Translations under genes and position numbers: made by a program
Source: a virus
Lineage: Duplodnaviria > Caudoviricetes
Length of the DNA: 64,000 nucleotides
IMG/VR virus record: IMGVR_UViG_3300028864_000017
Reading direction: 5' to 3' (one strand)
Part shown: one piece after another, positions 1 to 64,000 of the stretch
Position numbering within the stretch: position 1 is the stretch's first letter
Layout: every line of letters begins with the position of its first letter
The notes under the pieces: generated by a model
The model's database searches: none
What the model saw: only the letters and a program-made list of their open reading frames with translations
Told to the model about the DNA's origin: nothing

Positions 1-167
1 AATTTATCAGATCCTTTTCGATATTCTCCAAAATATTGCTTGAAGTTCTTTATCCTTGGTTCCTCCCCATAATTAGTTCCAGCAAAAGGAATTTTACCTT
101 CTGGCCCTGCAACAGATGGAAAATAAAAATTATGATCTGTTGATTTAGTATCAAAGCTTGTAATCAT
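1..167 (-). CDS. hypothetical protein, runs off left edge
   Basis: ATG at 167 overlapping the upstream stop; open frame MITSFDTKSTDHNFYFPSVAGPEGK... to position 1. Confidence 0.6.
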   Translation of the reverse strand, partial: MITSFDTKSTDHNFYFPSVAGPEGKIPFAGTNYGEEPRIKNFKQYFGEYRKGSDK

Positions 168-505
168 TATAAATTATATTTTTTTGAGTTTTTTAATATT
201 TTCATTTCCTTTATAAAAGGTTTAATATCATCAAAATTTACCAGTAATGTATCCTTTTCATATTTAAAATTTTCTCCGCATCTTAGAATAAGATCAAACA
301 TATCTTTATAATCAATATAAGATTCTTTTGTAATGGCTACACGAGTTTTAGTGTTTATTTCATAAAAAATATTATCAGATGTATCTATATAAGAATAGCA
401 TGTCATTTGATACAATTTTAACGAATCATCCCATAAATCTAAAAATAATTCTTTAGCTTCATCAGCTAAATTTTTACCTTCACTTTGAAATCTATCTATT
501 TCCAT
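167..505 (-). CDS. hypothetical protein, terminal-tag family
   Basis: ORF track; ends KKYNL; coupled to neighbours. Confidence 0.75.
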   Translation of the reverse strand: MEIDRFQSEGKNLADEAKELFLDLWDDSLKLYQMTCYSYIDTSDNIFYEINTKTRVAITKESYIDYKDMFDLILRCGENFKYEKDTLLVNFDDIKPFIKEMKILKNSKKYNL

Positions 506-936
506 TATATGTTGAATTTTTTTGAATCTATTTTTGTGTATAAATCATCTAAACATATTTCAACATTGTTATGAAATGTCAAAGAAATTTTTGTTGATGA
601 ATTACTCCCAGGATATATCACGAAATCACAACGGTCTTCTATGTAAGTCAAAAATAGTTTAAAATTATTATAATTATTAGATAACCTTAATTTATCACTG
701 GAAAAATTACTTATCTTATCTGAAACATTAATTATTAATAATAAATTGTCATATTCTTCAAAATATTCGTATTTAATGAAGCATTTTAAATCACTAAAAA
801 ATGTTTTTTTTAATAAAGATATATATTCTTCACATTTCTTTATCCTATCATCTATAACTTTAGAATCTCCTATTTTTTTCAATGAAATTTTATCTTTTTT
901 ACTAAAAAAACCTTCATTGAATTTATCTATTTTCAT
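505..936 (-). CDS. hypothetical protein, terminal-tag family
   Basis: starts MKIDKFNE, ends KKFNI. Confidence 0.8.
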   Translation of the reverse strand: MKIDKFNEGFFSKKDKISLKKIGDSKVIDDRIKKCEEYISLLKKTFFSDLKCFIKYEYFEEYDNLLLIINVSDKISNFSSDKLRLSNNYNNFKLFLTYIEDRCDFVIYPGSNSSTKISLTFHNNVEICLDDLYTKIDSKKFNI

Positions 937-938
937 TA

Positions 939-1271
939 TTATACATTAAATTTTCTTGAATTTAGCAATAGTTTAATATTATCAATAAGTTTATTAAAAT
1001 CTGTTATGCTTGCATACATAACGCCAGAAATTAATTGAAATCTTGAATCAGAATCGTTTAAAACATTACACAGTTCATTATATTCTACAAAATTATCACT
1101 CGTAATAGACATACTAATATTAAAAGATAGATTAAATCTGACATTAGTATCTATTTTAAAACTTGAAATTCCTAATTTATCGTCCCATAATTCTAAAAAC
1201 AAAGATTTAACTTTATTTACAAAATTGTCATAATCTTCTCTATTATTTTCATTAAATTTTTCTATTTTCAT
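939..1271 (-). CDS. hypothetical protein, terminal-tag family (similar to 167..505)
   Basis: starts MKIEKFNE, ends RKFNV; LFLELWDD resembles LFLDLWDD in 167..505. Confidence 0.8.
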   Translation of the reverse strand: MKIEKFNENNREDYDNFVNKVKSLFLELWDDKLGISSFKIDTNVRFNLSFNISMSITSDNFVEYNELCNVLNDSDSRFQLISGVMYASITDFNKLIDNIKLLLNSRKFNV

Positions 1272-1272
1272 A

Positions 1273-2688
1273 TTACCATTTTTTTCCTTTTGTGAATGGT
1301 ATTTTCATATCTTTCAAATCTTCTGGTCCTTTTTTAATATCTTCTCCAGTTGGTGTAGTGTGAAAATAATTGTTAGTATCAGTTGCAATCTTAACAGAAT
1401 CATCTATAATTGCATTTGGTCCAAGCTTACACATTCTTATAACAGAATTTCCTTTTACTCTACAGTTAATCATACATTGATATAAATAACAATCACTAAC
1501 TTCTGAATCTAAATCAATCGTAGCACTTTCAATTTTAGAATTCAATATATCAGTATCAGAAATTTCTCCGCCATGAATAGTACCATTAACTAATTCTGAT
1601 GAGATAAAATTACAGCTTGTATATCTACCATTATTCATAGAGCATTCAATAAAATCTAAATCATATAAATCAAATATTGTTTTAAAAGTTGCATCAACCA
1701 ATTCAATTCTATTAACTTCAGTATCTAAATTTATAATACAATCTTTAAGATTATAAATATTTCTAACCATGTCAAATATCTTAGTATAAATAGTATCATA
1801 ATAAGCTTTCACTATACTATAATCATTCAATTTATCTACTTGAATATCAATTGTTGGAAATTCTGCAATAAAATCATTATAATTTGAAAATGTTTTGAAT
1901 ATATTAATATTTTCAAATAAATATTTTTGTAATTTTTTTAAATCATTATCATCCAATTTAGCATCACAACAATTCCAAGTAATTGCCATAAAATAATCCA
2001 TTAATGATAATATCTCAGATGATTTCTGATTATAATTATCTCCTCCAATATATCTCCACTCTAATCTTTGTCCAGATGCTTCAATATTTTCTGCTGGTAT
2101 AAAATTTATTCCATAATATTTAGTATTTCCTATTTGTACATTATTCTGTAATATATCTACTGCATTAGTAGAAAAATCAAAACCTTTGAATGGAATTAAT
2201 GTTTTAACACTTTTTGCATAGATATTATTTTTTCTTTCAGGAAAAAAGTTGTATATTCGTTCTTCATCTACAGATAAAATTAATTTTAACTTATTTAAAT
2301 TATCTAATACTTTACCATTACCTATATCATCAAAAGATATATTGATGTGAATAGAGCATTTTTCATCAGTTCTAGCATATTTATCAAGAACTTTTAAAAT
2401 TTTCAATAAAATTATTTTAGAATTTACATAAGGTATTGGTCCAGTAATTAATTCTACAAGATCAGCACCACCTGATAAATCTGGTTCAATTTTAAAATTA
2501 TTTTCATCTGGAGTAAAAGTTGAGTGATATTTTCTATAACCATGTACCTGAATAGGAGCAAGAGTATTATTTAATAATTCAATTAATTTAAAATATGATT
2601 TATCGGTATAAAATTCAAATTCAAACCCTATAACAGAATTTTTTAATTTGTTAAAATCTGTAATATATTCATTAGAGTAGATTTTCAT
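1273..2688 (-). CDS. putative amidoligase (COOH-NH2 ligase type 2) with C-terminal repetitive beta-solenoid-like region
   Basis: GFEFEF, ELITGP, SIHINIS, KYYGIN, RLEWRYIGG motifs. Confidence 0.75.
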   Translation of the reverse strand: MKIYSNEYITDFNKLKNSVIGFEFEFYTDKSYFKLIELLNNTLAPIQVHGYRKYHSTFTPDENNFKIEPDLSGGADLVELITGPIPYVNSKIILLKILKVLDKYARTDEKCSIHINISFDDIGNGKVLDNLNKLKLILSVDEERIYNFFPERKNNIYAKSVKTLIPFKGFDFSTNAVDILQNNVQIGNTKYYGINFIPAENIEASGQRLEWRYIGGDNYNQKSSEILSLMDYFMAITWNCCDAKLDDNDLKKLQKYLFENINIFKTFSNYNDFIAEFPTIDIQVDKLNDYSIVKAYYDTIYTKIFDMVRNIYNLKDCIINLDTEVNRIELVDATFKTIFDLYDLDFIECSMNNGRYTSCNFISSELVNGTIHGGEISDTDILNSKIESATIDLDSEVSDCYLYQCMINCRVKGNSVIRMCKLGPNAIIDDSVKIATDTNNYFHTTPTGEDIKKGPEDLKDMKIPFTKGKKW

Positions 2689-2772
2689 TAATATTATATT
2701 ATATTTTCAAGTATATATAAAAAAAAATTCATCAAAAAATTAATATATACTTTCACAAAAAACAAGGAAATT

Positions 2773-3495
2773 ATGGAAATAAAAAGATTTAACGAAGAAA
2801 TAAAAACAGTACCATTCTCAAAAATTGATAAATGGAGTGTTAATAATATACTACAGCCAAAAATTAAAATAGGCAATAAAGAATTAGATTTAAAATTAGG
2901 TTCTAAAGTTTTAGAGTTGTTTAATAATTACGGATTTGATATTAATGTAAATGTATTTGATTGGATGAAAAAACAGCATCTGTTACTGTCAGATGAAACA
3001 AATTTTATTGAAAATAGAGTTGAAGTTGGAAAAAAACAGTCATGGGAAGATTTTCTAGATGATAATGGATACGAATATGATGATTTACCTGAAAATGAAC
3101 AAAAGAAGATAGACGAGGAATTTGAAAATAGAGGATTCGTTAATGATGAAGCAGAAATAGAATTCTCTGTATTTTTACCAGAAAATTTAGAAAATATTGA
3201 ATATGCAGCATTGGCAGATGCTTCTGTATATTTGAAAATTCTATCTGATAGTGAATTAAATGGAGTTTTAAATGGTAATACAGATTATCGTATATTATCA
3301 GATGAACCATTTGGATTTAAAAAATTTTTAAACTTTAAAAAAATAAAAATAACTAATAATAATATTGAAGAAGTTCCAAGTATTGAACATAGACTATACA
3401 AAGATAGTAAAGTGTTTGAGATATTTAAAAGAGAGCTTGGAGGAGATCAAAATTTTAGAAATTTTTTCAATGAATGGTTATCATTAATAAAATAA
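2773..3495 (+). CDS. hypothetical protein
   Basis: 240 aa ORF; starts MEIKRFNEE. Confidence 0.75.
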   Translation: MEIKRFNEEIKTVPFSKIDKWSVNNILQPKIKIGNKELDLKLGSKVLELFNNYGFDINVNVFDWMKKQHLLLSDETNFIENRVEVGKKQSWEDFLDDNGYEYDDLPENEQKKIDEEFENRGFVNDEAEIEFSVFLPENLENIEYAALADASVYLKILSDSELNGVLNGNTDYRILSDEPFGFKKFLNFKKIKITNNNIEEVPSIEHRLYKDSKVFEIFKRELGGDQNFRNFFNEWLSLIK

Positions 3496-3986
3496 TAGAA
3501 ATGATATTTGGATATAAAAAGAAAGAGTTATATGACTCATTTATAATAAATTTCATACCTAATGAAATTGATATGTATTGTGAGCCATTTGGTGGTAACT
3601 ACTGTGTTTTTAATTATTTAAAAATTAAACCTAATTTTTCAATTTATAATGACATAAATACTTATGATAAAAAAATTGATGCTAATATAATTCATCACTT
3701 AGATTATAAAGAAATTTTCAGTATGTATAATACTGAAAATATTTTTTGGTATTTAGACCCTCCATATTATAAAAAAGAATTTTTATATGAAAATTGTGAG
3801 AATTATAATGAAAATTTTCATATAGAACTAAAAAATGAAATTGATAAGCTCAAAGGAAAAGTTATTATATCATATGAGGATAACCAATTCATAAGAAAAT
3901 TATATAAAGATTATAATATTAATAAATATAGTGGAGATAATTTTATTTTTAGAAATGAAATAATAATAACAAATGAGAGAAACTGA
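3474..3986 (+). CDS. short Dam-like DNA adenine methyltransferase (probable start 3501)
   Basis: YCEPFGG (motif I-like), YNDIN, YLDPPYY (motif IV), ISYED, EIIITN; alpha-class order. Confidence 0.7.
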   Translation: MVIINKIIEMIFGYKKKELYDSFIINFIPNEIDMYCEPFGGNYCVFNYLKIKPNFSIYNDINTYDKKIDANIIHHLDYKEIFSMYNTENIFWYLDPPYYKKEFLYENCENYNENFHIELKNEIDKLKGKVIISYEDNQFIRKLYKDYNINKYSGDNFIFRNEIIITNERN

Positions 3987-4401
3987 TATCATTAAAATTA
4001 TAGATGAAATGTTAAAAACAAAATTTCATAACTTGAGCTATAGAGATTATTATGGATTAAACGAAAAATATTTAATTTCTGTTCATCCGTATGCAATACA
4101 CATATATAAAATCATAAAACCTATTAATAATTGGATAAATATTTTAAATGATATAAATTTTGGAACAGGAAATTATATAAAATTAATAATAGATTATCAT
4201 AAATCAGATTATATAAATGATATATGTCTTTATAATCCATGTGAAATATATGAAAAAGTGTCTGGATATAACTCTTTAATGGAAAATGATAATATTGGAG
4301 AGACAAGTGATTATTGGGATAATAAAAAAGACATATTCAACAAATACCTAATTACACATAAAAGAAAAGAAAAATTAATTAATATAAATAAGTCAATATG
4401 A
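3973..4401 (+). CDS. hypothetical protein, C-terminal RKxKL family
   Basis: ends KRKEKLININKSI. Confidence 0.7.
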   Translation: MRETDIIKIIDEMLKTKFHNLSYRDYYGLNEKYLISVHPYAIHIYKIIKPINNWINILNDINFGTGNYIKLIIDYHKSDYINDICLYNPCEIYEKVSGYNSLMENDNIGETSDYWDNKKDIFNKYLITHKRKEKLININKSI

Positions 4402-4931
4402 AAACATGCTATAGCGGAGGTGCATCTGGATCAGATTATATATTTGAGCAAGAATCAATTAAAAAAGGAATAAAAGTCATATCTTTTTCTTTTGAAGGAC
4501 ATAACACAAAATCAGATAATAAATATATTCTATCAACAAATCAGATAAAAGAAGGTTATGAACATATAAAAATTGCTAATGAAAGACTAAATAGAAACAT
4601 AAAGAATATTTCTTCATATGTAAAATATCTAATATCAAGAGATTGGTTTCAAGTAAAATGTTCTGATACAATATTTGCAATTGGTACTCTTGAAAATGAA
4701 ACTAATGTCAGAGGTGGAACAGGTTATGCTTGTTCTTGTGCGATTGACAATCACAAACCAGTATATTTATTTGAGCAAAATGTGAACCAGTGGCATTATT
4801 TTGATTATGAGTCAAACGCATTTGAAATATATGAAGGTATTCCAAAATTAACTGAAAAATTTGCAGGAATTGGAACAAGAAATATAAATGAAAATGGAAT
4901 GAATGCAATAATAAGTTTATTTAAATATTAA
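4398..4931 (+). CDS. SLOG/YspA-like nucleotide-binding protein
   Basis: YSGGASGSD, RGGTGYA, FAGIGTR glycine-rich motifs. Confidence 0.6.
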   Translation: MKTCYSGGASGSDYIFEQESIKKGIKVISFSFEGHNTKSDNKYILSTNQIKEGYEHIKIANERLNRNIKNISSYVKYLISRDWFQVKCSDTIFAIGTLENETNVRGGTGYACSCAIDNHKPVYLFEQNVNQWHYFDYESNAFEIYEGIPKLTEKFAGIGTRNINENGMNAIISLFKY

Positions 4932-5259
4932 ATTTATCAGATAAATTTTTAATTTTCTGTTCTTTAATTTCATCAGGTGTAGCTAATATTAAATCTGCAT
5001 CAGAAAACGGCATAGTATAATCAAAGTTACTAGTATAATATTTTTTTATATAATCTAATATTTCAATAGGAATATTTTCAAATTTGACATTATAATATTT
5101 AAAATTGTCATGTTTATCATAATCTATGGATTCAATTTTTCCGATATTATTCTCAAAAAAGTTTTTCAAATCTTTTGAATATGTCAATTCATGACATCTT
5201 ACATAATCACCTACGTTAAATCCAGAATTTAAATCTTCATAATGTTTTAAAAATTTCAT
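4921..5259 (-). CDS. hypothetical protein, terminal-tag family (start revised to 5259)
   Basis: MKFLKHYE...DKFNI; upstream in-frame extension overlaps a terminator. Confidence 0.75.
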   Translation of the reverse strand: MKFLKHYEDLNSGFNVGDYVRCHELTYSKDLKNFFENNIGKIESIDYDKHDNFKYYNVKFENIPIEILDYIKKYYTSNFDYTMPFSDADLILATPDEIKEQKIKNLSDKFNI

Positions 5260-5289
5260 ATTAAAAATTATTTTATAATAATTATATAT

Positions 5290-5320
5290 AAAAAAATCCA
5301 CAATAAATTGTGGATTTTTT
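5290..5320. terminator. intrinsic terminator hairpin
   Basis: aaaaaaatccaca-ataaat-tgtggatttttt. Confidence 0.7.
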
Positions 5321-5321
5321 A

Positions 5322-5570
5322 TTACCAAGCATCATTACTTTCTGGTAAATAATAAATATCATCCAAATAAGGACTAGAACAATTTTTATTTTTGTTTTCT
5401 ATCATTTCAGATTCACTAACAATGATAAAATTATAAAAACCATTATGAATACTTTCTTCTAATAAATTTGAAAGATCTTCATCAGATAAATTATAAAGAT
5501 CTGATTGTTTTTTAATAATTGCATTAATTGCGAATTCTCTTGTTACTATATGTGTTGTTTTTATGCTCAT
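5322..5570 (-). CDS. hypothetical protein
   Basis: ORF track; operon spacing. Confidence 0.7.
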   Translation of the reverse strand: MSIKTTHIVTREFAINAIIKKQSDLYNLSDEDLSNLLEESIHNGFYNFIIVSESEMIENKNKNCSSPYLDDIYYLPESNDAW

Positions 5571-5572
5571 TT

Positions 5573-5797
5573 TTAAATTATTTCTCTATAATTAATATTT
5601 TTTGTTGAATTTTCATTGATTCCTATTCTACGAAGTTTTCTAACGACTGATCCTTTTTTATAAATAGTTAATATACAATCTTCAGTATCTATTTCAGATG
5701 TTTTAATTTTTCCTGTATATTTATTAAAATCTTCTGAATTTTCAAAAACAAATTCAACATTTTTCTTTTCTTTTTCTACAGTGACTTTTTCTTTCAT
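5573..5797 (-). CDS. hypothetical protein
   Basis: ORF track; start overlaps upstream stop. Confidence 0.65.
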   Translation of the reverse strand: MKEKVTVEKEKKNVEFVFENSEDFNKYTGKIKTSEIDTEDCILTIYKKGSVVRKLRRIGINENSTKNINYREII

Positions 5798-6543
5798 TAC
5801 ATTTCATTTTTTTTTCTAATTTTGCCTTCCTCTACATTTTTTTCAGCAATATTAATATATTCTCCTGATATATCAAAACCGATATACTTTCTACCTAATC
5901 TTTTTGCAACAAGAGCAGTTGTGCCTACTCCCATAAAAGGATCTAATACTACATCTCCTTCTTTAGTAGTTGCATTTATACAATGTTCAACTAATTCTTC
6001 TGGAAAAGGAGCTGGATGAGGAATATTCATTTTTGGTGATATTCTCCAAATACTTTTTTGTTCAATCAAATCTCTTTTATTGAAAATTGGTGCTTTTTTA
6101 TTATCTTTTGTTAACCAATATACTAATTCATATACTGGTTGAAAAAAATATAAAGAATTATTAACATCAGCTTTTCTATCCCAAATAATTGTTTGATAAA
6201 TATTTATATTTGATTTACTAACCCATTCATATGGAGAATACTCTGTTTTATCATATCTTCTATTTTTATGATTATAAAAAAATGAGCCACCAGGTTTTAA
6301 TACTCTCTGAATTTCATTTAATATTTCTATTTGCCATTTCTGATACTCATCTTCAGGCATATTATCTTCAAAATTATCATATGTGATATATCCATCCCAA
6401 TCTCCACCTTTTTGCTTTTTTCCTTTCATGAGTCCAAGTTTATTATATGGTGGTGAAGATACTCCAGCATCAATACTATTATCATCTAGTTTTCTTAATC
6501 CTTCTAATACATCCATCTGATATATTTTATTAAATTCTAGCAT
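5797..6543 (-). CDS. DNA methyltransferase, N4-C/N6-A beta class
   Basis: SSPPYN, HPAPFPEELV, VLDPFMGVGTT. Confidence 0.92.
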   Translation of the reverse strand: MLEFNKIYQMDVLEGLRKLDDNSIDAGVSSPPYNKLGLMKGKKQKGGDWDGYITYDNFEDNMPEDEYQKWQIEILNEIQRVLKPGGSFFYNHKNRRYDKTEYSPYEWVSKSNINIYQTIIWDRKADVNNSLYFFQPVYELVYWLTKDNKKAPIFNKRDLIEQKSIWRISPKMNIPHPAPFPEELVEHCINATTKEGDVVLDPFMGVGTTALVAKRLGRKYIGFDISGEYINIAEKNVEEGKIRKKNEM

Positions 6544-6589
6544 TTATTATTTGTTTTTTTTGTTTTTAATTATAATATAAATTATTTAA

Positions 6590-7435
6590 TCATGCATAAG
6601 ATGACAAATCAACGACAATTTCTGGTACAATATTTCTGCATAAAAAAGAACAATTTCCAACAAATCCGTGTTTTTTGTTATATTTTCTTTGTGATAATAC
6701 ATAAATACATTCATCTTTATCATCACAAAAATAAATATAAGTATAACCATTATCATCTATTCTCATCTTAACTGTTATGTAATCACAATTAACAAAATTA
6801 TTTATATCTAATTTTTTTAAAAATAAAATATCATCACTACTATCAGATTTTGATAAAAAATATTTAATATTCTCAAGTTGTTTTTCTTTATATGCATAAC
6901 CAATTTCCGAAAATGATATTATATCAATACATTTTTCTCTAGTTATTTTTCCAATTTTTGTCAATAAACTAAAATTGTTTTTTATTTTATTGAAGTCAGA
7001 TTCACTTTTAAATAAATTATTTAATATAGGTATATTCAATAATTCACAAAAAATTAATGGTTTAATATTAGAATCCACTCCTTTAAAAAAATTTTTTTTA
7101 TTTAAATCTTTAGGAAATTTCATAATATTATTAATATCATAATAATTTTTAACATCAGCAATTATAAAGTTATTAAAATTAGTTATTAATAAATCACCTC
7201 GATATGCACTACAGCAATTAAGTCCTGGTATCTTTATTTTTTTTAATTTAATATATTCACATTTAATTATTTTTCTATCAATATTATTTATCTTATTTTT
7301 AGAATCTATATCTTTAACTTCTTTATGTGATACACCAAACAAATCAAAGCTAAGCTCATGATTTGTATTTTTATTAACTTTACTTAAATCATTTTTAAAT
7401 GATTCTTGAAATTTATCTCCTGTTATTTTTTTCAT
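6590..7435 (-). CDS. hypothetical protein
   Basis: 281 aa ORF, no motif recognised. Confidence 0.75.
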   Translation of the reverse strand: MKKITGDKFQESFKNDLSKVNKNTNHELSFDLFGVSHKEVKDIDSKNKINNIDRKIIKCEYIKLKKIKIPGLNCCSAYRGDLLITNFNNFIIADVKNYYDINNIMKFPKDLNKKNFFKGVDSNIKPLIFCELLNIPILNNLFKSESDFNKIKNNFSLLTKIGKITREKCIDIISFSEIGYAYKEKQLENIKYFLSKSDSSDDILFLKKLDINNFVNCDYITVKMRIDDNGYTYIYFCDDKDECIYVLSQRKYNKKHGFVGNCSFLCRNIVPEIVVDLSSYA

Positions 7436-7509
7436 ATTTATTTTACGTTATTAAATATATATTATAAATATGATAATTTGTTTGATAATTAATCAACAAC
7501 AATATTTGT

Positions 7510-8871
7510 TTAAAATTGAAAGATTGAATTCAAAACTGACAATCTTTTATTTATTGTAGGTAATCCAATTGGTTCAAGAAACCTATTTACGATGTGAAGC
7601 ATTGTCACATCAAATTGTTCATCATAATCTATTTTAACACCTTCTTTTTCACATATTTCATATGGATATAATCCTCTTTGATATGCAAATACGCTATTTT
7701 TAACATGATTACAATAAAAATATTTTATACGTCCTCCTCTAATATTATCATACTTTGTTTTATATTCAGAGTTTTTATTTAATAAGTAATTGTGTAAAGC
7801 TGCAGCTTTAACTGCAAAGTGAGCACCCTTAACACATAAAACATCAGTAACATCATCAATAACTTTAATTGGATAATTAGTGCAACTTGAAGTCATACTA
7901 ATATCTTCAATATTAGCCATCATGAATTGTTTTTTCAAATCTTTCACAATTAGTAATATTTTTCTAATATTCAAATTATTAGGATTAGAAAATATATATC
8001 TCAAAAACTCATAAATATTTTCTCTAACAAATGGAGGGGTAGATGATTTAACAATTTCAACACCTTTTGGATAAAAATAACTCATACTTTCATAAAATAA
8101 GCCATCTTCCCAAGCTACATTATTTATATAATGCTTTTTTTGTATGTGTAATGCTGATCTATTAATTGTTTCTAATTCAAAGTTGTGTATATTCTTAACT
8201 CCATATCTTGCAGCATATTCATCTAGCCAACCATTATATTTTTTTTCTATAAAAACTCTATCCATATGAAGAATGAAGTCTAATTCATCTCCATTAAATC
8301 CACATGACTTTATCATAGGAGCGAATGAAATATATAATGAATCAGTATCGCCGTAAATTGTAATTGGAACATCTTTTGGTAACTGAGTTACATTAGAGAA
8401 ATCATGAATAAATCTACTAAATAATACATTATAACCATTTAATTCTTTTTTATCTTCAACTAAATCATTACGATAGTAATTCAATTTTTCTAATAAATTA
8501 TCAACTGATTCATATTTATAATGAATATTATCTCCATTTCTATCTAATAAATAAAAACTACCATCTTTTTCAGCAATATATTCTAATCCAAGTAGTTGAT
8601 GAGTCTTTACATCTAAGTGCCATTCTTTATAGAAATATGTTTCTATTTTTTTAAGCATATAATTTATAACATCACGTCCTTGAGCAGTAATAGCATTTGC
8701 AATATGAGAATTTGACAATACAAATTTAGGATGAGCGAATGCTCCATATGTACCGTTAATAACCAATTTCAAAGCTAATTGCATTGCTTTTGCTCTATCA
8801 TAATCAGCCTTAGTTACATCAATTTTTGTTTTTAATTCTGCTATTTTATCTCTCTTTTCTTGTGCTGTCAT
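7510..8871 (-). CDS. family B DNA polymerase, C-terminal subunit (fingers/palm/thumb; gp43B-like)
   Basis: KLVINGTYG (motif B), YGDTDSLY (motif C), KKHY, KGVEIVKSSTP; no exonuclease domain or motif A. Confidence 0.9.
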   Translation of the reverse strand: MTAQEKRDKIAELKTKIDVTKADYDRAKAMQLALKLVINGTYGAFAHPKFVLSNSHIANAITAQGRDVINYMLKKIETYFYKEWHLDVKTHQLLGLEYIAEKDGSFYLLDRNGDNIHYKYESVDNLLEKLNYYRNDLVEDKKELNGYNVLFSRFIHDFSNVTQLPKDVPITIYGDTDSLYISFAPMIKSCGFNGDELDFILHMDRVFIEKKYNGWLDEYAARYGVKNIHNFELETINRSALHIQKKHYINNVAWEDGLFYESMSYFYPKGVEIVKSSTPPFVRENIYEFLRYIFSNPNNLNIRKILLIVKDLKKQFMMANIEDISMTSSCTNYPIKVIDDVTDVLCVKGAHFAVKAAALHNYLLNKNSEYKTKYDNIRGGRIKYFYCNHVKNSVFAYQRGLYPYEICEKEGVKIDYDEQFDVTMLHIVNRFLEPIGLPTINKRLSVLNSIFQF

Positions 8872-8942
8872 TATATTTATTGTTTCTTATTATATCAATT
8901 ATTTTATAATTGGTTTAAATAAAAAATATTAAACTGACATAT

Positions 8943-8974
8943 AAAAAAAGAGATGATATTAATCATCTCTTTTT
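8943..8974. terminator. intrinsic terminator hairpin
   Basis: aaaaaaagagatgat-att-aatcatctcttttt. Confidence 0.75.
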
Positions 8975-9650
8975 ATATATTGTATTTATTTATTTTGTTT
9001 GATAACTCTATTAATTTTGATATTGAATCTCCTTCTAAATTTAATGATTTTAGATAATTATTAAATTCATCAATAAAATCTTCATTTATATCATACCATC
9101 TTTGATCTAATTTATCTAAATCTTCATTTTTATCATTATCATACTCACTATATTCTCCGTTATCTCCATTGTAACAATTAAAATTAACACTATCAAAATT
9201 AAAATCTTTCATTATTGAATATGCATCATATACTAATTTTTTAGAAATATGTTCTGATATTTTTAATTTTTCAAACAAAATAATCATTTTTTCATGAATA
9301 TCAACGTTATTATAAGGATTACCACCACGGTTATAATAACCTTTTGATTTAGAACTGGCATATCCATTATCATAATATTGTAGATGCCCGCCATTAAAAA
9401 CTTGTCCATTATAGTTACCAAGAAGAACACAAAAACACGGTAATGTTCCATATTTTTCTTTTACCAAATTTAAAAAATCATCATAATTAATATCAGATGA
9501 ATAATCTTTATATAAAACATCAATTATACCGTGAAATACATCACCTTTTGAAAAATCTTCATTTTTTAATAATAATGTTTTCAATTCTTTTTCATTTTTG
9601 AATAATATTATAGAATAACTATTTTCTTCATACATTTTAACATGTTTCAT
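8973..9650 (-). CDS. DUF4375/DMP19-like protein with terminal tags
   Basis: LGNYNGQVFNGGHLQYYDNG resembles the DMP19 family motif; acidic; MKHVKMYEE...NKYNI. Confidence 0.55.
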   Translation of the reverse strand: MKHVKMYEENSYSIILFKNEKELKTLLLKNEDFSKGDVFHGIIDVLYKDYSSDINYDDFLNLVKEKYGTLPCFCVLLGNYNGQVFNGGHLQYYDNGYASSKSKGYYNRGGNPYNNVDIHEKMIILFEKLKISEHISKKLVYDAYSIMKDFNFDSVNFNCYNGDNGEYSEYDNDKNEDLDKLDQRWYDINEDFIDEFNNYLKSLNLEGDSISKLIELSNKINKYNI

Positions 9651-9651
9651 A

Positions 9652-10164
9652 TTATAAATTAAATTTTTTTACTGAATTATCAAACTCATCTTTCTTTAAA
9701 TAATCTTTATATTTTTCTGGAAATTTAATAGCTATTTTATTAATATCATAATCAGTTAAAAAATCAAATGGTTTATGTCCTTGATTATTTTTGCAATATA
9801 ATGAAGATCCAGCAGATAATAACACAAACATTGATGCAACATCACTATTTATAGCTGATCTCATCAAAGGAGTATCATTATTATCATTTTTAGCTTCTAT
9901 TTCAGCACCAACTTCTATTAGTTTATAAATTAAGTCATGATAACATAACGTAGCAGCATAAGTCAAAGGAGTCTGTCCATTTTTAGATTTTATGTTTGGA
10001 TATGCTCCATCATCTAATAAATTTATCATTTTTATTGAAGGCTCCATGCTTCTACTATCTAAAGATTTCGCATCTAAAATTTTCATCAATTCTAATGTTG
10101 ATTCAATTTTTCTAATCTCAGAATAATCAGAATAATTTTCAAATATATTAAATTTTATTATCAT
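9652..10164 (-). CDS. ankyrin-repeat protein with terminal tags
   Basis: GQTPLTYAA...GAEIEAKNDNNDTPLMRSA repeats; ends KKFNL. Confidence 0.88.
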   Translation of the reverse strand: MIIKFNIFENYSDYSEIRKIESTLELMKILDAKSLDSRSMEPSIKMINLLDDGAYPNIKSKNGQTPLTYAATLCYHDLIYKLIEVGAEIEAKNDNNDTPLMRSAINSDVASMFVLLSAGSSLYCKNNQGHKPFDFLTDYDINKIAIKFPEKYKDYLKKDEFDNSVKKFNL

Positions 10165-10478
10165 AAATTAAATTTGTTTGTTTGTATTATATATTCTAAT
10201 TCTTCTTTATTTTTTGATATATATTTTATTTCATCTAATGACATATTTCTTTCATTGTGCGAGAAATATTTTTCTAAATTTTTTGGTATTTCTTCATAAT
10301 ATATCACATATGGTCCCATGAAATCTGTATCATATCTAATATATTTACCTATATTATTTGATGTGAAATTAATAACGTCATAATAAGAATATAACTCTGA
10401 TTCATTACATACTACCCAATCTCCAATTTCTGGCTCATCTTTACTAATTGTTTCAAACAATTTAAATTTAGTTATCAT
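10161..10478 (-). CDS. hypothetical protein, terminal-tag family (similar to 4921..5259)
   Basis: MITKFKLFE...NKFNL; IGDWVVC/NNIGK resembles VGDYVRC/NNIGK. Confidence 0.8.
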   Translation of the reverse strand: MITKFKLFETISKDEPEIGDWVVCNESELYSYYDVINFTSNNIGKYIRYDTDFMGPYVIYYEEIPKNLEKYFSHNERNMSLDEIKYISKNKEELEYIIQTNKFNL

Positions 10479-10840
10479 ATATTGAATTTAGTGGTATTTT
10501 TTTTAAATTCAATATCGTCATAGTATTCTTGAATTTCTTCTGGAGTACATTCTAATTTACCCATAAATATATTATATTCATTACTTTCTGATGTTGGATA
10601 CCAATACCATGTATATGAGTCTTCATGTTCTGGATGTTTTACTAATGAAATAGTTTCAAAATTAGTATTAGTATCTTTAGTTGAAAAAACTTTATTCTTA
10701 CGAAGCCTTATCCAATCGATAATTTGTTTATCTGGCATTCCAATTTTTTTAAGAGAGATATAAAAATCTGGCATTTTTACTGGAATATTCCAAACTAATT
10801 TTTTATCAGAATCTTCAAATAGTTTAAATTTAGTTATCAT
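10475..10840 (-). CDS. hypothetical protein, terminal-tag family (start revised to 10840)
   Basis: MITKFKLFE...TKFNI. Confidence 0.8.
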   Translation of the reverse strand: MITKFKLFEDSDKKLVWNIPVKMPDFYISLKKIGMPDKQIIDWIRLRKNKVFSTKDTNTNFETISLVKHPEHEDSYTWYWYPTSESNEYNIFMGKLECTPEEIQEYYDDIEFKKNTTKFNI

Positions 10841-10886
10841 GTCATTATATATAAAAAACATTTTTAGAAAATAAATATTAATATAT

Positions 10887-11213
10887 ATGAATATGGAAAA
10901 TTCTAACTTAACTAAGCAAGCAAGATCTGATATATTCTCTGAATTATATCCAATTATAATTTTTTATATCAATAAAGGAGCTACATCACAAGCATTGAAA
11001 AAATATTATAGAAACTCTAAAAGGTTTAATGATATTTTAGATGATATAAAAAACAAAGGTGCTAATATAATAACAGATGATATTGAGTATAAAAATTTAG
11101 TAAGAACTGTATTAAATGATATATTAGATGATTTAATAGCAAAAGAAAAAGATGATGAATATAAAAAACTAACTCACATAAAAGAATTCAACTCATATGA
11201 ATATAAAAAATAA
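10887..11213 (+). CDS. hypothetical protein
   Basis: ORF track. Confidence 0.75.
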   Translation: MNMENSNLTKQARSDIFSELYPIIIFYINKGATSQALKKYYRNSKRFNDILDDIKNKGANIITDDIEYKNLVRTVLNDILDDLIAKEKDDEYKKLTHIKEFNSYEYKK

Positions 11214-11222
11214 TTATCAAAA

Positions 11223-11759
11223 ATGATAAATGAAATAAATAATATAAAAAAATTCACAGAATGGTCTCCATTATATGAATTTCAAATACCTAATGTAAAA
11301 TTGGATGAATTTTTCTATAACATAAAATTAGCTACTGCTAAATATACTAAAACTCTTGTTGATTATTTTAAAACATATGAACAATATATTGATTTAATGG
11401 ATAAAAAGAAACATCAATTCAAAATTAATGATATGTCAGGAGATATTTTAGGTACAGAAAAAGTAGTATTTAAATGTAGTATTTTTGATAAAGAAGATAT
11501 TGAAAATATTAGAGAAAATTTAGTAACTTTTGCATTATCAGAATTCTATTCTGATATACCTGATTCATTAAACGTTTTTGGTATTATGATGAAACCTTTA
11601 TCGTTTATTGATAAAGAAAAAGTTAAATATTCATTTCAACAAACAATAACATTTGACACAACAATAAACGTCATATCAACATTAGGTAATATGGTATATG
11701 ACAATGAATTCAATGGCTATTATATTTGGACTGACAAAAAAGACAAATTAACTGAATGA
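11223..11759 (+). CDS. hypothetical protein
   Basis: ORF track. Confidence 0.75.
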   Translation: MINEINNIKKFTEWSPLYEFQIPNVKLDEFFYNIKLATAKYTKTLVDYFKTYEQYIDLMDKKKHQFKINDMSGDILGTEKVVFKCSIFDKEDIENIRENLVTFALSEFYSDIPDSLNVFGIMMKPLSFIDKEKVKYSFQQTITFDTTINVISTLGNMVYDNEFNGYYIWTDKKDKLTE

Positions 11760-12295
11760 TAATTAAAAGATTTTTTCAATTAAATGAAAGTGTAATTCGG
11801 GAAGATAAATTATCTAAAATAGTAGATAGGTATGATGAATTATTAGAATATACAATTGAATATTTAAAAATATATGAGGAAATAGAAGATATAGTTAAAA
11901 TAACTGATTTTTGGGATGATAATATGATAGCATATACTGACAGTAATGAAAATGAAGAAGAATTTGAAATATCAAAAAATAGAATGATAGAATATAAGAA
12001 ATATTTAAAAGAAAATGGAATAAATAATTATAAAAAAATAATATCAGATAGAAATGATACATTTGGATGGATTACTGAATATTTAAAATTTAATAATTTA
12101 TGTAAAGATTCTGAATATGTTGATTTTTATACTTATACTGAAACTGGAAATGATGCATTAGAAATAGGAATAACAGACAATGATGTATTCAATCTTAGCA
12201 GGGATTACACATTCGATAAAGATGAATATCAATCATTAATATATTTCATAAATAATATAGAATCTTATGACTCAACAAAAAAATTTAATATTTGA
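11756..12295 (+). CDS. hypothetical protein, terminal-tag family
   Basis: MIIKRFFQLNE...KKFNI. Confidence 0.78.
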   Translation: MIIKRFFQLNESVIREDKLSKIVDRYDELLEYTIEYLKIYEEIEDIVKITDFWDDNMIAYTDSNENEEEFEISKNRMIEYKKYLKENGINNYKKIISDRNDTFGWITEYLKFNNLCKDSEYVDFYTYTETGNDALEIGITDNDVFNLSRDYTFDKDEYQSLIYFINNIESYDSTKKFNI

Positions 12296-12552
12296 TTATG
12301 ATAGAAAAAGATATGCAAATTAAAGAATTATATGATTTAAAACATATAAATGATAATATAATAACAGGATTTGATTATGAAGAAGGACTGATGACAAGAT
12401 CATTATCTAATTTGATGTTTCAAAATGAAACAACAAGCACATTTCTTGATAAAATTAAAAAATTATTGATTTATACAATAGAATCTAACTTAATAGTTAG
12501 AAATTTTTTCAATTATACAGTACACAAATACTACAATAAACATAATAATTAA
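12292..12552 (+). CDS. hypothetical protein
   Basis: ORF track. Confidence 0.6.
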   Translation: MIMIEKDMQIKELYDLKHINDNIITGFDYEEGLMTRSLSNLMFQNETTSTFLDKIKKLLIYTIESNLIVRNFFNYTVHKYYNKHNN

Positions 12553-12554
12553 AT

Positions 12555-12830
12555 ATGGAAATTAGAAAATTTGAAAAATACGAAAATAAAATTGAGCCTT
12601 TTATACAAGATCCTGAATACAGACTAATGCAGATTCATTCAAATGGAGACTCAGAAGAAATTGAGAGTGATGTAAATCCATTTGATTTAAATGAAATTGT
12701 TCAATTATACTTAGATTATAAAGGTTATGATAATAATATGTGGATAAAAAAAGTAACAGAAGAGATTGTAGACTTGAATATGATTCCTGAAATAAAAATA
12801 CACTTATCTTCAAAAAAATATAACATATAA
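12555..12830 (+). CDS. hypothetical protein, terminal-tag family
   Basis: MEIRKFEKYE...KKYNI. Confidence 0.78.
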   Translation: MEIRKFEKYENKIEPFIQDPEYRLMQIHSNGDSEEIESDVNPFDLNEIVQLYLDYKGYDNNMWIKKVTEEIVDLNMIPEIKIHLSSKKYNI

Positions 12831-12854
12831 TTTTTTTATTCAAATTATTATTTG

Positions 12855-12862
12855 TATATTTG
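12855..12862 (+). promoter_or_regulatory. Bacteroidota-type -7 promoter element
   Basis: TATATTTG matches TAnnTTTG, about 40 nt before ATG 12901. Confidence 0.6.
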
Positions 12863-12900
12863 TATTCGGAATTATAATAACTCACTTAAAAAGGTATATA

Positions 12901-13758
12901 ATGAATACAAAAGTTGAAAATTTAAAAATCAAAAAGAACGCTAAAATTAACGAGAAAACATTCAAATATTATTCATTTGATATTGATGATAATTTGCTAT
13001 ACACAAACACTAAAATCATCATGGAACATTTAGTAAATAATGAATGGATTGATGAAGAAGTAGACACAGAAATGTTTGCTAAAGTCAGAAGTGCTGAAGG
13101 ATGGCGGTATAAGTCAGGACAACTATCATTTGCAAATTTTAGAGATTGGGGTAAACTAAAAGATGAGACATTCATCGTTGCATTCAAAGATGCTGTAATG
13201 AATAAGAAATTTGCACCTTCTTGGACAACATTTATAGAATGTATCATAAATGGTAATATATTCTCTATTGTAACATCAAGAGGTCACTCGCCAAAAAACA
13301 TAAAAAAAGCGTTATATTGGCTTATATATGAGTATGGTTTAGAAAATTTCAAAGATTTACAAATTGAAAATGTGAATAAAGATGTTGATTTCAAAACTCA
13401 AATGATAAACAATCTTTTGAAATATCACAAAATATTTGGAACTGAATCTCACCAAGTAATTGATTATTATATTGAATTATGTCCAATTTATACTGTATCA
13501 TCTGATTATTTCATTGAAAAATATGGAATAATGCCAATAGAAGAATCAAAAAAAGTTGCTCTTCAAGATTTTAATGTATTAGTTAATAAATATGCAAATA
13601 AATTAGGAATAAATGTTGAATATGGTTTTTCAGATGATGATCCTAATTTTGTTAAGGCTGCAATGGATCAATTTTTAGAATTAAGATTATCAACTAAGAA
13701 TGTAACATATTCAGTATTTGATACAGGTGGTGATAAAAGAGTAAAAAAGGTAATGTAA
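12901..13758 (+). CDS. HAD-superfamily phosphatase-like protein
   Basis: FDIDDNLL (DxD motif I), IVTSRG (motif II), GFSDDD (motif IV). Confidence 0.7.
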   Translation: MNTKVENLKIKKNAKINEKTFKYYSFDIDDNLLYTNTKIIMEHLVNNEWIDEEVDTEMFAKVRSAEGWRYKSGQLSFANFRDWGKLKDETFIVAFKDAVMNKKFAPSWTTFIECIINGNIFSIVTSRGHSPKNIKKALYWLIYEYGLENFKDLQIENVNKDVDFKTQMINNLLKYHKIFGTESHQVIDYYIELCPIYTVSSDYFIEKYGIMPIEESKKVALQDFNVLVNKYANKLGINVEYGFSDDDPNFVKAAMDQFLELRLSTKNVTYSVFDTGGDKRVKKVM

Positions 13759-13762
13759 AATT

Positions 13763-13984
13763 ATGATACTCACAAATAAAAGTAGAAATATTTGGGTATC
13801 TGAGAATTTCAACAGATATAACAAATTATCAAACATTTTTAATTTATCAAATGATGACATTAAATTTTTAGATAAATTTGAATCAATATATAATAAATTA
13901 CACTCAAAAGAAATTAAAGAATTCTATAATGACACTCCATTAGCCCACATAGGACGAACTCACAAAGTTCTATATAAGAATTAA
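13763..13984 (+). CDS. hypothetical protein
   Basis: ORF track. Confidence 0.55.
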   Translation: MILTNKSRNIWVSENFNRYNKLSNIFNLSNDDIKFLDKFESIYNKLHSKEIKEFYNDTPLAHIGRTHKVLYKN

Positions 13985-13988
13985 AAAC

Positions 13989-14022
13989 AAAAAAAACCAA
14001 CATTATTAATGTTGGTTTTTTT
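13989..14022. terminator. bidirectional intrinsic terminator between convergent genes
   Basis: aaaaaaaaccaacatt-att-aatgttggttttttt. Confidence 0.85.
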
Positions 14023-14041
14023 ATATAAACTAATATTGAAA

Positions 14042-14182
14042 TTAGTTTTTGCTATAAAACTCACCCATTGTAACCAATTGAAAGCACTGAGTAGGTGTAA
14101 TGCCATTTTTCTCTGCATATTCAGCAATGTTTGATCCAGTTGAAACATAACCATTGTAAAAAGAAATTAATTGTTCATTCAT
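14042..14182 (-). CDS. small hypothetical protein (46 aa, not in ORF track)
   Basis: MNEQLISFYNGYVSTGSNIAEYAEKNGITPTQCFQLVTMGEFYSKN; own promoter upstream, terminator downstream. Confidence 0.7.
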   Translation of the reverse strand: MNEQLISFYNGYVSTGSNIAEYAEKNGITPTQCFQLVTMGEFYSKN

Positions 14183-14220
14183 TTTTTTAATTTTTAGATT
14201 GTTTTATAATTAATTGAATA

Positions 14221-14251
14221 CAAAGGTATATAAAAAAATCTGAACTACAAA
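14221..14251 (-). promoter_or_regulatory. Bacteroidota-type promoter (-33/-7)
   Basis: minus strand TTTG-N19-TACCTTTG. Confidence 0.7.
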
Positions 14252-14271
14252 AGTAATTCAGATTTTTTATG

Positions 14272-14535
14272 TTAAATATTATGTTCTATTTCTAAAATTT
14301 TTATTTTTCTTTCATATGATATATCTTTTAGATAAAACCAATTTTTATATGACAATCCAAAGTTATCTTTATTTATTGTAAAAAATGAATTTTCATCATT
14401 ATCATCTAAAATACATAATCTCATATAATCTGTATCAATATCAATACTTATGATTTCATATAATGAACCACAAGTTAAAATTGATGAACCACATTCAGAT
14501 TTATAACAACATAATTTATCTCCAACTTTTATCAT
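14272..14535 (-). CDS. hypothetical protein, C-terminal RKxKL family
   Basis: ends ERKIKILEIEHNI. Confidence 0.7.
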   Translation of the reverse strand: MIKVGDKLCCYKSECGSSILTCGSLYEIISIDIDTDYMRLCILDDNDENSFFTINKDNFGLSYKNWFYLKDISYERKIKILEIEHNI

Positions 14536-16331
14536 TTAAGCAAAGATTTCAATTCTTCTAAATAATCAGAGAATTGTTTGAATGCATCTTTATAACATTC
14601 TCCATCAGTCAAATCAATACCAGCTTTTTTAAGCAAATCTACAGGATAATCACTACCACCAGATTTCAATAATTCCATATATTTTTCTAATTGTTCTTTA
14701 TCTCCATTCAAAATTCTAGTCGAAAGAATAACTGCAGAAATAAAGCTAGTTGAATATTGAAATACATAAAAATCATAATAGAAATGTGGAATACGTGACC
14801 ATTCATTTGCATATAGTTTATCAATTTTTATGATGTTTTTATCTTCACCATGATACTTTTTAAGTAATTCATAATACTTATCATTCATCATTGATGATGT
14901 TAGAACCTCTTCATTTTCTACTGATTCATACATAAATTTTTCAAATTCAGCGAACATGGTTTGTCTGAATACAGTAGTCCTAAAATGTTCAATATAATTA
15001 TTCAACAAGAAAATTTTCAATTGCTTATCATCTGTTGTAGTTAGCATATGATTAAGAAGCAATAACTCATTTGTTGTTGATGCAATTTCAGCAATGAATG
15101 TTGAGTAACTTGCTTTATTGTATGGTTGATTTTCATTACTTAGAACAGAATGTCCAGCGTGTCCAGCTTCATGAAGCATAGTTGAAACATCATCATATTT
15201 ACCTTTATAGTTCAATAGAATATAAGGATGAACATCATACACAGAACCATTCATATAAGCACCAGTATCTTTAAATTGATTTGGATAAATATCTATCCAA
15301 CTTTCACTTATTGCTCTATTCATAATATCTGTATATTCTTCACCAAGAATTGCAGTAGATTCAATAAGTAATTTCTTAGCGTTATCATACGAATATTCAT
15401 AATCAACATCATCAACAATAGGATTATACAAATCATAATAATTCAAATCTTCATATCCTAAAATATCTTTTCTAAGATTAAGATAATCAAACATTTTATC
15501 AAGATTATTAGAAACGTTTTCAATCAATCCGTCATAAATAGATGTTGGAATATTTTCTGATGATAAAGATTGATCTAAAGATGATTTATAATTTCTAATT
15601 TTACTTCCTGTTGTTGAACTCTTAATAAATTTGAACATCAATTTAGATAGTGTGTTCTTATATTCATCAAATGTCTTATAGAAAGTATCATAAACTAATT
15701 TACGGTCATCTCTATTACTTGACTCAATTAATACTCTATAATTCCTATCATCAACCAAAACATCTTCTCCATTAGATAATTTTACAGTTGAATATTTCAG
15801 TTCAGTATTTTTGAATATAGTATAAACATCACTTGACGTAGAAAAAACATCCGAGATTTTAGTAAGAAGTTCTTCTTCTATTTTAGATAAAATATGACTC
15901 TTATTTTTTAAGGTATCTTTAATATCAAAATGATAAAGCTTCAAATCATCATTTGATAATATTATAGAAATTGTTTCATCATCAAAATGAATAATTTCAT
16001 CAGTGATGAATGCGCATTTTGAACTTATTTTAACAGACGCATCTTTCACTTTCTGAACCAACTTATCTGCATCTTCATTATTTTGCTCTTGATCTAAATA
16101 CATGTTAGCATAACAAAAAAGTTTTGTGATCATTTTTCTTACATCTCCCATTAAATCTAAGCAATCTTTCAGTTCTTTTGGATTTGATAATTTTCCATTA
16201 AATAATTCAATTTTTTCAGTGAATCCAACAATTTTATTACAATCACTATCAAAATCTGATCTATTTTCGTAAATATGAGTCAAATTCCATTTAAACTCTT
16301 CGGGAATGTCTTTTCTTAATTTTGTTTCCAT
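14532..16331 (-). CDS. pepF: oligoendopeptidase F (M3B metallopeptidase)
   Basis: KWNLTHIY N-terminus, HPYILLNY, HEAGH zinc motif, EIAS, RIPHFY, SGGSDYP. Confidence 0.95.
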   Translation of the reverse strand: METKLRKDIPEEFKWNLTHIYENRSDFDSDCNKIVGFTEKIELFNGKLSNPKELKDCLDLMGDVRKMITKLFCYANMYLDQEQNNEDADKLVQKVKDASVKISSKCAFITDEIIHFDDETISIILSNDDLKLYHFDIKDTLKNKSHILSKIEEELLTKISDVFSTSSDVYTIFKNTELKYSTVKLSNGEDVLVDDRNYRVLIESSNRDDRKLVYDTFYKTFDEYKNTLSKLMFKFIKSSTTGSKIRNYKSSLDQSLSSENIPTSIYDGLIENVSNNLDKMFDYLNLRKDILGYEDLNYYDLYNPIVDDVDYEYSYDNAKKLLIESTAILGEEYTDIMNRAISESWIDIYPNQFKDTGAYMNGSVYDVHPYILLNYKGKYDDVSTMLHEAGHAGHSVLSNENQPYNKASYSTFIAEIASTTNELLLLNHMLTTTDDKQLKIFLLNNYIEHFRTTVFRQTMFAEFEKFMYESVENEEVLTSSMMNDKYYELLKKYHGEDKNIIKIDKLYANEWSRIPHFYYDFYVFQYSTSFISAVILSTRILNGDKEQLEKYMELLKSGGSDYPVDLLKKAGIDLTDGECYKDAFKQFSDYLEELKSLLK

Positions 16332-16333
16332 TT

Positions 16334-17059
16334 TTATTTTATAATTGTTTGAATTTTATCCGTTTGTGTTTGATTTTGCAACCATTTATTTGTAATTTTT
16401 CTATATTTTATGCTATCTTTAATCTCTTTAATCTTTTTTTTGGAATCTTCAATTTCTTTATGAAATCTTTCTTTATCAGAATTATATAAAGGCATAAGCT
16501 CATTATATAAATCTAATTGACTTTTATCATTACCATCATTCAGCATCTTAGTTGATTGAATCAAGCATGTTTTTACATCATCATTATTTATATACCAAGT
16601 TTTTTGTGTTATCCATTTTTTTGTATCATCATCTATTTGAAATTGCTCTGATGTTAATTCAACTTCTTTCATATTAGTCAAATCAATTAATTTATTTTCA
16701 TTATCTTTTAGCCATTTAGTATATCGTTCCATATTACCAACGTTTTTCAACATATCAGATATTTTAACTCCTATTCCTAAATCTTCCTTTCCAAGATACA
16801 TTCTAATAAAAATTAAAGCGCCTGGATGGGTTGTATCATCATCTTTAATAGCAAAATAACAACCAGCAGGAACAACCCATTCATCAGATGGTAAGAATGA
16901 AAATGATTTAACATAAATATCAGCTTTACCTTCTTCAATAAGTTCATCTACTAATTTAGCATATTCACTTGATTTTGCTCTAATGATTGATAGTGCCAAG
17001 CCTTGACCAGTTTCTTTTGTAAGATGAATAATCTTATTTAGCATTTCTGTTTTTTCCAT
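16334..17059 (-). CDS. hypothetical protein
   Basis: 241 aa ORF. Confidence 0.75.
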   Translation of the reverse strand: MEKTEMLNKIIHLTKETGQGLALSIIRAKSSEYAKLVDELIEEGKADIYVKSFSFLPSDEWVVPAGCYFAIKDDDTTHPGALIFIRMYLGKEDLGIGVKISDMLKNVGNMERYTKWLKDNENKLIDLTNMKEVELTSEQFQIDDDTKKWITQKTWYINNDDVKTCLIQSTKMLNDGNDKSQLDLYNELMPLYNSDKERFHKEIEDSKKKIKEIKDSIKYRKITNKWLQNQTQTDKIQTIIK

Positions 17060-17587
17060 TTATTTTGTTTTTTTTGGTTTTATTGTCATTTGCATTCTTT
17101 TACCTTCTAATTTTGGCATAGACTCTGCTATTCCAATTCCATCTAATTCTTCAACAAACTTCAATAATTTAACTTTACCTTGATCTTGATATACTATCTC
17201 TCTTCCTTTGAAAAATACTGATAATAATACTTTATTTCCTTCAGATAAAAAGTTTTTTGCGTGTGTCAATTTAAAATTGAAATCATGTTCATCAATATTA
17301 GGAGTCATTCTAATCTCTTTGACTTCAATCTGATTTTGTTTTTGAGTTTTCTTTTGTTCTTTATCTTTTTTCTTTTTATCATAAAGAAATTTTTCATAAT
17401 CAACTATTCTACATATAGAAATATTATTATTAGATGATATTTCTACTAAATCTAATTCCATTTCATCTGCAAGTCTAATAGCCTTTCTAGTATCTAAAAC
17501 ACAATTTTCGACGTTATCTCCTACTAATCTAACACTTTGATTGGTAATAAATCTATTAATCTTGTTTTGATTTTCTGGTTTACTCAT
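17060..17587 (-). CDS. infC: translation initiation factor IF-3
   Basis: VRLVG, LDLVEIS, CRIVDYEKFLY, VKEIRMTPNIDEHD, GNKV, KLEGKRM. Confidence 0.95.
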   Translation of the reverse strand: MSKPENQNKINRFITNQSVRLVGDNVENCVLDTRKAIRLADEMELDLVEISSNNNISICRIVDYEKFLYDKKKKDKEQKKTQKQNQIEVKEIRMTPNIDEHDFNFKLTHAKNFLSEGNKVLLSVFFKGREIVYQDQGKVKLLKFVEELDGIGIAESMPKLEGKRMQMTIKPKKTK

Positions 17588-17608
17588 ATTTATTATTAAT
17601 TATTTGTG

Positions 17609-17640
17609 CAAATATAATAAAATTATTTCTATATACCAAA
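17609..17640 (-). promoter_or_regulatory. Bacteroidota-type promoter for the infC-pepF operon
   Basis: minus strand TTTG-N20-TATATTTG. Confidence 0.75.
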
Positions 17641-17655
17641 TATATTGATACTTCA

Positions 17656-18333
17656 TTAAAAATATTTATGAAATATATTAAAATTTAATTTATTTTTATT
17701 TATAATATTAATCATAGAATAAAGTTGATTATTTTCATTAGTATTAAATAATACATCATTATATTCAGTATATTCTATTAATTTCCAAGCATCTAAAATC
17801 AATTCTTCCCTTATTTCTTCATATAATTGATAATTGGAAAAATTATCTTTTTGCCCTAAAAAACGAAGTTCACTTCTTCTAAAATTATCAAGTTCACCAT
17901 GTCCACAGCAAGGTCTCATAATATCCAAAACATCAGAATCATAAACTATATTATGATTTATGTCATTTGTTAAGTTCTTACTAATTAGTGATGAAATATA
18001 TTTACATTTATCTTCATCATAAAAAGAATTTTCTAATAAGTATTTTAAACAATTATTTGCACTATCATCTTCCCATAAATCTATTCCACTTCCTTTTCTA
18101 CCGCTATCATGAAAAGATACTGCATATCTTATTGCATTGAAATCTATATCTTTACCTAATTCCTTTGTATAAAATCTTGACATAAATTCAGAAAAAATAA
18201 TAGATCTTGATATGTGACGTCTTCCATGAATTCCATATTCATCAAAACTATTTTCATGTTTTTTATAAATATTTAGAATTGATTTATCCAACTCATTTAA
18301 AAAATCATTCCATTCTTCAATGTCTTTATTCAT
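17656..18333 (-). CDS. HD-domain phosphohydrolase-like protein (start revised to 18333)
   Basis: HGRRHISR, FHDSGR, YDSDVLD motifs. Confidence 0.75.
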   Translation of the reverse strand: MNKDIEEWNDFLNELDKSILNIYKKHENSFDEYGIHGRRHISRSIIFSEFMSRFYTKELGKDIDFNAIRYAVSFHDSGRKGSGIDLWEDDSANNCLKYLLENSFYDEDKCKYISSLISKNLTNDINHNIVYDSDVLDIMRPCCGHGELDNFRRSELRFLGQKDNFSNYQLYEEIREELILDAWKLIEYTEYNDVLFNTNENNQLYSMINIINKNKLNFNIFHKYF

Positions 18334-18334
18334 T

Positions 18335-19552
18335 TTATTTTTTGTATTTATTTTTATCGTATTGTTTTTTACCAAAATACTCTGGTTTAGGATATAAAGT
18401 TTCATCTAAATATAATTTATCAAAAACATCATTTGAAAAATATTTTTGAAGATTTATTTTTTTGAATTTTTCCATATCTTTTATTTCCTGAACTAATTTA
18501 TTCAAATCTTTAATTTTAATTAAATATTTCTTAGCAACGTATTTATCTTTCTTATTTTTTAATAAATCTTCTACCAATTTTTGCCACAAAAAAACCTTAT
18601 ATCCTTGATCTAAGAGAGTTTGAGATTTTCTTATACCAACATTATCTTGATCTAAAAAGAATTGAATATCTAAGTCAGAATCAAATAAAAATGATAAGTC
18701 AGTGTCAATACTATTTAATCCTATTGCTCCAATAGAATTACTATGAGATTTTTCATAATTCATAAATAATGAATCTAACATTCCTTCAAATATTGTCACT
18801 GGTTCATTCCAATCAACATTCAATATATTAAAAAAGTTAGAAAGCTTATTATAAGATAACATTTCTAATTCATCTAATATTTCATCAGGATGTAAAATTG
18901 AATATACTTTTTCAAAATTAAAAATCTTAAAAAATCTCTTATCACCAGGCTTCATATTTCGAATTTGCATTCCCAACATTTTTTTACCTGACTTATTCAA
19001 CATCACAATACATTTCTCAGTCCATCTATCAGTCAAATGATAATCGCATTCATAAATATTTTCAAAATCTTCAATTAATCTTTCATATTTCAAATATTGA
19101 TATGCAGCGGAATTAAATTGTATAGGTTTAAATTTTGATATTTGATGTTCTGAATGCTCATTAACATAATTAGAAAATTCATCAATATCAATTAATTTGT
19201 TCAAATTTTCAGGAATATAAACATCTTTCTTCCTATCAAATTTCATATGAGAATCCGCAAAATCATATAATGCTTGTTTCTCTTCTAACCCAATATCAAC
19301 TTTAAAATCACTACATAGATGAGTAACACTAGCTCTGCAACCTTCATTAAAGCAAACCATAAATGTAGGATTATCCTTGTAAATGTTTGCTCTTTTTGCA
19401 TTAGGATCTTTCTGTGAATCACCACATACTGGGCAAGCAAAATTTATTCTATCATTATAATCTTTAATTAGAAATTTACGGGGATCAGAATGAGCATTTT
19501 TTAATACTTCTGAAATCTTACTTTTTATATATTCAATATCTATTTTTGACAT
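18335..19552 (-). CDS. DNA primase, T4 gp61-like
   Basis: NFACPVCGDSQ...CFNEGC zinc finger; TOPRIM IFEGMLDSLF and LDQD. Confidence 0.88.
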   Translation of the reverse strand: MSKIDIEYIKSKISEVLKNAHSDPRKFLIKDYNDRINFACPVCGDSQKDPNAKRANIYKDNPTFMVCFNEGCRASVTHLCSDFKVDIGLEEKQALYDFADSHMKFDRKKDVYIPENLNKLIDIDEFSNYVNEHSEHQISKFKPIQFNSAAYQYLKYERLIEDFENIYECDYHLTDRWTEKCIVMLNKSGKKMLGMQIRNMKPGDKRFFKIFNFEKVYSILHPDEILDELEMLSYNKLSNFFNILNVDWNEPVTIFEGMLDSLFMNYEKSHSNSIGAIGLNSIDTDLSFLFDSDLDIQFFLDQDNVGIRKSQTLLDQGYKVFLWQKLVEDLLKNKKDKYVAKKYLIKIKDLNKLVQEIKDMEKFKKINLQKYFSNDVFDKLYLDETLYPKPEYFGKKQYDKNKYKK

Positions 19553-19729
19553 AACTCATGATATAAAAAATGATTAATAAAGTTTAATCAAATAAAAAAC
19601 GAAAATCAGGAAGGATAACAACCTGATTTTCATGTATAAAAATAAAAAGATGCAAGATCATGATATATATATTATATATATTTATATATTAATCTTAATT
19701 AACTATATATCAGATACTTAATTTATATA

Positions 19730-20146
19730 TTATAATGTTATATCCAGGTTATCTTGTATATTTCCTATAATTTCCATATCTTTTCTTGAATAATAACCAT
19801 TACCCAATTTGCTATTACATGTTGTAAGTAATATGAAAAGATCATCATTCTTTGATTTGATTTCTTTTATTGATTTTATTGGATTAATCCACCAACAAGT
19901 ATTTTGTTGATTCCATTCCACAATGTACATGATATCATCATCAGATAGTATATCATTTTCAAAAATTCTAACATTATTCTTATCAGTGATCCCTGTGAAT
20001 TGTCCTTCTGTTTCAGATAAAATACTGAATTCTGGTATGTATTTACAGGTACGTTCTTCTGTAATAATATCTGAAAATACTATTCCAAATTGGTTATAGT
20101 ATATCCAATCATTGTTTTCTAATTTTACTCTAAAAATTTTTTCCAT
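19730..20146 (-). CDS. YopX-like phage protein
   Basis: GQFTGITDKNNVRIFENDIL...EIIGNI signature. Confidence 0.8.
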   Translation of the reverse strand: MEKIFRVKLENNDWIYYNQFGIVFSDIITEERTCKYIPEFSILSETEGQFTGITDKNNVRIFENDILSDDDIMYIVEWNQQNTCWWINPIKSIKEIKSKNDDLFILLTTCNSKLGNGYYSRKDMEIIGNIQDNLDITL

Positions 20147-20166
20147 TTTAATAGTTTATTGTGTTA

Positions 20167-20640
20167 TTATTCAAATATCTCTATTATATCTACAAGGTTA
20201 TTATAGATTTCATTGTAGCCACCAGAATGTCCATTGGAATATGAAAGGCTATATACTTTTTTTTGATATTTTTCTGGTACATTATCATAAAGACCACTTT
20301 CAGTTTTAATGAAATTTTCAATTACAGAATTTCTATCATTAAAATATTTATGATATTCATCATTAATTTTTTTATATTCAGGAAGAGATTCTTCATATCT
20401 TTGAAGTTTTTCTGTATATAATTTAACATCATCTAATGAGTGTTTCTTAGTAAGATATGGCTTTATTGGTCTTTCTGGATATTCATCAGAATTTTTCTGA
20501 ATAGCATCAATAGTTTCAGAAACACTAAGATTATTTTCTTCCATATAACTAAGTACAATTTCTAATGTAATTTTACCTTTTAAATTTGTTTTCATAACAT
20601 TAAATTTTAAATGATTATTTGTGTTTAATTGACAATGCAA
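20167..20640 (-). CDS. hypothetical protein (true start probably MKTNLK near 20596)
   Basis: ORF track; the -7 element at 20638-20645 overlaps the annotated start. Confidence 0.7.
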   Translation of the reverse strand: MHCQLNTNNHLKFNVMKTNLKGKITLEIVLSYMEENNLSVSETIDAIQKNSDEYPERPIKPYLTKKHSLDDVKLYTEKLQRYEESLPEYKKINDEYHKYFNDRNSVIENFIKTESGLYDNVPEKYQKKVYSLSYSNGHSGGYNEIYNNLVDIIEIFE

Positions 20641-20689
20641 AGATAACCATTTATATAAATAAAATCTAATTATATTTTGTTAAATAAAT

Positions 20690-20719
20690 AAAAAAAGAGA
20701 GCACTTAGGCTCTCTTTTT
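20690..20719. terminator. intrinsic terminator hairpin
   Basis: aaaaaaagagagc-actta-ggctctcttttt. Confidence 0.8.
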
Positions 20720-20729
20720 ATTAAATATA

Positions 20730-21158
20730 TTAAAAAGATTCTAATAAATCTATCAAATCCTTTAATTTTATGTATTCTATACCATAATCATCATAATTAC
20801 CGTAGTATTCCCAATCATGTTTAGTTGTTGATTCTAATGATTCTTCTATTTTTTTAAATTGAAGATAAGTTATTCCTGGCGCTAATTGCTCTAAAACCAT
20901 ATCAAGAGCTTTAAATTTTGGCTTGTCCTCTCCATAATATTCTTCTGACTCATCATCATTCCAACAATTACCACCTTGTGAACCTCCTTCAGACCAACGC
21001 ATATACACAATCAATTCTTTAATACCATCACATCCATATGGTTCAATAAATATACCTTGATCTGATATTGTACATTCATTGTTTATTTTATCTATTTGTT
21101 TCTTTGTTAATTCCATTTTTTTAATTTTCTTATTACAAATATAATAATTTATTTTCAT
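20730..21158 (-). CDS. hypothetical protein
   Basis: ORF track; GGSQGGNCW and WEYYGNY motifs. Confidence 0.75.
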   Translation of the reverse strand: MKINYYICNKKIKKMELTKKQIDKINNECTISDQGIFIEPYGCDGIKELIVYMRWSEGGSQGGNCWNDDESEEYYGEDKPKFKALDMVLEQLAPGITYLQFKKIEESLESTTKHDWEYYGNYDDYGIEYIKLKDLIDLLESF

Positions 21159-21183
21159 ATAAAAAAATTATATTTCAAAATAT

Positions 21184-21214
21184 TTTGATATTATAAAAAA
21201 TAATTGTATCTTTG
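21184..21214 (+). promoter_or_regulatory. Bacteroidota-type promoter (-33/-7)
   Basis: TTTG-N19-TATCTTTG at the head of a long + strand operon. Confidence 0.75.
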
Positions 21215-21231
21215 CACAAAATAAATATAAA

Positions 21232-21567
21232 ATGGAAAATAAAATAGGTAAAGTATCAAATGCTTTCATAGTATCATCAGGTAGAAGAGTAAAAAATGGT
21301 ACATATATAACATTTGAAACCAATGTCAATGTGATAATTGGTAATTATGTGGATATTAAAGTTGATAATAAAATTCATTGTTTTGAAGTAATGGATATTT
21401 CAATTAAAAGTAAAGACTTATCAGTAGATGCTTGTGAAGTAGGATATTATTCAAAATTTGATAGTATGAAAGATTTTGATTTGAGAAATTTGATTGATAT
21501 TGATGTTTATAAAATAACTGACACAGAAAGAATTAATAAAATACAAAAAGAATCATGTTACTGTTAA
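21232..21567 (+). CDS. hypothetical protein
   Basis: ORF track. Confidence 0.75.
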   Translation: MENKIGKVSNAFIVSSGRRVKNGTYITFETNVNVIIGNYVDIKVDNKIHCFEVMDISIKSKDLSVDACEVGYYSKFDSMKDFDLRNLIDIDVYKITDTERINKIQKESCYC

Positions 21568-21579
21568 AATATTAAAAAT

Positions 21580-21753
21580 ATGGCTAAAAATATAATGTTA
21601 AATGAAGAAGATTTTCAGAAATTAACCAAAGGTGAAGTTATTGAAAAAGATGGTGTTAAAATAGCACTTCAAGATATTGGATTTGGTACTATGATTGATA
21701 TATTAGATGAAAATTATAATGATTATTTAGAATATAGAAAAACACATTTTTAA
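21580..21753 (+). CDS. small hypothetical protein (57 aa, not in ORF track)
   Basis: MAKNIMLNEEDFQKLTKGEVIEKDGVKIALQDIGF...; fills the operon gap exactly. Confidence 0.75.
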   Translation: MAKNIMLNEEDFQKLTKGEVIEKDGVKIALQDIGFGTMIDILDENYNDYLEYRKTHF

Positions 21754-22407
21754 ATGGAAAATTTTGGAAATAAAAATTATCATGTTACAGTAAGCGAAAA
21801 AACTTTAACTATATTAGTTTCTTATTGTATTAAAAGTGATTCAGATGAAGTTTGGATTTCATTTAAAGATATAGTAGAGTTAAAAACTGTTTATGATGAT
21901 TTGAAAAATTTCTTTGATAAAAATGATAGATTTTTTTGGTTTTATGATAATTATGAATTTTCACACTCAAGTGGAGATTTGAAAAATGAAAAAATAGAAA
22001 AAATAAAGTCATTATCAACAGAAGAAATGATAAATTATATAATGAGTGGTGAAACTCATCTAAATACCAATGATGATAATAATTATATAAATGCTGAAGA
22101 ATGTGGATTCGGTAAAATAATGACTTCACCTAAAATGAGAACAATTGATAATGAAGTTGTTGAAAAAAATTCATATATATTAAACTGTTTACCATTCTCA
22201 ACATTTAATTGTATTCCATTTTCATTTTCAGAAAACTCAATAAAATTCTTTAATTTTTATAAGAATGATATAAAAAAATATTTTGTTGATAATCTCGGAA
22301 TAAATATGTTTTATAAACTTACAATTATTAAAATTACATTAACATCATATTTAAGTTTTTATAGAGTTAGATATGAAGGTGGAAAAATAAAAAATGAAAA
22401 GAATTAG
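21754..22407 (+). CDS. hypothetical protein
   Basis: ORF track. Confidence 0.7.
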   Translation: MENFGNKNYHVTVSEKTLTILVSYCIKSDSDEVWISFKDIVELKTVYDDLKNFFDKNDRFFWFYDNYEFSHSSGDLKNEKIEKIKSLSTEEMINYIMSGETHLNTNDDNNYINAEECGFGKIMTSPKMRTIDNEVVEKNSYILNCLPFSTFNCIPFSFSENSIKFFNFYKNDIKKYFVDNLGINMFYKLTIIKITLTSYLSFYRVRYEGGKIKNEKN

Positions 22408-22930
22408 AGTAGAAGAAATAATTAAATGGAATATAGCTAAAAAGACAAAAACAATAAAAGCTAAACCACTAATTTCAATAATGGTGGATAGAAATGTTTT
22501 ATCAAAATTTTTAGTTGATACATTAGAAGGTAAAGAACCTCTTGGTGATGGATCTATTATTTGTCTTGGTGATAGTAATGATGTTTGGCAACAAATGCCT
22601 AAAAAACTTCTTCAAAAATATAGTGTTATTAGTATTGATAATGATGGTTGGATGATTTGTGAACCAAGACCTGATAACTCAGTAGAATGTATAGAAATTA
22701 CCACAGATTTATCAGAATTTGTTGATGATTCAGATTTTTGGGTAACGGAAAAGGAACATTTTTTTATTAAAGGATTATGGGGTGAAGAAGTTTCTATTCT
22801 TGATAAAAAAATAAACATTCAGAGATCAGATATAGGTGACTTCATTTGTAGAAATAGAGAAGATAAAAATGATATTTGGATTGTAAAAAGAAAAATATTT
22901 ATAAATACTTATAATATCATATCTCAATAA
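22394..22930 (+). CDS. hypothetical protein, possibly PGDYG-like
   Basis: TLEG...GDGSIIC...W and IGDFICR...W internal repeats. Confidence 0.55.
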   Translation: MKRIRVEEIIKWNIAKKTKTIKAKPLISIMVDRNVLSKFLVDTLEGKEPLGDGSIICLGDSNDVWQQMPKKLLQKYSVISIDNDGWMICEPRPDNSVECIEITTDLSEFVDDSDFWVTEKEHFFIKGLWGEEVSILDKKINIQRSDIGDFICRNREDKNDIWIVKRKIFINTYNIISQ

Positions 22931-23269
22931 ATGAAAAAAGAAAAATATCTTGAATATCGTAAAATATTTGAAAATAATTATAAAGAACAACTAAATATTG
23001 GTAAACATGACTTAGGATTTGTTAATTTGCATGACACAAAAAACAATATTTCAAGATTTCAAGAGTTTATTTTTATTTATAGTTGTGATATAAATTCAAT
23101 ATTCACTAATACTGTAAATTCAATAGATAGAAGGAAAAGATTTATAGTTAAAAATAATAAACCAGTAATTAAAATAAGAATAGATTTATCAAATGTTCAT
23201 TTAGTTGATAATTGGTCAGAGCATTTTGGAAAAGTCGAAGAGTATTATAAAAAAAATATTAAAAAATGA
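22931..23269 (+). CDS. hypothetical protein
   Basis: ORF track. Confidence 0.6.
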   Translation: MKKEKYLEYRKIFENNYKEQLNIGKHDLGFVNLHDTKNNISRFQEFIFIYSCDINSIFTNTVNSIDRRKRFIVKNNKPVIKIRIDLSNVHLVDNWSEHFGKVEEYYKKNIKK

Positions 23270-23270
23270 A

Positions 23271-23930
23271 ATGATGGATAAAAAAATAACAGTATTTGAA
23301 AATTTAACAGCAAGTCATAATGTAGATCCTCAAAATGGATTTACTCCATTGTGTCCAACTGAGTTACCTGTAACAGATGGTGATAAAATTGTAGATGAAT
23401 TAAATAAACAGAATAATCTTGTTAAATATAAAACAGTATCAAAAGATATGCATCCTGTTAATTCAATTTGGATAGCAAGTGATGAACATCCTCAATTTTC
23501 AACAATAGAAGGAGAAAATGTTGATATTGCTTGGAAATCTCATTGTATATCAGGTACATTTGGATCTGAACTTATATCAGGACTTCCTAAAATGTGTGAT
23601 TATGACTTTTTTGTAGCAAAGGGATTTGAACCAGATTTACATCCTTACTCAAGTTGCTATCATGACTTAAATAAAAAAATATCTACAGGACTAATTGAAT
23701 GGTATATTTCTAAACATATTGATACTGTTATAGTTGGTGGATTAGCTACAAATTATTGTGTTGGATCAACTGTTATTGATTTGGTAAATGCAGGATTTGA
23801 TGTTATTCTTAACCTTGGAGGATGTAAAGGAATTGGCTCAGATGAAGATATTAATAATTATGTAGATATGTTAGTCAATGATTATAATATTGTAGTTGTA
23901 AATTCTGCTGATGAAATTGAAGTAATTTAA
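23271..23930 (+). CDS. pncA: nicotinamidase/pyrazinamidase (isochorismatase fold; start revised)
   Basis: VDPQNGF, KDMHP, HCISGTFG, KG...YSS, GLATNYCV. Confidence 0.9.
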   Translation: MMDKKITVFENLTASHNVDPQNGFTPLCPTELPVTDGDKIVDELNKQNNLVKYKTVSKDMHPVNSIWIASDEHPQFSTIEGENVDIAWKSHCISGTFGSELISGLPKMCDYDFFVAKGFEPDLHPYSSCYHDLNKKISTGLIEWYISKHIDTVIVGGLATNYCVGSTVIDLVNAGFDVILNLGGCKGIGSDEDINNYVDMLVNDYNIVVVNSADEIEVI

Positions 23931-23932
23931 AA

Positions 23933-24169
23933 ATGATAGGTAAAGCAGGTGATAGAGTCATATATATTGGTTATGCTCCTGATAAAATAGTTTATGATGA
24001 ATTAATTCTTGATTCAAATTATACAATAAAATATGTAAACCATCATTCTGGTTATGATTTATATGTATTGGTTGGATTTGAAACATGCGTACCATTTATG
24101 TCAGATGAATTTGAAACATTGTCTGAATATAGAAAAAGAAAACTTGAAAAAATAAATAATTTAAAATGA
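23933..24169 (+). CDS. hypothetical protein, C-terminal RKxKL family
   Basis: ends YRKRKLEKINNLK. Confidence 0.7.
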   Translation: MIGKAGDRVIYIGYAPDKIVYDELILDSNYTIKYVNHHSGYDLYVLVGFETCVPFMSDEFETLSEYRKRKLEKINNLK

Positions 24170-24495
24170 TAGCATATAAATTAATGAAACAAAGAAAGAA
24201 TGGTACTCTTGGTAGTTTATTTATAAATGCTAAAGAAGTATATTCTTTTAATGTTTGGATGAATGCTGAGCTTATACCAACAAATGGTTTTTCTGAAAGA
24301 TTTGGTTGGCATTGCTGTTTCACTCCAAATGCTCCACACTTGAAAGAAAATCTATCAAGTGGAGAAATAAGAGTATGGGTAGAAGTTGAAGTTGAAGGTA
24401 TAAAAACTTACGATAGACCTGAATCTCAAGGTGGATCATGGATTCTTGCAGATAAAATGAAAATTAATCGTATTGTTGATAAAAATGAATATTGA
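24166..24495 (+). CDS. hypothetical phage protein
   Basis: GWHCC, APHL, RPESQGGSW motifs. Confidence 0.75.
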   Translation: MIAYKLMKQRKNGTLGSLFINAKEVYSFNVWMNAELIPTNGFSERFGWHCCFTPNAPHLKENLSSGEIRVWVEVEVEGIKTYDRPESQGGSWILADKMKINRIVDKNEY

Positions 24496-24742
24496 TAAAT
24501 CGTTAGGATGTTGGAATTTAGGAAATTGTAGTTATTTAGATGAACTTGCATATCATCTTTATCTTAAAGATTATGATAATTGGTTTCATTCTGTAGGTTT
24601 TGAAGAACCAATAACACAATACATATTCTGTATGCAACATTCATATGAAAAAAACACAGGACATGTAGCACAATATTACAATAAATCAGTATTAGTAATA
24701 AGAAAAGAAAAACTTGAAGAAATAAATGGAATCAAAAAATAA
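24473..24742 (+). CDS. hypothetical protein, C-terminal RKxKL family
   Basis: ends IRKEKLEEINGIKK. Confidence 0.7.
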   Translation: MLIKMNIDKSLGCWNLGNCSYLDELAYHLYLKDYDNWFHSVGFEEPITQYIFCMQHSYEKNTGHVAQYYNKSVLVIRKEKLEEINGIKK

Positions 24743-25049
24743 ATATTATAAGAATTCTTTAACTGGACATATTATTTGCGAACAAACATTTGTATCAGAT
24801 ATTATTACTAATATTCCAACTAAGTATTATGATTTACATATGCGTGAAATTGTAGATTTTTTTGACTTGAAAGGATATTTGGAAATAAAAAAGAAAAAAT
24901 TTGATTTATATAGAAGTAGCAGATGGAATGCAGGTGAAATAAATAGTTGGTTTATAAAACCTAAAATAGAAAAAACTTTAATTGAAATAAGAAAAGAAAA
25001 ACTAGAAGAACTAAATAAAATAAAAAAAAAGTATGATTGGAATGTATAA
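24726..25049 (+). CDS. hypothetical protein, C-terminal RKxKL family
   Basis: IRKEKLEELNKIKK near C-terminus. Confidence 0.7.
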   Translation: MESKNKYYKNSLTGHIICEQTFVSDIITNIPTKYYDLHMREIVDFFDLKGYLEIKKKKFDLYRSSRWNAGEINSWFIKPKIEKTLIEIRKEKLEELNKIKKKYDWNV

Positions 25050-25656
25050 GGAAATTTATGATGAAATGAATGAAAGGTTGAAATATCTTGAAAGTCAAGA
25101 ACAAACTGAAGAAATAAAAAATAGAATAGATGAAATTTGCTTATCTATTGTTCATATTCAGCAAAAAATTTTATTTCAAATGGGTAGAAAACCAATGCCT
25201 CAAGAAATTGAAAGAAAATTTCTTGTTAAAGGTGAATATAAATCATTATCAGTTAATGAATATAAAATTATTCAAGGATATATTTCATCTAATCCTGCAG
25301 TTAGAATTCGCATTAAAAATGATAAAGCATATATAACTATCAAAGGAAAAACTAATGAAACTGGTGTGTCTCGCTATGAATTTGAAAAAGAAATATTAGT
25401 TGATGAAGCAAAAGAATTGATGTTATTATGTGGAGATGGTAAAATAGATAAAACTCGTTATAATATTCAAGTTGGAAATCACATATTTGAAGTTGATGAA
25501 TTTCATGGTGAGAATGAAGGATTAACTATTGCTGAAGTTGAACTTAGTAGTGAAGATGAATCATATGATATTCCAGAATGGTTAGGTGAAGAAGTTACTG
25601 GAAATAAAGAATATTATAATTCATATTTGAGTAAAAATCCATATTCTAAAAAATAA
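25033..25656 (+). CDS. CYTH-domain protein (triphosphate tunnel metalloenzyme)
   Basis: EIERKFLV, IQGY, VRIR, ITIKG, RYEFE, KTRY, EVDEF, AEVEL; about 54-aa N-terminal extension. Confidence 0.92.
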   Translation: MIGMYKEIYDEMNERLKYLESQEQTEEIKNRIDEICLSIVHIQQKILFQMGRKPMPQEIERKFLVKGEYKSLSVNEYKIIQGYISSNPAVRIRIKNDKAYITIKGKTNETGVSRYEFEKEILVDEAKELMLLCGDGKIDKTRYNIQVGNHIFEVDEFHGENEGLTIAEVELSSEDESYDIPEWLGEEVTGNKEYYNSYLSKNPYSKK

Positions 25657-25691
25657 ACTAAATATTTTATTGTATTTAAAAATAAAAGTAT

Positions 25692-25699
25692 TATCTTTG
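25692..25699 (+). promoter_or_regulatory. Bacteroidota-type -7 element upstream of pncB
   Basis: TATCTTTG about 30 nt before ATG. Confidence 0.65.
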
Positions 25700-25728
25700 T
25701 GAAATAATTCAAATTAAAACAAATTAAA

Positions 25729-26928
25729 ATGAAACAAATTATCAACAGTATTTTAGATACTGACCTTTACAAGTTAAGTATGATGCAGTTTGTCATAGAA
25801 CATTATCCTGATGCGAAAGGAGAATATACGTTTAATAATCGTGATAAATCTATGATTTTCAATCGTAAATCTATCAAAATTATCAAAAAACAAATCAAAT
25901 TGATGGAAAATTTGAAATTGACTGATGATGAGTATGATTATTTGAAAGAAAAAGTAGGTTATATTTCTGTCTCTGCTCGTCAATATTTAGCTGCATATAA
26001 ATTTAATTCTTCACAAGTTAATATCACTCACGAAGAAAATGGTGAACTTAACATAAAAATTGAAGGTTTTTGGAGGGATGCAATACTTTGGGAGGTTCCT
26101 TTGATGGCTATCATATCAGAAGTTTATTTCAAAGTGATGGATAAAGATTGGAACATGGATGGACAAGTAGAATTAATCAACGAAAAAGGAAAACTATTAA
26201 GTGATGCTGGAGCGACATTTGCTGATTTTGGTACTCGCAGAAGACGTAATTTTATGACACAAGATATTGTGGTTCGTGAATTATGTAAATATACAGGATT
26301 TGTTGGTACAAGTAATCCATTTCTTGCAATGAAGCATGGTGTTAAAGCTACAGGAACATGTGCTCATGAGGCTATATCTGGTGTAGCAGCATTAGAAAGT
26401 CTTAATCATCCTAATAAGATTTTCATGAAAAGATGGCAAGAAACATTTCAAGGTGACTTAGGTACAATGTTACCTGATACTTTTGGACTTGAATCTTTCT
26501 TATCTGATTTTTCTTTACAAGATGCAAAATTGTGGGATAGTGTTAGACATGATAGTGGAGATGCTCACCTTTTCACTGATAAAATTGTTGAAAATTATAA
26601 AAAATTAAATATTAATCCAATGACAAAATCTATTATTTTTAGTAATGCATTGGATGTTTATTCTGCTATTGAATTGATAGAATATTGTAAAAATAAAATT
26701 CTTTGCTCTTTTGGTATTGGAACTCATTTTACAAATGATTTCAAAAAAGAGAGTGTTACGAATTTAAAAAGTAAACCAATGAATATGGTAATTAAACTTA
26801 CTCGTATGAATGGAGTTCCTTGTGTTAAATTATCAGATGATCCTGGTAAAGCAATTGGAGATTCTAAAATGGTTGAAATAATGAAATATATTCATTTTGA
26901 TATTATAAAAAATAATTATGAAAAATGA
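25729..26928 (+). CDS. pncB: nicotinate phosphoribosyltransferase
   Basis: LDTDLYK, DFGTRRR, GTSN, GTCAHE, RHDSGD, FGIGT, KLSDDPGKA. Confidence 0.96.
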   Translation: MKQIINSILDTDLYKLSMMQFVIEHYPDAKGEYTFNNRDKSMIFNRKSIKIIKKQIKLMENLKLTDDEYDYLKEKVGYISVSARQYLAAYKFNSSQVNITHEENGELNIKIEGFWRDAILWEVPLMAIISEVYFKVMDKDWNMDGQVELINEKGKLLSDAGATFADFGTRRRRNFMTQDIVVRELCKYTGFVGTSNPFLAMKHGVKATGTCAHEAISGVAALESLNHPNKIFMKRWQETFQGDLGTMLPDTFGLESFLSDFSLQDAKLWDSVRHDSGDAHLFTDKIVENYKKLNINPMTKSIIFSNALDVYSAIELIEYCKNKILCSFGIGTHFTNDFKKESVTNLKSKPMNMVIKLTRMNGVPCVKLSDDPGKAIGDSKMVEIMKYIHFDIIKNNYEK

Positions 26929-26961
26929 TATTTAGAGTAATTATATCACATTAAATTTAAT

Positions 26962-26998
26962 AAAAAGAGAATACATTAACTTGTATTCTCTTTTTTTT
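26962..26998 (+). terminator. intrinsic terminator
   Basis: aaaaagagaatac-attaactt-gtattctctttttttt. Confidence 0.8.
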
Positions 26999-27049
26999 GT
27001 TAAACATAATCAATTTTTATTTATATAATAGATAAATAAAAACATTATT

Positions 27050-27949
27050 ATGAATAAATTTTTAAATAAAATAATATGTGGAGATGCAGTTGATGTGATG
27101 AAAAATATACCTGATAATTCTATAGATTTGACCGTTACATCTCCACCATATGGTTCATTAAGAACATACAAAGGAATTATAAAAGATAAAGATCATTTTG
27201 ATGGTTATAGTTTTCCATTTATACCAATGGTAGAGGAATTATATAGAATAACTAAAGATGGAGGAGTTGTTGTTTGGGTTATTGGTGATCAGATAGTTGA
27301 TGGCTCTGAGAGTGGTGATTCTTTTAGACAAGCATTAAAATTCAAAGAAATAGGCTTCAATATTCATGATACAATGATATATCACAAGAATGGACCTGCA
27401 TTTCCTGAATCAGGTAGATACTCACAAGTATTTGAATATATGTTTGTATTTTCAAAGGGTAAGCCTAAAACTGTTAACTTATTTCGTGATAAAGAGAATC
27501 GTTGGGCAGGAAGTAAAAATTTTGGAACTCCAAGTGCTAGAACTAAAGATGGTGAATTAAAAAAAAGCAAAAGTTTCACTGTTAGTAAATTAGGGTATAG
27601 ATATAATGTTTGGCATATAAATAATGGAGCAGGTTTTACCACAAAAGATAAATTTGCATATGCTCATCCTGCTGCATTTCCAGAAAGTTTGGCAGAGGAT
27701 CATATCTTATCATGGAGTAATGAAGGAGATATAGTATTAGATCCTATGTGTGGTTCAGCTACTACTTGTAAAATGTCTAAGATGAATAATAGAAATTTTA
27801 TAGGAATTGATATTAATGAAGAATATGTTGAAATATCAAACAAAAGAGTTGATATTAAGCCTTATACTAATGATTCACCTAATGAAAAATTAAAATTTAT
27901 TATTAGTAGAGAACAAATATTAGCAAATAGAAAGAAAAAAGAAAAATGA
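27050..27949 (+). CDS. DNA methyltransferase, N4-C/N6-A beta class
   Basis: VTSPPY, HPAAFPESLA, VLDPMCGSATT. Confidence 0.93.
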   Translation: MNKFLNKIICGDAVDVMKNIPDNSIDLTVTSPPYGSLRTYKGIIKDKDHFDGYSFPFIPMVEELYRITKDGGVVVWVIGDQIVDGSESGDSFRQALKFKEIGFNIHDTMIYHKNGPAFPESGRYSQVFEYMFVFSKGKPKTVNLFRDKENRWAGSKNFGTPSARTKDGELKKSKSFTVSKLGYRYNVWHINNGAGFTTKDKFAYAHPAAFPESLAEDHILSWSNEGDIVLDPMCGSATTCKMSKMNNRNFIGIDINEEYVEISNKRVDIKPYTNDSPNEKLKFIISREQILANRKKKEK

Positions 27950-28308
27950 TAGAAGAGCCTACTTTATTAGATTATAAAGCATATAATTTGTGTTGGAATT
28001 ATTGTACTATTAATTTTAAAAAACAGATAGATTTAACAACTTTCATTAAGTATAAGGATGTTCATATTAAATATTATAATGAAGCAAGAAAAATATTTAG
28101 AAAAGAAAAATTGATAAATTTATATGATGTAGGTTTGAATATAAAACAAAAATCATCATGTAATTTAACAACTGAACAGAAAGATGAACTCATCTCAGAT
28201 TTATATAATATTCGTTCATTTGATGATATAGTAAATGATGAATCTAAATTAATAAATAATATTATAAGATCAGAAAAAATAGAGAAATTAAATAAACTAT
28301 TCAAATAA
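27946..28308 (+). CDS. hypothetical protein, C-terminal RKxKL family
   Basis: ends IRSEKIEKLNKLFK. Confidence 0.65.
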   Translation: MIEEPTLLDYKAYNLCWNYCTINFKKQIDLTTFIKYKDVHIKYYNEARKIFRKEKLINLYDVGLNIKQKSSCNLTTEQKDELISDLYNIRSFDDIVNDESKLINNIIRSEKIEKLNKLFK

Positions 28309-28325
28309 TATTTTATAAATATTAA

Positions 28326-29015
28326 ATGGATTATAAAGATTTAGTATATATTGACATTGAAACTGCAGGATTTTATCCAAATTTATCATCTCTAAAAGAA
28401 GATGATATTAGAGGATATGATCTTTTTATGCGTAAATTAGATAGAAAAAGTTTACAATTTTTGGATTGGAAAGAAGATCCAAATGATGTTTATCTCAATA
28501 AATCATCATTGATACCAGAATTTGGTAGAGTTGTTTGTGTTTCTATGTCTAGAATAACTAAAAATGATGAAATTAAAATGATGTCAATATGTGATGAGGA
28601 TGAAGAATATATAATTAAAAAAACTCAGCAATCACTAATGAATGTATCTAATAATTCTTTATTAGGTTTGAGTGGATTTTATATAAAAGGATTTGATATA
28701 CCATGGCTAAACAGAAAAATGCTGAAGTATGGATATATAATTCCTAAAATTCTTAAAACTCATAGTGTTAAGCCATGGGATATGAATGTTGTTGATCTAG
28801 CTGAGGTTTGGAAAAGTCTTGGCACATTAGAACCTGTATCATTTGATGAAATGTTATATTCTTTAAATGTTGATAGTCCAAAAGATTTAATGGCTGGTAA
28901 AGATGTTCATAAATATTTTTGGGAAACTAAAGAATTAGATAAAATTCAAAATTATTGTGAAAAAGATGTTATGGGTTGTGTTAAAGCCGCAAAAAAAATC
29001 GTACATCTAATATAA
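28326..29015 (+). CDS. 3'-5' exonuclease, stand-alone PolB-exo-like
   Basis: YIDIET, FYIKGFDIPWL, YCEKDV (DEDDy). Confidence 0.88.
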   Translation: MDYKDLVYIDIETAGFYPNLSSLKEDDIRGYDLFMRKLDRKSLQFLDWKEDPNDVYLNKSSLIPEFGRVVCVSMSRITKNDEIKMMSICDEDEEYIIKKTQQSLMNVSNNSLLGLSGFYIKGFDIPWLNRKMLKYGYIIPKILKTHSVKPWDMNVVDLAEVWKSLGTLEPVSFDEMLYSLNVDSPKDLMAGKDVHKYFWETKELDKIQNYCEKDVMGCVKAAKKIVHLI

Positions 29016-29028
29016 AAAAAATTAAAAT

Positions 29029-29220
29029 ATGAAAACAAGAACAGATTTGTTGATAGATACTCTTACTAATGATAGTGGTAGGCGTGTTTTTACTATAAAT
29101 GAAACTAAACAATTGATTAAAATTTCTCAATTAGAAGCTATTAATGATGAAGATGAATTGAATAAAGAAATTTTAAAATTTAAACAATCCTATGTAGATA
29201 GTGTCAGTTGGAAATTCTAA
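29029..29220 (+). CDS. hypothetical protein
   Basis: ORF track. Confidence 0.6.
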   Translation: MKTRTDLLIDTLTNDSGRRVFTINETKQLIKISQLEAINDEDELNKEILKFKQSYVDSVSWKF

Positions 29221-29278
29221 AATAGAAACAAATATAAATAATATGAGTATATCATATTATAAAAATTAAAAGTAATAA

Positions 29279-30355
29279 ATGACAAAAATTATAACAAGTC
29301 CAGAAAGATTTGATGAAGAAAAAGGAAATAATGTGTGTGTTTTTTTAGGTGGTCCTATTCAAGGTGCTCCTAATTGGCAAAATGATATATGTAATGATTT
29401 ATCAGGATATAAAAATTTAGTAATTACTAATCCAAGAAGAAAATCATTAGACAAATCAAAATTTAATTTTGATGAACAAGTAAAATGGGAGACAGAATAT
29501 TTAAATGAATCTGATATTTTAGTTTTTTGGATTCCAAATGAAGAAGAAAAAATAGAAGGTAGAATGTATGGTCAAACTACTAGATTTGAAGTCGGTGAAT
29601 GGATATCAAAATGTAGTGAGAAAATAATAATTGGAATTGATGATGAATTTCCAATGAAAAGATATATTAAAAATAGACTTGAAAACGATTATAATGTTAA
29701 AGTTCTTAATAATTATAAAGATGTTTTAAGCGAAGTTAAAAATAAAATAGATTTTTTATCTAATTCTAAACCAGATACTTTTTTTACATCTGATGATCAC
29801 TTTGGAAGTAAAAGAACACTAGAATTATCTAAACGTCCTTTCACTTCAGTTGAAGAAATGAATCAATGTATGATTAATTTCTGGAATTCAGTAGTTAAAC
29901 CTAATGATAATGTTTATAATTTGGGTGATTTTGGTGATTATTCATTCATTAATAAATTGAATGGTAATATATTTTTAATATTAGGAAATTATGAAATTGA
30001 TGAAATGAATAAAGATTACAAAGGTGATTTTAATTTATTTAAGAAAATGTTGTTGAAAAAAGGGTTTAAAAACGTGTATAATGATTTGATAATTTCTACT
30101 AATATTGATGATGAAAAGGTTTTACCATTTAAAGAATTTGATAAAAAAGATAATTTATTTATGACTCATGAACCATTAAATGCTGATAAAAAGTATTTTA
30201 CTCTATTTGGACATATACACGGTAGACAAATGGTAAAAAGATATGGACTAGATGTTGGTGTAGATGGACATCATTTTAAACCAATTAATATGAAAGAAGT
30301 GCTGTTTTATAAAGAAGCAATTGAAAAATTTTATGATAATAACGTATTTGAATAA
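29279..30355 (+). CDS. fusion: nucleoside 2-deoxyribosyltransferase-like domain + calcineurin-like metallophosphoesterase
   Basis: N-terminal VFLGGPIQGAPNWQ, NPRR, QVKWE, TTRFEVG; C-terminal SDDHFG, LGDFG, LGNYE, THEP, GHIH, DVGVD. Confidence 0.82.
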   Translation: MTKIITSPERFDEEKGNNVCVFLGGPIQGAPNWQNDICNDLSGYKNLVITNPRRKSLDKSKFNFDEQVKWETEYLNESDILVFWIPNEEEKIEGRMYGQTTRFEVGEWISKCSEKIIIGIDDEFPMKRYIKNRLENDYNVKVLNNYKDVLSEVKNKIDFLSNSKPDTFFTSDDHFGSKRTLELSKRPFTSVEEMNQCMINFWNSVVKPNDNVYNLGDFGDYSFINKLNGNIFLILGNYEIDEMNKDYKGDFNLFKKMLLKKGFKNVYNDLIISTNIDDEKVLPFKEFDKKDNLFMTHEPLNADKKYFTLFGHIHGRQMVKRYGLDVGVDGHHFKPINMKEVLFYKEAIEKFYDNNVFE

Positions 30356-30357
30356 TA

Positions 30358-30729
30358 ATGAAAACAATTTCAGTGAAACAACCATGGTCATATCTAATAT
30401 GTTCAGGAATAAAAGATGTTGAAAATCGTAGTTGGAAAACTAATTTTAGAGGAAGAGTATTGATTCATTCTTCTAAAAAAATATCAGATGCTATTATGAG
30501 TATAGAACAACAAAATAATATTTTATTTGATATAAATAAAAAAATGAAATTTGGTTCAATTATAGGAAGTGTTGAAATTGTTGATTGTATAATAAATTCT
30601 AACTCAATTTGGGCTGAAAAAGGTACATATCATTGGATATTAAAAAATCCAATATTATTTGATGCTCCAATTGAAAATATAAAAGGAAAATTGAATTTCT
30701 GGAATTATGATATTGATAATTTATATTAA
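30358..30729 (+). CDS. ASCH-domain protein
   Basis: ISVKQPWSYLI..GIKDVENRSW, LIHSS, KGKLNFW. Confidence 0.9.
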   Translation: MKTISVKQPWSYLICSGIKDVENRSWKTNFRGRVLIHSSKKISDAIMSIEQQNNILFDINKKMKFGSIIGSVEIVDCIINSNSIWAEKGTYHWILKNPILFDAPIENIKGKLNFWNYDIDNLY

Positions 30730-30797
30730 ATAATATAATTATATTATTGTATATAAATAAAAATGTGTATCTTTACACTCAAATTAATAATTAAAAA

Positions 30798-31241
30798 ATG
30801 ATAATTAAAAATAAAAAAGCTTCTTATGAATATGAACTACTTGATAATTTTGTATCAGGTATTATATTAGTTGGAACAGAAATAAAATCAATTAGATTAG
30901 GTAAAGCTTCTATTGTTGATAGTTATTGTGCTTTTCAAGGTGATGAATTATTTTTATTGAATTCTCATATTGATGAATATGAATTTGGTAATAGATATAA
31001 TCATGAACCAAGACGACAAAGAAAACTTTTACTTAAAAAGAAAGAATTGTCTAAAATTCGTAAGAAAGTAAAAGAAAAAGGATTTACTATTATAGCTAAA
31101 AATATGTTTATAAATGAAAAAGGACTTTGTAAGGTTACTATTTGTATAGCAAAAGGTAAAAATACATATAGTAAAAAAGAACACATAAAAGAAAGAGATA
31201 TTAAAAGAGACACTGATAAAATCTTAAAATCTTATAAATAA
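30798..31241 (+). CDS. smpB: SsrA-binding protein
   Basis: NKKASYEY, GIILVGTEIKSIR, RKLLLKKKEL, AKGKNTYSKK..IKERD. Confidence 0.95.
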   Translation: MIIKNKKASYEYELLDNFVSGIILVGTEIKSIRLGKASIVDSYCAFQGDELFLLNSHIDEYEFGNRYNHEPRRQRKLLLKKKELSKIRKKVKEKGFTIIAKNMFINEKGLCKVTICIAKGKNTYSKKEHIKERDIKRDTDKILKSYK

Positions 31242-31248
31242 TATAAAC

Positions 31249-31695
31249 ATGATTAAATCAAGTAATTTAGATTATTGTTTTACCACACCTAAAAATTATT
31301 CAAGAAAGGGAGTTATATGTACTTGTTTATGCTCAATTGAACTTGATAATATTAGAACTGAATTGAATTCTATTAAAGTTGTTTATAGTGTGAATCCTAC
31401 TGGAGGCTATTCAATTCCAAAATTGTCAAAAAATGGTAGATTAAAAAAATATTGGAAAACTAATTATTGTAATTGGGGTACATTTAATGAAATAATAGAA
31501 ATTCCTTATATTTTTTCAAAATTGAAAAATGAGGATTATACTATAATAACATCTTTTTTTAAAAGAGATCATGTTATGATGCCATTTGTAGAAAAAATAA
31601 TAATAAATAATTTAAGTGAGTATAATTTACTTAAATTAAAAATTGATAGAAAAAATAAATTAGGAAATATTATAAAAGATTCATCATATGAATAA
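31249..31695 (+). CDS. hypothetical protein, C-terminal RKxKL family
   Basis: DRKNKLGNII near C-terminus. Confidence 0.65.
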   Translation: MIKSSNLDYCFTTPKNYSRKGVICTCLCSIELDNIRTELNSIKVVYSVNPTGGYSIPKLSKNGRLKKYWKTNYCNWGTFNEIIEIPYIFSKLKNEDYTIITSFFKRDHVMMPFVEKIIINNLSEYNLLKLKIDRKNKLGNIIKDSSYE

Positions 31696-31779
31696 ATTGA
31701 AAGATTTAATTGATATTAGTAGAAGAAGAAAATTATGCGAAATATAATTAAAAAATTATTTTATTTGATATAATTTTAT

Positions 31780-31787
31780 TATCTTTG
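31780..31787 (+). promoter_or_regulatory. Bacteroidota-type -7 element
   Basis: TATCTTTG about 20 nt before ATG 31809. Confidence 0.6.
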
Positions 31788-31808
31788 TGGTAAATAATAA
31801 ATAATAAT

Positions 31809-32864
31809 ATGAAAATTGAAACCTCAGATTGTGTAGCAGCAATTGTTGATTATTTCATTGAAAAAGATCTTCCAAACTACTCATTAGTACGTGCATCATC
31901 ATGGAAAAGAGTGTCAAAATCTGGTAAAGGTGATTCTATCATTAGAGTTTTTAGAAATTCTGACACGAAAGATTTAATTAATGTGACATCATCAGAACAT
32001 GAAATTTTAAGTGTGAGTGAAACTGGTGCACAACCAAATGTTTCAAATTTCAAGACATTTGTTGCTCCACAAAAAAGGACCATGAAGTGTAAATGTAAAA
32101 ATTGTGGCTCAAGTGAAGTTATGTTATGTATATCACCTTCTGATGGTGAAGATGGTTATGATTTTTATCCTAATAAACTAACACAGAAAAAAGCAAAAAA
32201 ATTAGTTAAAAATTCTGATGAATCTATTTGGATATGTCTTGGTAAATGTGAAGATGAAACTTCTGCAGTAGTTGAAATAGATGGTAAAAAAATAACAGAT
32301 TCAGATGATTTCATAGAATATATTGCTGATTATGGTAACCCAAAATTAGATAAAATTGATACAAATTCAATTCCTGTAAAAAAGAAAAATGATATTATAA
32401 AAGCAGTTAAGATTGGAGATTTAGAAGAAGTACGAGAATATATTAAAAATGGAGGTGATTTAGATTCTTATATAGGAGATTTACCCGAAAATAAAGATAC
32501 TAGTGATAGAGGTAATGTTCTACAAACTTTGTTATTATATGCAATAGATCAACAACAATGGGAAGTTGCTGTCAATCTTATAAATGGCGGATGTGATGTT
32601 AATAAACCTTATAAACATATCATTTCAACCCCATTGATGGAAATATTATCAAATAAGTATAAATCTTCAAAAATTTTGGATGTTATAGATGCATTGATGT
32701 CTCATGGTGCTGATTTGAGTATTAAAACTAATGGATATAATGATATAGATCTTGATGGAAAAGATGCTTTTGATTGTGCTGATATGTGGAGTAAAAAACA
32801 ACACAAACAACATATTATTGATAATTATCCAAAACAATATCAAGAATATTTAAAAAATAAATAA
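31809..32864 (+). CDS. protein with Cys-containing central region and C-terminal ankyrin repeats
   Basis: CKCKNCG; AVKIGDLEEVREYIKNGGD, TLLLYAI..LINGGCDVN, TPLM..GADL. Confidence 0.78.
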   Translation: MKIETSDCVAAIVDYFIEKDLPNYSLVRASSWKRVSKSGKGDSIIRVFRNSDTKDLINVTSSEHEILSVSETGAQPNVSNFKTFVAPQKRTMKCKCKNCGSSEVMLCISPSDGEDGYDFYPNKLTQKKAKKLVKNSDESIWICLGKCEDETSAVVEIDGKKITDSDDFIEYIADYGNPKLDKIDTNSIPVKKKNDIIKAVKIGDLEEVREYIKNGGDLDSYIGDLPENKDTSDRGNVLQTLLLYAIDQQQWEVAVNLINGGCDVNKPYKHIISTPLMEILSNKYKSSKILDVIDALMSHGADLSIKTNGYNDIDLDGKDAFDCADMWSKKQHKQHIIDNYPKQYQEYLKNK

Positions 32865-32866
32865 TT

Positions 32867-33235
32867 ATGAATCTAACTGCAGAAAATGTACACGACATTT
32901 TTAAAAAATGTTTATCTAATGATAGTGTAGAAACAAAAATAGTAGATGGTGTATTAACCAAAGCTAATTTTTGTGTTAAAAAATTGGAAGAAAATAAATC
33001 CAACATATCAGATATGCTAAATGATTTACCTGATAATTTTAAAAAAGGAACTGGTGATGGATGGTCATTTCTCAATATGTGTGAGGATAAGAATGGGGTT
33101 CAATGGACAGATTTTCATGTTACTGTTGATGAATTGGTTTGTTTAGGTATAGCAGTTGATAAAATGACGTATTTGATGCCTAGAGAGTTGTGGAATGTTC
33201 TACCTGGAGGTATGCCTTATTTGGTAATAAATTAG
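32867..33235 (+). CDS. hypothetical phage protein
   Basis: GWSFLNMC, QWT, LPGGMPY motifs. Confidence 0.8.
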   Translation: MNLTAENVHDIFKKCLSNDSVETKIVDGVLTKANFCVKKLEENKSNISDMLNDLPDNFKKGTGDGWSFLNMCEDKNGVQWTDFHVTVDELVCLGIAVDKMTYLMPRELWNVLPGGMPYLVIN

Positions 33236-33729
33236 AAAATATGAAGGAATTTAAGATTAATAAAGATAAAAAGCAATTAAATAAAAAAGATTGTTATGAA
33301 ATTGTAGTCACTTTTATGGAAGGTGATGCAGATGGTTTTGAAAAATTAAATTTTGTTTTTGATAAATCTAAATTAGAAAATTTGGTTTTTAAAAAATATG
33401 TATCAGATTTTATTGATTCTATTGATGCCTGTGTGGAACTTGATAATAAAGGTAGATTAGGATTTAATAGTGTGGAAGAAACCGCTAAATGGTATGGATA
33501 TGGAAAAGATAGATGCAAACACAATTATGGTGGTGCTGTTGAATGGGGTAGATTTTGTGAATGTAGAAATGAATTAAGTAATAAATTTGATGATTTAGCA
33601 CCTTATCAAGAAGAAGATAATTTCTTTTCTTATACTATTCCAAATGATGAATGGTATACTTCATATGATAGAATTGATATGTATTATTATGATTCAAATG
33701 GTATTAGATTTGATGTTGATATAGAATAA
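33190..33729 (+). CDS. hypothetical protein (likely start 33241)
   Basis: ORF track. Confidence 0.7.
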   Translation: MECSTWRYALFGNKLENMKEFKINKDKKQLNKKDCYEIVVTFMEGDADGFEKLNFVFDKSKLENLVFKKYVSDFIDSIDACVELDNKGRLGFNSVEETAKWYGYGKDRCKHNYGGAVEWGRFCECRNELSNKFDDLAPYQEEDNFFSYTIPNDEWYTSYDRIDMYYYDSNGIRFDVDIE

Positions 33730-33806
33730 TATCTTAAAATAATTGTATAAAATATAAATAATATTAATATTTTATATAATTATTTTTAAGAGATAAAAAA
33801 ATACTT

Positions 33807-33814
33807 TATCTTTG
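33807..33814 (+). promoter_or_regulatory. Bacteroidota-type -7 element
   Basis: TATCTTTG about 30 nt before ATG 33845. Confidence 0.6.
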
Positions 33815-33844
33815 TGACACAATTAAAAATAACACAAAGAAATT

Positions 33845-34237
33845 ATGAGAAGAAGAATTTTAGAAACATCAGATGAAATTATACAAGATAAAATATGTAG
33901 ATTTTTAGAAATAAATTTTCATAAAACTGCGATTTTTGAGGACACAAGAGCTAAGAAAGTTTGGCATATTACAAATTCAAAAACTCCTAAAAATTATAAT
34001 TTTTTTAGTGAATTTTCAAAAGAAATACAGGCTATTGAACATAGCAAAGAAGAATATGATAGAGTTCGAAATGAACATGAAAAAATAAAACCAAATATTT
34101 TCATTGGTGGAAATTTTATTGCTGCTGGTGTAGATATTGATGAAGCTATTCAAAGCTTAAAAATGTTAGGTAGACGTAGAGATGAATCATTATTTGAAGT
34201 TGAAGAATTTGACGGTATTTGGATTGCATATGATTAA
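33845..34237 (+). CDS. hypothetical protein
   Basis: ORF track. Confidence 0.7.
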   Translation: MRRRILETSDEIIQDKICRFLEINFHKTAIFEDTRAKKVWHITNSKTPKNYNFFSEFSKEIQAIEHSKEEYDRVRNEHEKIKPNIFIGGNFIAAGVDIDEAIQSLKMLGRRRDESLFEVEEFDGIWIAYD

Positions 34238-34263
34238 AAATTTAATAATTTTAAAAAATAATT

Positions 34264-34464
34264 ATGAAAAAATTTAATAAAATATTTAATAATATTTTCG
34301 TGATATTAGTTATGATATCGAATATTATAATTATGTATAATATTATTATTTTAGATGAACAAATAAGCAACAATTATTTGTTTATCGGATTGTCTGGATT
34401 AATTTTATTTTGTACAGAAATTATAACAAGAGAAATAAAAAACAATAGGAATGAGAACATTTGA
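34264..34464 (+). CDS. small membrane protein (two hydrophobic segments)
   Basis: IFVILVMISNIIIMY and YLFIGLSGLILFC. Confidence 0.6.
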   Translation: MKKFNKIFNNIFVILVMISNIIIMYNIIILDEQISNNYLFIGLSGLILFCTEIITREIKNNRNENI

Positions 34465-34753
34465 AGATTTCACTAAGCAAGAACCAATGTATGTAATTAA
34501 AGTTAAAGATAAGGAATTATATTTAAATAATACATCATTTGGATTTAAAGGTAGTGAGACAACATATAAAATAATTTGTAAATATCCTGAGATTTTTGCA
34601 AGTAGAAGTGATTGTAATGAAACACTATCTTTTTATAAATTAGGAAAAGATAAGATAATCAATGACATATCATTTTTTAATAAAAATGGTGAATTAGAAA
34701 AAGATAATTCGACTGTTGATGACTTAGAAATAAAAAAAATAAAAATAATATAG
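34451..34753 (+). CDS. hypothetical protein
   Basis: ORF track. Confidence 0.7.
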   Translation: MRTFEDFTKQEPMYVIKVKDKELYLNNTSFGFKGSETTYKIICKYPEIFASRSDCNETLSFYKLGKDKIINDISFFNKNGELEKDNSTVDDLEIKKIKII

Positions 34754-34819
34754 TAATATTAGGTATATTGAATAAATTGTATTACTTTTGTACTATAAAT
34801 AATAATTAAAAAATAAATT

Positions 34820-34999
34820 ATGAAATCAAAAAGTGTATTATTAGTTTTCGTTGTTTCTGTGATGTTGTGTAGTTGTTCACAAAATGGACTTTATAATAGT
34901 AAAAATACTCACAAAAACAGCACAAAGAATCATGAAGTCAATTCAAATGGTTTATATGCATATGAATATTTCAAAAATAATACAATATATATTTGGTAG
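34820..34999 (+). CDS. small lipoprotein (59 aa, not in ORF track)
   Basis: MKSKSVLLVFVVSVMLCSC signal peptide II with lipobox; -7 element TACTTTTG at 34783. Confidence 0.7.
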   Translation: MKSKSVLLVFVVSVMLCSCSQNGLYNSKNTHKNSTKNHEVNSNGLYAYEYFKNNTIYIW

Positions 35000-35023
35000 A
35001 TTAAAAACTTTATTGTAATTTTG
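34992..35023 (+). promoter_or_regulatory. Bacteroidota-type promoter, copy 1 of a duplicated 32-bp promoter
   Basis: TTTG-N20-TAATTTTG; 30/32 identical to 35760-35791. Confidence 0.8.
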
Positions 35024-35041
35024 TTTTAAAATATAAGAGAT

Positions 35042-35227
35042 CGGTTGGTAGCTCAATAGGTAGAGCAGTTGGATTAGTTAATTCTAATCGTATTAATAAG
35101 AAAAAATTTTAAAGAAGTAAGTGATTCAATATAATTAGCTAATGTGGAGAATGACTGAAAATGAGAGATTAATATTGTTAATATCATAACAGGCAAAAGA
35201 TAGGGGGTTCGAATCCTTCCCAACTGA
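35042..35227 (+). ncRNA. tRNA-like RNA with about 120-nt insert replacing the anticodon loop (intron-containing tRNA or tRNA mimic)
   Basis: acceptor cggttgg/ccaactg+A, D arm gctc-aataggta-gagc, T arm ggggg-ttcgaat-ccttc; no clean anticodon arm. Confidence 0.7.
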
Positions 35228-35243
35228 CAATAAATTATGAAAA

Positions 35244-35714
35244 ATGGAAAAAATTTTAATATTTAAAAATTTTAAGGATATTCCATTTGGAAAAATATTT
35301 CAAATAAGGTTTAAAGAACCTATGGGAATAAAAGAATGTCCATATTTATATAGATGGACATTAATTATTTTTGGATATTCATTTAGATTACACCACTGGC
35401 TTAGATCAGATGATAGACGTTTTTTTCATGATCACTCATGTGATTTAATATCAATAATAATAAAAGGCAAATACTTTAATGTAATACCAGATGAAAATGG
35501 AAATCCTGTTAAGTATTTAGCTGAAGCATGGAAGCCACGTTTTATGAAAGCAGAACAAAGACATTACTTAGATATACCAAAAGAAGGAGCTTGGACAATT
35601 TTATTGTGTTCAAAATCATATCATAAATGGGGATTCTATGTGAATAATCACAAATGGAGACCATTAAGATATTTTCATAAGTTTGGAATTATTCAAACAG
35701 CAGATTATCAATAA
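35244..35714 (+). CDS. cupin-like protein
   Basis: LHHWL, FHDHSCDLISIIIKG, RHY, WTILL, WGF pattern. Confidence 0.6.
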   Translation: MEKILIFKNFKDIPFGKIFQIRFKEPMGIKECPYLYRWTLIIFGYSFRLHHWLRSDDRRFFHDHSCDLISIIIKGKYFNVIPDENGNPVKYLAEAWKPRFMKAEQRHYLDIPKEGAWTILLCSKSYHKWGFYVNNHKWRPLRYFHKFGIIQTADYQ

Positions 35715-35759
35715 AATATAGTGATTAAATAAAATAAATCGAAAATAATTCAATAAATG

Positions 35760-35791
35760 TTTGGTAGATTGAAAACTTTATTGTACTTTTG
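35760..35791 (+). promoter_or_regulatory. Bacteroidota-type promoter for the leader and tRNA array (copy 2)
   Basis: TTTG-N20-TACTTTTG. Confidence 0.8.
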
Positions 35792-35892
35792 TACTATCAT
35801 ATTAAAAGAAATCAAAAATAGAAAAAAATGATATTTTTTCTATTATATATAACAAAGAATAAAAAACATAACAAGATAAAATTTTAGAAATC

Positions 35893-36000
35893 ATGAGAGC
35901 AATAAGTAAACATAGTAGTTCATCAAAATCCTTTAAATTCTGGTTTAGAAAAACCAAGTTTGGAACAGATACTTCTTGTCTTATTGTTAATATAAGCTAA
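35893..36000 (+). CDS. putative attenuator leader peptide (35 aa) MRAISKHSSSSKSFKFWFRKTKFGTDTSCLIVNIS
   Basis: A-rich leader then ATG; codons 5-23 are 17/19 Ser/Lys/His/Phe/Trp, matching the downstream tRNAs. Confidence 0.75.
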   Translation: MRAISKHSSSSKSFKFWFRKTKFGTDTSCLIVNIS

Positions 36001-36037
36001 CATTAATAAATGTAAAAAAGAAATATAAATCCAAACT
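35957..36037 (+). promoter_or_regulatory. putative antiterminator
   Basis: agtttgga (35957-35964) is complementary to terminator 5' arm tccaaact (36030-36037); inner helices ttctt/aagaa, cttat/ataag, acatt/aatgt. Confidence 0.65.
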
Positions 36038-36058
36038 CAAAAAGTTTGGATTTTTTTT
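36028..36058 (+). terminator. intrinsic terminator (attenuator) in front of the tRNA array
   Basis: aatccaaact-caaaa-agtttggatt followed by a U tract. Confidence 0.88.
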
Positions 36059-36101
36059 GTTTAAATAAGTTCTTTGAAATATTAGATATGAAATAAATTA
36101 T

Positions 36102-36186
36102 GTACCTGGAGCTCGGTTGGAGACGTAAGTCGTTGAGCCAATGTCTTTTAAACATTAGGTCGTGGGTTCAAGTCCCATCAGGTACA
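36102..36186 (+). tRNA. tRNA-Lys(UUU) with enlarged D loop
   Basis: gtacctg/caggtac; aatgt-ctTTTaa-acatt; T loop ttcaagt; 20-nt D loop containing gac-gtaa-gtc. Confidence 0.85.
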
Positions 36187-36190
36187 CAAT

Positions 36191-36263
36191 GGACCGTTAG
36201 CTCAGTTGGTAGAGCTTAAAACTTTTAATTTTAAGGTCGTGAGTTCAAATCTCACACGGTTCA
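36191..36263 (+). tRNA. tRNA-Lys(UUU)
   Basis: ggaccgt/acggttc; taaaa-ctTTTaa-tttta; canonical D and T arms. Confidence 0.93.
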
Positions 36264-36392
36264 CATTTGTCATAGTGGATGACAGTTATTCAGTTAGGCT
36301 GGGCATAAAAATTATCCATCGGAATGGTGAGAAGCTATTATAAAAAATAAATATAAAATCATGGGGTAAAGTTAGATTTCGACAAAAAATTT

Positions 36393-36704
36393 ATGACACA
36401 AAGAGATGAAACAGGACGATTCATTGTTAAGTCATTAAAAACAGGTAAAAGTTATTATGTGGAACCAATTGGTTCAAAAAGATCATCAAGTTGGGGATCA
36501 TATAATCCAAGTACAGGTGATATTGAACATAAAAAAGGATATGATAAATATTCAGGTGCAATATCAGAAGATGAAAGCCTAATTACAAAAGAAAATGGAT
36601 TTGAAGATATTACATATTCAGGAATAGGTGTTTCACCATTCTCAGTGATTGAGAAATTAGATTTAGAATATGAAAGAAAAATAATACTTGATAAAAACAA
36701 GTAA
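36393..36704 (+). CDS. hypothetical protein within the tRNA array
   Basis: ETGRFIVKSLKTGKSYYVEPIG...ITKENGF; open frame with A-rich leader. Confidence 0.8.
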   Translation: MTQRDETGRFIVKSLKTGKSYYVEPIGSKRSSSWGSYNPSTGDIEHKKGYDKYSGAISEDESLITKENGFEDITYSGIGVSPFSVIEKLDLEYERKIILDKNK

Positions 36705-36712
36705 TGGTATAA

Positions 36713-36787
36713 GGGAAGGTAGCTCCAAATGAGTAGAGCATCACGTTGAAGCCGTGAGTGTTATGGGTTCGAGTCCCATTCTTCCCA
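36713..36787 (+). tRNA. tRNA-Phe(GAA)
   Basis: gggaagg/tcttccc; tcacg-ttGAAgc-cgtga; T loop ttcgagt. Confidence 0.92.
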
Positions 36788-36796
36788 CAAAAATAT

Positions 36797-36877
36797 GCGT
36801 CAGTATGCAAGTGGCTAAAGCTGTTGGTCTCCAAAACCAATCCGTAAGGTTCGTGGGTTCAAATCCTGCCTGGCGTG
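36797..36877 (+). tRNA. tRNA-Trp(CCA) with long variable region
   Basis: gcgtcag/ctggcgt; ttggt-ctCCAaa-accaa; 12-nt variable region. Confidence 0.88.
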
Positions 36878-36910
36878 CAATGATATTCTAAGAGTAGAAT
36901 ATTATAACTT

Positions 36911-37001
36911 GGAAGTATAAGCCCAGTTGGTCTAAGGGTAGCTGTCCTGAAAACAGTAGGTCGCTAAAAACGGCGTGTGGGTTCAAGTCCTACTACTTCC
37001 G
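36911..37001 (+). tRNA. tRNA-Ser(UGA), C at position 33
   Basis: ggaagta/tacttcc+G; gctgt-ccTGAaa-acagt; long variable arm. Confidence 0.88.
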
Positions 37002-37009
37002 CAAAAAAT

Positions 37010-37097
37010 GGTAAGTTAAGCAGTCAATTGGAGTGGCGACTAGCCTTGAAAACTAGGTTTCGTTTAATCGGATGGGGGTCGGGTCCTCAACTTACCG
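37010..37097 (+). tRNA. tRNA-Ser(UGA), divergent T loop
   Basis: ggtaagt/acttacc+G; ctagc-ctTGAaa-actag; long variable arm; T loop gtcgggt. Confidence 0.78.
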
Positions 37098-37111
37098 CAA
37101 ATTATTAAAAA

Positions 37112-37184
37112 GGAGATTAAGCTAATCTGGTGAAAGCGTATGCCTGAAGAGCATGAGAGATTGGATCAAAACCAATAATCTCCA
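37112..37184 (+). tRNA. tRNA-Phe(GAA), divergent T loop
   Basis: ggagatt/aatctcc; tatgc-ctGAAga-gcatg; T arm attgg-atcaaaa-ccaat. Confidence 0.85.
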
Positions 37185-37189
37185 CATAA

Positions 37190-37280
37190 GGAAAATTAAG
37201 TCCATAATTGGTATTGGCGCAGTTTGCTAAACTGTTCATCGAGTTAAATCGGTGTGAGGGTCCAAGTCCCCCATTTTCCG
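37190..37280 (+). tRNA. tRNA-Ser(GCU)
   Basis: ggaaaat/attttcc+G; gcagt-ttGCTaa-actgt; long variable arm. Confidence 0.85.
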
Positions 37281-37309
37281 CAAATATTCAGAATGTGAAT
37301 ATTATATAT

Positions 37310-37397
37310 GTCACTTGTAGTCGGTAAGGGATGCCGCCCTGATTGTGGTTCAGGAATACTTAATAGTTAATGTGGGTTCGAATCCCATCTGGTGACC
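37310..37397 (+). tRNA. tRNA-His(GUG) with long variable region
   Basis: cctga-ttGTGgt-tcagg; T arm gtggg-ttcgaat-cccat; about 17-nt variable insert. Confidence 0.8.
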
Positions 37398-37405
37398 AAA
37401 TATAT

Positions 37406-37480
37406 GGTGGATATAGTGTTAGCGGTTAGCACGTTAGGTTGTGGTCCTAAAAGGTTCGGTTCGAATCCGAATATTCACCC
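37406..37480 (+). tRNA. tRNA-His(GUG)
   Basis: ggtggata/tattcacc; ttagg-ttGTGgt-cctaa; T loop ttcgaat. Confidence 0.92.
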
Positions 37481-37486
37481 CAAAAA

Positions 37487-37577
37487 AAAGATTATTGATG
37501 AAGTGCTGGAAGCCTTAGTTCGATTCTGATAGTCACTGATTAGTCATCAGTAAAGGTTGACAACCTTTGTAATCTTT
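37487..37577 (+). ncRNA. structured RNA with T-loop-like arm, no anticodon arm
   Basis: closing stem aaagatta/taatcttt; ttag-ttcgatt-ctga; actgat/atcagt; aaaggt/accttt. Confidence 0.5.
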
Positions 37578-37591
37578 TTTGACATTAAAAT

Positions 37592-37663
37592 GCTCTTGTA
37601 GCTTAATGGTAGAGCTGTTCCCTCTTAAGGAAAGGGTTGTGGGTTCGATTCCCACCAAGAGCA
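37592..37663 (+). tRNA. tRNA-Lys(CUU)
   Basis: gctcttg/caagagc; gttcc-ctCTTaa-ggaaa; T loop ttcgatt. Confidence 0.92.
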
Positions 37664-37667
37664 CAAA

Positions 37668-38411
37668 TCATAAAAATTTACTGTGTATATCTGCTTCCCA
37701 TTCATTTGAAGGATATGTTAGTTCTCTTACATCAAATATTTCAGAAATATAATAATCTCCGTTTCTTCTTCTACTATATCCTAAAACTGAATCATATCCA
37801 GCATCTCTAACAGAATTTGCTATTATATTTTCTTGGATTGCATATCTTATTAGATTTGATTGTTTACTATTTATTATCATATCATATCCTAAATCACAAT
37901 TTTCACTATAATCAGATTTTTTATTGTATTTAGTTAATAATTCTCCTATATTCTCTGGTTGTATATTACGTTTTCTTAATATGAACTCGTAAATATCATT
38001 TAATAATTTTTTATTTGAACCTTTTCCATTAATTTTATCATATGCATTTTCAGGTACTTTACCGCCAGTAGCTCCTTTTATAAAAAGTGGATTTTTTAAT
38101 AAAATTTCACCTTCGTATTTATCTGTTCCTCCATATCCACTTTTTCCTCCTCTATATTCTTTGATGTTTTTATCTTCAATTGGTAGATAGAATACACCAG
38201 TTCTTATTGATGTTTCTCCGTCTTGTTCTGGCTTTTGGTAACGAACAACATTTAGTAATAGTCCATCATCTAATATTTTTGTTCCTGTTGTATTTTCTAC
38301 AGCTGACATAAAAATTTCGTCATTTAATGGTAATTCTGTTTTATATTTTAGTGATCTTGTTCTATCAGGTGATATATGTTCATTGATAAATATTTCAAAT
38401 TTTGTTTTCAT
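37668..38411 (-). CDS. hypothetical protein, possibly ADP-ribosyltransferase-like fold
   Basis: VRYQ...GVFYL...YGG...LKNPL...AGYDSV pattern; N-terminus MKTKFEIFINE. Confidence 0.45.
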   Translation of the reverse strand: MKTKFEIFINEHISPDRTRSLKYKTELPLNDEIFMSAVENTTGTKILDDGLLLNVVRYQKPEQDGETSIRTGVFYLPIEDKNIKEYRGGKSGYGGTDKYEGEILLKNPLFIKGATGGKVPENAYDKINGKGSNKKLLNDIYEFILRKRNIQPENIGELLTKYNKKSDYSENCDLGYDMIINSKQSNLIRYAIQENIIANSVRDAGYDSVLGYSRRRNGDYYISEIFDVRELTYPSNEWEADIHSKFL

Positions 38412-38474
38412 ATTTGTATATATTAATAAACAAATTTAGATTTTTTAAATAGATAATAAATATAAAAAATAAAA

Positions 38475-39248
38475 ATGTACTACGTAATACAAGAAAATAC
38501 TTTCAAAGAAGAAAATTATGATAATTTAGTTGAAACATTAGATAGAATGAAATTACCTTATGAAGTAGTTAAGGTTTTGCCATTTGTAGAAGATTTTGAG
38601 TTTAAAACTAATAGAAAAGATGTATTTTGCTTTGGTTCTGTTAAAATGGCAAGATTAGCAAAAAAATACAAATGGTTTCCTGGTTCTCAATTGAATGATA
38701 ATCATGATTATAGAGTTTATAGTAAATATTACAAGGAAAATTTGTTGAATTATGATTCAATAGTTCAAAAATTTGGAGATGATATTAATGAAAGGACTTT
38801 ATTTTTTGCTAGACCGTGTGAAGATACAAAAACATTTACTGGAAAGGTATTTGATATGTATGAATGGATAGAATTTAGAGATAATCATTTGAATAGTGAA
38901 TATGAAACTTCATTAACAAAAGATACTGATATTCAAGTTAGTTCTGTTAAAAAAATAACAAAAGAATTTAGGTTTTGGATAGTTGGAGGAAAAGTTGTGA
39001 CTGGAAGTCTATATAGAATGGGATATTTTATTAATAGAAGTGAATTAGTTGATGATGGAGCATTAGAATTTTGCAAAGAAATGGTTAGTATTTATAATAT
39101 ATCAAATTCTTTTGTGATGGATATTTGTGAAGTGATTATTGATGGTAATCCTGAATATAAAATAATTGAATTGGGATGTATTAATTCGGCAGGTTTTTAT
39201 TCTGCAAATATGCCTAAGTTAATTAATGCTCTTGAAGAAGAATTTTAA
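38475..39248 (+). CDS. ATP-grasp domain protein (R2K/DUF4343-like)
   Basis: FARPCEDTKTFTG, EFRFWIVGGKVVTGSLY, FVMDI, IIELGCINSAGFY. Confidence 0.85.
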   Translation: MYYVIQENTFKEENYDNLVETLDRMKLPYEVVKVLPFVEDFEFKTNRKDVFCFGSVKMARLAKKYKWFPGSQLNDNHDYRVYSKYYKENLLNYDSIVQKFGDDINERTLFFARPCEDTKTFTGKVFDMYEWIEFRDNHLNSEYETSLTKDTDIQVSSVKKITKEFRFWIVGGKVVTGSLYRMGYFINRSELVDDGALEFCKEMVSIYNISNSFVMDICEVIIDGNPEYKIIELGCINSAGFYSANMPKLINALEEEF

Positions 39249-39263
39249 AAAATTATATATTAT

Positions 39264-39656
39264 ATGAGAGATGGTAAGAATGCTAAAGTTGAATTTTTGA
39301 GTACAATATCAAGCTACAAATTGATAGCATCAGAAATAAATTATAGAGATATAGATGGAATTGAGCATGATATTAAATTAAAACCATTATTCAATAAAAA
39401 TGAATATGATATTTTTTTAGAATCATTGAATCATGAATATGATGATGGATTTGGTGGTCAAAATTTATATGGTGTAATATTTTGTGAAGATGCAGTATGG
39501 ATGCAAAGAGGCGAATATGATGGTAGTGAATGGTGGGATACCTATCAATATCCTGATATGAGGAAATCATTTACTGAGTCAGATGTTCTAAAATATGAAA
39601 GAAATAAAAAATTGAAAGTTATTGGTGAATTATCTCAAAACAGGACCATCATCTAA
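39264..39656 (+). CDS. hypothetical phage protein
   Basis: YDDGFGGQNLYG, WMQRGEYDGSEWW motifs. Confidence 0.8.
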   Translation: MRDGKNAKVEFLSTISSYKLIASEINYRDIDGIEHDIKLKPLFNKNEYDIFLESLNHEYDDGFGGQNLYGVIFCEDAVWMQRGEYDGSEWWDTYQYPDMRKSFTESDVLKYERNKKLKVIGELSQNRTII

Positions 39657-39777
39657 TAATATATAATCATATTAGATTAATATAATTTATTAATAAAAAT
39701 AAAACTTTATTAACAAATTAAGATATATTCTAAAAAATCAATCAATGAGTTGATTATAAAAACAAACAAAATATATT

Positions 39778-39957
39778 ATGGAAGAAATTTATGCACAAAT
39801 TCTTGAACAATTCGAAATTGTAAAAGAAAAACATGAAAAATTTGTCACAAAAGGAAATAAAACAGCAGAAGCTGAAGTTAGAAAAGCTTTTGGTGAAATT
39901 AAGAAATTGGTGACTCCTTATAGACAAGCATCTGTTGAAGCTACTACAAAAAAGTAA
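39778..39957 (+). CDS. histone H1/Hc1-like small protein (59 aa, not in ORF track)
   Basis: KGNKTAEAEVRKAFGEIKKLVTPYRQASV resembles the Bacteroidota histone-H1-like KGNKAAxxRARKA...RKAS pattern. Confidence 0.7.
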   Translation: MEEIYAQILEQFEIVKEKHEKFVTKGNKTAEAEVRKAFGEIKKLVTPYRQASVEATTKK

Positions 39958-39975
39958 TCATACGATTAAAAGGTT

Positions 39976-40009
39976 AAAAAGAGGATTATTTTATAATCCT
40001 CTTTTTTTT
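39976..40009 (+). terminator. intrinsic terminator
   Basis: aaaaagaggattat-ttt-ataatcctctttttttt. Confidence 0.85.
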
Positions 40010-40029
40010 ATGAAAATTTTTTTGTATAT

Positions 40030-40455
40030 TTGTATATGAAAACGTATAAAGGAAATATTTTAAAATTAAAGTCAAATCAAATATTTGTGTTTGGTTCTAA
40101 TACACAAGGAAGACACGGAAAAGGTGCAGCACTTAAAGCTAAAGAAAGATTTGGTGCTATATATGGACAATCATGTGGATTACAAGGACAATCCTATGCA
40201 ATAGTAACAAAAAATTTGACTAAATATAATCATCCATCAGTGAGTTCTGAATACATTATTGATCAAATAAAAAAATTATATTTATTTGCTAAAGAAAATA
40301 ATAATTTAGAATTCATAATTGCGTATTCAGGAACAAAAATTAATCTTAATGGTTATTCTAATCAAGAGATGGCTAATATGTTTTTTATTGAAGAGCCGCC
40401 AAGAAATATAGTATTTGAAGAAAATTTCTCAAAATTAAAATTAGAAGACATTTAA
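40030..40455 (+). CDS. macro-like phage non-structural protein (A1S_2505-like; likely start 40036)
   Basis: IFVFGSNTQGRHGKGAAL..FGA.YG...GQSYAIVT. Confidence 0.75.
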   Translation: MYMKTYKGNILKLKSNQIFVFGSNTQGRHGKGAALKAKERFGAIYGQSCGLQGQSYAIVTKNLTKYNHPSVSSEYIIDQIKKLYLFAKENNNLEFIIAYSGTKINLNGYSNQEMANMFFIEEPPRNIVFEENFSKLKLEDI

Positions 40456-40456
40456 A

Positions 40457-40765
40457 ATGACAAAGAAAGTATTTTTAGAAAAACTAAAATTGATAGATAC
40501 GCCTACAATACAGGAACTTACTAATTGTGATACATTAAATACATTTGAATATTGTATTAAGATATATGGATTAAACTATAAAGGCGAATATGCTAAGGAT
40601 AACTATTTTTATACTGAGTTTTGTTCATGTAATAAATGGTCAGGTGATGAAAAATATGAAAAATATCTAATAAGAACAACAAAAATGAAGGAAAAATATT
40701 TTAGGTGGTTCAGAGAATGTTCCAATGGTAAATATTATTTCATTAGAAATATAGTAAAAATTTAA
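40457..40765 (+). CDS. hypothetical protein
   Basis: ORF track. Confidence 0.65.
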   Translation: MTKKVFLEKLKLIDTPTIQELTNCDTLNTFEYCIKIYGLNYKGEYAKDNYFYTEFCSCNKWSGDEKYEKYLIRTTKMKEKYFRWFRECSNGKYYFIRNIVKI

Positions 40766-40776
40766 TAGATAAAAAT

Positions 40777-41235
40777 ATGATAATAGATAAAATGATTGCA
40801 TTGATTGCTCATGATTACAGAAAATCTGATATGATTGAATGGGTTAAATATAACGCAGAAACGTTACAGAAAAATAAATTGGTTTGTACTGGAACAACAG
40901 GTAAATTAATTAAAGAATGTTTAGATGAATATTGTGAATCTAAAAATATTGATAAAGTTTCAATGATGATTATGAATTCTGGACCACTTGGAGGTGACGC
41001 AGAAATAGCATCCATGGTAGTTAAAGATGAAATTGATATGTGTATATTTTTGATTGATGATCTTAATGCAAATCCACATCAAGCAGATATTCAGATGTTA
41101 CTACGTCAATGTAGACTACATGATATTCCAGTTGCATGTAATCGTCATTCTGCTGATTTGATGATAACCTCAGACTTATGGGGTACTGATTATAAACCAT
41201 CTTTACCAACATATAAAAAATATAATAGAGAATAA
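40777..41235 (+). CDS. mgsA: methylglyoxal synthase
   Basis: IALIAHD..K, TGTTG, SGPLGGD, PHQADI..LLR, IPVACN..SAD. Confidence 0.93.
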   Translation: MIIDKMIALIAHDYRKSDMIEWVKYNAETLQKNKLVCTGTTGKLIKECLDEYCESKNIDKVSMMIMNSGPLGGDAEIASMVVKDEIDMCIFLIDDLNANPHQADIQMLLRQCRLHDIPVACNRHSADLMITSDLWGTDYKPSLPTYKKYNRE

Positions 41236-41237
41236 AT

Positions 41238-41756
41238 ATGTCGTATATTGTAGTAGATGTTGAATCTGATGGAAAATTGTTAGGTGAAAACTCAATGGTT
41301 TGCTTCGGTGCCGTAATAGTTGAACCAAGTTTAACTAAAACTTTTTATGGTAAAACAAAACCAATTTCTGAGGTTTATGATAAAGAATCACTATCAATTA
41401 GTGGATTCTCAAGAGAGGAGCATGAGTCTTTTGATGATCCAGAAAAAGTGATGTTGAATTTCACAAAATGGATATTAGAAAACTCAAATGGTAGGCCAAT
41501 TTTAATATCAGATAATAATGGATATGACTTTTCTTGGATAAATTGGTATATGATTAAATATACAGGTGAGAATCCTTTTGGATGGTCAAGTCGTAGAATA
41601 GGAGATTTATATTGTGGTATGATGAAAGATTCTTATGCAAAATGGAAGCATTTAAGAAAAACAAATCACTCACATCATCCAATTGATGATGCAATAGGAA
41701 ATGCTGAAGCAATATTAGAAATGCAAAAAATGGGATTAAAAATAAAATTAAAATAA
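41238..41756 (+). CDS. DEDDh 3'-5' exonuclease
   Basis: VVDVESDG, NGYDFSW, HHPIDDA. Confidence 0.85.
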   Translation: MSYIVVDVESDGKLLGENSMVCFGAVIVEPSLTKTFYGKTKPISEVYDKESLSISGFSREEHESFDDPEKVMLNFTKWILENSNGRPILISDNNGYDFSWINWYMIKYTGENPFGWSSRRIGDLYCGMMKDSYAKWKHLRKTNHSHHPIDDAIGNAEAILEMQKMGLKIKLK

Positions 41757-41761
41757 ATTGT

Positions 41762-42199
41762 ATGTATTCAGTGTATGAGGAATTAATAGGTAAGATTATA
41801 ATTAAGATAGATAAATGTGTAAATGATGATAATAATGAAGATAATATAACATTTTATTTATCAAATGGAGAAATTTATGAGTTATGTCATTATGATGATT
41901 GTTGTGAAAGTGTATCAATAGAAGATATAAATGGAGATTTGGATGATTTGATAGGATATAAATTAATTCAAGCAGAAGAATCATATGAAGATGATAAAAA
42001 TGCATCAGAATCTGGTACTTGGTCATTTTATAAATTTGGTACATCAAAAGGTTATGTAACTATACGTTGGTATGGAACATCTAATGGTTATTATAGTGAA
42101 ACTGCAAGTATGAATAAAATTGATAAAACATTATCAATTAAAGAACTTAGAAATTATAAATTATGTAAGATAGAAAATATAAAAAAAGAGTCAATTTAA
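41762..42199 (+). CDS. hypothetical phage protein
   Basis: HYDDCCESVSIEDI, WSFYK, IRWYGTSNGYYSE motifs. Confidence 0.8.
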   Translation: MYSVYEELIGKIIIKIDKCVNDDNNEDNITFYLSNGEIYELCHYDDCCESVSIEDINGDLDDLIGYKLIQAEESYEDDKNASESGTWSFYKFGTSKGYVTIRWYGTSNGYYSETASMNKIDKTLSIKELRNYKLCKIENIKKESI

Positions 42200-42214
42200 A
42201 TTGACTCTTTTTTT
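42181..42214. terminator. bidirectional intrinsic terminator
   Basis: aaaaaaagagtcaa-tttaaa-ttgactcttttttt between convergent genes. Confidence 0.85.
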
Positions 42215-42986
42215 ATACTATTAGTTCTAATGAAATTAGTAATGTGGTATTTGCATTGTCAATTAATATAAAAGTATCAAAAACATATACTGTTATTTCA
42301 TTTTCTGTAAAAGTTATAGATTTGAAATATTTCTTAGGAAAAGTTATAGATAATTCATCATGCTCAATTTTACATATTTCTAAATCCCAATTATTCTCAC
42401 CAATTGTAAGTGCATTATCAATTACATTTAATGTTAAAATATCATTTTCACTGTCTATACTGCCTATTTTTTTTATTTTCAAAAAGGAATTTTTATCAAG
42501 TGAAAATTGAAAATCTATTAAATCTTTATTTAGAACTGATGCAATCATATTCATGTCAATATTAGTATTTACTGCTCTACAATCTCCTCCAGTTATACTT
42601 AATTTTAGTTTTGAATTCTTTAATTTAAAATTATCTACATAAGTGTCATCATTCATAAAAAATTCACATTTTATGGTTTCTTGATAATCTAAATAATTTC
42701 TAAGAGTAATTTCAAACTTTTTTGCATCGGTTATAATAAATCTTATTTCTTTTTCTATATCTGATACAAATGAAAAAATTTCATCTGTTTTAAAAATATA
42801 TGATTTGAATGCGTTTATATTATTTTTTTCACCAACAGCAGCGTATAGTAATATTTTTTCTTTGTCTATTTTTAATAGAATTTCATTATCTATCGCTGTT
42901 AAATCATGAACTTTTTCTAAGAAAAATGCTAATTGTATTAAATCCATTGAGAATTTATAAGAAATTGATGTAGGTATTGTTGCCAT
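42213..42986 (-). CDS. probable DNA polymerase sliding clamp (gp45-like)
   Basis: 257 aa, two-domain alternating beta pattern typical of clamp subunits; no diagnostic motif, inference. Confidence 0.45.
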   Translation of the reverse strand: MATIPTSISYKFSMDLIQLAFFLEKVHDLTAIDNEILLKIDKEKILLYAAVGEKNNINAFKSYIFKTDEIFSFVSDIEKEIRFIITDAKKFEITLRNYLDYQETIKCEFFMNDDTYVDNFKLKNSKLKLSITGGDCRAVNTNIDMNMIASVLNKDLIDFQFSLDKNSFLKIKKIGSIDSENDILTLNVIDNALTIGENNWDLEICKIEHDELSITFPKKYFKSITFTENEITVYVFDTFILIDNANTTLLISLELIV

Positions 42987-43110
42987 TTGTGTTTGATTTT
43001 AATTTATCTAATATATAATTTTTTTAAAATATTGTTTGTTAAAAATATAAAATTATTTATATATATAGACAAAAATATGTATATTTGCACTTTAAAAATA
43101 ATTGATAATA

Positions 43111-43497
43111 ATGATAACAAATTTTAAAACATTTGAATCATATAATAAAATGATAAAAGAATATATACTACAGTATCCAATTTCTAGAAGTGGTAAAGTT
43201 GGCGGAGAAGGTACACACGTAATGTGCTTACCTAGTGATGAATATCCTAAAAAATATTGGAATAAAATTATATTTGTTTCTGTTGATACACAAGGTAAAT
43301 ATCAATTACGTGATATGACAGGATCAAATAAAGAAAGATTGACAACTTTTGGTGGCTACTATAGTTTATTCTTTGGTTCTGCAATTCCAAATAAGCATTT
43401 TAGATGGATACCAAATTCTGTAATATATGATAGAGTTGGTAATAAAGTTGGTAATGTAGATGAAGTTCAGATAGATTCTGAAAAATATAACATATAA
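43111..43497 (+). CDS. hypothetical protein, terminal-tag family (start revised to 43111)
   Basis: MITNFKTFE...EKYNI. Confidence 0.75.
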   Translation: MITNFKTFESYNKMIKEYILQYPISRSGKVGGEGTHVMCLPSDEYPKKYWNKIIFVSVDTQGKYQLRDMTGSNKERLTTFGGYYSLFFGSAIPNKHFRWIPNSVIYDRVGNKVGNVDEVQIDSEKYNI

Positions 43498-43534
43498 AAA
43501 TTAAGAGTTTATAATATAAACTCTTAATTTTTTT
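43496..43534. terminator. bidirectional intrinsic terminator
   Basis: aaaaattaagagttt-ataatat-aaactcttaattttttt. Confidence 0.85.
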
Positions 43535-45617
43535 ATCTTCCAGGATATCTTGGACCAGAAATTGCAGGAGTTCTCCTATATATTCTACTGTGTGCTCCAA
43601 TTATTCCTGCTGTATTTTCAGACATACTTGTAATATTTTCAACATATCTTAGCATATCTCCTTGTATATTATTATTTACATATAATTCTACTAAGTTTTT
43701 ATATCCTATATTATCAAAGCATGTGGATAGTGTTATCGTTGTCATTACAACATCATCATTGCCACTCTCAGCTTTGTATGTAATCATACCAGAAGTTGTC
43801 TCATGCTTACTAAAAGTGGTTATTTCCTTTATGTTTATCTCACTGTGTAATATCATTTTTCTATTTCTAATAGATTGTTGAAATTCTTTATCGATAATTA
43901 GATGTTTATCTTTACTTAATTTCATTCCTATCTTGCCTGCTATGTCTTCTCTATTGTGTTTATATCTTAAGAATACTGAGTTTGAGTAATTGTTTTTACC
44001 ATCAAATACATTAGGTAAATGAGCCAATAATTCAGAACCATATGTATTATATTCAAGTACAATTTTTGTTTTTTCTGGATCAAATAACTCAAATGCTATT
44101 AGATATAGCATATGTGCAAGTTCTCTTATTGAATATAAATTATTTCTGAATAATCCTATCTGTTCAAGTTTAAATAAATCTTGTATGTTATCATATTGAT
44201 ATTTTTCTATTTCATTTTTGTCTCTTAATGCTAATCTAAATATATTTATAACAGAATAATCCTTTGCTAATCCTTCTGATAAGTCAATTGATAATACAGT
44301 ATAATAATCTTTTGCTCTTGCAACATTAAACAGATTTAAATCTTTTACGAATTTCAAAGAATCATATGGAAATTTAAATTTATCAAATTGATTTATATTT
44401 ATATTATCAAAAGGTATTTGATAACTTTTCAATAAATCAATAGTGTCTTTATTAAATAGAATTTTATCTCCAGTGACAAAATGTAAGCCGTATTCTTGAT
44501 CAAATTTATCAGATGATAATAATAATTTTGTTTCTTCTTCTTGCCAATTGCTAACAATTGCCAATTCAGGTAAAGGAATTCCATTTATTCTTATTTTTCT
44601 TATATTTTCTATGTGTGTTTTTTCATCTTTTATATTGTACGCTACACAGTCAAACATATCTTCTCCTATATATTTTTTATATAATGTTATATCATATTTG
44701 TCTCTTATTTCACGTAGTAATGCAGATTTTGCTATATTATATTTTTTTAATTTAGCTTCCATTATTTTAATTTTTGTGTCCTCTCTTCCTGGTACTTGAT
44801 TCCACAAAACTCTCATTGCCTTATATGGATTTTTTAATGGGTCGTCCTCTGGTAATTCAGCGTTTGTGAATAATTCCCAAAACATATTATATCCATTTGG
44901 TGTAGATGTTATTACTATATGTGAATTATTAACTGATGATACTACTGGAATTATAGCTCCATAATAATCTCGAATGAAATTTTCTGGAATGTGAGCAAAC
45001 TCATCAAGATAAAGAAAGTCAATTGTAAATCCAATTGATGGATCTTTTGTTCTATTTTCTGTTTGAATTCTGGAATTATTTTCAAATGCAATTTGAGTTT
45101 CATTCCAGTTAGTCACTCCTTTTTTAAGAAAGAATGGTACCAACTTATAAATATCTTTTATTTTTCTTATAATTTCTTTAACTGTCTTTCCTTTATTTGC
45201 AACAACCATACAACCTTTATCATCATTAAATAGAACAAAATGTAATAATACAATAGCAGCAGAAACTGTCTTACCTGTTTGTCTACTTGCCATTAATATA
45301 CTTCTTGGATTTTTTGTGTATAAGTCAATAATATCTTTTTGATAATCACGTAATTTCATAGGACCAATTGATCCATCTTCTCTTTTAATTTGACAATAAT
45401 GCTCAGCAAAATATTGTACATTTATTTTACATTTTATATATTCTTCAAATTCTAACTCAGTCATAGCAAAAGTTAAATTTGTTCTACGAATACCTCTCAT
45501 GTTAGAGAACCACAGTTTTTCAAATCTTTTTAAAGGTTTGCCTAAATTTTCTTTTATTGTTATTTCATTGACAAGTTCTGTTGTTAATATAAAATCTTCA
45601 ACTTTATTTTCAGCCAT
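43533..45617 (-). CDS. terL: terminase large subunit, T4 gp17-like
   Basis: LRDYQ, ASRQTGKT (Walker A), LDEFAH (Walker B), ITSTPNG, SIDLSEG nuclease, NDDVVM. Confidence 0.95.
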   Translation of the reverse strand: MAENKVEDFILTTELVNEITIKENLGKPLKRFEKLWFSNMRGIRRTNLTFAMTELEFEEYIKCKINVQYFAEHYCQIKREDGSIGPMKLRDYQKDIIDLYTKNPRSILMASRQTGKTVSAAIVLLHFVLFNDDKGCMVVANKGKTVKEIIRKIKDIYKLVPFFLKKGVTNWNETQIAFENNSRIQTENRTKDPSIGFTIDFLYLDEFAHIPENFIRDYYGAIIPVVSSVNNSHIVITSTPNGYNMFWELFTNAELPEDDPLKNPYKAMRVLWNQVPGREDTKIKIMEAKLKKYNIAKSALLREIRDKYDITLYKKYIGEDMFDCVAYNIKDEKTHIENIRKIRINGIPLPELAIVSNWQEEETKLLLSSDKFDQEYGLHFVTGDKILFNKDTIDLLKSYQIPFDNININQFDKFKFPYDSLKFVKDLNLFNVARAKDYYTVLSIDLSEGLAKDYSVINIFRLALRDKNEIEKYQYDNIQDLFKLEQIGLFRNNLYSIRELAHMLYLIAFELFDPEKTKIVLEYNTYGSELLAHLPNVFDGKNNYSNSVFLRYKHNREDIAGKIGMKLSKDKHLIIDKEFQQSIRNRKMILHSEINIKEITTFSKHETTSGMITYKAESGNDDVVMTTITLSTCFDNIGYKNLVELYVNNNIQGDMLRYVENITSMSENTAGIIGAHSRIYRRTPAISGPRYPGR

Positions 45618-46020
45618 AATTCATAATTTTTTTTATTTCTTCATAATTTTCTTCTGTTAATCCAATCCAACCTTTGCAGTGTATTATATTATCAACATAA
45701 GGTGAAATTTCAGAAATTTTATCATCAATAATCACATATTTATCATGATTATTATTTATTAACCATTTTTTTATTTCTAATCCTCTTAAAGAATTCAAAA
45801 TAGGAGTATAATCATATATCTTTGATTCAACACCTTGTAAATAAAATATTTTTTGTAATTCTTCAATTGTATATCTAACTCTCCATGTTGATATTATAAT
45901 AGGAATCAAACTAAAATCTTCGCAAATTCTATTATATATATCAATGCATTTTTTACTCCATATTTTTTTATATTTAGGATTCAAAACGCCATCAATATCA
46001 GTAAATATATAATTATTCAT
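45610..46020 (-). CDS. HAD-domain protein (Swiss-army-knife RNA-repair HAD-like)
   Basis: IFTDIDGVLN, IISTWR, RGLEIKKWL, YVIIDD. Confidence 0.8.
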   Translation of the reverse strand: MNNYIFTDIDGVLNPKYKKIWSKKCIDIYNRICEDFSLIPIIISTWRVRYTIEELQKIFYLQGVESKIYDYTPILNSLRGLEIKKWLINNNHDKYVIIDDKISEISPYVDNIIHCKGWIGLTEENYEEIKKIMNYG

Positions 46021-46384
46021 AAATAAACTCTATATTATATCCTTTTATTAAAAAATCCAATCTTAGAATGTCTTGTAAAGTTCCTTCATATAAATACAAA
46101 TCAAAATTATAGCCAATTGCCAATAGTTCTGGTATGTATGTTTGAATTTGTTCATCTACTAATTTTTTTAGTGTATCAGTAGTGACATTGGTTTGCCAAA
46201 GATAATATTCCAAATTTGCTCCCATATCTTCATCACCCAGAACATCTCCTTTATTTGTGTATAATATCATTTCTAATTTTTGAACTATAACTTCGACATC
46301 ATCATCTTCGATAATTTTATCTGAAGTATATTTTGGATGTCCAGGATATCTTATTGTAAAATCTTTTACGTCATTTAGAGCCAT
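46013..46384 (-). CDS. baseplate wedge protein, gp25-like
   Basis: LEMILYTNKGDVLGDEDMGANLEYYLW; size and position upstream of terL. Confidence 0.7.
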   Translation of the reverse strand: MALNDVKDFTIRYPGHPKYTSDKIIEDDDVEVIVQKLEMILYTNKGDVLGDEDMGANLEYYLWQTNVTTDTLKKLVDEQIQTYIPELLAIGYNFDLYLYEGTLQDILRLDFLIKGYNIEFIYE

Positions 46385-46429
46385 TTTAAACCTTGTTTTT
46401 TTATATATATAAAAAAAGATACATTATAA

Positions 46430-46708
46430 ATGGATGAGTCAAATTTTATATCGGTTATAGATTACATAGGAAAAATAAATAATGGAGTGGCTGTGCTATT
46501 ATCTATGAAAGTTATTGATAAAATATATGAATTTGTGTATTGGTTTGATCCAGAAGATGAATATTTATTGTCTTGTGATGATAATTTTTTAAATGATTAT
46601 AATATAAAAATTATTTATGAATATAAAAATTATAAAAAACTCGCTTATTATATACATAACTTTGTATTAGATAACAAAGAAGATATAATTAACGAGTTCT
46701 TGAAATAA
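46430..46708 (+). CDS. hypothetical protein
   Basis: ORF track. Confidence 0.7.
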   Translation: MDESNFISVIDYIGKINNGVAVLLSMKVIDKIYEFVYWFDPEDEYLLSCDDNFLNDYNIKIIYEYKNYKKLAYYIHNFVLDNKEDIINEFLK

Positions 46709-48658
46709 TTATGTTCTGTATGTCACACCTTTCCAAATAATATTAACAGTACTAAATCCTGATGATGATGTAGGATCTTCTCCAAAGTAAATTCCGTTTC
46801 TATTTATCCAGCCTCCTCTTAATACAACTAATTCATTGTTTCCTATTATGATGTCTCCTAAAACAGGATCTAATCCAATTTGCTTTGATGAATCATATTG
46901 TGATGTATTAGAATATGATACAACTGTACTACTACCAATTGATGCAGACAATTTTGAATTTCCAATTATTGAACTTGAATAATTAGATGATGTTGCTGTA
47001 TTACTACGATCAGAACTAATTGAATTTGCATTATTTGTAGATGTGATTATACTTTTATACTCATTGGTAGATGCATTTACTGAGTTAGAATTTGATACAT
47101 AAGTAGATTGTAATACATTTGACTTAGTAGATGATAATAATGCTCCATTTCTATTGTAATCTTCATTTTCTTTACCAACAAATTCCAAATTTATTGAATC
47201 TATTCCATCAATATCTTTCAGTTCAGTAATAAGATTTGCTTTAACTATTCTATCATATCTACTATATGATGAGAAATATGTTGATAATGTATCAAGAACT
47301 TGCTCTCTTATATTATCTTCTGATGTATCATCATATCTTCTAATGAAAACATTTACTATATATTTTTTTACTATTGGATCTATAATACTTATAATTGATG
47401 ATATGCTAACTATACCTTGAATTTTAAGATAACTTATTATTCTATTTTTTTCATCTTGATTAAGATAAAAATAATCAAAAGGAATATTAAAATAATTAAC
47501 ACTAGCTGAGAAATAATCTGTTATTCTTGGTATTAAATATAAATACATTTCATTTAGATTAATGTCTATTGTATCTGTATTAGAATTTAAATCTATTTTA
47601 ATTGTGTCTAATGTATTAAATGCATTTACTTTTGAAAACATATTTAATTTCATTAGATGATATATAAATTGATCAGGTGTGGCAAGAACAAAATTTCTTG
47701 AAACATAAGGAATTACAGATCTAGTATATTCTATACTTTCTCCATCACTTGCAAAATTTATATCAGTTTCAATAAAAATATCAAATAATTTATCTGCTTG
47801 AACAACATTTCCTTCGCTATCATATATATCTGTTATAAAATTAAATCCATTAACATTGTTGTTTAATATATTACCAGCTAATCCATTAGTTGTAAGATAT
47901 TTAACTTCTATTACAGCACCAATATCTGGAATACAACCATTTATTCCATTTCCAAAATAAACATCAAGTCCTCCATTAAATCCAGTTCTAGTATAACATG
48001 CATATTCATCTTGTAGCATATCATATAAATGATCTCTTATCTGTAATGTTACCCCATTTAATGATATTTGAAAATCAAAATTATCTATAGTTGAGCTATT
48101 ACTAACTACCACTTGATAAGATTGAGATAATGTACCATCACCAGTAAATGTTTGTGTTTCATATTTACCTTGAACTATATTAATGAAAAATTGACATCCA
48201 TTTTTTAATGTGTAATAGTTTCTATATGTTCCTGTTTTTATTGAATAATATAGACTATTGGATGTATTTTTTAGTTGTGTTTCATTATAAATTACAATTT
48301 TTCCTCCTGAAATTTGACTAATATCTGTTCCTTGCTTAAGTTTGAATTTCAATGTTCCTTGCGCTGATATTGCTCTGGAAGGATTATGTCCTGATATTCT
48401 TGCAATATTTCGAATCGTTCTAATAGTAACAGCTTGATCTATATCTAATTGTCTAACTGCATTTTTGACATATAGTACATTTTGTATAAATACTTCTTTT
48501 ACGAAAGTTAAAATTTGTCCGTATGGAGAAGCAGAATTATAAAGAATATTAGATTTTTTATAAGTTGCACTTATCCAATTATTTAACTGATTTGTTAAAT
48601 TTGCATAACTTAATTCTATGCTATTGAAAATTCTATTGAGTTTTGAAATTCTTGCCAC
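46709..48658 (-). CDS. baseplate wedge subunit, T4 gp6-like
   Basis: GHNPSRAISA, VQG, LDVYFGNG..G.IP, YLTTNGLAGN, DGESIE motifs. Confidence 0.82.
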   Translation of the reverse strand: MARISKLNRIFNSIELSYANLTNQLNNWISATYKKSNILYNSASPYGQILTFVKEVFIQNVLYVKNAVRQLDIDQAVTIRTIRNIARISGHNPSRAISAQGTLKFKLKQGTDISQISGGKIVIYNETQLKNTSNSLYYSIKTGTYRNYYTLKNGCQFFINIVQGKYETQTFTGDGTLSQSYQVVVSNSSTIDNFDFQISLNGVTLQIRDHLYDMLQDEYACYTRTGFNGGLDVYFGNGINGCIPDIGAVIEVKYLTTNGLAGNILNNNVNGFNFITDIYDSEGNVVQADKLFDIFIETDINFASDGESIEYTRSVIPYVSRNFVLATPDQFIYHLMKLNMFSKVNAFNTLDTIKIDLNSNTDTIDINLNEMYLYLIPRITDYFSASVNYFNIPFDYFYLNQDEKNRIISYLKIQGIVSISSIISIIDPIVKKYIVNVFIRRYDDTSEDNIREQVLDTLSTYFSSYSRYDRIVKANLITELKDIDGIDSINLEFVGKENEDYNRNGALLSSTKSNVLQSTYVSNSNSVNASTNEYKSIITSTNNANSISSDRSNTATSSNYSSSIIGNSKLSASIGSSTVVSYSNTSQYDSSKQIGLDPVLGDIIIGNNELVVLRGGWINRNGIYFGEDPTSSSGFSTVNIIWKGVTYRT

Positions 48659-48679
48659 TCTTTTTATATTTTTTTTTAA

Positions 48680-49330
48680 TTATTTTATGTGTTTTTTTAA
48701 ATTTTCACCAATTGTTTCTACCAATTTTTTGAGATTTATTTCGGTGTCTTCGTATATTTTTTTGAAAATTTCAAATTTGAAATTGTAATCATCAGAGCCA
48801 TTTTTTGTAATTGTTAAATCTACATTTTGATTGTTACTTAATGATAATTTAAAATTAAAAAAAATTGATTTACAAGGCATTATTGATATTTTTGTTTCAT
48901 CCACATTAGTTATTGATATATTAGATACATCATTATTTTCAAACCATTTATTAATTAATGTTGCTGGAGACTTAACGAATTCTGATAATATTTTAATATT
49001 TTCTCCAAATTTATTTTCTTTAAAAATATTTTTAATTTTATTTTCAAATTCATCTAAGTTTGAAAATTCAATTCTGACATATTCACAATTAATATCATGT
49101 AAATAAGTAAAATAATTTTTGGTTATTTTTGATTTAGTATTATCAGTAGTAAAAATCAATTTTGTATAAATGATATTAATATCATCATATAAAATTTTAT
49201 TTATTGATATAATTAATCTCAATTCATCTGAATTTAATATTTTTTCATAAATAGTATCTACTGATAGTACTTTAGTAGTGTCAAATACTGTTTTTATTTT
49301 ATTGACTAAATCTTCTATTAAAATGTCCAT
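48680..49330 (-). CDS. hypothetical protein
   Basis: ORF track; within the structural operon. Confidence 0.75.
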   Translation of the reverse strand: MDILIEDLVNKIKTVFDTTKVLSVDTIYEKILNSDELRLIISINKILYDDINIIYTKLIFTTDNTKSKITKNYFTYLHDINCEYVRIEFSNLDEFENKIKNIFKENKFGENIKILSEFVKSPATLINKWFENNDVSNISITNVDETKISIMPCKSIFFNFKLSLSNNQNVDLTITKNGSDDYNFKFEIFKKIYEDTEINLKKLVETIGENLKKHIK

Positions 49331-49333
49331 ATG

Positions 49334-52036
49334 TTAAATTATTTTATATGTTATGTTATATCTATCTGCAAATGTCGAAGTGTTACTTCCATCTACTCTA
49401 AGCATAGTAACTTGTAATCCTCTATAATAACTTATTCTAGGTTGTCCAACTAATGTATATCCGCATAATAAAGATTGAAATATATTTATAGTAATATTTA
49501 TACCTACTTTTTTTAATATTGTGTATGCTCCGCTATAATCTATTATATTACCAAAGGTATCTTTAAAATATAGATTCTGTACATATATAGTATTACCAGA
49601 TTTGAACATATCTTCAGTTAATATTAATTCTACATATTCTCCTTCCACACATAATGTTTCTCCTGTGTATACATCTGTACAATTGACATATATATTTTCG
49701 TTCAAATAGAAATTATCATCAAATGTTGATTTTTCTGGTGTTAAATTTATGTATTTTCCTTCAACTATATCTTTTGGCAAATCTGTATAAAAAATGGTTA
49801 CTTGAGATGATACTCCATTATAATTAAACATCATATTAAAATATAATTTTTGAGAATATTGAGCATATTTAGGTTCAATTATTATGTCTAATTTTTGTTT
49901 ATTTTTTAAATCATGATCTAACATAATTATAACATCTCCGCCATTTGTAGATATATTATCATTTATGATATTTAATAACATATTACTAGTGAATGCTGTT
50001 GATATTGGATATGAAGATCCAGTATTCGCTAAATTATAATTATAAACTTGAGATATGCTAATATTTTCTATTTCATCGTATTCTACTGTAATAACGTTCA
50101 TTTTTAGTTTAGGATATATTCCTGAATAATCAACAGATATTGCAGTTGAATCAGAATCAACAAATTGATTGGTTGAATATAATTTTAATAGATTTTCCAT
50201 ATTAGACATTTTGCTTTTTAACTCATCAATGCTAGTCTGAGAATATATTAAGCTTTTCATTTCCTGTAAATCTAAATTTATTCTAACAAATTCATTTATA
50301 ATATTAACAAAATTTTCATTTACTTGATAAAATCTCTTCATCATTTCGTTATACATATCAAATCCAAACATATTATAAATAGTTGTTGAGTCATATGTTA
50401 ATGGTTTAACATCGTTATCAATATTATAATTAATATTTAAATTAAACATATATGACAATCCATCTTGTACTCCGTTTGTAACTAACTTATTATAAGGAGT
50501 TATTTGTGTCGCAAAATTATCATCATCATTATCAGGATTATTTAAAAATTCAATTCCATATAAATTAACATGAGAATTAACATTATTATTACTATCTCTT
50601 TCCACTAATTCATAATACCACAATATCGCATTAAATTCAAAATCATTTGGTGCTTTTCCTTGTATTGACAATGAACTAAATTCGTCAAAATTTTTGCACT
50701 CTAATCCAGCAATATTCATTTTATAATAATGTGTTCTATCCACATCAAGAAAAACTCCATCAATATTATCAGAATTAAAATCTGTTAATTTTTCAATATA
50801 TTCATCTGAATTTAACCCTGTGTTATTAGTTAAATTTACACCATAATAATCTCCTTGATATCTTACATTATCACCATCAGAACATAAATATGTATTATCA
50901 ACAGTATCAAATTGACCAAAAAATGATCCAGGATAATCTTGAGGATTAGTTCTTATATTAGAATTTAAACTTTCAGCACCAATAATTTCAGATTGTATTT
51001 CATCAGCAAGTATAGGAATCTCCAAATTAGGATAATAATTTGTGTTACTTCTTGTTCCAAATAGAATAGTAGGAGTTTCACCTCCTTGATTTGGTATATA
51101 TGCTGTTACTTCTTGACCAACTCTTGAAGCAGTTTGAACATTTGTTATTTGATTAATTTCTCCTACATATTCAATTAATTTGTGATAATCTAAATCTAAA
51201 TATGTTCCTACTAGTGATGTTTGAGTTTGACCTTGAAAATTAGTATCTATCCATATATAAGTGTTTCCACTTGAAAATTCTATGAATATAATTTTATAAG
51301 AATAACCAAAAGTTATAGCAGACAAGTTAGATATATCAGATTGTATATTACTTTTTAAAATAACATTATCACCAATTTTAAATTTAGCTGTTTGTCCTGA
51401 AATGGTAAATTTAGGAGTATGATATCCATCGCTTCCTTGATAGTCATCCGTACTTTCTTCTACCCAAATGGATTGATAATCAATAACTTCTCTTTCTTTC
51501 CATAAGTATTTTCTAAAATAATCTACATTGGTTATAGTTGAATTGTTTTCATTATTAAAATCTGAAAGATTTTTGTCCCAATCAACCTTGTGAACTGCTG
51601 GTTCAAAATCTATAATATTTAATTTTCTACACCATTTCCAGAAAATATCTTCGGTAGGAGTATTTCTTTCTGCTATATTATAAAAATCTGTATTAGTATT
51701 TATTCTACTTTCATGTAATGCTGTGTCGTAATTTGCTACATAATTTCTTAATGACTCAACTAATTGCTCTGATAATAGTGTTGGCTTTGCTGTATTTGGA
51801 TCATCACAATAAAAAGGAGCTTCACCAATGTTTGATTTTGGTATAAATTCCATAACACCATCATTTATTCTATTATTTGATAATGTTTGTTTTGGTATGT
51901 TTAATAATGCAAATTTTGTGAAATTTAAATTATAATAGTCATTGTAATTAGCTAAATTTACATCACTTGCTGCAGATGGGAATGAATAAAAAGATGTTCC
52001 CTTATTTTTCATTGGTTTATAAAGAGGTGTTGCCAT
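49334..52036 (-). CDS. large putative virion structural protein
   Basis: 900 aa, beta-rich composition, upstream of the gp6-like gene; includes FEFNAILWYY. Confidence 0.65.
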   Translation of the reverse strand: MATPLYKPMKNKGTSFYSFPSAASDVNLANYNDYYNLNFTKFALLNIPKQTLSNNRINDGVMEFIPKSNIGEAPFYCDDPNTAKPTLLSEQLVESLRNYVANYDTALHESRINTNTDFYNIAERNTPTEDIFWKWCRKLNIIDFEPAVHKVDWDKNLSDFNNENNSTITNVDYFRKYLWKEREVIDYQSIWVEESTDDYQGSDGYHTPKFTISGQTAKFKIGDNVILKSNIQSDISNLSAITFGYSYKIIFIEFSSGNTYIWIDTNFQGQTQTSLVGTYLDLDYHKLIEYVGEINQITNVQTASRVGQEVTAYIPNQGGETPTILFGTRSNTNYYPNLEIPILADEIQSEIIGAESLNSNIRTNPQDYPGSFFGQFDTVDNTYLCSDGDNVRYQGDYYGVNLTNNTGLNSDEYIEKLTDFNSDNIDGVFLDVDRTHYYKMNIAGLECKNFDEFSSLSIQGKAPNDFEFNAILWYYELVERDSNNNVNSHVNLYGIEFLNNPDNDDDNFATQITPYNKLVTNGVQDGLSYMFNLNINYNIDNDVKPLTYDSTTIYNMFGFDMYNEMMKRFYQVNENFVNIINEFVRINLDLQEMKSLIYSQTSIDELKSKMSNMENLLKLYSTNQFVDSDSTAISVDYSGIYPKLKMNVITVEYDEIENISISQVYNYNLANTGSSYPISTAFTSNMLLNIINDNISTNGGDVIIMLDHDLKNKQKLDIIIEPKYAQYSQKLYFNMMFNYNGVSSQVTIFYTDLPKDIVEGKYINLTPEKSTFDDNFYLNENIYVNCTDVYTGETLCVEGEYVELILTEDMFKSGNTIYVQNLYFKDTFGNIIDYSGAYTILKKVGINITINIFQSLLCGYTLVGQPRISYYRGLQVTMLRVDGSNTSTFADRYNITYKII

Positions 52037-52088
52037 TTAATCAAGTTTAATTTTTTATTATATATAAAAATTATACCTTCATAAAAAC

Positions 52089-52122
52089 AAAAAAGAGTGA
52101 TAATTAAATTATCACTCTATTT
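52089..52122 (-). terminator. intrinsic terminator
   Basis: aaaaaagagtgataatt-a-aattatcactct; U tract on minus strand. Confidence 0.75.
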
Positions 52123-52131
52123 ATTAATATT

Positions 52132-52356
52132 TTATATTGATTCTTGATACCACATTCTTTTTGTTAGAATCATTCGAATAATATTTATATCAATTTCATA
52201 ATCATCACTTTTTTCTTGTAGATATAAATGATTCTTATTTAATTCTTTTAATTTATCTATTTCTAATTCTGTATTTTCTAATAACTCTTCATACTGGATT
52301 AATATACTTTTTAATTCTTTGTCCCCAGTTTTTTCATAATTTTCATTCGTTTTCAT
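52132..52356 (-). CDS. hypothetical coiled-coil protein
   Basis: ORF track. Confidence 0.6.
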   Translation of the reverse strand: MKTNENYEKTGDKELKSILIQYEELLENTELEIDKLKELNKNHLYLQEKSDDYEIDINIIRMILTKRMWYQESI

Positions 52357-52585
52357 TTTCTGAAATTTGTTTTAATTCATTAAGTTTTTCTATTCTGTCA
52401 TATTTTAATTTATTATTAATTTTATCTAATTCATATTCTGAACGTGTGATAATATTATTTATTCTATTACTAATATTCTCTGATATATATTTTATATAAT
52501 CATTAGAATAAGGTTCATCTAAATATTTTGAATAATCTACAGTAGTAGTAGTAAGATTTTCTGTTATATATTCTTCATATGTCAT
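52343..52585 (-). CDS. hypothetical protein, C-terminal RxxKL-like
   Basis: DRIEKLNELKQI. Confidence 0.6.
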   Translation of the reverse strand: MTYEEYITENLTTTTVDYSKYLDEPYSNDYIKYISENISNRINNIITRSEYELDKINNKLKYDRIEKLNELKQISENENE

Positions 52586-52617
52586 AAATTTATATACTAT
52601 ATTTTATTTGATTTGTT

Positions 52618-53244
52618 TTAATAATCTGCGCCATTATAATGACAAACTATATATTCAGGTACTTTATTTAATTTTTTATATTTATAACCATCGCTTGCTA
52701 ATTTAAAAATAAATAGAAAATCATGCCCATATCCTATATTCCATTCTATTCCTTTTATGTTTTTATGACTAATTGAACTTGTTCCAATGCTTGCCCATCT
52801 AGGTTCAACTATTCTTTTTTGCATTTTTTTGAATGTACTATCAAGAACTAAATAATCATCATAAAATACCCAATCATATATATCTAAATCAAATTGTTCC
52901 ACAATTTTTTGTATGTGATTTGGACCTAATATATCGTCAGAATCCAAATATGATATGATATCGCCATCTGCAAGTTGAAATGCAATATTTCTCATTTCAC
53001 CTGAGTATAAAGGTTGCTTGGGTATTTGTATTAGTTTTATGTTTTTATCATTTATAAAATACTTTTTATATAAATCAATGGTTAAATTGCAACCATCTGA
53101 TACTATAATTAATTCTATATTATTATAAGTTTGTTTTTTGAAACTATTTACTGCTCTAATGAATTTTTTATCTCTGTTGGATGCAGCGCCTGGATAAGAA
53201 GATAAATATGATGCCATAATAACACTAACTTTAGGATTAGTCAT
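52618..53244 (-). CDS. glycosyltransferase family 2
   Basis: VSVIMASY, ELIIVSDG, RNIA, YLDSDD, GHD. Confidence 0.9.
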   Translation of the reverse strand: MTNPKVSVIMASYLSSYPGAASNRDKKFIRAVNSFKKQTYNNIELIIVSDGCNLTIDLYKKYFINDKNIKLIQIPKQPLYSGEMRNIAFQLADGDIISYLDSDDILGPNHIQKIVEQFDLDIYDWVFYDDYLVLDSTFKKMQKRIVEPRWASIGTSSISHKNIKGIEWNIGYGHDFLFIFKLASDGYKYKKLNKVPEYIVCHYNGADY

Positions 53245-53343
53245 AAATTATTTTTTATTTAATATATTAACAAATAATTAAATAGTTTATAATAATCAAC
53301 AATTAGTAATTGATGTTATTATATTTGGCATTTTTTATTTATT

Positions 53344-53481
53344 TTAAATTTGCTTACAAATTCCTTTATTGTGAGTTAGTATATTATTTGCAATGTATGT
53401 ACCTAAATCTGTAGATATGTTTATAACTTCTTTTTCAATATTTTCTATTGATATGATGACATTACTATTATGGTGTAGTTA
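53344..53481 (-). pseudogene. remnant of a Hint-domain C-terminus, in frame after the stop codons of 53482..55302
   Basis: after TGA TAA reads LHHNSNVIISIENIEKEVINISTDLGTYIANNILTHNKGICKQI. Confidence 0.7.
53350..53455. repeat. about 106-bp direct repeat, copy of 55328..55433
   Basis: identical except about 2 substitutions by visual alignment. Confidence 0.88.
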
Positions 53482-55302
53482 TCATGGAATATAATTATAA
53501 TCTGCATCATATAATGGAGATAAACTATTAATTCCAGCACCAATGATTGTAACAACTGATGATATTGTGAATGTGCTTGATGTTGATGAATTTACTAAAA
53601 TTGTTACATTATCATTTATATCTGTTGTTACATTTTCTGCGCCAGAATAATTAGGAGCTAATGAATAAGCTCCTCTAATATTAATATTTAATACACTGTG
53701 TACTGGAAACTGAGATGTAACCCAATAGGTTCTTTCTGATATCATTACCCCATATCCATTATCATGTGGCGAGGTGGAAGATGAATTAATTGATATTAAA
53801 TTTGATATTAATGAGTGTGTAGTTGTGGTTGTGACTGTTGGAGTAATAGTTGTGGTTGTTGTGGTTATTGGAGTAATAGTTGTGGTTGTTGTTATACTTG
53901 CACATGCATTTCCTGTTGCAGTTACTATCAATCCATTGCCTGGTACTGTTGGAGTAGGCCATACTGATGAGCAAACCATTATAAATGATGATGCTGCAAT
54001 AGAATCTGATTTAGATGTATAATTTATGTCTTTGTAATCAACTCCAATATAACCTGATGTAGGATTGTTTAGTTGATATGATGACATTACTATTATGGTT
54101 GTAGATGTAGTAGTTGTTGTTGGCTGCGTAGTTGTAGTTGTTGTACTTGCACATGCATTTCCTGTTGCAGTTACTATCAATCCATTACCTGGTACTTCTG
54201 GTGTAGGCCATACTGATGAGCAAACCATTATAAATGATGATGCTGCGATAGAATCTGTTTTTGTTATAGAATTTATGTCTTTATAATTCACTCCAATATA
54301 GCCTGATGTAGGATTATTTAGTTGATATGATGACATTACTATTATGGTTGTTGTAGTGGTGGTTGTAGGTGGAGTAGTTGTCGTAGTTGTGATTGGAGTA
54401 GTATCATGAATATAATTATAAACTGAATCATATAATGGAGATACACTATTAATACCAGCACCGAAGATTGTCACAACTGATGTTATTGTGAATGTGCTTG
54501 ATGTCGATGAATTTAATGAAATTGTTACATTATCATTTATGTCTGTTGGTACATTTTCTGCACCTGAATAATTAGGTGCTATTAAATAAGCCCCAGTAAT
54601 ATTGATATTTAATGTGCTATTTACTGGAAACTGAGATGTTGCCCAATATGTTTTTTCTGATATCATTACTCCATATCCATTATCATGTGGCGAGGTGGAA
54701 GATGAATTAATTGATATTAAATTTGATATTAATGAGTGTGTAGTTGTGGTTGTGGTTGTTGGAGGAATAGTTGTGGTTGTTGTGGTTGTTGGAGGAATAG
54801 TTGTGGTTGTGGTTGTAGGAGGAATAGTTGTAGTTGTGGTTGTAGGAGGAATAGTTGTAGTTGTGGTTGTAGGAGGAATAGTTGTAGTTGTAGTTGTAGT
54901 TGGAATGCAATTAACCCATGAATATATATTGCTACCAATTTGCATACACATTTCTATATTAGAAAAATTCTGAATGTTTCTATATCTAAATAATCCAACT
55001 ACACTAGAATTACATTCATTGCAATAATCTAATATTTTAACTTTGTGCGTTAATCCTGAAGATGAATATAAACCTGATGTACCATCTTTACCATCTATAC
55101 CAATTACTCCATCTATACCAGATGTTCCAGATATTCCACTTGAACTAACATTTTTTATACTAGATAACGTATAATTTTTTATTTGATATAACTTTATACT
55201 CTTGCCAACTGAACCATATGATGAATTATCAATAGGTAAAATAAGATTATCATTTAAATTATCTTCTTTTTCGAAATTTCTTGGTCTTATTATATTTGGC
55301 AT
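53482..55302 (-). CDS. Thr-rich modular fibre/adhesin-like virion protein
   Basis: SG/DG low-complexity run, YCxxCNS..G.FRYR..EMCMQ domain, poly-Thr linkers, duplicated modules in order A-B-B-A. Confidence 0.7.
   Translation of the reverse strand: MPNIIRPRNFEKEDNLNDNLILPIDNSSYGSVGKSIKLYQIKNYTLSSIKNVSSSGISGTSGIDGVIGIDGKDGTSGLYSSSGLTHKVKILDYCNECNSSVVGLFRYRNIQNFSNIEMCMQIGSNIYSWVNCIPTTTTTTTIPPTTTTTTIPPTTTTTTIPPTTTTTTIPPTTTTTTTIPPTTTTTTTHSLISNLISINSSSTSPHDNGYGVMISEKTYWATSQFPVNSTLNINITGAYLIAPNYSGAENVPTDINDNVTISLNSSTSSTFTITSVVTIFGAGINSVSPLYDSVYNYIHDTTPITTTTTTPPTTTTTTTIIVMSSYQLNNPTSGYIGVNYKDINSITKTDSIAASSFIMVCSSVWPTPEVPGNGLIVTATGNACASTTTTTTQPTTTTTSTTIIVMSSYQLNNPTSGYIGVDYKDINYTSKSDSIAASSFIMVCSSVWPTPTVPGNGLIVTATGNACASITTTTTITPITTTTTTITPTVTTTTTHSLISNLISINSSSTSPHDNGYGVMISERTYWVTSQFPVHSVLNINIRGAYSLAPNYSGAENVTTDINDNVTILVNSSTSSTFTISSVVTIIGAGINSLSPLYDADYNYIP
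54724..54905. repeat. coding tandem repeat (TTTTTIPP)n
   Basis: ggaggaatagttgt(a/g)gttgtggttgt units repeated about 5 times. Confidence 0.9.
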
Positions 55303-55321
55303 TTTTTATGATTATTTTATT

Positions 55322-57385
55322 TTAAGCTTGCTTACAAATTCCTTTATTGTGAGTTAGTATATTATTTGCAATATATGTACCTAAATCTGTAGATATGTTT
55401 ATAACTTCTTTCTCAATATTTTCTATTGATATGCTTGATATTAATACCTCTGCCATATCTTTATCTACTAATATGTCACCAATTTTAAGATTTATTGCAT
55501 CTTTTTCAATCATCATATTATTTACTTTAATTAAGTGTCTATGACTTTCTGATGACTCTAATAATCCATTGTTAATATTAATAATTTTATTTACAATGTG
55601 ATTTGATTTACTAGTTACATTGGATATTACATATTCATAATTATAAATTGTTAATAATTTATCACCGATATTAATTTCACTTAGCATTTTTATCGAATTA
55701 TCAAACATTGTTATTAATGTAGTAGGAATCAAACATGTTGCGGCTATAGATAAATCACTAGAATAATATATATTCAATGGAAGTGCTGAATCATTAACAT
55801 AAGCTGTGACATGATATATTCCACCTGATATTTGAACTATTGAATACGGTACTAAGAAGCTATTTTCATCGTAACTTACTCCATTACTTATTGTCATTGA
55901 CATTGACTGACAATTTTCATACGATTTTTGAAATGTGTATGTATATGGAGGTTTTCCTCCATCAATAGTTAATCTTAATGATGTCGGATTATTTTCAGTT
56001 AATGAGACATAAGATATAGGACTGTATGATGTGGTTGTTGTAGTCGTTGTTGGTGCTACATTATTATATGTCAATGTATTAGAATATCTAAGATTGGTAT
56101 AATCATATATTCTAAATACTAATATTTGTCTTGGATAAGATGATGCGATACCAAAATCTCTTGGACTAATTCCACTACCTTGATTTGATGTTGGTGTGAA
56201 TGTTGTTCCTCCATCAGTAGAGAATTGATTTCCTAATGTACCAACTGGTTTAGAACCAACATCAAAATTAAACCACAAATTTAATCCTATCAAATTTATA
56301 GTTTGTAATGTTAATAAACTTGATGTAGTTGTAGTGGTAGTTGTCGCTGGTATGCTATTATCGAAATTTACCATATTAGATAATGGAACTGATGCTGAAT
56401 ATGTTTGATTAGAAAGCCAAAAATACATTAGAGTTCTTGTATAATTATTTTGTGCTCCAATATTTATAACTCCTGGTATAGGTGTTATGACAATACTTGC
56501 AGAATTTAATCCATCGTATGAATAAGTAACTACTAATTTTGTCGATTCAATAGGAACATTAGAATAACTTATCATAATATCACCATTTAGAAGATATACA
56601 CTTTCTATATTAGGTGTTGAAATATTTTTTATTGTTGTTGTTGTAGTTGAAGATGTTGGTATCCATGAATTTTTTAATATTTGAGTCCATAAATAACTAG
56701 AACCAGACTGCATACACATTTCTAAATACGAATTATATGTATCATTTCGATATCTAAATGTTCCTGTTGTTCCAGAGTTACAGTCAGAGCAATATCCAAC
56801 TACCATTATATTATTAACATTATTGCAAGTTATTTGTTTAACATATATTTTATCATTATTATTTGGTGATGATAGTGAATAACAACTACCTAAATTTACT
56901 AAATTATCATTTAAATACCATTCATATGAATAGTCTGTATATCCTGTAAGCCCAGTAACTGAAAAAGTTACAATTGTTCCAGGAGTTATATAACAAACTC
57001 CATTATTTAATGACGTTGGGGTAGATATTGGATTACTTTCTATCTTTGGTATATTTGTAATTATTATTGAAGTAGATGATACTTGTGAATAAGATATTGT
57101 TATTATATTGGATTGGTAACTGTGACAAGGTGATATTCCAGAAGTTCCATTCACACCAGGTAATCCAGAAGATCCATCAGTACCAGATGTACCAGAAGTT
57201 CCGCTCGTTGAACCAGTATAATCAAATAATACATATTCTTTGATTTGATCCAAATCTATTCTTTTTATGTTAGATGTATAACCTTGATTTATTGTATCTC
57301 CGCTGTAATCAACAGGAAAAATTAATCCACCATTTATATTAGTTTCGTTCTCTAGATTTCTTATTCTTATTATGTTTGGCATCAA
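55322..57385 (-). CDS. Thr-rich fibre/adhesin-like virion protein with C-terminal Hint domain
   Basis: N-terminus shared with 53482..55302, SGTSG repeats, poly-Thr linkers; Hint from CLIPTTLI (55735) to ILTHN (55346), about 130 aa. Confidence 0.78.
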   Translation of the reverse strand: MMPNIIRIRNLENETNINGGLIFPVDYSGDTINQGYTSNIKRIDLDQIKEYVLFDYTGSTSGTSGTSGTDGSSGLPGVNGTSGISPCHSYQSNIITISYSQVSSTSIIITNIPKIESNPISTPTSLNNGVCYITPGTIVTFSVTGLTGYTDYSYEWYLNDNLVNLGSCYSLSSPNNNDKIYVKQITCNNVNNIMVVGYCSDCNSGTTGTFRYRNDTYNSYLEMCMQSGSSYLWTQILKNSWIPTSSTTTTTIKNISTPNIESVYLLNGDIMISYSNVPIESTKLVVTYSYDGLNSASIVITPIPGVINIGAQNNYTRTLMYFWLSNQTYSASVPLSNMVNFDNSIPATTTTTTTSSLLTLQTINLIGLNLWFNFDVGSKPVGTLGNQFSTDGGTTFTPTSNQGSGISPRDFGIASSYPRQILVFRIYDYTNLRYSNTLTYNNVAPTTTTTTTSYSPISYVSLTENNPTSLRLTIDGGKPPYTYTFQKSYENCQSMSMTISNGVSYDENSFLVPYSIVQISGGIYHVTAYVNDSALPLNIYYSSDLSIAATCLIPTTLITMFDNSIKMLSEINIGDKLLTIYNYEYVISNVTSKSNHIVNKIININNGLLESSESHRHLIKVNNMMIEKDAINLKIGDILVDKDMAEVLISSISIENIEKEVINISTDLGTYIANNILTHNKGICKQA

Positions 57386-57467
57386 AAAATACTTATTTTT
57401 TACTATATATAAAATTTTACATTTTATATTTATTTTTCAATATATATATTTAATATATAGTTGATAT

Positions 57468-57851
57468 ATGATTACTAAATTTAAATTATTCGAACAGAAA
57501 GAACAAGATTGGAAATTAATTTTAGATATTTCCAAAATTTGGAATGATTCATTGTATGAAAATTCTAATGAATTAGTGAAATTTAATGAAAATTATATTA
57601 ATTTTTTAAATAATCAAAAAGAACTAATAATTAAACAAACATCACAAAATTCTTGGGTTAAATTACAAGAGTTGATAGATAGAATGCTTAAAAATAAAGA
57701 TAAAATAGAAGAAAGTACATCTATTTGGGATGATATTTATGATTGGGGTGATAGTAATATGGTTGAGATTAAAACTGGTACAGAAACCTCATCAGAAAAT
57801 TCTGAAAATGTAGAATTACCTTCTAATACAGAAATAAAACCAGATTTTTAA
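57468..57851 (+). CDS. hypothetical protein, N-terminal tag
   Basis: MITKFKLFE. Confidence 0.8.
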   Translation: MITKFKLFEQKEQDWKLILDISKIWNDSLYENSNELVKFNENYINFLNNQKELIIKQTSQNSWVKLQELIDRMLKNKDKIEESTSIWDDIYDWGDSNMVEIKTGTETSSENSENVELPSNTEIKPDF

Positions 57852-57853
57852 TT

Positions 57854-58138
57854 ATGATATATTTAAAATATTTTGAGAGTAAAAATAGTATATGGACAGC
57901 TATCAATTCTGATTATGAAGATGACGAATATATTTATTTTGATGCATGGGAAACAAACAATGATGATGATGATGGAGAAGTTATTGCAAAAATAGATATC
58001 AATACAGAAAAAATCATTTATCTTGATGATAGAGCAAAAACAGATAGTTATGCACAAGAGGAAATAAGAAACATTATTGATACATATTTCACACCAGAAA
58101 AAAGACTTGAAATTAGTGTAAAAAAATATAATTTATAA
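57854..58138 (+). CDS. hypothetical protein, terminal-tag family
   Basis: MIYLKYFE...KKYNL. Confidence 0.8.
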   Translation: MIYLKYFESKNSIWTAINSDYEDDEYIYFDAWETNNDDDDGEVIAKIDINTEKIIYLDDRAKTDSYAQEEIRNIIDTYFTPEKRLEISVKKYNL

Positions 58139-58140
58139 AA

Positions 58141-58482
58141 ATGATAACAAAATTTAAAATATTTGAACAAGGAGGATTTGATTTAGGCGATACTGTTTTA
58201 ATTATGTATAAAGTACCTAAAACTGATAAAAGAGAAGTTGTACCAGTTAAAATTGTAACAGAAGATGGTATTCATCAACAATTTTCATTTGATGTTCCTA
58301 ATAATCCATTTCCTCATCAAAGACCTATTCCATTTGATAATAATATGGTAATAAATAAAACTGATTCAATAAAAGAACCATATAAACCAGCATGGACTCA
58401 GGAACAGCCTTGTAGCACTGATTATTCACCTGCTGCTAATCCTAACCAGGTTACTAATGATTTTGTTTTACCTAATTCTTAA
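58141..58482 (+). CDS. hypothetical protein, N-terminal tag
   Basis: MITKFKIFE. Confidence 0.8.
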   Translation: MITKFKIFEQGGFDLGDTVLIMYKVPKTDKREVVPVKIVTEDGIHQQFSFDVPNNPFPHQRPIPFDNNMVINKTDSIKEPYKPAWTQEQPCSTDYSPAANPNQVTNDFVLPNS

Positions 58483-58502
58483 ATTAAATTAAATTATATA
58501 AT

Positions 58503-58817
58503 ATGATAACGAAATTTAAATTATATGAATCTAAATTAAATACTCTTTTGTTGTGTGTTGAAGAACCATCTGCTGGTTATTATCGTGAATACACGAAAGG
58601 AAAAAAGTATAATATTTATAATTCTAATCTTGGAATAAGAATAAAAGACAATAATGGTAATTATGATAGATTAAAAGGAGTTGGTGATGACGATTATTGG
58701 AAATCTGAAGAACACAATAAAGTTTTTATATATAACTACGCAGGCGGTATTTTCACAACAGATGATTCAATTGAGGATTATAAATTCAGAGAAAATACAA
58801 AAAAATACAATCTTTAA
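58503..58817 (+). CDS. hypothetical protein, terminal-tag family
   Basis: MITKFKLYE...KKYNL. Confidence 0.8.
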   Translation: MITKFKLYESKLNTLLLCVEEPSAGYYREYTKGKKYNIYNSNLGIRIKDNNGNYDRLKGVGDDDYWKSEEHNKVFIYNYAGGIFTTDDSIEDYKFRENTKKYNL

Positions 58818-58822
58818 TAAAG

Positions 58823-59248
58823 ATGATAACAAAATTTGAAAAATTATACGAAAAAATAGATTTGAGTGACATAAAAATTGATGTAAAAAATAAAAATAAA
58901 GAACTTATTGAATCATTAACTCAAGAACTTTCTATAATATCATATAGAAGAAAAAATAGTCCTAAACCAATAAGATTAACTGAAATTAGTGGATATTTTA
59001 ATAAATCTGATTTTAAAAATAATAATTTAATATATAAAACATATTTAAATCTAATCTTATCTAATGGTGATAAAATAAAAAGTAGTTTATCTACTTATAA
59101 GGATGATAATGAAAATAATATCAATATAAAAATAAATGAAAAACAAATTTATGATATTGATAATAAAAAATTTGATAATAATTCTTTGATTGATAAAATA
59201 ATAACGAAATATAAAGAATATTTATTGGGAAATTTAAAATTAAGATGA
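58823..59248 (+). CDS. hypothetical protein, N-terminal tag
   Basis: MITKFEKLYE. Confidence 0.78.
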   Translation: MITKFEKLYEKIDLSDIKIDVKNKNKELIESLTQELSIISYRRKNSPKPIRLTEISGYFNKSDFKNNNLIYKTYLNLILSNGDKIKSSLSTYKDDNENNINIKINEKQIYDIDNKKFDNNSLIDKIITKYKEYLLGNLKLR

Positions 59249-59562
59249 AATATTTAAAAACATACGAGACCGCATATAACGTTAATAATTTATTTGGCGA
59301 TTGGACTATTGATAAACTATTAGTCTTTGAAAACGAAAAAACATATATTGAAAAATGTTTATGTAATTTTTTAACAATGAAAAATATTGATGTAATTTAT
59401 GTTTCTGATTTTGATATTAGCAATAATAGAATTCATGTAAATTATCACACTCCAAAGTTGGGTGAAACATTTTATAAAATTAAGGGTGATGAATATTCAA
59501 AATTTATATTATATTTAAATAACCCTGATGCATATAAAGATATGATAAAATTCAACATATAA
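59245..59562 (+). CDS. hypothetical protein, terminal-tag family
   Basis: MKYLKTYE...IKFNI. Confidence 0.8.
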   Translation: MKYLKTYETAYNVNNLFGDWTIDKLLVFENEKTYIEKCLCNFLTMKNIDVIYVSDFDISNNRIHVNYHTPKLGETFYKIKGDEYSKFILYLNNPDAYKDMIKFNI

Positions 59563-59577
59563 AAAATAAAAATAAAA

Positions 59578-59913
59578 ATGAAAAAAATCACAAAATACAC
59601 AGATTATGGTATTAATGAATCAACAATTGAAGTTGAGACAACAGAAGAAGGAGTATATGTATTAACATTACATGATATTCATAATATAGTTAATAACTTC
59701 ACTGATGAAGAAGTAACAGAAGAAGATATAATAGAAGAATTATCAGATTATACATTCGTTAAAGTTGATGATCCTGAACTTGAAGTAGTTGAAGATGAAA
59801 CAATTGATACAACAGAAGAAGAAATTGAGGATGATGAATTAGCATCAACTGGAGATATTACAGGTTTGAAAGCTGATGAAGATCCAACATTGATAAAAAA
59901 ATTCGAAGAATAA
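59578..59913 (+). CDS. highly acidic protein
   Basis: about 30% Asp/Glu; ends IKKFEE. Confidence 0.75.
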   Translation: MKKITKYTDYGINESTIEVETTEEGVYVLTLHDIHNIVNNFTDEEVTEEDIIEELSDYTFVKVDDPELEVVEDETIDTTEEEIEDDELASTGDITGLKADEDPTLIKKFEE

Positions 59914-60167
59914 TGAAAAAATTCACACACATAGATGAAGATTTAATGAAAGAAAATCTTGAAGTAAATAATAAATTTGAACTTGGATATGATTTTTCTA
60001 TTAGTAGATTAGAAATAGTTAAGTCTGCATTAAATAATATGGCAAAGGAACAAATTAAGAATTCAGGCGATTATGGTTATGTTGGAGATATCAATCATGT
60101 AAATGAAAGTTTGAATGAGATATTAGAATTTTTAGTTAAATATCAAAACAAATATTCAGCTATTTAA
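59913..60167 (+). CDS. hypothetical protein
   Basis: ORF track. Confidence 0.7.
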   Translation: MKKFTHIDEDLMKENLEVNNKFELGYDFSISRLEIVKSALNNMAKEQIKNSGDYGYVGDINHVNESLNEILEFLVKYQNKYSAI

Positions 60168-60182
60168 TAAAAATAAATATAT

Positions 60183-60584
60183 ATGATGCCTGATATAACA
60201 ACAAAATTTGATGATTTTAAATCTAAAAAATTAAAAACATTTGATAAAAATCAAGAATATGATACTTTGTCAGATGATATTATTGCGATGTCTAAATTAG
60301 ATAATGGAGAATATGAAAAAGTAACAGGACCTGTTAAAATAATACAAATTACTGGTGTAATTACAGATGAAGATGAAATTAAAAAATTGGATGAGATCGC
60401 TGGAGGACCTGTGTTGAATACAGATTTGAGTTTAAAACAAGTTAAAAGAGGACAATTGATATGGCTAACTTGCTTACTTCAAAAATCATCATCTTCAGTG
60501 TATAGTTCACAAACTATGGGTACAATTTCTGCAAGAATCGTAGATATTTGGTATGGTTTATCTAAACTAAGTACAATGAAATAA
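60183..60584 (+). CDS. hypothetical protein
   Basis: ORF track. Confidence 0.75.
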   Translation: MMPDITTKFDDFKSKKLKTFDKNQEYDTLSDDIIAMSKLDNGEYEKVTGPVKIIQITGVITDEDEIKKLDEIAGGPVLNTDLSLKQVKRGQLIWLTCLLQKSSSSVYSSQTMGTISARIVDIWYGLSKLSTMK

Positions 60585-60599
60585 AAATAAACTAATATT

Positions 60600-60842
60600 T
60601 TGCCAGCAAAATCTAAATCCCAGCAGAGACTTTTTGGTATGGTTCATGCCTATCAAAAAGGAGAATTAACAGATGTATCGCCTACAATTAAAAAAATATC
60701 AAAACACATCAGTAATAAAGATGCGAATGATTTAGCCTCAACAAAACATAAAGGATTACCTAAACGTGTTAAAAAAAGTAAAAAGGAATCATTGATTTGT
60801 AAGTTTGAGAATTTTGTTAATGAAAAATATAAAAATAATTAA
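60600..60842 (+). CDS. DUF3008-like basic protein (TTG start)
   Basis: PAKSKSQQR...ASTKHKGLP pattern. Confidence 0.7.
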   Translation: MPAKSKSQQRLFGMVHAYQKGELTDVSPTIKKISKHISNKDANDLASTKHKGLPKRVKKSKKESLICKFENFVNEKYKNN

Positions 60843-60847
60843 TATAA

Positions 60848-61138
60848 ATGAAGCATTTAAAAATATATGAACATGAATATAAATCAGTCAATTTAAGTGA
60901 TGTAATTGGTAGTGGAAATATGTCAGCTACATATCATGTAAATAAAAGTAAAGGATTATTCCCATATGTAAAAGAAAAAGGAATATTTAGAATTATTGAT
61001 ATTGATAATAAAGAATCTATTCCTAGAAATGCAGTTTGGTTTAAACCAGAGAAAGCTGATAAATATAACGAAGTTGCAGTTAAGATTATGAAATTAGAAG
61101 AAGAACAAGAAAATATATTAAATGAAAATGACATCTAA
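60848..61138 (+). CDS. hypothetical protein, N-terminal tag
   Basis: MKHLKIYE. Confidence 0.75.
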   Translation: MKHLKIYEHEYKSVNLSDVIGSGNMSATYHVNKSKGLFPYVKEKGIFRIIDIDNKESIPRNAVWFKPEKADKYNEVAVKIMKLEEEQENILNENDI

Positions 61139-61154
61139 TCAGATGTCATTTTCA

Positions 61155-61709
61155 TTATTGATTTTCATAATTTAGATAATTATATGTAGATAAAACTTTA
61201 TTTATTCTATTTGAATTTTTTGATTTATTGAAACACTCATTTGCAAATATTCCATCTGCCTCATAAATATTTAATTTCCACCTAGTGTCTTCTATTATAT
61301 CATATTTTAATAAAAAATTGTGAGAATCTATATTTCCAACTTGAACTGTATTACTATAAATTCTAATCGTTCCGTCCCGTTTTTCTTGAATAAAATATAT
61401 AAAATCATTATTTAAATTTTTTACATTTTCCCAGAAATCTGGATGAATTATTGTATCATCATCATTGAAATATATATAATCTTCTTTTATTAAATCTAAT
61501 GCAAAATTTCTTTGTGAATTTCCAACTATGCTTATTGGATTTTTATGAAGATAAACTTCACAATTACTTGGTATTAATTTACTATTTGGTAATTCTTCAC
61601 TATCAAAAACTACTATCCATCTGTAATTTTCTTTTGGTATATTTATACTTTTTGATATTGTAATTAAATTCTCTGGTCTGCTGCAAGGAGTTATTATATT
61701 TATTTTCAT
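61155..61709 (-). CDS. glycosyltransferase family 2-like
   Basis: IITPCSRPENL, QRNFAL, YFNDDD, EADG. Confidence 0.82.
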   Translation of the reverse strand: MKINIITPCSRPENLITISKSINIPKENYRWIVVFDSEELPNSKLIPSNCEVYLHKNPISIVGNSQRNFALDLIKEDYIYFNDDDTIIHPDFWENVKNLNNDFIYFIQEKRDGTIRIYSNTVQVGNIDSHNFLLKYDIIEDTRWKLNIYEADGIFANECFNKSKNSNRINKVLSTYNYLNYENQ

Positions 61710-61716
61710 ACTATTT

Positions 61717-62748
61717 TTATAATTTGTTTAGAATATTATTCCACTCTTTATATACTCTATCTTTTTTTTCTTTATTGTGTTCTTCCATTTTTTCTGATAT
61801 TTCATTAAAATTCAATTGATTCAATTTATAATTCAAATCATCAAAAGACGAATAATAATTTACATGTTTCATATCATCATTATAAAAATCTGAATATTCT
61901 ATTAATTTGTTTAATAAATTTGAATTATTAATATTATTTGGATCTATATTTTGAATTTTTAATGTATTATTTTTTGAATTTTTTAATATTTGAGTGTATG
62001 ATATTTCACTAAAGCAAGATTTATTTTTATATAATTCTGTTAATAATTTTTTATCTGGAAATAATAGTGGTATATTTGAATTGTATTGTTCAAATATTGA
62101 CATAGTTGATACATTATATGGAATATGAATTATACTTTTATGATTAGATAAATCACTCCAATTATATTTACCCATATCATCTTTGTCTATTATATTATCA
62201 TTTTTAATTTTTATTAATCTAGAGTATAAAATAGATGGATTATTATTTTCAATGTACTTAGAATTCGTATATTCGCAAAGGCTTGGAATATAATCAAATT
62301 TCTTATTTAAAAATCTCTCACAATACCATTTATCATATAAATTGTTTGATATTGTAATTATGTTATTATTATTGTTTATATAATCATTGAACCATTTCCA
62401 TCTTATTTCATCATTTGTAAAAGGATATTCATATCTAGTGCTAGCTACAAAAATTATTGGTTTATTGAATTTCTCATACAATAGAGAAAGCATAGGAATA
62501 TGAGTAACAATGAATCCATCATATTTTTCTAATTCTTTCCTATGAGTTGTATAAAATTTATCGCATATTTCTGGTGTAATATTTTTCCAATTTGATTGAT
62601 TGACAACGTAATTGTTATTTGGTGATTTGTTAAATACCCAAGAATGATTTGATAAATAATTTATATTTATTTCATGTCCTAAATCATTAAATATTTGTTT
62701 AATATCTGCTATTACTGATATATGTAAGTCTAAATTAAAAAAATTCAT
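61717..62748 (-). CDS. glycosyltransferase-like protein (GT-B-like)
   Basis: HIPYNVSTMSIFEQY...IPLLFP; within the GT cluster. Confidence 0.55.
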   Translation of the reverse strand: MNFFNLDLHISVIADIKQIFNDLGHEININYLSNHSWVFNKSPNNNYVVNQSNWKNITPEICDKFYTTHRKELEKYDGFIVTHIPMLSLLYEKFNKPIIFVASTRYEYPFTNDEIRWKWFNDYINNNNNIITISNNLYDKWYCERFLNKKFDYIPSLCEYTNSKYIENNNPSILYSRLIKIKNDNIIDKDDMGKYNWSDLSNHKSIIHIPYNVSTMSIFEQYNSNIPLLFPDKKLLTELYKNKSCFSEISYTQILKNSKNNTLKIQNIDPNNINNSNLLNKLIEYSDFYNDDMKHVNYYSSFDDLNYKLNQLNFNEISEKMEEHNKEKKDRVYKEWNNILNKL

Positions 62749-62751
62749 TTT

Positions 62752-63471
62752 TTATATTTTTTTATATTTTTTATATATCTCATTCATTTCAATTGGTTTA
62801 ATATAATGATACGATAATGGTGAATTTAATCTATTTATATCATTATCATTTAAAAAACAATAATTGTTACTTTTAATATATTTACTTGGATTCTGAGAGA
62901 ACATACCTGATATATGAATTGAGTCTATATTAAAATATAACTTGATCATATAAGCTATTGCGATATCTGCTATTGCATATGGCACTGGTAATTTATTAGA
63001 ATCAGATAAATTTTTCCAAGTATCATTAAATTCTAAAATTTTTGGATATATTTTTCTCATTAATGAATTACTAATAAAAAATCCACCTCCACCTGCTACA
63101 GCCAATATGTTTGTATTATTGACTATTAAGTGATTATTTGATTGCCCTAAAAATAAATCTTCATCTCTGTTAAATTTATTTAATTCTTCTATGATATTAT
63201 TTTTATATAAAATAGTATCACAGCCAACCATACAGTACCAATCAAGTTCATCATTTTTTTCGTAAATATACTTTAATCCTAATTGTTGTTTAAGAAAGCA
63301 ACTATTGTAATCTTCTCCAACATTTTTTAATCTTATTAAATTATCATCTTCAGAATCACCTCCAAATAAAAAAATATTATCAAAATCTAATACCCATGTA
63401 TTTTTACATGCCATATATCTATCTTTTAAATTTATGGAAGTCATTATACCTATTCCTAATTTATCAATCAT
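62752..63471 (-). CDS. Fringe/galactosyltransferase (GT31)-like protein
   Basis: CKNTW, WYCMVGCDT, AGGGGFFIS, D...A..I, SYHY. Confidence 0.7.
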   Translation of the reverse strand: MIDKLGIGIMTSINLKDRYMACKNTWVLDFDNIFLFGGDSEDDNLIRLKNVGEDYNSCFLKQQLGLKYIYEKNDELDWYCMVGCDTILYKNNIIEELNKFNRDEDLFLGQSNNHLIVNNTNILAVAGGGGFFISNSLMRKIYPKILEFNDTWKNLSDSNKLPVPYAIADIAIAYMIKLYFNIDSIHISGMFSQNPSKYIKSNNYCFLNDNDINRLNSPLSYHYIKPIEMNEIYKKYKKI

Positions 63472-64000
63472 ATTTTAATTTTAATTTTTTGTTAATTATA
63501 TTATCTAAAATATCAAATTTTGAATTTTTTTCTATTGTACTTTCCCATCTATTGTGCCAATGCCATGTAAAACTACCATCATATAATTCTTCACTATATT
63601 TATATATTTCAAATCCATTTATTGGTATAGATAATTGCCATTCTGGATTAAAAAATGATGCTGGAAAAACTATTAAATTGTTATTATATTTAGCGACAGA
63701 ACAATACACTTCTGATGCCCAACATAATGATCCTATTAAAGGTTCTTTGTTTATTATTTCTTTTATCATTTGTATTGATAATTCACTATTCTTAAATAAT
63801 CTCATCACAGCTCCATTTAAATATGAGCAAGCTTTATAATTCTCCCATTTATATACAAATTCATATTTTAATAATGGACTCATATCTCTTAAAAATAAAA
63901 TATCGAAATCACAATATAATCCTCCGTATTTATTTAAAATTAGTAATCTAAAAAAATCACTTTCTAATGCAGGGTTTAATTCATGATTTTTTATTTTTGA
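63464..64000 (-). CDS. DXD-motif glycosyltransferase (GT32/alpha-1,4-GT-like), 5' end outside window
   Basis: frame continues upstream of 63883: SDFFRLLILNKYGGLYCDFD; C-terminal WHWHN. Confidence 0.85.
   Translation of the reverse strand, partial: SKIKNHELNPALESDFFRLLILNKYGGLYCDFDILFLRDMSPLLKYEFVYKWENYKACSYLNGAVMRLFKNSELSIQMIKEIINKEPLIGSLCWASEVYCSVAKYNNNLIVFPASFFNPEWQLSIPINGFEIYKYSEELYDGSFTWHWHNRWESTIEKNSKFDILDNIINKKLKLKYD

Follow-up and report, generated by a model that had tools for sequence, protein, structure and literature searches.

A valine-type tRNA gene of a huge peat phage carries a conserved, folded RNA insert

Results

The locus and its phage

The window, by which we mean the whole 64,000-nucleotide (64 kb) stretch of viral DNA analysed here, is AT-rich (23–25% GC) and codes for a T4-type large terminase, part of a family-B DNA polymerase, two DNA methylases, an NAPRTase, SmpB and a cluster of tRNA genes. 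Its terminase is 44–50% identical to those of uncultured 630–735-kb phage records, and near-identical DNA occurs in many public peat metagenome runs, every one of them a DNA run and none an RNA run. Taken together, base composition, gene content, terminase relatedness and the peat DNA runs identify the window as a fragment of a huge peat phage, whose host probably belongs to the Bacteroidota, since promoter boxes of Bacteroidota type precede the gene described here and its orthologs. Elsewhere in the window, the family-B DNA polymerase ORF (7510–8871, minus strand) matches only positions 148–236 of the 453-position Pfam profile, and this gene may be split or interrupted. Just past the tRNA cluster, 38475–39248 (plus strand) encodes an R2K-clade ATP-grasp protein (PF14243/PF18299). 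The features relevant to the interrupted tRNA gene are as follows.

30798–31241, plus strand: phage SmpB (PF01668, E 1.7e-51), 3.8 kb upstream of the element, listed as context for the proposed SmpB partnership
34992–35023, plus strand: promoter-like box TTTG-N20-TAATTTTG of the Bacteroidota −33/−7 type, ending 18 nt before the tRNA 5′ end
35042–35227, plus strand: interrupted tRNA element with 7-bp acceptor stem, D arm and T arm
35042–35074, plus strand: tRNA 5′ part (acceptor 5′ strand, D arm, A26, anticodon-stem 5′ strand, A32, U), the same in three variants
35042–35048 with 35220–35226, plus strand: acceptor stem CGGTTGG/CCAACTG, 7 bp, with C1-G72 and G2.U71
35051–35066, plus strand: D arm GCTC-AATAGGTA-GAGC
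35068–35072, plus strand: anticodon-stem 5′ strand GUUGG, followed by A32 and U at 35073–35074
35187–35227, plus strand: tRNA 3′ part, homologous to the 3′ exon of locus L010, with a compensatory change at 29-41
35187–35192, plus strand: anticodon-loop remnant U-AAC-A-G, with AAC at 35188–35190
35193–35197, plus strand: anticodon-stem 3′ strand GCAAA
35198–35202, plus strand: variable loop AGAUA
35203–35219, plus strand: T arm GGGGG-TTCGAAT-CCTTC, loop TTCGAAT
35227, plus strand: A73
35244–35714, plus strand: cupin-fold protein (PHROG 4786, which bears the annotation “cysteine dioxygenase”), in conserved synteny downstream of the tRNA family

The window has 8 matches to the promoter type, where 3.5 are expected, and a near-copy of the one at 34992–35023 lies at 35760–35791 (30 of 32 positions identical). 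In L016, L251, L256 and L257 the same box type precedes the orthologous gene by 11–18 nt, and sigma-70-like boxes lie upstream in L010 and L246; a generic sigma-70 scan did not detect the box at 34992–35023. Because the box recurs before orthologs, the gene very likely has its own promoter, as an earlier note on this DNA had proposed from the window alone. The near-copy at 35760–35791 is followed by ~240 nt with no convincing plus-strand ORF and then by a terminator-like hairpin and T run (36030–36060), so that 35760–36060 (plus strand) may encode a small RNA; the interval has no Rfam match. Downstream again, 36101–36188 (plus strand) is a tRNA-Lys(UUU)-like gene that ARAGORN misses and of which Rfam scores only the 3′ part (26 bits). 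It has an acceptor stem GTACCTG/CAGGTAC, an anticodon arm AATGT-CTTTTAA-ACATT and a good T arm, and its D loop is enlarged to ~20 nt by a mini-hairpin, GAC-GTAA-GTC. The cupin was considered as a tRNA-processing enzyme and set aside, its only match being PHROG 4786, with none in Pfam or PDB; it is retained here for synteny only.

A tRNA body interrupted on the 5′ side of its anticodon loop

The element has the 7-bp acceptor stem, D arm and T arm with TTCRANY loop of a tRNA cloverleaf, and both the pairing and an intron-permitting ARAGORN run, which calls a tRNA with a 110-nt intron, bear out the intact acceptor, D and T arms described earlier. What it lacks is a continuous anticodon arm (5-bp stem, 7-nt loop) and an above-threshold Rfam score: default ARAGORN and Rfam make no call, and RF00005 does not match even at E<=10. 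The two strands of the anticodon stem are separated by ~120 nt. When the anticodon was called by ARAGORN, three close variants gave contradictory answers (Met, Ile and Stop/Leu), which indicates that the insert boundaries cannot be set from a single sequence; these calls were dropped in favour of the N-A-C reading that holds across the family (below).

The earlier note had placed a folded domain in lieu of the anticodon loop. Comparison with relatives corrects this: the insert enters on the 5′ side of the loop, between about nt 33 and 34, and the 3′ part of the loop and the 3′ stem strand remain. It had also found no clean spliced anticodon arm, an observation that stands for the window in so far as its stem is weak, with only 3 standard pairs and mismatched end pairs (G27.A43, G31.G39), but not in so far as the 3′ loop part and stem strand are present and form a clean arm in relatives. 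Against the L010 3′ exon (GACAU-GCGAG-AGAUC), C29-G41 of L010 is replaced by U29-A41 in the window. Were the insert removed, the predicted junctions would be GCAGTTGGA + TAACAGGCAAAAG, giving a 7-nt loop, or GCAGTTGGAT + TAACAGG or AACAGG.

The insert is a conserved module with a covarying fold

Comparison with relatives and with uninterrupted orthologs delimits the insert, and a consensus fold was computed with RNAalifold on the window, L004 and L001.

35075–35186, plus strand: class-1 insert, ~112–114 nt, ends uncertain by 1–2 nt
35072–35089, plus strand: P1-like hairpin GAUUAG-UUAAUU-CUAAUC, its 5′ strand starting at tRNA nt 31, as in all anticodon-loop members
35091–35174, plus strand: rod domain closed by UAUUAAU (35091–35097) with AUUAAUA (35168–35174)
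35114–35120 and 35155–35163, plus strand: purine-rich internal-loop motifs of the rod, GAAGUAA and CUGAAAAUG, common to L010, L016, L247, L270 and L231
35120–35127 with 35149–35156, plus strand: helix AGUGAUUC with GAAUGACU, 8 bp, two compensatory double changes among three variants
35130–35133 with 35143–35146, plus strand: apical hairpin UAUA/UGUG, with conserved loop AUUAGCUAA at 35134–35142

Among the three close variants, no column varies in the exons (0/73), compared with 31/126 in the insert (Fisher 2e-7); insert and flanks diverge by ~10% while the exons are unchanged. Three of the four helices read from the window alone survive this comparison. The gattag/ctaatc stem (35072–35077 with 35084–35089) is kept in all three variants with a loop length varying by up to 12 nt, attc/gaat is part of the 8-bp helix with compensatory double changes, and tattaat/attaata is also real, though as an invariant helix it is uninformative on covariation. 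The fourth, tgtta/taaca, has no counterpart in L001 or L004 and probably does not form. Folding of the element gives a z-score of only −2.3, so that the fold is supported by its homologs and not by its energy.

Class-1 modules share an ordered set of motifs (GAARGUAA, a hairpin with a (R)UAGCUR loop, YYGAAAA) and occur in at least six independent lineages (window, L010, L016, L247, L270, L231). The apical stems of these lineages differ in sequence yet all pair (UAUA/UGUG, GUCAU/GUGAU, GUAUU/AAUAC, UGAUAU/AUAUCA, UCUUAU/GUAAGA and GAUUGA/UCAAUC), a result equalled by none of 5000 trials at random sites of the same sequences (P<1/5000), and the unpaired motifs are better conserved than the helices. 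The tRNA body and the insert are each conserved and under selection, and the central claim of the earlier note, a tRNA body interrupted by a folded domain, is upheld by homologs in which the insert is conserved and covaries. The insert occurs once in the 64-kb window, without terminal repeats or target duplication, and each large relative genome has one insert-bearing copy; a MITE or IS200-605-type mobile DNA was rejected on this single-copy distribution. Neither a 15-codon ORF in the insert nor a 49-aa ORF on the minus strand is conserved among the three variants. Pairing of the insert start with the anticodon (5 bp in L010, 4 bp in L016) was set aside because its registers differ between members.

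A family of interrupted and uninterrupted tRNAs in huge phages

The downstream cupin ORF served as a handle on the family, a single-protein scan of IMG/VR returning 20 loci and a profile scan 64, most of them on contigs of 100–675 kb. The same element is found in L001–L005 at 87–95% identity, and ~25 more loci have, in this position or close to it, a tRNA that is interrupted, usually just upstream of the cupin gene, giving a family of ~30 orthologs. All have C1-G72 and N2-U71, most have A73 and an AGRUC variable loop, and many have a T arm identical to that of the window. Sequences of the acceptor, D and T stems vary while pairing is always kept, and acceptor and anticodon stems covary across the insert. 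In the anticodon-loop members, a 3′ loop part (U)-N-A-C-N-N stands right before the anticodon-stem 3′ strand, which is complementary to a 5′ strand >100 nt upstream. Pattern scans of IMG/VR recovered only identical copies, and a scan of the metagenome collection gave, among the matches listed, no new members beyond such copies. A covariance model built on the three close variants (R1) mostly matched ordinary tRNAs through its exons and did not help to align distant inserts.

Structured inserts of 35–160 nt occupy most members, usually starting at nt 31–33 and sometimes lying in the D loop or variable region. At the class-1 site, other modules include a UUGAC-loop class (L007, L008, L017), a CCAUGACGAUGG hairpin class and a GGAAGACCGAAAGG class; all anticodon-site modules comprise a hairpin from nt 31, a closing helix and a 3–13-nt tail into the anticodon, an arrangement that amounts to a three-way junction. 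L234 and L237 keep an intact anticodon arm with 8-nt loops (AUUUACUU, AUUUACAU), their insert of ~95 nt and two hairpins lying in the D loop. L251, L253, L256 and L257 combine a hairpin at 31/32 with a 66–100-nt variable-region insert, and in L013 (2185–2278) a 19-nt hairpin separates nt 26 from nt 27. Uninterrupted family tRNAs of 74–81 nt lie directly upstream of the cupin gene in L011, L012 (2421–2501), L014/L015 and L240, with 8-nt anticodon loops (UGAAACAU, UUUAACUG, UUUUACGA), and L264 is also uninterrupted, with a 6-nt loop (AUACAU). The odd loops of the uninterrupted members, together with the varied insert sites, suggest a family that is non-canonical even without inserts and tolerates them at several positions.

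Several further features of these loci are recorded here. In L013 (2185–2278), the two hairpins between D and T arms are a UUU-loop arm and an 8-nt-loop arm (UGUAACAU), and a Ro60/TROVE gene (G004:105138–106070) lies ~7 kb away in the same phage. One or two amber-suppressor-type tRNAs (CUA) are encoded at L012 2342–2414, L014 2556–2709 and L015 3750–3903, directly upstream of the uninterrupted 8-nt-loop valine-type tRNA, which suggests stop-codon recoding in these phages. L008 has a DUF805b RNA motif at 2883–2915 (RF02914, 40 bits, above threshold), ~120 nt upstream of its interrupted tRNA.

The family has a valine-type anticodon remnant

Family anticodons are UAC, AAC, GAC or CAC, with A35-C36 invariant, and the N-A-C remnant throughout marks the family as valine-type and not proline-type. 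The earlier note had assigned a Pro-type acceptor identity from the C1-G72/A73 end; since the whole family has C1-G72 and the loop remnant is always N-A-C, this assignment is abandoned. Under the rules for E. coli ValRS, valine identity resides in A35, C36, A73 and G45, and on inspection of the sequence the window element has all four (A73 at 35227, G45 within AGAUA). Around this constant pair the family drifts: N34 runs through U, A, G and C, U33 is not always present (it is missing from L001 and L004), and several members have U at 37. G002, which has an interrupted member, also encodes a canonical G1-C72 tRNA-Val(UAC), and on the strength of this coexistence the family may not be a decoder; G006 likewise has a canonical G1-C72 tRNA-Val(UAC), and no interrupted member was found there. 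The 8-nt loops, the free wobble base and the coexisting normal tRNA-Val thus put in question whether the family decodes at all.

Canonical decoder tRNAs of related phages also carry inserts

In L261, L265 and L250, canonical decoder tRNAs (Asn, Arg, Gly, Tyr) contain 80–110-nt inserts, not of group I, in or beside the anticodon.

L261, 3214–3389 and 5747–5910: insert-bearing canonical tRNAs
L265, 2395–2573, 2682–2858 and 6800–6958: insert-bearing canonical tRNAs
L250, 4834–5014: insert-bearing canonical tRNA

These tRNAs become perfect cloverleaves once the insert is deleted, which implies that a removal route must exist in these phage systems. A 5′ motif, AUACRG..CCGAAAC, is common to their inserts, and in most of them a hairpin resembling a T loop (GUUCGAAUC) lies towards the 3′ end; from these sequence features they look like a separate class of mobile intron. 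A true group I intron also occurs among these loci, at L016 2766–2989 in tRNA-Asn(GUU) (RF00028, 70 bits, ~197 nt).

The insert matches no known ribozyme or intron class

Covariance-model searches for tRNA, tmRNA and group I introns, among the checks proposed in the earlier note, were all negative on the element. Rfam searches for ribozymes and introns (group I, group II and small ribozymes) gave no matches in the window element (E<=10) or at 15 related loci, and the same searches detected the L016 group I intron (70 bits) and a tmRNA in L261. The initial view that the insert is too short for a typical group I intron agrees with its ~113 nt and the negative RF00028 result. A group I assignment was further rejected because no P3-P9 core is present in the 113 nt, U33 pairs with A in P1 in place of a conserved U.G, and L001 has U in place of the candidate terminal G. 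For a bulge-helix-bulge (BHB) intron, inspection by eye gave no such motif at the junctions, a geometry that does not fit an insert abutting the anticodon-stem 5′ strand, and the EndA family (PF01974) is absent from five related phage records. A hammerhead-like reading of the CUGA...GAAA motifs has no stem II, and CUGA is not conserved. As for Y RNAs (YrlA), RF02553 does not match the element, and TROVE occurs in only one of five relatives.

A tmRNA-like partner of the encoded SmpB was also considered; SmpB occurs in the relative G001 as well. No canonical tmRNA was found in the window or in the 140-kb G001 (G001 being ~20% complete, a tmRNA may lie elsewhere in that genome), and in L261 a phage tmRNA (4542–4949, 100 bits) comes right after the same cupin gene. 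Set against these points, the element has G-C and not G3.U70 at 3-70, retains a D arm and anticodon-stem strands unlike the tRNA-like domain of tmRNA, and is negative in ARAGORN tmRNA mode and with RF00023. The three variants share no tag frame, since every frame contains stops and indels shift the register, and SmpB is missing from four large relatives that carry the tRNA family.

Discussion

An intron-like module is the tentatively favoured reading

Of the two readings that the earlier note had left standing, an intron removed by proteins and an unspliced tRNA mimic, both are still live. We tentatively favour the first, in which the module is intron-like and is removed by cleavage and ligation. 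The primary transcript would start ~10–15 nt upstream of the tRNA, at the Bacteroidota-type promoter, and its ends would be trimmed like those of any tRNA. The module would then be cut out endonucleolytically while the tRNA fold holds the halves together, and the halves would be resealed by an RNA ligase, RtcB in the closest relative or an Rnl2-family enzyme in other relatives, yielding a tRNA of Val type that has an AAC anticodon in a loop of 7 or 8 nt. The module itself would be a passenger whose conserved core either helps in its own excision or is what the cutting enzyme recognises.

That inserts occur sporadically among orthologs, at several sites and in several classes, is in keeping with selfish, intron-like elements. 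All five large relatives have a gene for RtcB, for an Rnl2-family ligase or for both, with RtcB in G001 (28303–29472), G002 and G003; such tRNA-repair genes are common in jumbo phages (PMC7824862), so that their presence lends the reading weak support. A search for T4 Rnl1 (PF09511) matched nothing, its controls included, and so does not bear on the question. No endonuclease candidate emerged, the EndA family being absent from the five relatives. Against removal, the D-loop and variable-region inserts of orthologs lie outside known bacterial intron sites and could be retained. The family is odd even when uninterrupted, G002 has a canonical tRNA-Val, the window stem is weak, and U33 has been lost in places.

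Alternative readings

The alternative that survives best, though we consider it somewhat unlikely, is that the RNA is never spliced and that the tRNA-like scaffold displays a structured module, for example a protein-binding or decoy RNA. The body would then direct processing of the ends, stabilise the RNA and perhaps allow valylation through A35, C36 and A73, with the anticodon nucleotides forming a single-stranded arm of the three-way junction. Consistent with display, inserts are found at four sites (D loop, 26/27, anticodon loop, variable region) and some genes have two of them, several unrelated classes share one site, and unpaired motifs are more conserved than helices. The constancy of A35-C36 while N34, U33 and N37 drift, the 8-nt loops of uninterrupted members, the canonical tRNA-Val(UAC) of G002 and the failure to find a known splicing signature or endonuclease (Rfam; EndA in five relatives) point the same way. 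Display sits poorly, however, with the sporadic occurrence of modules among close orthologs, whose uninterrupted forms imply a body that works without one, with the expectation that cargo would keep a fixed site, and with the canonical decoder tRNAs of the same phage group, whose comparable inserts need removal. The anticodon-stem complementarity kept across the insert also counts against it, though it is compatible with both models.

It is improbable that the class-1 core (GAARGUAA, the UAGCU loop and YYGAAAA) forms a new small ribozyme that catalyses its own excision or cleavage, with ligation by itself or by RtcB acting on 2′,3′-cyclic phosphate and 5′-OH ends. Such a ribozyme would account for unpaired purine-rich motifs and an architecture kept across at least six divergent lineages, for a module always at the same tRNA position and for RtcB in G001, G002 and G003. 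At 113 nt, however, the insert is well below the 197 nt of the smallest group I intron in this analysis (L016, 70 bits), no Rfam ribozyme or intron model matches even at E<=10, the 5′ junction has no conserved U.G, L001 lacks the candidate terminal G, and the 19–35-nt hairpins at the same site in other members cannot be ribozymes.

A decaying gene, disrupted by selfish DNA and now a pseudogene or landing pad, would explain the weak anticodon stem with its two mismatches, the loss of U33 in L001 and L004 and the lack of a score from the Rfam tRNA model; we regard it as highly improbable, given exons that are invariant against ~10% divergence of insert and flanks, a conserved promoter, insert helices maintained by compensatory change, and an insert that is single-copy in 64 kb and has no terminal repeats or target duplication. 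On the evidence given above, from G3.U70 to the relatives without SmpB, a tmRNA-like partner of the phage SmpB 3.8 kb upstream is scarcely credible, and that part of the earlier proposal is given up.

More broadly, and with some doubt, we suggest that a valine-type tRNA-like RNA family (C1-G72, 8-nt loop) is either a platform for modular RNA domains or the host of new ~110-nt introns, whose removal would need an unknown ribozyme activity or endonuclease together with a phage ligase. In bacteria and their viruses we know of no tRNA splicing except that of group I introns. Splicing of the module would reveal an RNA-processing route new to phage-infected bacteria; its retention would mean that phages naturally use a “tRNA scaffold” to display structured RNAs. 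The locus offers a defined test case for this choice: a single-copy, promoter-driven gene with invariant exons and a covariation-supported insert fold, uninterrupted orthologs that predict the junction, and candidate ligases in the same genomes. Four DNA runs gave short, low-depth contigs, in which the element has no variants and no insert-less joined form appears, and they do not inform the choice.

Comparison with known systems

Group I introns interrupt tRNA anticodon loops in cyanobacterial tRNA-Leu and tRNA-fMet and in Azoarcus tRNA-Ile (RF00028), and are recognised by a P1 with U.G at the 5′ splice site, a terminal G, a P3-P9 core and a length of usually ~200 nt or more. The window insert resembles them in its anticodon-loop site, in a P1-like hairpin that takes in the final nucleotides of the exon and in its sporadic presence among orthologs, and differs in having no RF00028 match, P3-P9 core, conserved 5′ U.G or terminal G. 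Archaeal BHB introns, cut by EndA and joined by RtcB, likewise occupy several tRNA positions, sometimes two per gene, and RtcB is found in some of the genomes studied here; in contrast to them, the present inserts belong to a bacterial-virus context with EndA absent from five relatives, show no bulge-helix-bulge, and are far larger and conserved in sequence. With tmRNA and YrlA-type Y RNAs the element shares a tRNA-like body bearing an extra structured domain, as well as SmpB nearby and Ro60 in one relative, but topology and identity elements do not correspond, RF00023 and RF02553 do not match, and there is no tag frame.

The closest precedent is the “enigmatic” introns that Devoto et al. (2019, Nat Microbiol, PMC6784885) described in the tRNA genes of Lak megaphages. 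The present insert, too, lies in a tRNA of a huge phage, is conserved and belongs to no Rfam class. Both groups comprise huge AT-rich phages with probable Bacteroidota hosts, and in both the inserts measure tens to ~100 nt, are conserved in sequence among relatives and have an unexplained removal mechanism. Tracing the subject further, we found no mention of tRNA introns in Al-Shayeb et al. 2020 or Iyer et al. 2021, and no explanation of megaphage tRNA introns in the literature since 2019. Unlike the Lak case, the phages here form a different group, from peat, the host gene belongs to a C1-G72 valine-type family with 8-nt loops when uninterrupted, and the insert abuts nt 31–33; the covarying fold and motif set defined here are not reported in PMC6784885. 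What is new here is the valine-type C1-G72 family with its cupin synteny, the modular inserts at multiple sites, and a class-1 module supported by covariation.

Follow-up and report, generated by a model that had tools for sequence, protein, structure and literature searches.

The closest described counterparts of the locus analyzed here are the enterobacterial ilvGMEDA (Ile/Leu/Val) and thr (Thr/Ile) leaders, in which a short leader ORF carries an excess of regulatory codons of several kinds and is separated from the first structural gene by an intrinsic terminator, the 5' arm of this terminator can enter an alternative, antiterminator helix, and the response follows OR-logic over several amino acids. 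The trpL, hisL and pheL leaders each sense one amino acid via runs of identical codons and embody the four-segment logic (1:2, 2:3, 3:4) whereby a stalled ribosome frees region 2; in these systems, the terminator exceeds the antiterminator in stability, hence the decision is kinetic. Attenuation also controls an aminoacyl-tRNA synthetase in E. coli, where the chromosomal pheST attenuator, with its pheM leader, senses the level of charged tRNA for a single amino acid and acts on a component of the translation machinery. T-box riboswitches sense tRNA status as well and place a terminator/antiterminator switch upstream of translation-related genes, but they bind the uncharged tRNA directly via a specifier codon and need neither ribosome nor ORF.

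So how does a phage locus compare with these systems? The stretch of DNA that was analyzed, 64,000 nucleotides in its entirety (hereafter, the window), contains a cassette in which a promoter, a leader ORF and an intrinsic terminator precede an array of tRNA genes (Table 1). All the features listed above for the ilvGMEDA and thr leaders appear to recur in this cassette, as do the 2:3 and 3:4 steps of the four-segment logic (the 1:2 step being a prediction for the window), the proposed release of region 2 by a stalled ribosome and the excess stability of the terminator that are typical of trpL, hisL and pheL, and like pheST and the T-boxes, the cassette would couple the state of tRNA to the expression of translation-related genes. 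The differences are equally clear. The phage cassette interleaves codons for five amino acids, lacks sequence homology to the ilvGMEDA and thr leaders, is phage-borne, probably in a Bacteroidota host, and has an ORF that extends past region 2. Furthermore, the regulated genes are neither biosynthetic enzymes nor a synthetase but tRNA genes, along with one 103-aa ORF of no known family, so that the products would act directly on the step that is sensed. This choice of tRNA genes, instead of biosynthesis or synthetase genes, as the proposed attenuator target is what is new here; full-text literature searches found no published attenuation of phage tRNA genes. An Rfam scan of positions 34000-39500 (E <= 1) yielded only tRNAs and chance-level matches, with no T-box, no other cis-regulatory family and no family for the leader.

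Judging from sequence, we consider it quite likely that the cassette is a ribosome-mediated, leader-peptide transcription attenuator controlling the phage tRNA array; the phage probably makes the array tRNAs only when ribosomes decode the leader codons slowly. The original prediction envisaged an attenuator of the trp/his type with control codons matching the array, and this view is supported by the co-variation of both the leader composition and the antiterminator segment across related phages.

Organization of the cassette

Table 1. Coordinates of the features of the cassette and the tRNA array in the window
Feature	Position	Strand	Remarks
Bacteroidota-type promoter (predicted)	35760..35791	+	-33 TTTG, 20-nt spacer, -7 TACTTTTG
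5'UTR element	35818..35852	+	A-run/T-run inverted repeat, then TATATATAA
Leader ORF	35893..36000	+	35 codons and TAA stop; encodes MRAISKHSSSSKSFKFWFRKTKFGTDTSCLIVNIS
Control codons 5-21 (SKHSSSSKSFKFWFRKT)	35905..35955	+	ribosome stall here predicted to leave region 2 free
Region 1 (UUUAAAUU)	35932..35939	+	predicted to sequester region 2 without a ribosome on region 1
Region 2, predicted antiterminator strand (AGUUUGGA)	35957..35964	+	copy of terminator 3' arm
Intrinsic terminator hairpin	36027..36053	+	region 3 = 36027-36037, loop, region 4 = 36043-36053; -11.3 kcal/mol
Terminator U-tract	36054..36061	+	T-run after hairpin
Post-terminator box (TTCTTTGAAATATTA)	36070..36084	+	conserved; overlaps weak sigma70-like match; absent in L001, L004
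Degenerate tRNA-Lys(UUU)-like gene	36109..36187	+	relaxed ARAGORN; Rfam 26.3 bits, below cut-off
tRNA-Lys(UUU)	36191..36264	+	ARAGORN, Rfam
103-aa ORF within array	36393..36704	+	no known family
tRNA-Phe(GAA)	36713..36788	+	ARAGORN, Rfam
tRNA-Trp(CCA)	36797..36878	+	ARAGORN, Rfam
tRNA-Ser(UGA)	36911..37002	+	ARAGORN, Rfam
Ser(UGA)-like degenerate tRNA copy	37009..37101	+	aligns with both Ser tRNAs; missed by ARAGORN and Rfam
tRNA-Phe(GAA), copy 2	37112..37185	+	Rfam, relaxed ARAGORN
tRNA-Ser(GCU)	37191..37281	+	relaxed ARAGORN
tRNA-His(GUG), long form	37311..37397	+	default ARAGORN
tRNA-His(GUG)	37407..37482	+	ARAGORN, Rfam
tRNA-Lys(CUU), last gene of array	37592..37664	+	ARAGORN, Rfam

The host-type promoter that had been proposed upstream of the leader is indeed present as a prediction from sequence, with the TTTG-N20-TACTTTTG arrangement matching the Bacteroidota consensus (-33 TTTG and -7 TAnnTTTG, about 19-21 nt apart). 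In its loose form, the promoter motif by itself is not rare (11 occurrences vs 5.95 expected), and ordinary small ORFs and one tRNA sit directly behind the same promoter type; the extended promoter box has a second copy at 34992-35023 and is kept in the relatives L001, L004 and L032. The 5'UTR element occurs once in the window and precedes most of the leaders in the relatives, but cannot be a conserved upstream ORF because frames and starts, compared by eye, differ between cassettes.

The leader ORF was found where it had been placed, downstream of the promoter and ahead of the array, which opens with a tRNA-like gene at 36109. The claim that 17 of 19 consecutive leader codons specify Ser, Lys, His, Phe or Trp is borne out, and this run ranks first among the 40,539 stop-free 19-codon windows in the six frames of the 64 kb, the runner-up independent stretch scoring 15 against 17. 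Cognate codons account for 15 of the 20 codons from 2 to 21, compared to 4 of 14 from region 2 onward; the sole AAG codon (read by CUU) is codon 22, which opens the antiterminator segment. Between the leaders of the window and L001, there are four synonymous changes and a stop-to-stop change, with no replacements, and in orthologous leaders generally, substitutions in the control region are mostly synonymous and the tails drift or shift frame. We infer that the leader ORF is translated. A search with a degenerate DNA pattern for FKFWFRKT retrieved L029, a chance match inside an unrelated gene with no tRNAs, and otherwise matched the same close clade only.

The array (36109-37664) encodes the seven anticodons that had been listed for it, namely, UUU and CUU (Lys), GAA (Phe), CCA (Trp), UGA and GCU (Ser) and GUG (His). 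Eleven tRNAs, as originally claimed, is a fair count, with two degenerate members: ARAGORN identifies 7 under default and 10 under relaxed settings, and alignment adds the Ser(UGA)-like element at 37009-37101. The 103-aa ORF has no match in Pfam or PHROGs, Rfam offers no family for a split tRNA-like gene at 35042-35228, and a nucleotide search of GenBank phages gave matches at the tRNA level only.

A metatranscriptome contig of an approximately 94%-identical relative spans 35744-35996, and another, from RNA-labelled data, spans 36333-36546; because assembled contigs are silent on transcript boundaries and abundance and may stem from carried-over DNA, neither is counted as evidence here.

Cassettes in related phages

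Related huge-phage contigs harbor at least eight further cassettes composed of promoter, leader, terminator and tRNAs, and the cultured Cellulophaga phage phi38:1 has the same layout. Nine cassettes, collected by a composition-blind pipeline, were compared. In the matrix of leader-by-array matches, the diagonal value is 0.60 and the off-diagonal value 0.28 (p = 5e-6), with the caveat that permutation p-values overstate independence because the cassettes are related by descent and represent about four array types. The co-variation of leader codon content with the tRNA set of the array, which had been suggested as a check in relatives, is thus observed across the nine cassettes; in per-unit composition tests, two of the nine reach p = 0.06 only. 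The themes shared by leaders and arrays in the relatives are Thr/Ala/Gln/Gly/Pro/Arg, Asn/Ile/Tyr/Cys/Glu and Leu/Asn/Met/Asp. In L035, the array Gly Ala Gln Pro Thr Arg follows a leader rich in T/A/Q/G/P/R; in L032, the array Glu Asn Asn Cys Ile Ile Tyr Arg(ACG) follows a leader with 13 Asn codons, I/Y/C/E and two CGC Arg codons; and L034 differs from the window by the addition of Ile and Val in leader and array alike.

The antiterminator segment behaves similarly. When the 3' part of each leader is paired with the 5' arms of all terminators, the leader's own terminator is the best partner in 9 of 9 rows (-12.7 vs -6.8 kcal/mol, p < 1e-5, to be read with the same caveat), and 46 ordinary terminators lack such a complement, with a ratio of 0.41, compared to 0.56-0.86 in the cassettes. 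A mutually exclusive antiterminator helix that uses the 5' arm of the terminator can form, is specific to leader-bearing terminators, co-varies with them and is placed such that the location of the ribosome would decide whether it forms. Across the cassettes, cognate residues make up 157/224 (70%) of the positions upstream of region 2, against 23/74 (31%) from region 2 onward. The terminator is there in all nine, at a constant 21-32 nt from the stop codon, and in most relatives, the first tRNA begins 5-30 nt past it (16 nt in L001 and L004), which leaves no room for an intervening promoter. Such gating does not extend to every tRNA group in the relatives: the tRNA-proximal terminators L034 7788, L039(-) 7635 and L042 8132 are located behind ordinary protein genes, with neither a leader nor a complement.

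RNA folding and the proposed mechanism

The terminator, which had been placed at 36028-36058, was delimited essentially correctly, with an 11-bp stem followed by the T-run. Upstream of it, AGTTTGGA (35957-35964) pairs with the terminator 5' arm TCCAAACT (36030-36037) in a duplex of -9.9 kcal/mol, and an equally good pairing with this arm appears at a rate of 0.3% in dinucleotide-shuffled sequences and 0.9% in natural stretches of 131 nt, so the claimed antiterminator complement surpasses 99.7% of the shuffles. The pairing predicted for region 1 involves a local hairpin of -8.5 kcal/mol, within a whole leader hairpin of -20.2 kcal/mol.

When the transcript is truncated within the terminator loop, folding pairs the 5' arm with upstream sequence (P ~0.87) unless a ribosome footprint covers region 2. 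At equilibrium, there is no switch: in the window, the terminator state is favored (-33.8 vs -27.1 kcal/mol, P(terminator) ~0.95) whatever the position of the ribosome, and in all nine units, P(terminator) stays at 0.67-1.0 at every footprint position. Thus, we have to reject a thermodynamic switch; because the terminator wins at equilibrium wherever the ribosome sits, any switch must be kinetic, as in trp. One complication is that the window ORF extends 10 codons beyond region 2, so that this region is no longer masked once the ribosome reaches the stop codon, and termination after full translation would rely on the predicted re-pairing of regions 1 and 2. In the window, this pairing falls 2.5 kcal/mol short of the stability of the antiterminator state after region 3 has emerged.

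The following scenario appears to accommodate these observations. Transcription would begin at the Bacteroidota-type promoter, and a ribosome would translate the leader, whose first two thirds are built from codons for Ser, Lys, His, Phe and Trp. When decoding is fast, the ribosome would pass over region 2, which would re-pair with region 1 behind it; with region 2 so bound, the terminator 5' arm would fold with the 3' arm, and RNA polymerase would stop at 36054-36061. Slow decoding of any control codon would stall the ribosome on codons 5-17, the putative cause being scarcity of charged tRNA, whatever its origin, for instance loss of host tRNAs, a codon-usage mismatch (the phage has 25% GC), starvation or the cleavage of tRNAs. 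The stalled ribosome would cover region 1 and leave region 2 free to capture the terminator 5' arm upon its emergence, and the polymerase would continue past the terminator to transcribe the eleven tRNA genes together with a small ORF. By relieving the stall, the tRNA products would close a negative-feedback loop on tRNA supply that obeys OR-logic across the five amino acids.

Alternative explanations

Could the cassette have evolved mainly as a counter-defence sensor, such that host anticodon nucleases (PrrC- or PARIS-type) cutting tRNA-Lys and others trigger the release of replacement tRNAs? Phage-encoded tRNAs can stand in for those that host defences cleave, the mechanism outlined above would respond to such cleavage, and Lys tRNAs (two isoacceptors, three copies) head and close the array. 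We nevertheless consider a primary role in counter-defence unlikely: the clade's other cassettes span almost the full set of amino acids (among them Gly, Ala, Pro, Thr, Gln, Asn, Ile, Leu, Met, Asp and Glu), which indicates general supply control rather than specific nuclease targets; furthermore, no defence or anti-defence gene is tied to the locus, and any cause of slow decoding would act alike.

The polarity of the switch, with stalling leading to read-through, is itself what we infer from the arrangement of the cassette, and the opposite polarity or another read-out of leader translation has to be considered. Efficient translation might bring the ribosome near the polymerase and suppress termination, or else Rho or RNases might gain access to the RNA upon stalling, in which case slow decoding would lower tRNA output. 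The conserved stop-to-terminator gap speaks for such a scheme, as does the dependence of termination efficiency on the distance from the stop codon to the terminator (PMC4824070), and so does the lack of a ribosome-dependent switch in equilibrium folding. However, a ribosome at the stop codon cannot reach a hairpin 21-32 nt away, and this scheme leaves unexplained why each ORF conserves a segment that is complementary to the terminator 5' arm and co-varies with it, and why the cognate codons are located upstream of that segment; positive feedback on tRNA supply would also make less regulatory sense. Accordingly, it appears rather improbable.

Finally, the leader might be unrelated to the array, with the 35-codon ORF representing a separate small gene, or a short RNA, that has a promoter of its own and ends at an ordinary terminator. 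The tRNAs would then arise through leaky termination or from a different promoter, and the codon match would reflect coincidence or compositional bias. In favor of this view are the strong terminator that is favored at equilibrium, the weak sigma70-like match and conserved box downstream of it, and the promoter type that directly serves ordinary small ORFs and a tRNA. We nevertheless consider it very improbable: it is the composition of the leader rather than the peptide sequence that is conserved and shifts with the array, no codon run in the window is more extreme, each terminator has an antiterminator complement that co-varies with it whereas the 46 control terminators have none, and the tRNAs of L001 and L004 begin 16 nt after the terminator. 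The post-terminator box may function in RNA processing or as a bypass promoter, and the latter role would count against attenuation.

Implications for phage biology

The cassettes bear on why phages carry tRNA genes and how the expression of these genes is controlled. It seems likely that in this clade of huge phages, as well as in at least one Cellulophaga phage available in culture, the tRNA genes are sorted into amino-acid-themed arrays, each major array located behind its own codon-matched leader-peptide attenuator, so that transcription is set array by array by decoding speed, with product feedback; these would be the first tRNA genes under ribosome-mediated attenuation. Phage phi38:1, growing on Cellulophaga baltica, provides a cultured system for addressing this question. 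In functional terms, the cassettes suggest that the ribosome itself matches tRNA supply to demand. Should this hold, the classic principle of attenuation reaches from amino-acid metabolism to the decoding machinery, and the amino-acid-wise grouping of tRNA genes in huge phages is explained. The leaders would then represent a sequence signature that predicts which codons limit the phage in its host, as well as compact, programmable multi-input sensors of decoding speed.

Leader codons and the tRNA array

The original prediction was of a leader-peptide attenuator with codons matching the downstream tRNAs, and its central observation, a run in which 17 of 19 codons specify Ser, Lys, His, Phe or Trp, proves to be the most extreme of its kind. 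With the amino acid set defined by the array, independently of the leader, and a six-frame background frequency of 0.27 for this set, SKHSSSSKSFKFWFRKTKF (17/19 cognate) ranks first among the 40,539 stop-free 19-codon stretches in the six frames of the 64 kb; all others scoring at least 16 overlap it, and the best independent stretch reaches 15. The G+C content of the window is 24.7%. The promoter, 35-codon open reading frame (ORF) and terminator ahead of the tRNAs were all located (see the table of features), and the seven anticodons claimed (UUU, CUU, GAA, CCA, UGA, GCU and GUG) are all present in the array. Of the eleven tRNAs announced, default ARAGORN recovers seven and relaxed ARAGORN ten; the eleventh is recognizable only by alignment with the Ser tRNAs.

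Features of the cassette and its surroundings (window coordinates unless a relative's locus is named)
Feature	Position	Remarks
Second copy of extended promoter box	34992-35023	Ends 19 nt 5' of the next feature
Split tRNA-Met(CAU)-like gene	35042-35228	~110-nt insert in anticodon loop; found only by ARAGORN with introns allowed; no Rfam match
156-aa protein gene	35244-35714	Upstream of cassette; PHROG 4786 ('cysteine dioxygenase') match, E = 5e-25
Predicted promoter, TTTG-N20-TACTTTTG	35760-35791	Fits Bacteroidota -33/-7 consensus
5'UTR element, A-run/T-run inverted repeat then TATATATAA	35818-35852	Single occurrence in 64-kb window; precedes most leaders: L032 2174-2204, L034 2433-2464, L035 2163-2193, L038 2292-2323, L016 1535-1566
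Leader ORF, 35 codons, MRAISKHSSSSKSFKFWFRKTKFGTDTSCLIVNIS	35893-36000	3' of 5'UTR element; stop codon TAA
Region 2 (antiterminator strand), AGTTTGGA	35957-35964	
Terminator, 11-bp hairpin and U-tract	36027-36061	3' of leader ORF
Post-terminator box TTCTTTGAAATAyTr	36070-36084	Common to three different cassettes: also L032 3936-3950, L039 7386-7400 (-)
Degenerate Lys(UUU) tRNA-like copy	36109-36187	D region oversized
Weak Y-RNA-like (YrlA) match	36134-36250	34 bits (cut-off 69); probably reflects tRNA likeness
103-aa ORF within tRNA array	36393-36704	98% identity in L001, 87% in L004; no family in Pfam or PHROG
Degenerate Ser(UGA)-like tRNA copy	37009-37101	Aligns with both Ser tRNAs; missed by tRNA finders
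T-arm-like tRNA fragment, then hairpin and T-run	37490-37590	Directly 5' of last tRNA-Lys(CUU); hairpin and T-run may be an internal terminator

In its loose form the promoter motif is not rare in the window (11 matches against 5.95 expected); the extended box is also kept in relatives. A reading of the 5'UTR element as a conserved upstream ORF was rejected. The 103-aa ORF would be co-regulated with the tRNAs.

Conservation and co-variation in related phages

Relatives were collected with the 156-aa upstream gene, yielding 20 IMG/VR loci, many on contigs of 140-676 kb; homologues of this protein adjoin tRNA arrays in many huge-phage contigs. A large protein of the window shows 36-45% identity to GenBank 'uncultured phage' records of 636-735 kb, and window DNA occurs in peat metagenomes. 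The two closest relatives, L001 and L004, retain the complete cassette, with mostly synonymous differences in the ORF; the window and L001 leaders differ by four synonymous changes and TAA -> TGA, with no replacements. In both relatives, only 16 nt separate the terminator from the first tRNA, which leaves no space for a promoter. The post-terminator box, which overlaps a weak sigma70-like match and may act in processing or as a bypass promoter, is not present in L001 and L004.

A composition-blind pipeline, which took terminators at most 400 nt 5' of a same-strand tRNA and, as leader, the longest ATG ORF ending at most 90 nt before the terminator, uncovered more cassettes on the contig of L001 itself and on distant huge-phage contigs.

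Leaders and tRNA arrays at relatives' loci
Locus	Leader	tRNAs
L032	MNNMNNIYRIYRNCNINYNMEEICINMNNDYINDDENIVRRTG	Glu, Asn, Asn, Cys, Ile, Ile, Tyr, Arg(ACG)
L035 / L040	MMRFTTYTTATTAPQQGAGQGRTAQPRG...	Gly, Ala, Gln, Pro, Thr, Arg, Gly
L038 / L036	MLLCNLYNMYLNNLENDKTLGRDILCIS	Leu, Asp, Asn, Met, Glu, Tyr
L016	MKTWTNIELTTSLETTDNDQKLIGNGM	Thr, Glu, Met, Asn, Leu, Asp
L034 / L039 / L042	MLNSFSHISSIVSSVKRHKWFISHNGTGLY...	Ser, Trp, Ile, Val, His, Phe, Lys

Leader content co-varies with the tRNA set: the rare CGC codon appears twice in the L032 leader, with Arg(ACG) in its array, and the L034 family, compared with the window, has gained Ile and Val in leader and array alike. When every leader is matched against every array, the mean is 0.60 on the diagonal of the matrix against 0.28 off it (permutation p = 5e-6) and the composition match by unit gives empirical p from 1e-4 to 0.06, values that overstate independence given that the cassettes share descent and represent about four array types. 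Across array types the leader peptides are unalignable, and between orthologous leaders changes in the control region are mostly synonymous while the tails drift or change frame. The conserved property of the leaders is composition, not sequence. Where a small group of tRNAs follows ordinary genes, a leader is lacking.

In two sets of relatives (L012, L014, L015; L035, L039, L040, L042), some carry tRNA(CUA) suppressor genes and several have leaders with TAG as the last codon. Between two leader cassettes in the tRNA region of L032 (3008-3695) lies an ORF of ~229 aa in which CxxC and histidine motifs recur and which, judged by eye, may be a homing-endonuclease-like insert.

Pairing and the proposed switch

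The antiterminator pairing originally proposed for region 2 exceeds chance: its predicted duplex with the terminator 5' arm is worth -9.9 kcal/mol, and one as good arises in just 0.3% of dinucleotide-shuffled sequences and in 0.9% of 131-nt stretches of natural sequence. All nine cassettes contain, in the 3' part of the ORF, a complement to the 5' arm of their own terminator (including AGTTTGGA, AAGAACTG, TGACTGG, GGCAGGG, GCTGAGTG and AATCGGG), and in all nine the stop codon lies 21-32 nt from the terminator. When the nine leaders are paired with the nine terminators, each row of the 9x9 duplex matrix has its best value on the diagonal (mean -12.7 vs -6.8 kcal/mol, p < 1e-5, with independence again overstated through shared descent). 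The ratio of duplex to self-energy is 0.56-0.86 in cassettes with a leader (0.85 in the window) against 0.41 +/- 0.15 (90th percentile 0.58) for 46 control terminators without following tRNAs, which leaderless tRNA-proximal terminators resemble. Cognate residues make up 70% of the codons upstream of region 2 (157/224) vs 31% from region 2 onward (23/74).

Before the terminator 5' arm (region 3) is transcribed, the window leader is predicted to form a long hairpin (-20.2 kcal/mol) that joins region 2 to region 1 (35932-35939); once region 3 emerges, the predicted minimum-energy structure is the antiterminator state (-22.7 kcal/mol), and when the whole terminator has been made, the terminator state prevails (-33.8 vs -27.1 kcal/mol). 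A ribosome footprint makes no difference at equilibrium, where the terminator is favoured whatever the footprint; therefore the proposed switch must be kinetic, as in trp. For a transcript truncated at the terminator loop, the predicted probability that the 5' arm pairs upstream is ~0.87 with no ribosome or with one on codons 1-17, and 0.05-0.2 with the footprint over region 2 (codons 19-29). Of the 5' arm, the antiterminator takes up the eight nucleotides nearest the loop, where the terminator hairpin would have to nucleate. Five cassettes have the classic geometry, with an ORF that stops at region 2 and a ribosome on the stop codon that would mask this region; in the window and the L034 family some ten further codons follow, and termination after full translation therefore depends on predicted re-pairing of regions 1 and 2 behind the ribosome.

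We conclude that polymerase would read through into the tRNAs when Ser, Lys, His, Phe or Trp codons are decoded slowly, and would terminate when decoding is fast. The cassette would then act as negative feedback on tRNA supply. The suggestion of an anticodon nuclease as the trigger is speculation, and general supply control is favoured over it because the cassettes of the clade span most amino acids.

Known systems and a cultured phage

The logic is shared with the multivalent leader-peptide attenuators of ilvGMEDA and thr, and with pheST; the new element is that the regulated genes are tRNAs, and full-text searches of the literature yielded no published account of tRNA genes under such attenuation. 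The same layout is present in the cultured Cellulophaga phage phi38:1 (KC821614), where gp066 is annotated from an upstream TTG; the ATG at 2265 yields a leader (MKTIMNIATDIRTKGVKLLGRSRVL, 2265-2342) that matches the seven tRNAs annotated after it (Lys, Ile, Gly, Asp, Thr, Val and Arg), located past a terminator 30 nt 3' of the leader. Directly 3' of this terminator (cassette 2265-2400) lies an unannotated tRNA-like sequence (2401-2478). Phage phi38:1 is thus a tractable system in which the leader-array cassette can be tested.

Follow-up and report, generated by a model that had tools for sequence, protein, structure and literature searches.

Why should a phage carry several tRNA genes for the same few amino acids, some of ordinary build and others with bodies that depart from the accepted plan? 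The question is raised by a run of genes at 36102–37663 of the stretch of DNA analysed here (the window, 64,000 nucleotides; IMG/VR record IMGVR_UViG_3300028864_000017), which comes from a huge AT-rich phage, with a Bacteroidota bacterium as its probable host. An earlier note on the locus had proposed that the odd copies escape host anticodon nucleases or modification-dependent toxins. Our analyses show that the 11 tRNA genes of this operon are real, that their folds are under selection and that the leader preceding them matches the tRNA set.

The tRNA genes of the operon

The interval comprises two Lys(UUU) genes, one Lys(CUU), two Phe(GAA), one Trp, two Ser(UGA), one Ser(GCU) and two His genes, designated A to K (Table 1), and a cloverleaf with four arms and a 7-nt anticodon loop can be drawn for all 11. 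Nine of them had been named in the earlier note, which missed Ser(GCU) and left Lys(CUU) unlisted. The duplication of Lys(UUU), Phe(GAA), Ser(UGA) and His(GUG) that it described was confirmed by the ARAGORN and Rfam calls, and the paired bodies are indeed unrelated, their within-pair identity (56–73%) being close to what any two tRNAs of the operon show. Its statement that no gene encodes CCA does not hold for His J, in which C73 is followed by CCA at 37480–37482; the other ten genes end in N73-C-A. The restriction to Lys, Phe, Trp, Ser and His holds for the window operon only. The relatives carry 49–66 tRNAs in several operons (at least 49 tRNA matches, spread over several clusters, in a 501 kb relative), and their amino-acid-grouped operons together cover at least 15 specificities. 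The operon is thus one of several of its kind, and its set cannot be taken to indicate which tRNAs the host defences target. These genome-wide counts are taken from relatives, and the differences described here are those visible within the phage set.

Table 1. Features of the operon and of its upstream region
Feature	Position	Strand	Basis and remarks
Promoter-like pair TTTG ... TACTTTTG	35760..35791	+	Motif positions; upstream of leader; region conserved in L023 and L001
Leader ORF MRAISKHSSSSKSFKFWFRKTKFGTDTSCLIVNIS	35893..36000	+	Codon content, conservation
Antiterminator arm AGTTTGGA	35957..35964	+	Within leader ORF; copies terminator 3' arm exactly
Intrinsic terminator	36027..36058	+	Between leader and first tRNA; 11-pair stem, then T run
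tRNA-Lys(UUU) A	36102..36186	+	Relaxed ARAGORN; model R1 106 bits; G8; A73
tRNA-Lys(UUU) B, canonical	36191..36263	+	Rfam 72.5 bits; ARAGORN
103-aa ORF (ORF103)	36393..36704	+	Inside operon
tRNA-Phe(GAA) C	36713..36787	+	Rfam 54.1 bits; anticodon loop TTGAAGC (G37, C38); D loop without GG
tRNA-Trp(CCA) D	36797..36877	+	Rfam 42.6 bits; variable-region mini-hairpin CC-GTAA-GG; G73
tRNA-Ser(UGA) E	36911..37001	+	Rfam 45 bits; C33, loop CCTGAAA; G73
tRNA-Ser(UGA) F	37010..37097	+	Relaxed ARAGORN only; T loop GTCGGGT; G73
tRNA-Phe(GAA) G	37112..37184	+	Rfam 55.5 bits; T loop ATCAAAA (A54); G37
tRNA-Ser(GCU) H	37190..37280	+	Relaxed ARAGORN, register hand-corrected; T loop TCCAAGT (C55); G73
tRNA-His(GUG) I	37310..37396	+	ARAGORN; 17-nt variable region 37355–37371; G-1, C73
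tRNA-His(GUG) J, canonical	37406..37482	+	Rfam 52.3 bits; G-1, C73, encoded CCA
Mini-ORF MKCWKP (two AAG codons), then terminator-like hairpin and T run	37498..37580	+	Just upstream of Lys(CUU)
tRNA-Lys(CUU) K, canonical	37592..37663	+	Rfam 69.2 bits

Covariance scoring, a check that the earlier note had suggested, placed 7 of the 11 genes (B, C, D, E, G, J and K, at 42.6–72.5 bits) at or above the Rfam RF00005 gathering threshold of 29 bits. Lys A gave a partial match below it (26.3 bits, 36129–36186), and Ser F, Ser H and His I gave none even at E≤10. ARAGORN with default settings also called seven genes, missing A, F, G and H, while relaxed settings recovered the genes below default detection. 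About one third of the operon tRNAs are thus missed by standard finders, and phage tRNA repertoires are probably under-counted. The universal residues (U8, U33, G18G19, T54-Psi55-C56 and A58) are kept in Lys B, His J and Lys K; the departures from them are G8 in A, C33 in E, a D loop without GG in C, G54/G58 in F, A54 in G and C55 in H. The operon is a mixture of ordinary tRNAs (Lys B, Lys K and His J) and remodelled isoacceptors.

ORF103 has at least 499 homologues and occupies the same place in two relatives (L001 and L023). It falls into no Pfam or PHROG family and has no useful Atlas neighbour, and its predicted fold (AlphaFold2, mean pLDDT 82.5) found no match in the PDB. A survey of 20 window proteins revealed no tRNA-related enzyme. 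The 501 kb relative encodes an enzyme of the CCA-adding type. Its sequence, about 70% complete, so that a phage synthetase could be missed, gave no match to the class IIb (Lys/Asp/Asn), class Ic (Trp/Tyr) and His synthetase families. An R2K ATP-grasp gene is syntenic with related tRNA clusters in many contigs, and endonuclease ORFs are present in L023. A YrlA (Y RNA-like) match at 36134–36250 (34 bits against a threshold of 69) merely bridges two adjacent tRNAs and was rejected, and alternative genetic codes were ruled out, long ORFs under table 11 already covering 87%.

Conservation and identity of the remodelled tRNAs

According to the textbook, a long variable arm is reserved for the Ser, Leu, Tyr and Sec tRNAs, and the D loop contains no helix. 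Lys A departs from this plan. Read directly from the sequence, its D loop measures about 20 nt and contains the GAC-GTAA-GTC hairpin at 36122–36131 that the earlier note had seen, together with G8 elsewhere in the molecule. The insertion follows G19 of the D loop, amounts to 12–14 nt and bears the 10-nt hairpin; in silico removal of these 12–14 nt yields a default ARAGORN call for Lys. The Lys A family has four members in three phages (the window gene and three relatives in two other phages), in which none of the 24 pairs is lost (pairing holds in 100% of the 96 cells) and 9 of 24 have changed on both sides, one of these nine compensatory pairs falling within the hairpin itself. None of 500 shuffles paired equally well, and G8 and the D-loop hairpin are common to all four members. 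Among Lys(UUU) tRNAs, the GAC-GNAA-GTC hairpin occupies the D loop in the window and in L029, and the variable region in L023. Exact and narrow patterns of the D-loop hairpin had no match in IMG/VR; a broader 26-base pattern matched only the L006 contig there, and none of 185,579 species genomes.

The long variable regions described for Trp and one His gene were likewise found, at about 12 nt in Trp D and about 17 nt in His I. Across eight relatives of Trp D, 13 of 19 pairs have changed on both sides, and its hairpin appears as CC/GG, ACC/GGT, AAC/GTT or GAG/CTC; across six relatives of His I the count is 13 of 20, and in the window three acceptor pairs are flipped with pairing and G-1:C73 preserved. 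The arms do not reach the length typical of Ser or Leu tRNAs, with a stem of 2 bp and a GTAA loop in Trp D (3–4 bp in its relatives) and 3–4 AT-rich bp in His I. Neither gene has a class II specificity (Ser, Leu, Tyr), the anticodons being CCA and GUG and the discriminators of the Trp and His type. Extra-armed class I tRNAs are common in the phage group of the window: 97 related loci yielded 49 distinct class I tRNAs whose variable region is 9 nt or longer. Their hairpin stems average 3.9 bp, compared with 2.97 bp after shuffling (the top of 200 shuffles reached 3.24). At least 20 of the 49 carry a GNRA cap, and stem sequence and length differ widely among them. The counterpart operon of L001, behind the same leader, has Lys(UUU), Trp and His as long forms only. 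Among the matches listed, long-armed Trp, Lys, Met and Asn tRNAs also lie inside tRNA arrays of Gemmata, Lutibacter and other assemblies, and extra-armed class I tRNAs occur in arrays of assemblies from many phyla, which is a lower bound.

The remaining variants concern the Ser and Phe genes. The Ser tRNA with C33 reported earlier is Ser E, and its CCTGAAA loop recurs in Ser(UGA) of L029 and L021; the anticodon loop of Phe C is also found in Phe tRNAs of L006, L095 and L089. The three deviant T loops that had been pointed out belong to Ser F, Phe G and Ser H. Across five relatives, 14 of 23 pairs of Phe G have changed on both sides, and positions 54/58 read A/A, C/G, A/U or U/A within the family. 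Ser F, whose anticodon is the normal Ser UGA, has a C-A mismatch topping the anticodon stem. Its fold accommodates 7/5, closed by a U-A pair, as well as 8/4, the form of allo-tRNAs and tRNA-Sec (an 8-bp acceptor and a 4-bp T stem in a 12-bp stack, plus a long V arm), and covariation favours neither. The L001 copy is 97.8% identical to it and the L005 copy 92%, and two pairs have changed in a compensatory way. Ser H combines a perfect acceptor stem (GGAAAAT/ATTTTCC) with an A-C mismatch in the T stem, its odd T loop is confined to the window lineage, and it is the weakest gene of the operon. That F, G and H are 100% identical to L023 does not count as evidence of selection, since the whole block 37003–37309 is identical, spacers included, and therefore reflects recent ancestry.

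Cognate identity is set by a tRNA's own discriminator and anticodon and, for His, by G-1:C73. The Lys and Phe genes have A73, the Trp and Ser genes G73, and both His genes C73 plus G-1; over the 97 loci, 11 amino acids have one and the same discriminator in their long and their short forms. Because anticodon and discriminator are retained, with G-1 on His, the remodelled tRNAs are most likely charged by host synthetases with their normal amino acid and used in decoding, to judge from these marks.

Could the atypical copies instead be decaying duplicates? Four genes lie under default detection thresholds, and C55 with the T-stem mismatch in Ser H, like the C-A mismatch of Ser F in the window, could reflect mild decay. 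All stems are intact, however, with many compensatory changes across lineages, and the odd features are themselves conserved (G8 and the hairpin in four of four family members, C33 in three phages). Decay across relatives, which the earlier note had named as the outcome that would overturn its proposal, is contradicted by the compensatory changes in Lys A, Trp D, His I, Phe G and Ser F. Pseudogenes are already largely refuted for these five, which the covariation covers (Ser H and Ser E having no informative close relatives), and very improbable for the atypical copies as a whole; the conserved pairing supports maintained RNAs. It is scarcely credible, too, that the inserts are excised from the transcripts in the manner of introns, leaving ordinary mature tRNAs. 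Lys A does become canonical in silico when shortened, but the inserts show no bulge-helix-bulge motif or group I intron core, being too short for the latter, and we know of no bacterial or phage pathway that excises hairpins of 10–17 nt from D or variable loops. A further view holds that the long-armed tRNAs are read as class II and charged with Ser or Leu, partly recoding Trp, His or Lys codons, much as nematode nev-tRNAs and allo-tRNAs, V-arm tRNAs with foreign anticodons, reportedly behave. Bacterial SerRS recognises its tRNAs mainly by a long variable arm according to a review (PMC7609411), and among the matches listed some single long-armed tRNAs with a CCA anticodon in bacterial genomes are Ser-like, with G73 and an encoded CCA. 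In this phage group the discriminators are nevertheless those of the amino acid that the anticodon specifies, with A in Lys tRNAs, U in Cys and Thr tRNAs and C plus G-1 in His tRNAs, rather than G73 throughout, and the Trp and His arms are short (2–4 bp). We consider recoding highly unlikely, with some room left for Trp, whose G73 is acceptable to both TrpRS and SerRS.

Proposed transcriptional gating and possible role of the altered bodies

The tRNA genes are preceded by a promoter-like pair, putatively of the Bacteroidota -33/-7 type known from Bacteroides, by a leader ORF and by an intrinsic terminator. In the leader core, 14 of 16 codons are readable by operon anticodons, against a background of 24% (binomial 1.7e-7, to be read in the light of a 16-codon window picked post hoc). 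The leader peptide is identical in L001 and shares 33 of 35 residues with that of L023 (MRSIS..., ...KTEFG...). The segment AGTTTGGA pairs with TCCAAACT (36030–36037) once the terminator 3' arm is excluded from the fold, and L012 holds a matching antiterminator pair, GGTTCGGAT / ATCCGAACC. In L012, L005, L013 and L011 the leader follows the tRNA set of its own operon, with antiterminator and terminator arms co-varying, and every operon examined (five, across five relatives) has a leader peptide written in the codons of its tRNAs and tied to a terminator. A codon-enriched short ORF, an intrinsic terminator and an exclusive antiterminator, the defining parts of an attenuator, are all present in the sequence and predicted fold. 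The mini-ORF and hairpin upstream of Lys(CUU), 90–92% conserved in L001, L004 and L023 and with a fold z-score of -1.96, may be a second attenuator.

The arrangement suggests an operon gated at the level of transcription. The promoter would drive the 35-codon leader, whose core codons (AGT, TCA, AAA, AAG, CAT, TTT/TTC and TGG) are those read by the seven downstream anticodons. Ribosomes stalling in the leader would allow the segment AGUUUGGA to pair with the terminator 5' arm, and transcription would then continue into the 11 tRNA genes. Slowed decoding of the very codons that the operon serves appears to turn it on, and this predicted setting fits a back-up supply during tRNA depletion. The altered tRNA bodies, for their part, would hinder nucleases (such as AriB of PARIS), toxins and possibly modification enzymes. 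We infer both an induced supply and a protection of the tRNAs by their altered bodies, and consider it moderately probable that this is a working tRNA operon, induced by depletion, whose altered bodies are a poor substrate for host enzymes that read tRNA shape.

[quoted passage not shown] The nuclease escape envisaged in the earlier note is plausible as a reading of the operon. The anticodon loops are identical between the two Lys(UUU) genes, and likewise between the two His genes, so that anticodon-loop escape of the published type (PMC10264068) does not distinguish the copies; any nuclease escape would need to act through the tRNA body. It is weakened by the canonical copies in the same operon, which would be vulnerable if host nucleases were the sole pressure, and by the placement of the hairpin of Lys tRNAs in either the D loop or the variable region. 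These are different faces of the molecule, a placement that suits a generic handle or a bulk effect no less than escape from one particular enzyme.

Plain translational self-sufficiency under AT-rich codon usage, with the odd shapes as tolerated quirks that have no counter-defence role, would account for the 49–66 tRNAs of the relatives, which cover most amino acids, for the canonical copies that accompany the odd ones, and for a tRNA supply in a genome of 24% GC with extreme codon bias. Comparison with codon usage, also suggested in the earlier note, bears this out only in part: usage is rich in AAA (84 per 1000 codons), yet three operon genes serve His (1.5%) and Trp (1.2%), the rarest residues of the window proteins. 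Moreover, GNRA-capped hairpins recur across amino-acid families and in the arrays of distant phyla with compensatory changes, which is not expected of neutral drift, and the L001 operon has odd forms as its only copies; we regard self-sufficiency as unlikely, though not negligible. The hairpins might also be handles for a phage-encoded partner, protein or RNA, acting in maturation, modification, sorting or protection and marking a separate pool. The movement of GAC-GNAA-GTC between D loop and variable region like a portable module, the predominance of GNRA loops, the conserved 103-aa protein inside the operon and the synteny of the R2K ATP-grasp gene with tRNA clusters would all suit a handle. 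It is nonetheless rather improbable, given that ORF103 has no detectable fold relative, that the 501 kb relative has no match in the three synthetase families searched (Lys, Trp and His among others) and that stems so varied in sequence and length are ill-suited to sequence-specific recognition. The preferred reading, an induced supply of tRNAs with altered bodies, might extend beyond this operon, and we offer only tentatively the idea that mobile tRNA arrays of phages and other elements in many phyla share a second tRNA body plan: class I tRNAs armoured with a small, mostly GNRA-capped hairpin in the variable region or the D loop, normally charged and used but invisible to host nucleases and toxins, and leader-induced in this lineage.

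Comparison with known systems

The predicted gate resembles the trp, his and ilvGMEDA attenuators in its short ORF rich in regulatory codons and its alternative antiterminator and terminator; it differs in that the regulated products are tRNAs and that a single leader would sense five amino acids at once. The extra arms resemble those of class II, or V-arm, tRNAs in forming a stem-loop between the anticodon and T arms, but they sit on class I tRNAs (Trp, His, Lys and others) that keep their own discriminator. The phage arms are also short and mostly GNRA-capped, unlike those of class II, and in the Lys family the hairpin may occupy the D loop. Both textbook rules on tRNA arms are broken here by RNAs whose maintenance is shown by covariation and which bear normal identity marks. 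Our literature search turned up no account of phage class I tRNAs with extra arms or with hairpins in the D loop, term searches of PMC7609411, PMC8421152, PMC10264068 and PMC6409571 found neither, and no precedent for the D-loop placement was found in the review of non-canonical tRNAs (PMC7609411) or the literature searched.

tRNA array units, or L-arrays, of bacteria and phages, among them an Anabaena operon reportedly needed for survival under translational stress (PMC8421152; PMC5966550; PMC6409571), are likewise dense and mobile, are linked to homing endonucleases and have been proposed as a back-up under stress. Term searches of PMC8421152 and PMC6409571 returned no mention of remodelled arms. 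In mycobacteriophages of cluster C1, escape is ascribed to anticodon-loop mutations (PMC10264068), a pattern into which the C33 of Ser E and the G37 of the two Phe genes would fit, whereas the changes that distinguish the Lys and His pairs here lie outside the anticodon loop; the terms 'variable' and 'D-loop' are absent from that study.

The tRNA region of phage T5 is similar in being a large phage cluster in which tRNA genes are interspersed among small ORFs, homing endonucleases and tRNA-like RNAs. Its Lys(UUU), Thr and Asn tRNAs neutralise PARIS as a nuclease-insensitive replacement supply (PMC11464382, PMC12409363), and Lys(UUU) is central in both systems. None of the annotated class I tRNAs of T5 is long-armed, their lengths being 71–78 nt. 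The T5 Lys tRNA owes its resistance to AriB to two point changes in the anticodon stem, whereas in the window the body plan itself is altered, by a hairpin in the D loop or an extra variable arm. If the hairpins do block defence nucleases, they would provide an escape route at the level of the tRNA body, beyond the known point mutations of the anticodon loop and stem, and could be moved as modules into other tRNAs to make these nuclease-proof or orthogonal. For this question the canonical and remodelled pairs within one operon (Lys A and B, His I and J) are ready-made matched controls.

The tRNA operon and its genomic setting

Default ARAGORN and Rfam each detected seven tRNAs, although the two sets differ, and relaxed ARAGORN combined with direct reading of the sequence gave eleven genes, A to K, in order along the plus strand. 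The redundant, structurally odd genes named in the earlier note are all present, but it had missed Ser(GCU) and had not listed Lys(CUU). Its description of same-anticodon pairs as having unrelated bodies is fair, because their identity of 56-73% is about the background for tRNAs here. The D-loop hairpin and G8 of Lys A, C33 of Ser E, the long variable regions of Trp D and His I, and three deviant T loops were likewise confirmed in the sequence. The statement that none encodes CCA holds for ten genes, which end in N73-C-A, but not for His J, where C73 is followed by CCA. Both His genes carry G-1. Across 97 related loci, N73-C-A ends (an encoded C74 and then A, not CCA) are almost universal in every amino-acid class.

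Positions of the operon genes and neighbouring features in the window
Feature	Position	Strand or remark
Leader ORF MRAISKHSSSSKSFKFWFRKTKFGTDTSCLIVNIS	35893-36000	
Intrinsic terminator	36027-36058	3' of leader
A, Lys(UUU)	36102-36186	+
B, Lys(UUU)	36191-36263	+
103-aa ORF	36393-36704	embedded in tRNA operon
C, Phe(GAA)	36713-36787	+
D, Trp(CCA)	36797-36877	+
E, Ser(UGA)	36911-37001	+
F, Ser(UGA)	37010-37097	+
G, Phe(GAA)	37112-37184	+
H, Ser(GCU)	37190-37280	+
I, His(GUG)	37310-37396	+
J, His(GUG)	37406-37482	+
Mini-ORF MKCWKP (two AAG codons), then hairpin and T run	37498-37580	immediately upstream of Lys(CUU)
K, Lys(CUU)	37592-37663	+
R2K-clade ATP-grasp gene	38475-39248	just downstream of tRNA operon
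TTTG-N(18-22)-TAnnTTTG motifs	35760-35791; 21184, 34992, 47091, 48313, 58835 (+); 56294, 17640, 14251 (-)	

The GC content of the window is 22-29% throughout, except in the tRNA block (35%). The window reads well in the standard code (table 11), and among its phage genes are those for a T4-type large terminase and for a fragment of a family B DNA polymerase. Its ATP-grasp gene has relatives on IMG/VR contigs as long as 501 kb, as well as weak DNA matches to published huge-phage genomes (462-735 kb); judged by these matches, the window is a piece of a huge phage genome. ATP-grasp homologues were confirmed in 159 metagenome stretches, with tRNA genes at most 5 kb upstream in many of the 80 loci kept. 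The nine TTTG-N(18-22)-TAnnTTTG motifs, which we take to be of the Bacteroidota housekeeping promoter type, together with the matches of Ser E to Cellulophaga phage tRNAs, suggest a Bacteroidota host. Amber-suppressor-type tRNAs (anticodon CUA) occur in relatives (L005:11799-11871, L017:285-356, L021:6207-6275), hinting at TAG recoding in part of the related genomes.

The 103-aa ORF has an equivalent position in the related loci L001 and L023. Its family is very large and tightly conserved, with at least 499 homologues at 53-87% identity, some of them encoded on contigs as long as 711 kb. The ORF matched no Pfam or PHROG family, and its confident AlphaFold2 model (mean pLDDT 82.5) had no PDB match. 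L023, the closest relative, has a DUF559/REase-type ORF and an HNH endonuclease ORF between its tRNA genes (L023:882-1862, 2467-3306), and the window has neither. Such insertions probably explain the mosaic operon content of near relatives, as in Lys A and B of the window versus a different long-armed Lys in L023.

Maintenance of the unusual tRNA bodies

The odd copies are not decaying duplicates: pairing is kept, with compensatory changes across relatives. BLAST and a family covariance model recovered three relatives of the D-loop-hairpin Lys (two in L029, one in L006). In each of the four sequences 24 of 24 pairs are standard, and nine pairs are altered on both sides, a result equalled in none of 500 shuffles. 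Within the hairpin, an A-U pair is replaced by G-C and a C-G pair by U-G, the loop is always GNRA (GUAA or GAAA), and G8 is invariant. Compensatory pairs number 13 of 19 in the long-armed Trp (eight phages), 13 of 20 in the long-armed His (six phages), 14 of 23 in Phe G and two in Ser F; the window's long-armed His has three flipped acceptor pairs, with pairing and G-1:C73 retained. Both L029 and the published phage LR756500 also have the C33-containing CCUGAAA loop in Ser(UGA), a recurrence that rules out a sequencing slip, and a CCUUCAA loop is found in a Glu family at four loci. Ser H is the least secure gene of the set; its C55 and T-stem mismatch are found in this lineage only. Genes F, G and H are 100% identical to those of L023, but the spacers are identical too, so this shows recent ancestry only. 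The Lys model also gave full-length 135-nt matches of 27-28 bits at L012:1216-1350 (-) and L006:3435-3569 (-), possibly tRNA-like genes that carry an insert of about 60 nt.

Leader peptides and the choice of amino acids

The seven anticodons of the operon can read 14 of 16 codons in the core of the leader, versus 24% in window genes (P about 2e-7, for a codon window picked post hoc). The segment AGTTTGGA inside the leader is an exact copy of the terminator 3' arm and is predicted to pair with the 5' arm once the 3' arm is omitted. This design is common to relatives, and its content varies with the tRNA set. S/K/H/F/W leaders occur in L012 and L006, where the antiterminator-terminator pair differs but again matches; in L005 an N/Y/S/D/I/T/E leader precedes Asn, Tyr, Asp, Ser, Met, Thr and Glu tRNAs, and in L013 an N/Y/I/E/C/D/M leader precedes Met, Glu, Asp, Asn, Tyr, Cys and Ile tRNAs. 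The restriction to five amino acids is therefore the grouping of one regulatory unit, other sets standing behind other leaders, and not, as had been proposed, a list of the tRNAs targeted by host defences. Nor does codon demand explain the set, because the window's proteins contain less His and Trp than any other residue. In L001, the window's leader also fronts an operon whose sole Lys(UUU), Trp and His genes are long-armed, a feedback loop that is sensible only if the long-armed tRNAs decode. AGCCTT of the MKCWKP mini-ORF could pair with the hairpin arm AAGGTT, and the region, 90-92% conserved in relatives with a different stop position in L023, may be a second, single-tRNA attenuator.

Extra arms and their possible role

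Among 401 tRNAs detected by ARAGORN in 97 non-duplicate related loci, gathered through the ATP-grasp neighbour, 49 distinct class I tRNAs have a variable region of at least 9 nt. As fractions of all tRNAs of each type, the long form accounts for Trp 10/18, Lys 9/34, His 8/42, Met 7/12, Gln 6/29, Glu 4/17, Pro 4/27, Cys 3/6, Thr 3/15 and Asp 2/26. The extra segments form hairpins with a mean stem of 3.9 bp, versus 2.97 when shuffled (200 shuffles peak at 3.24), and in at least 20 of them the cap is GAAA, GUAA or GCAA. The Lys(UUU) of L023 places GAC-GAAA-GUC in the variable region; essentially the same hairpin lies in the D loop in the window and L029. T54:A58 is swapped to A54:U58 in ten tRNAs of relatives with AUCGUNN T loops (His, Phe, Lys, Asn, Ala; L012, L013, L018, L032, L043, L051), and Phe G has A54/A58 where its relative in L025 has C54/G58. 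A published 735 kb phage contains 66 tRNA matches and the 501 kb relative at least 49.

A pattern scan of 185,579 species genomes found at least 32 Trp(CCA) tRNAs of 78-93 nt. Among the matches listed, 19 sit in arrays with at least five tRNAs per 8 kb; the assemblies concerned bear the labels Gemmata, Lutibacter, Bacteriovoracaceae and others, and the arrays also contain long Lys, Met, Asn, Thr and Cys tRNAs as well as 75-nt Leu tRNAs. Class I tRNAs with extra arms are therefore a general feature of mobile tRNA arrays and not peculiar to the window. Eight single long Trp(CCA) genes among those matches look Ser-like instead. Bacterial assemblies contain lone tRNAs of 90-92 nt that have a CCA anticodon, a Ser-like body and encoded CCA (L114, L177, L182, L183, L222 and others; G73 in four of these five, U73 in L114); these are candidates for tRNAs that are charged with Ser and read Trp codons, and they have no relation to the phage design. 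Leu-anticodon tRNAs of only 75-76 nt, which lack a long variable arm, break the rule in the opposite direction to Trp, His and Lys (L011:2640-2714, 9165-9239; Gemmata arrays L145, L163).

The 501 kb relative, a contig only about 70% complete, had no match to synthetase families including LysRS, TrpRS and HisRS, and encodes a CCA-adding-type nucleotidyltransferase (G001:C1:441206-441595). On the simplest reading, host synthetases would charge the remodelled tRNAs and a phage or host enzyme would add CCA. Mischarging by SerRS is a rival; the discriminator base is the same in long and short forms for every amino acid having both. The hairpins might also be excised, or serve as a handle for a putative phage factor, or the operon may provide plain self-sufficiency with its quirks merely tolerated.

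According to published reports, phage tRNAs rescue infection from tRNA-cleaving defences (PMC11464382, PMC11555353), and a handful of changes close to the cleavage site can be the basis of escape (PMC10264068). AriB of PARIS cuts the anticodon stem of Lys(UUU), Thr(UGU) and Asn(GUU) at 40/41, and its recognition extends over that stem, the D loop and other regions of the tRNA (PMC12409363). Because anticodon loops are identical within the Lys(UUU) twins and within the His twins, only the body could account for a difference in sensitivity. An inserted hairpin, whether in the D loop or next to the anticodon stem, could plausibly disrupt AriB-like recognition and leave the contacts with synthetase, EF-Tu and ribosome unharmed. 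We give slightly better than an even chance to the whole explanation, that a working, leader-gated operon supplies tRNAs upon depletion and that their altered bodies evade shape-reading host enzymes. The reality, selection and gating of the genes are much more certain than the escape function.

Literature searches returned no description of extra-armed class I tRNAs or of a D-loop helix, in phages or elsewhere, and term searches in a non-canonical tRNA review, a global viral tRNA cluster survey, an anticodon-loop escape paper and an L-array paper returned neither. Phage tRNA arrays and nuclease-insensitive phage tRNAs are already known; new here are a family of Lys tRNAs with a hairpin in the D loop, the finding that C33 recurs, and the presence of long-armed Trp tRNAs in arrays of assembled genomes from many phyla.
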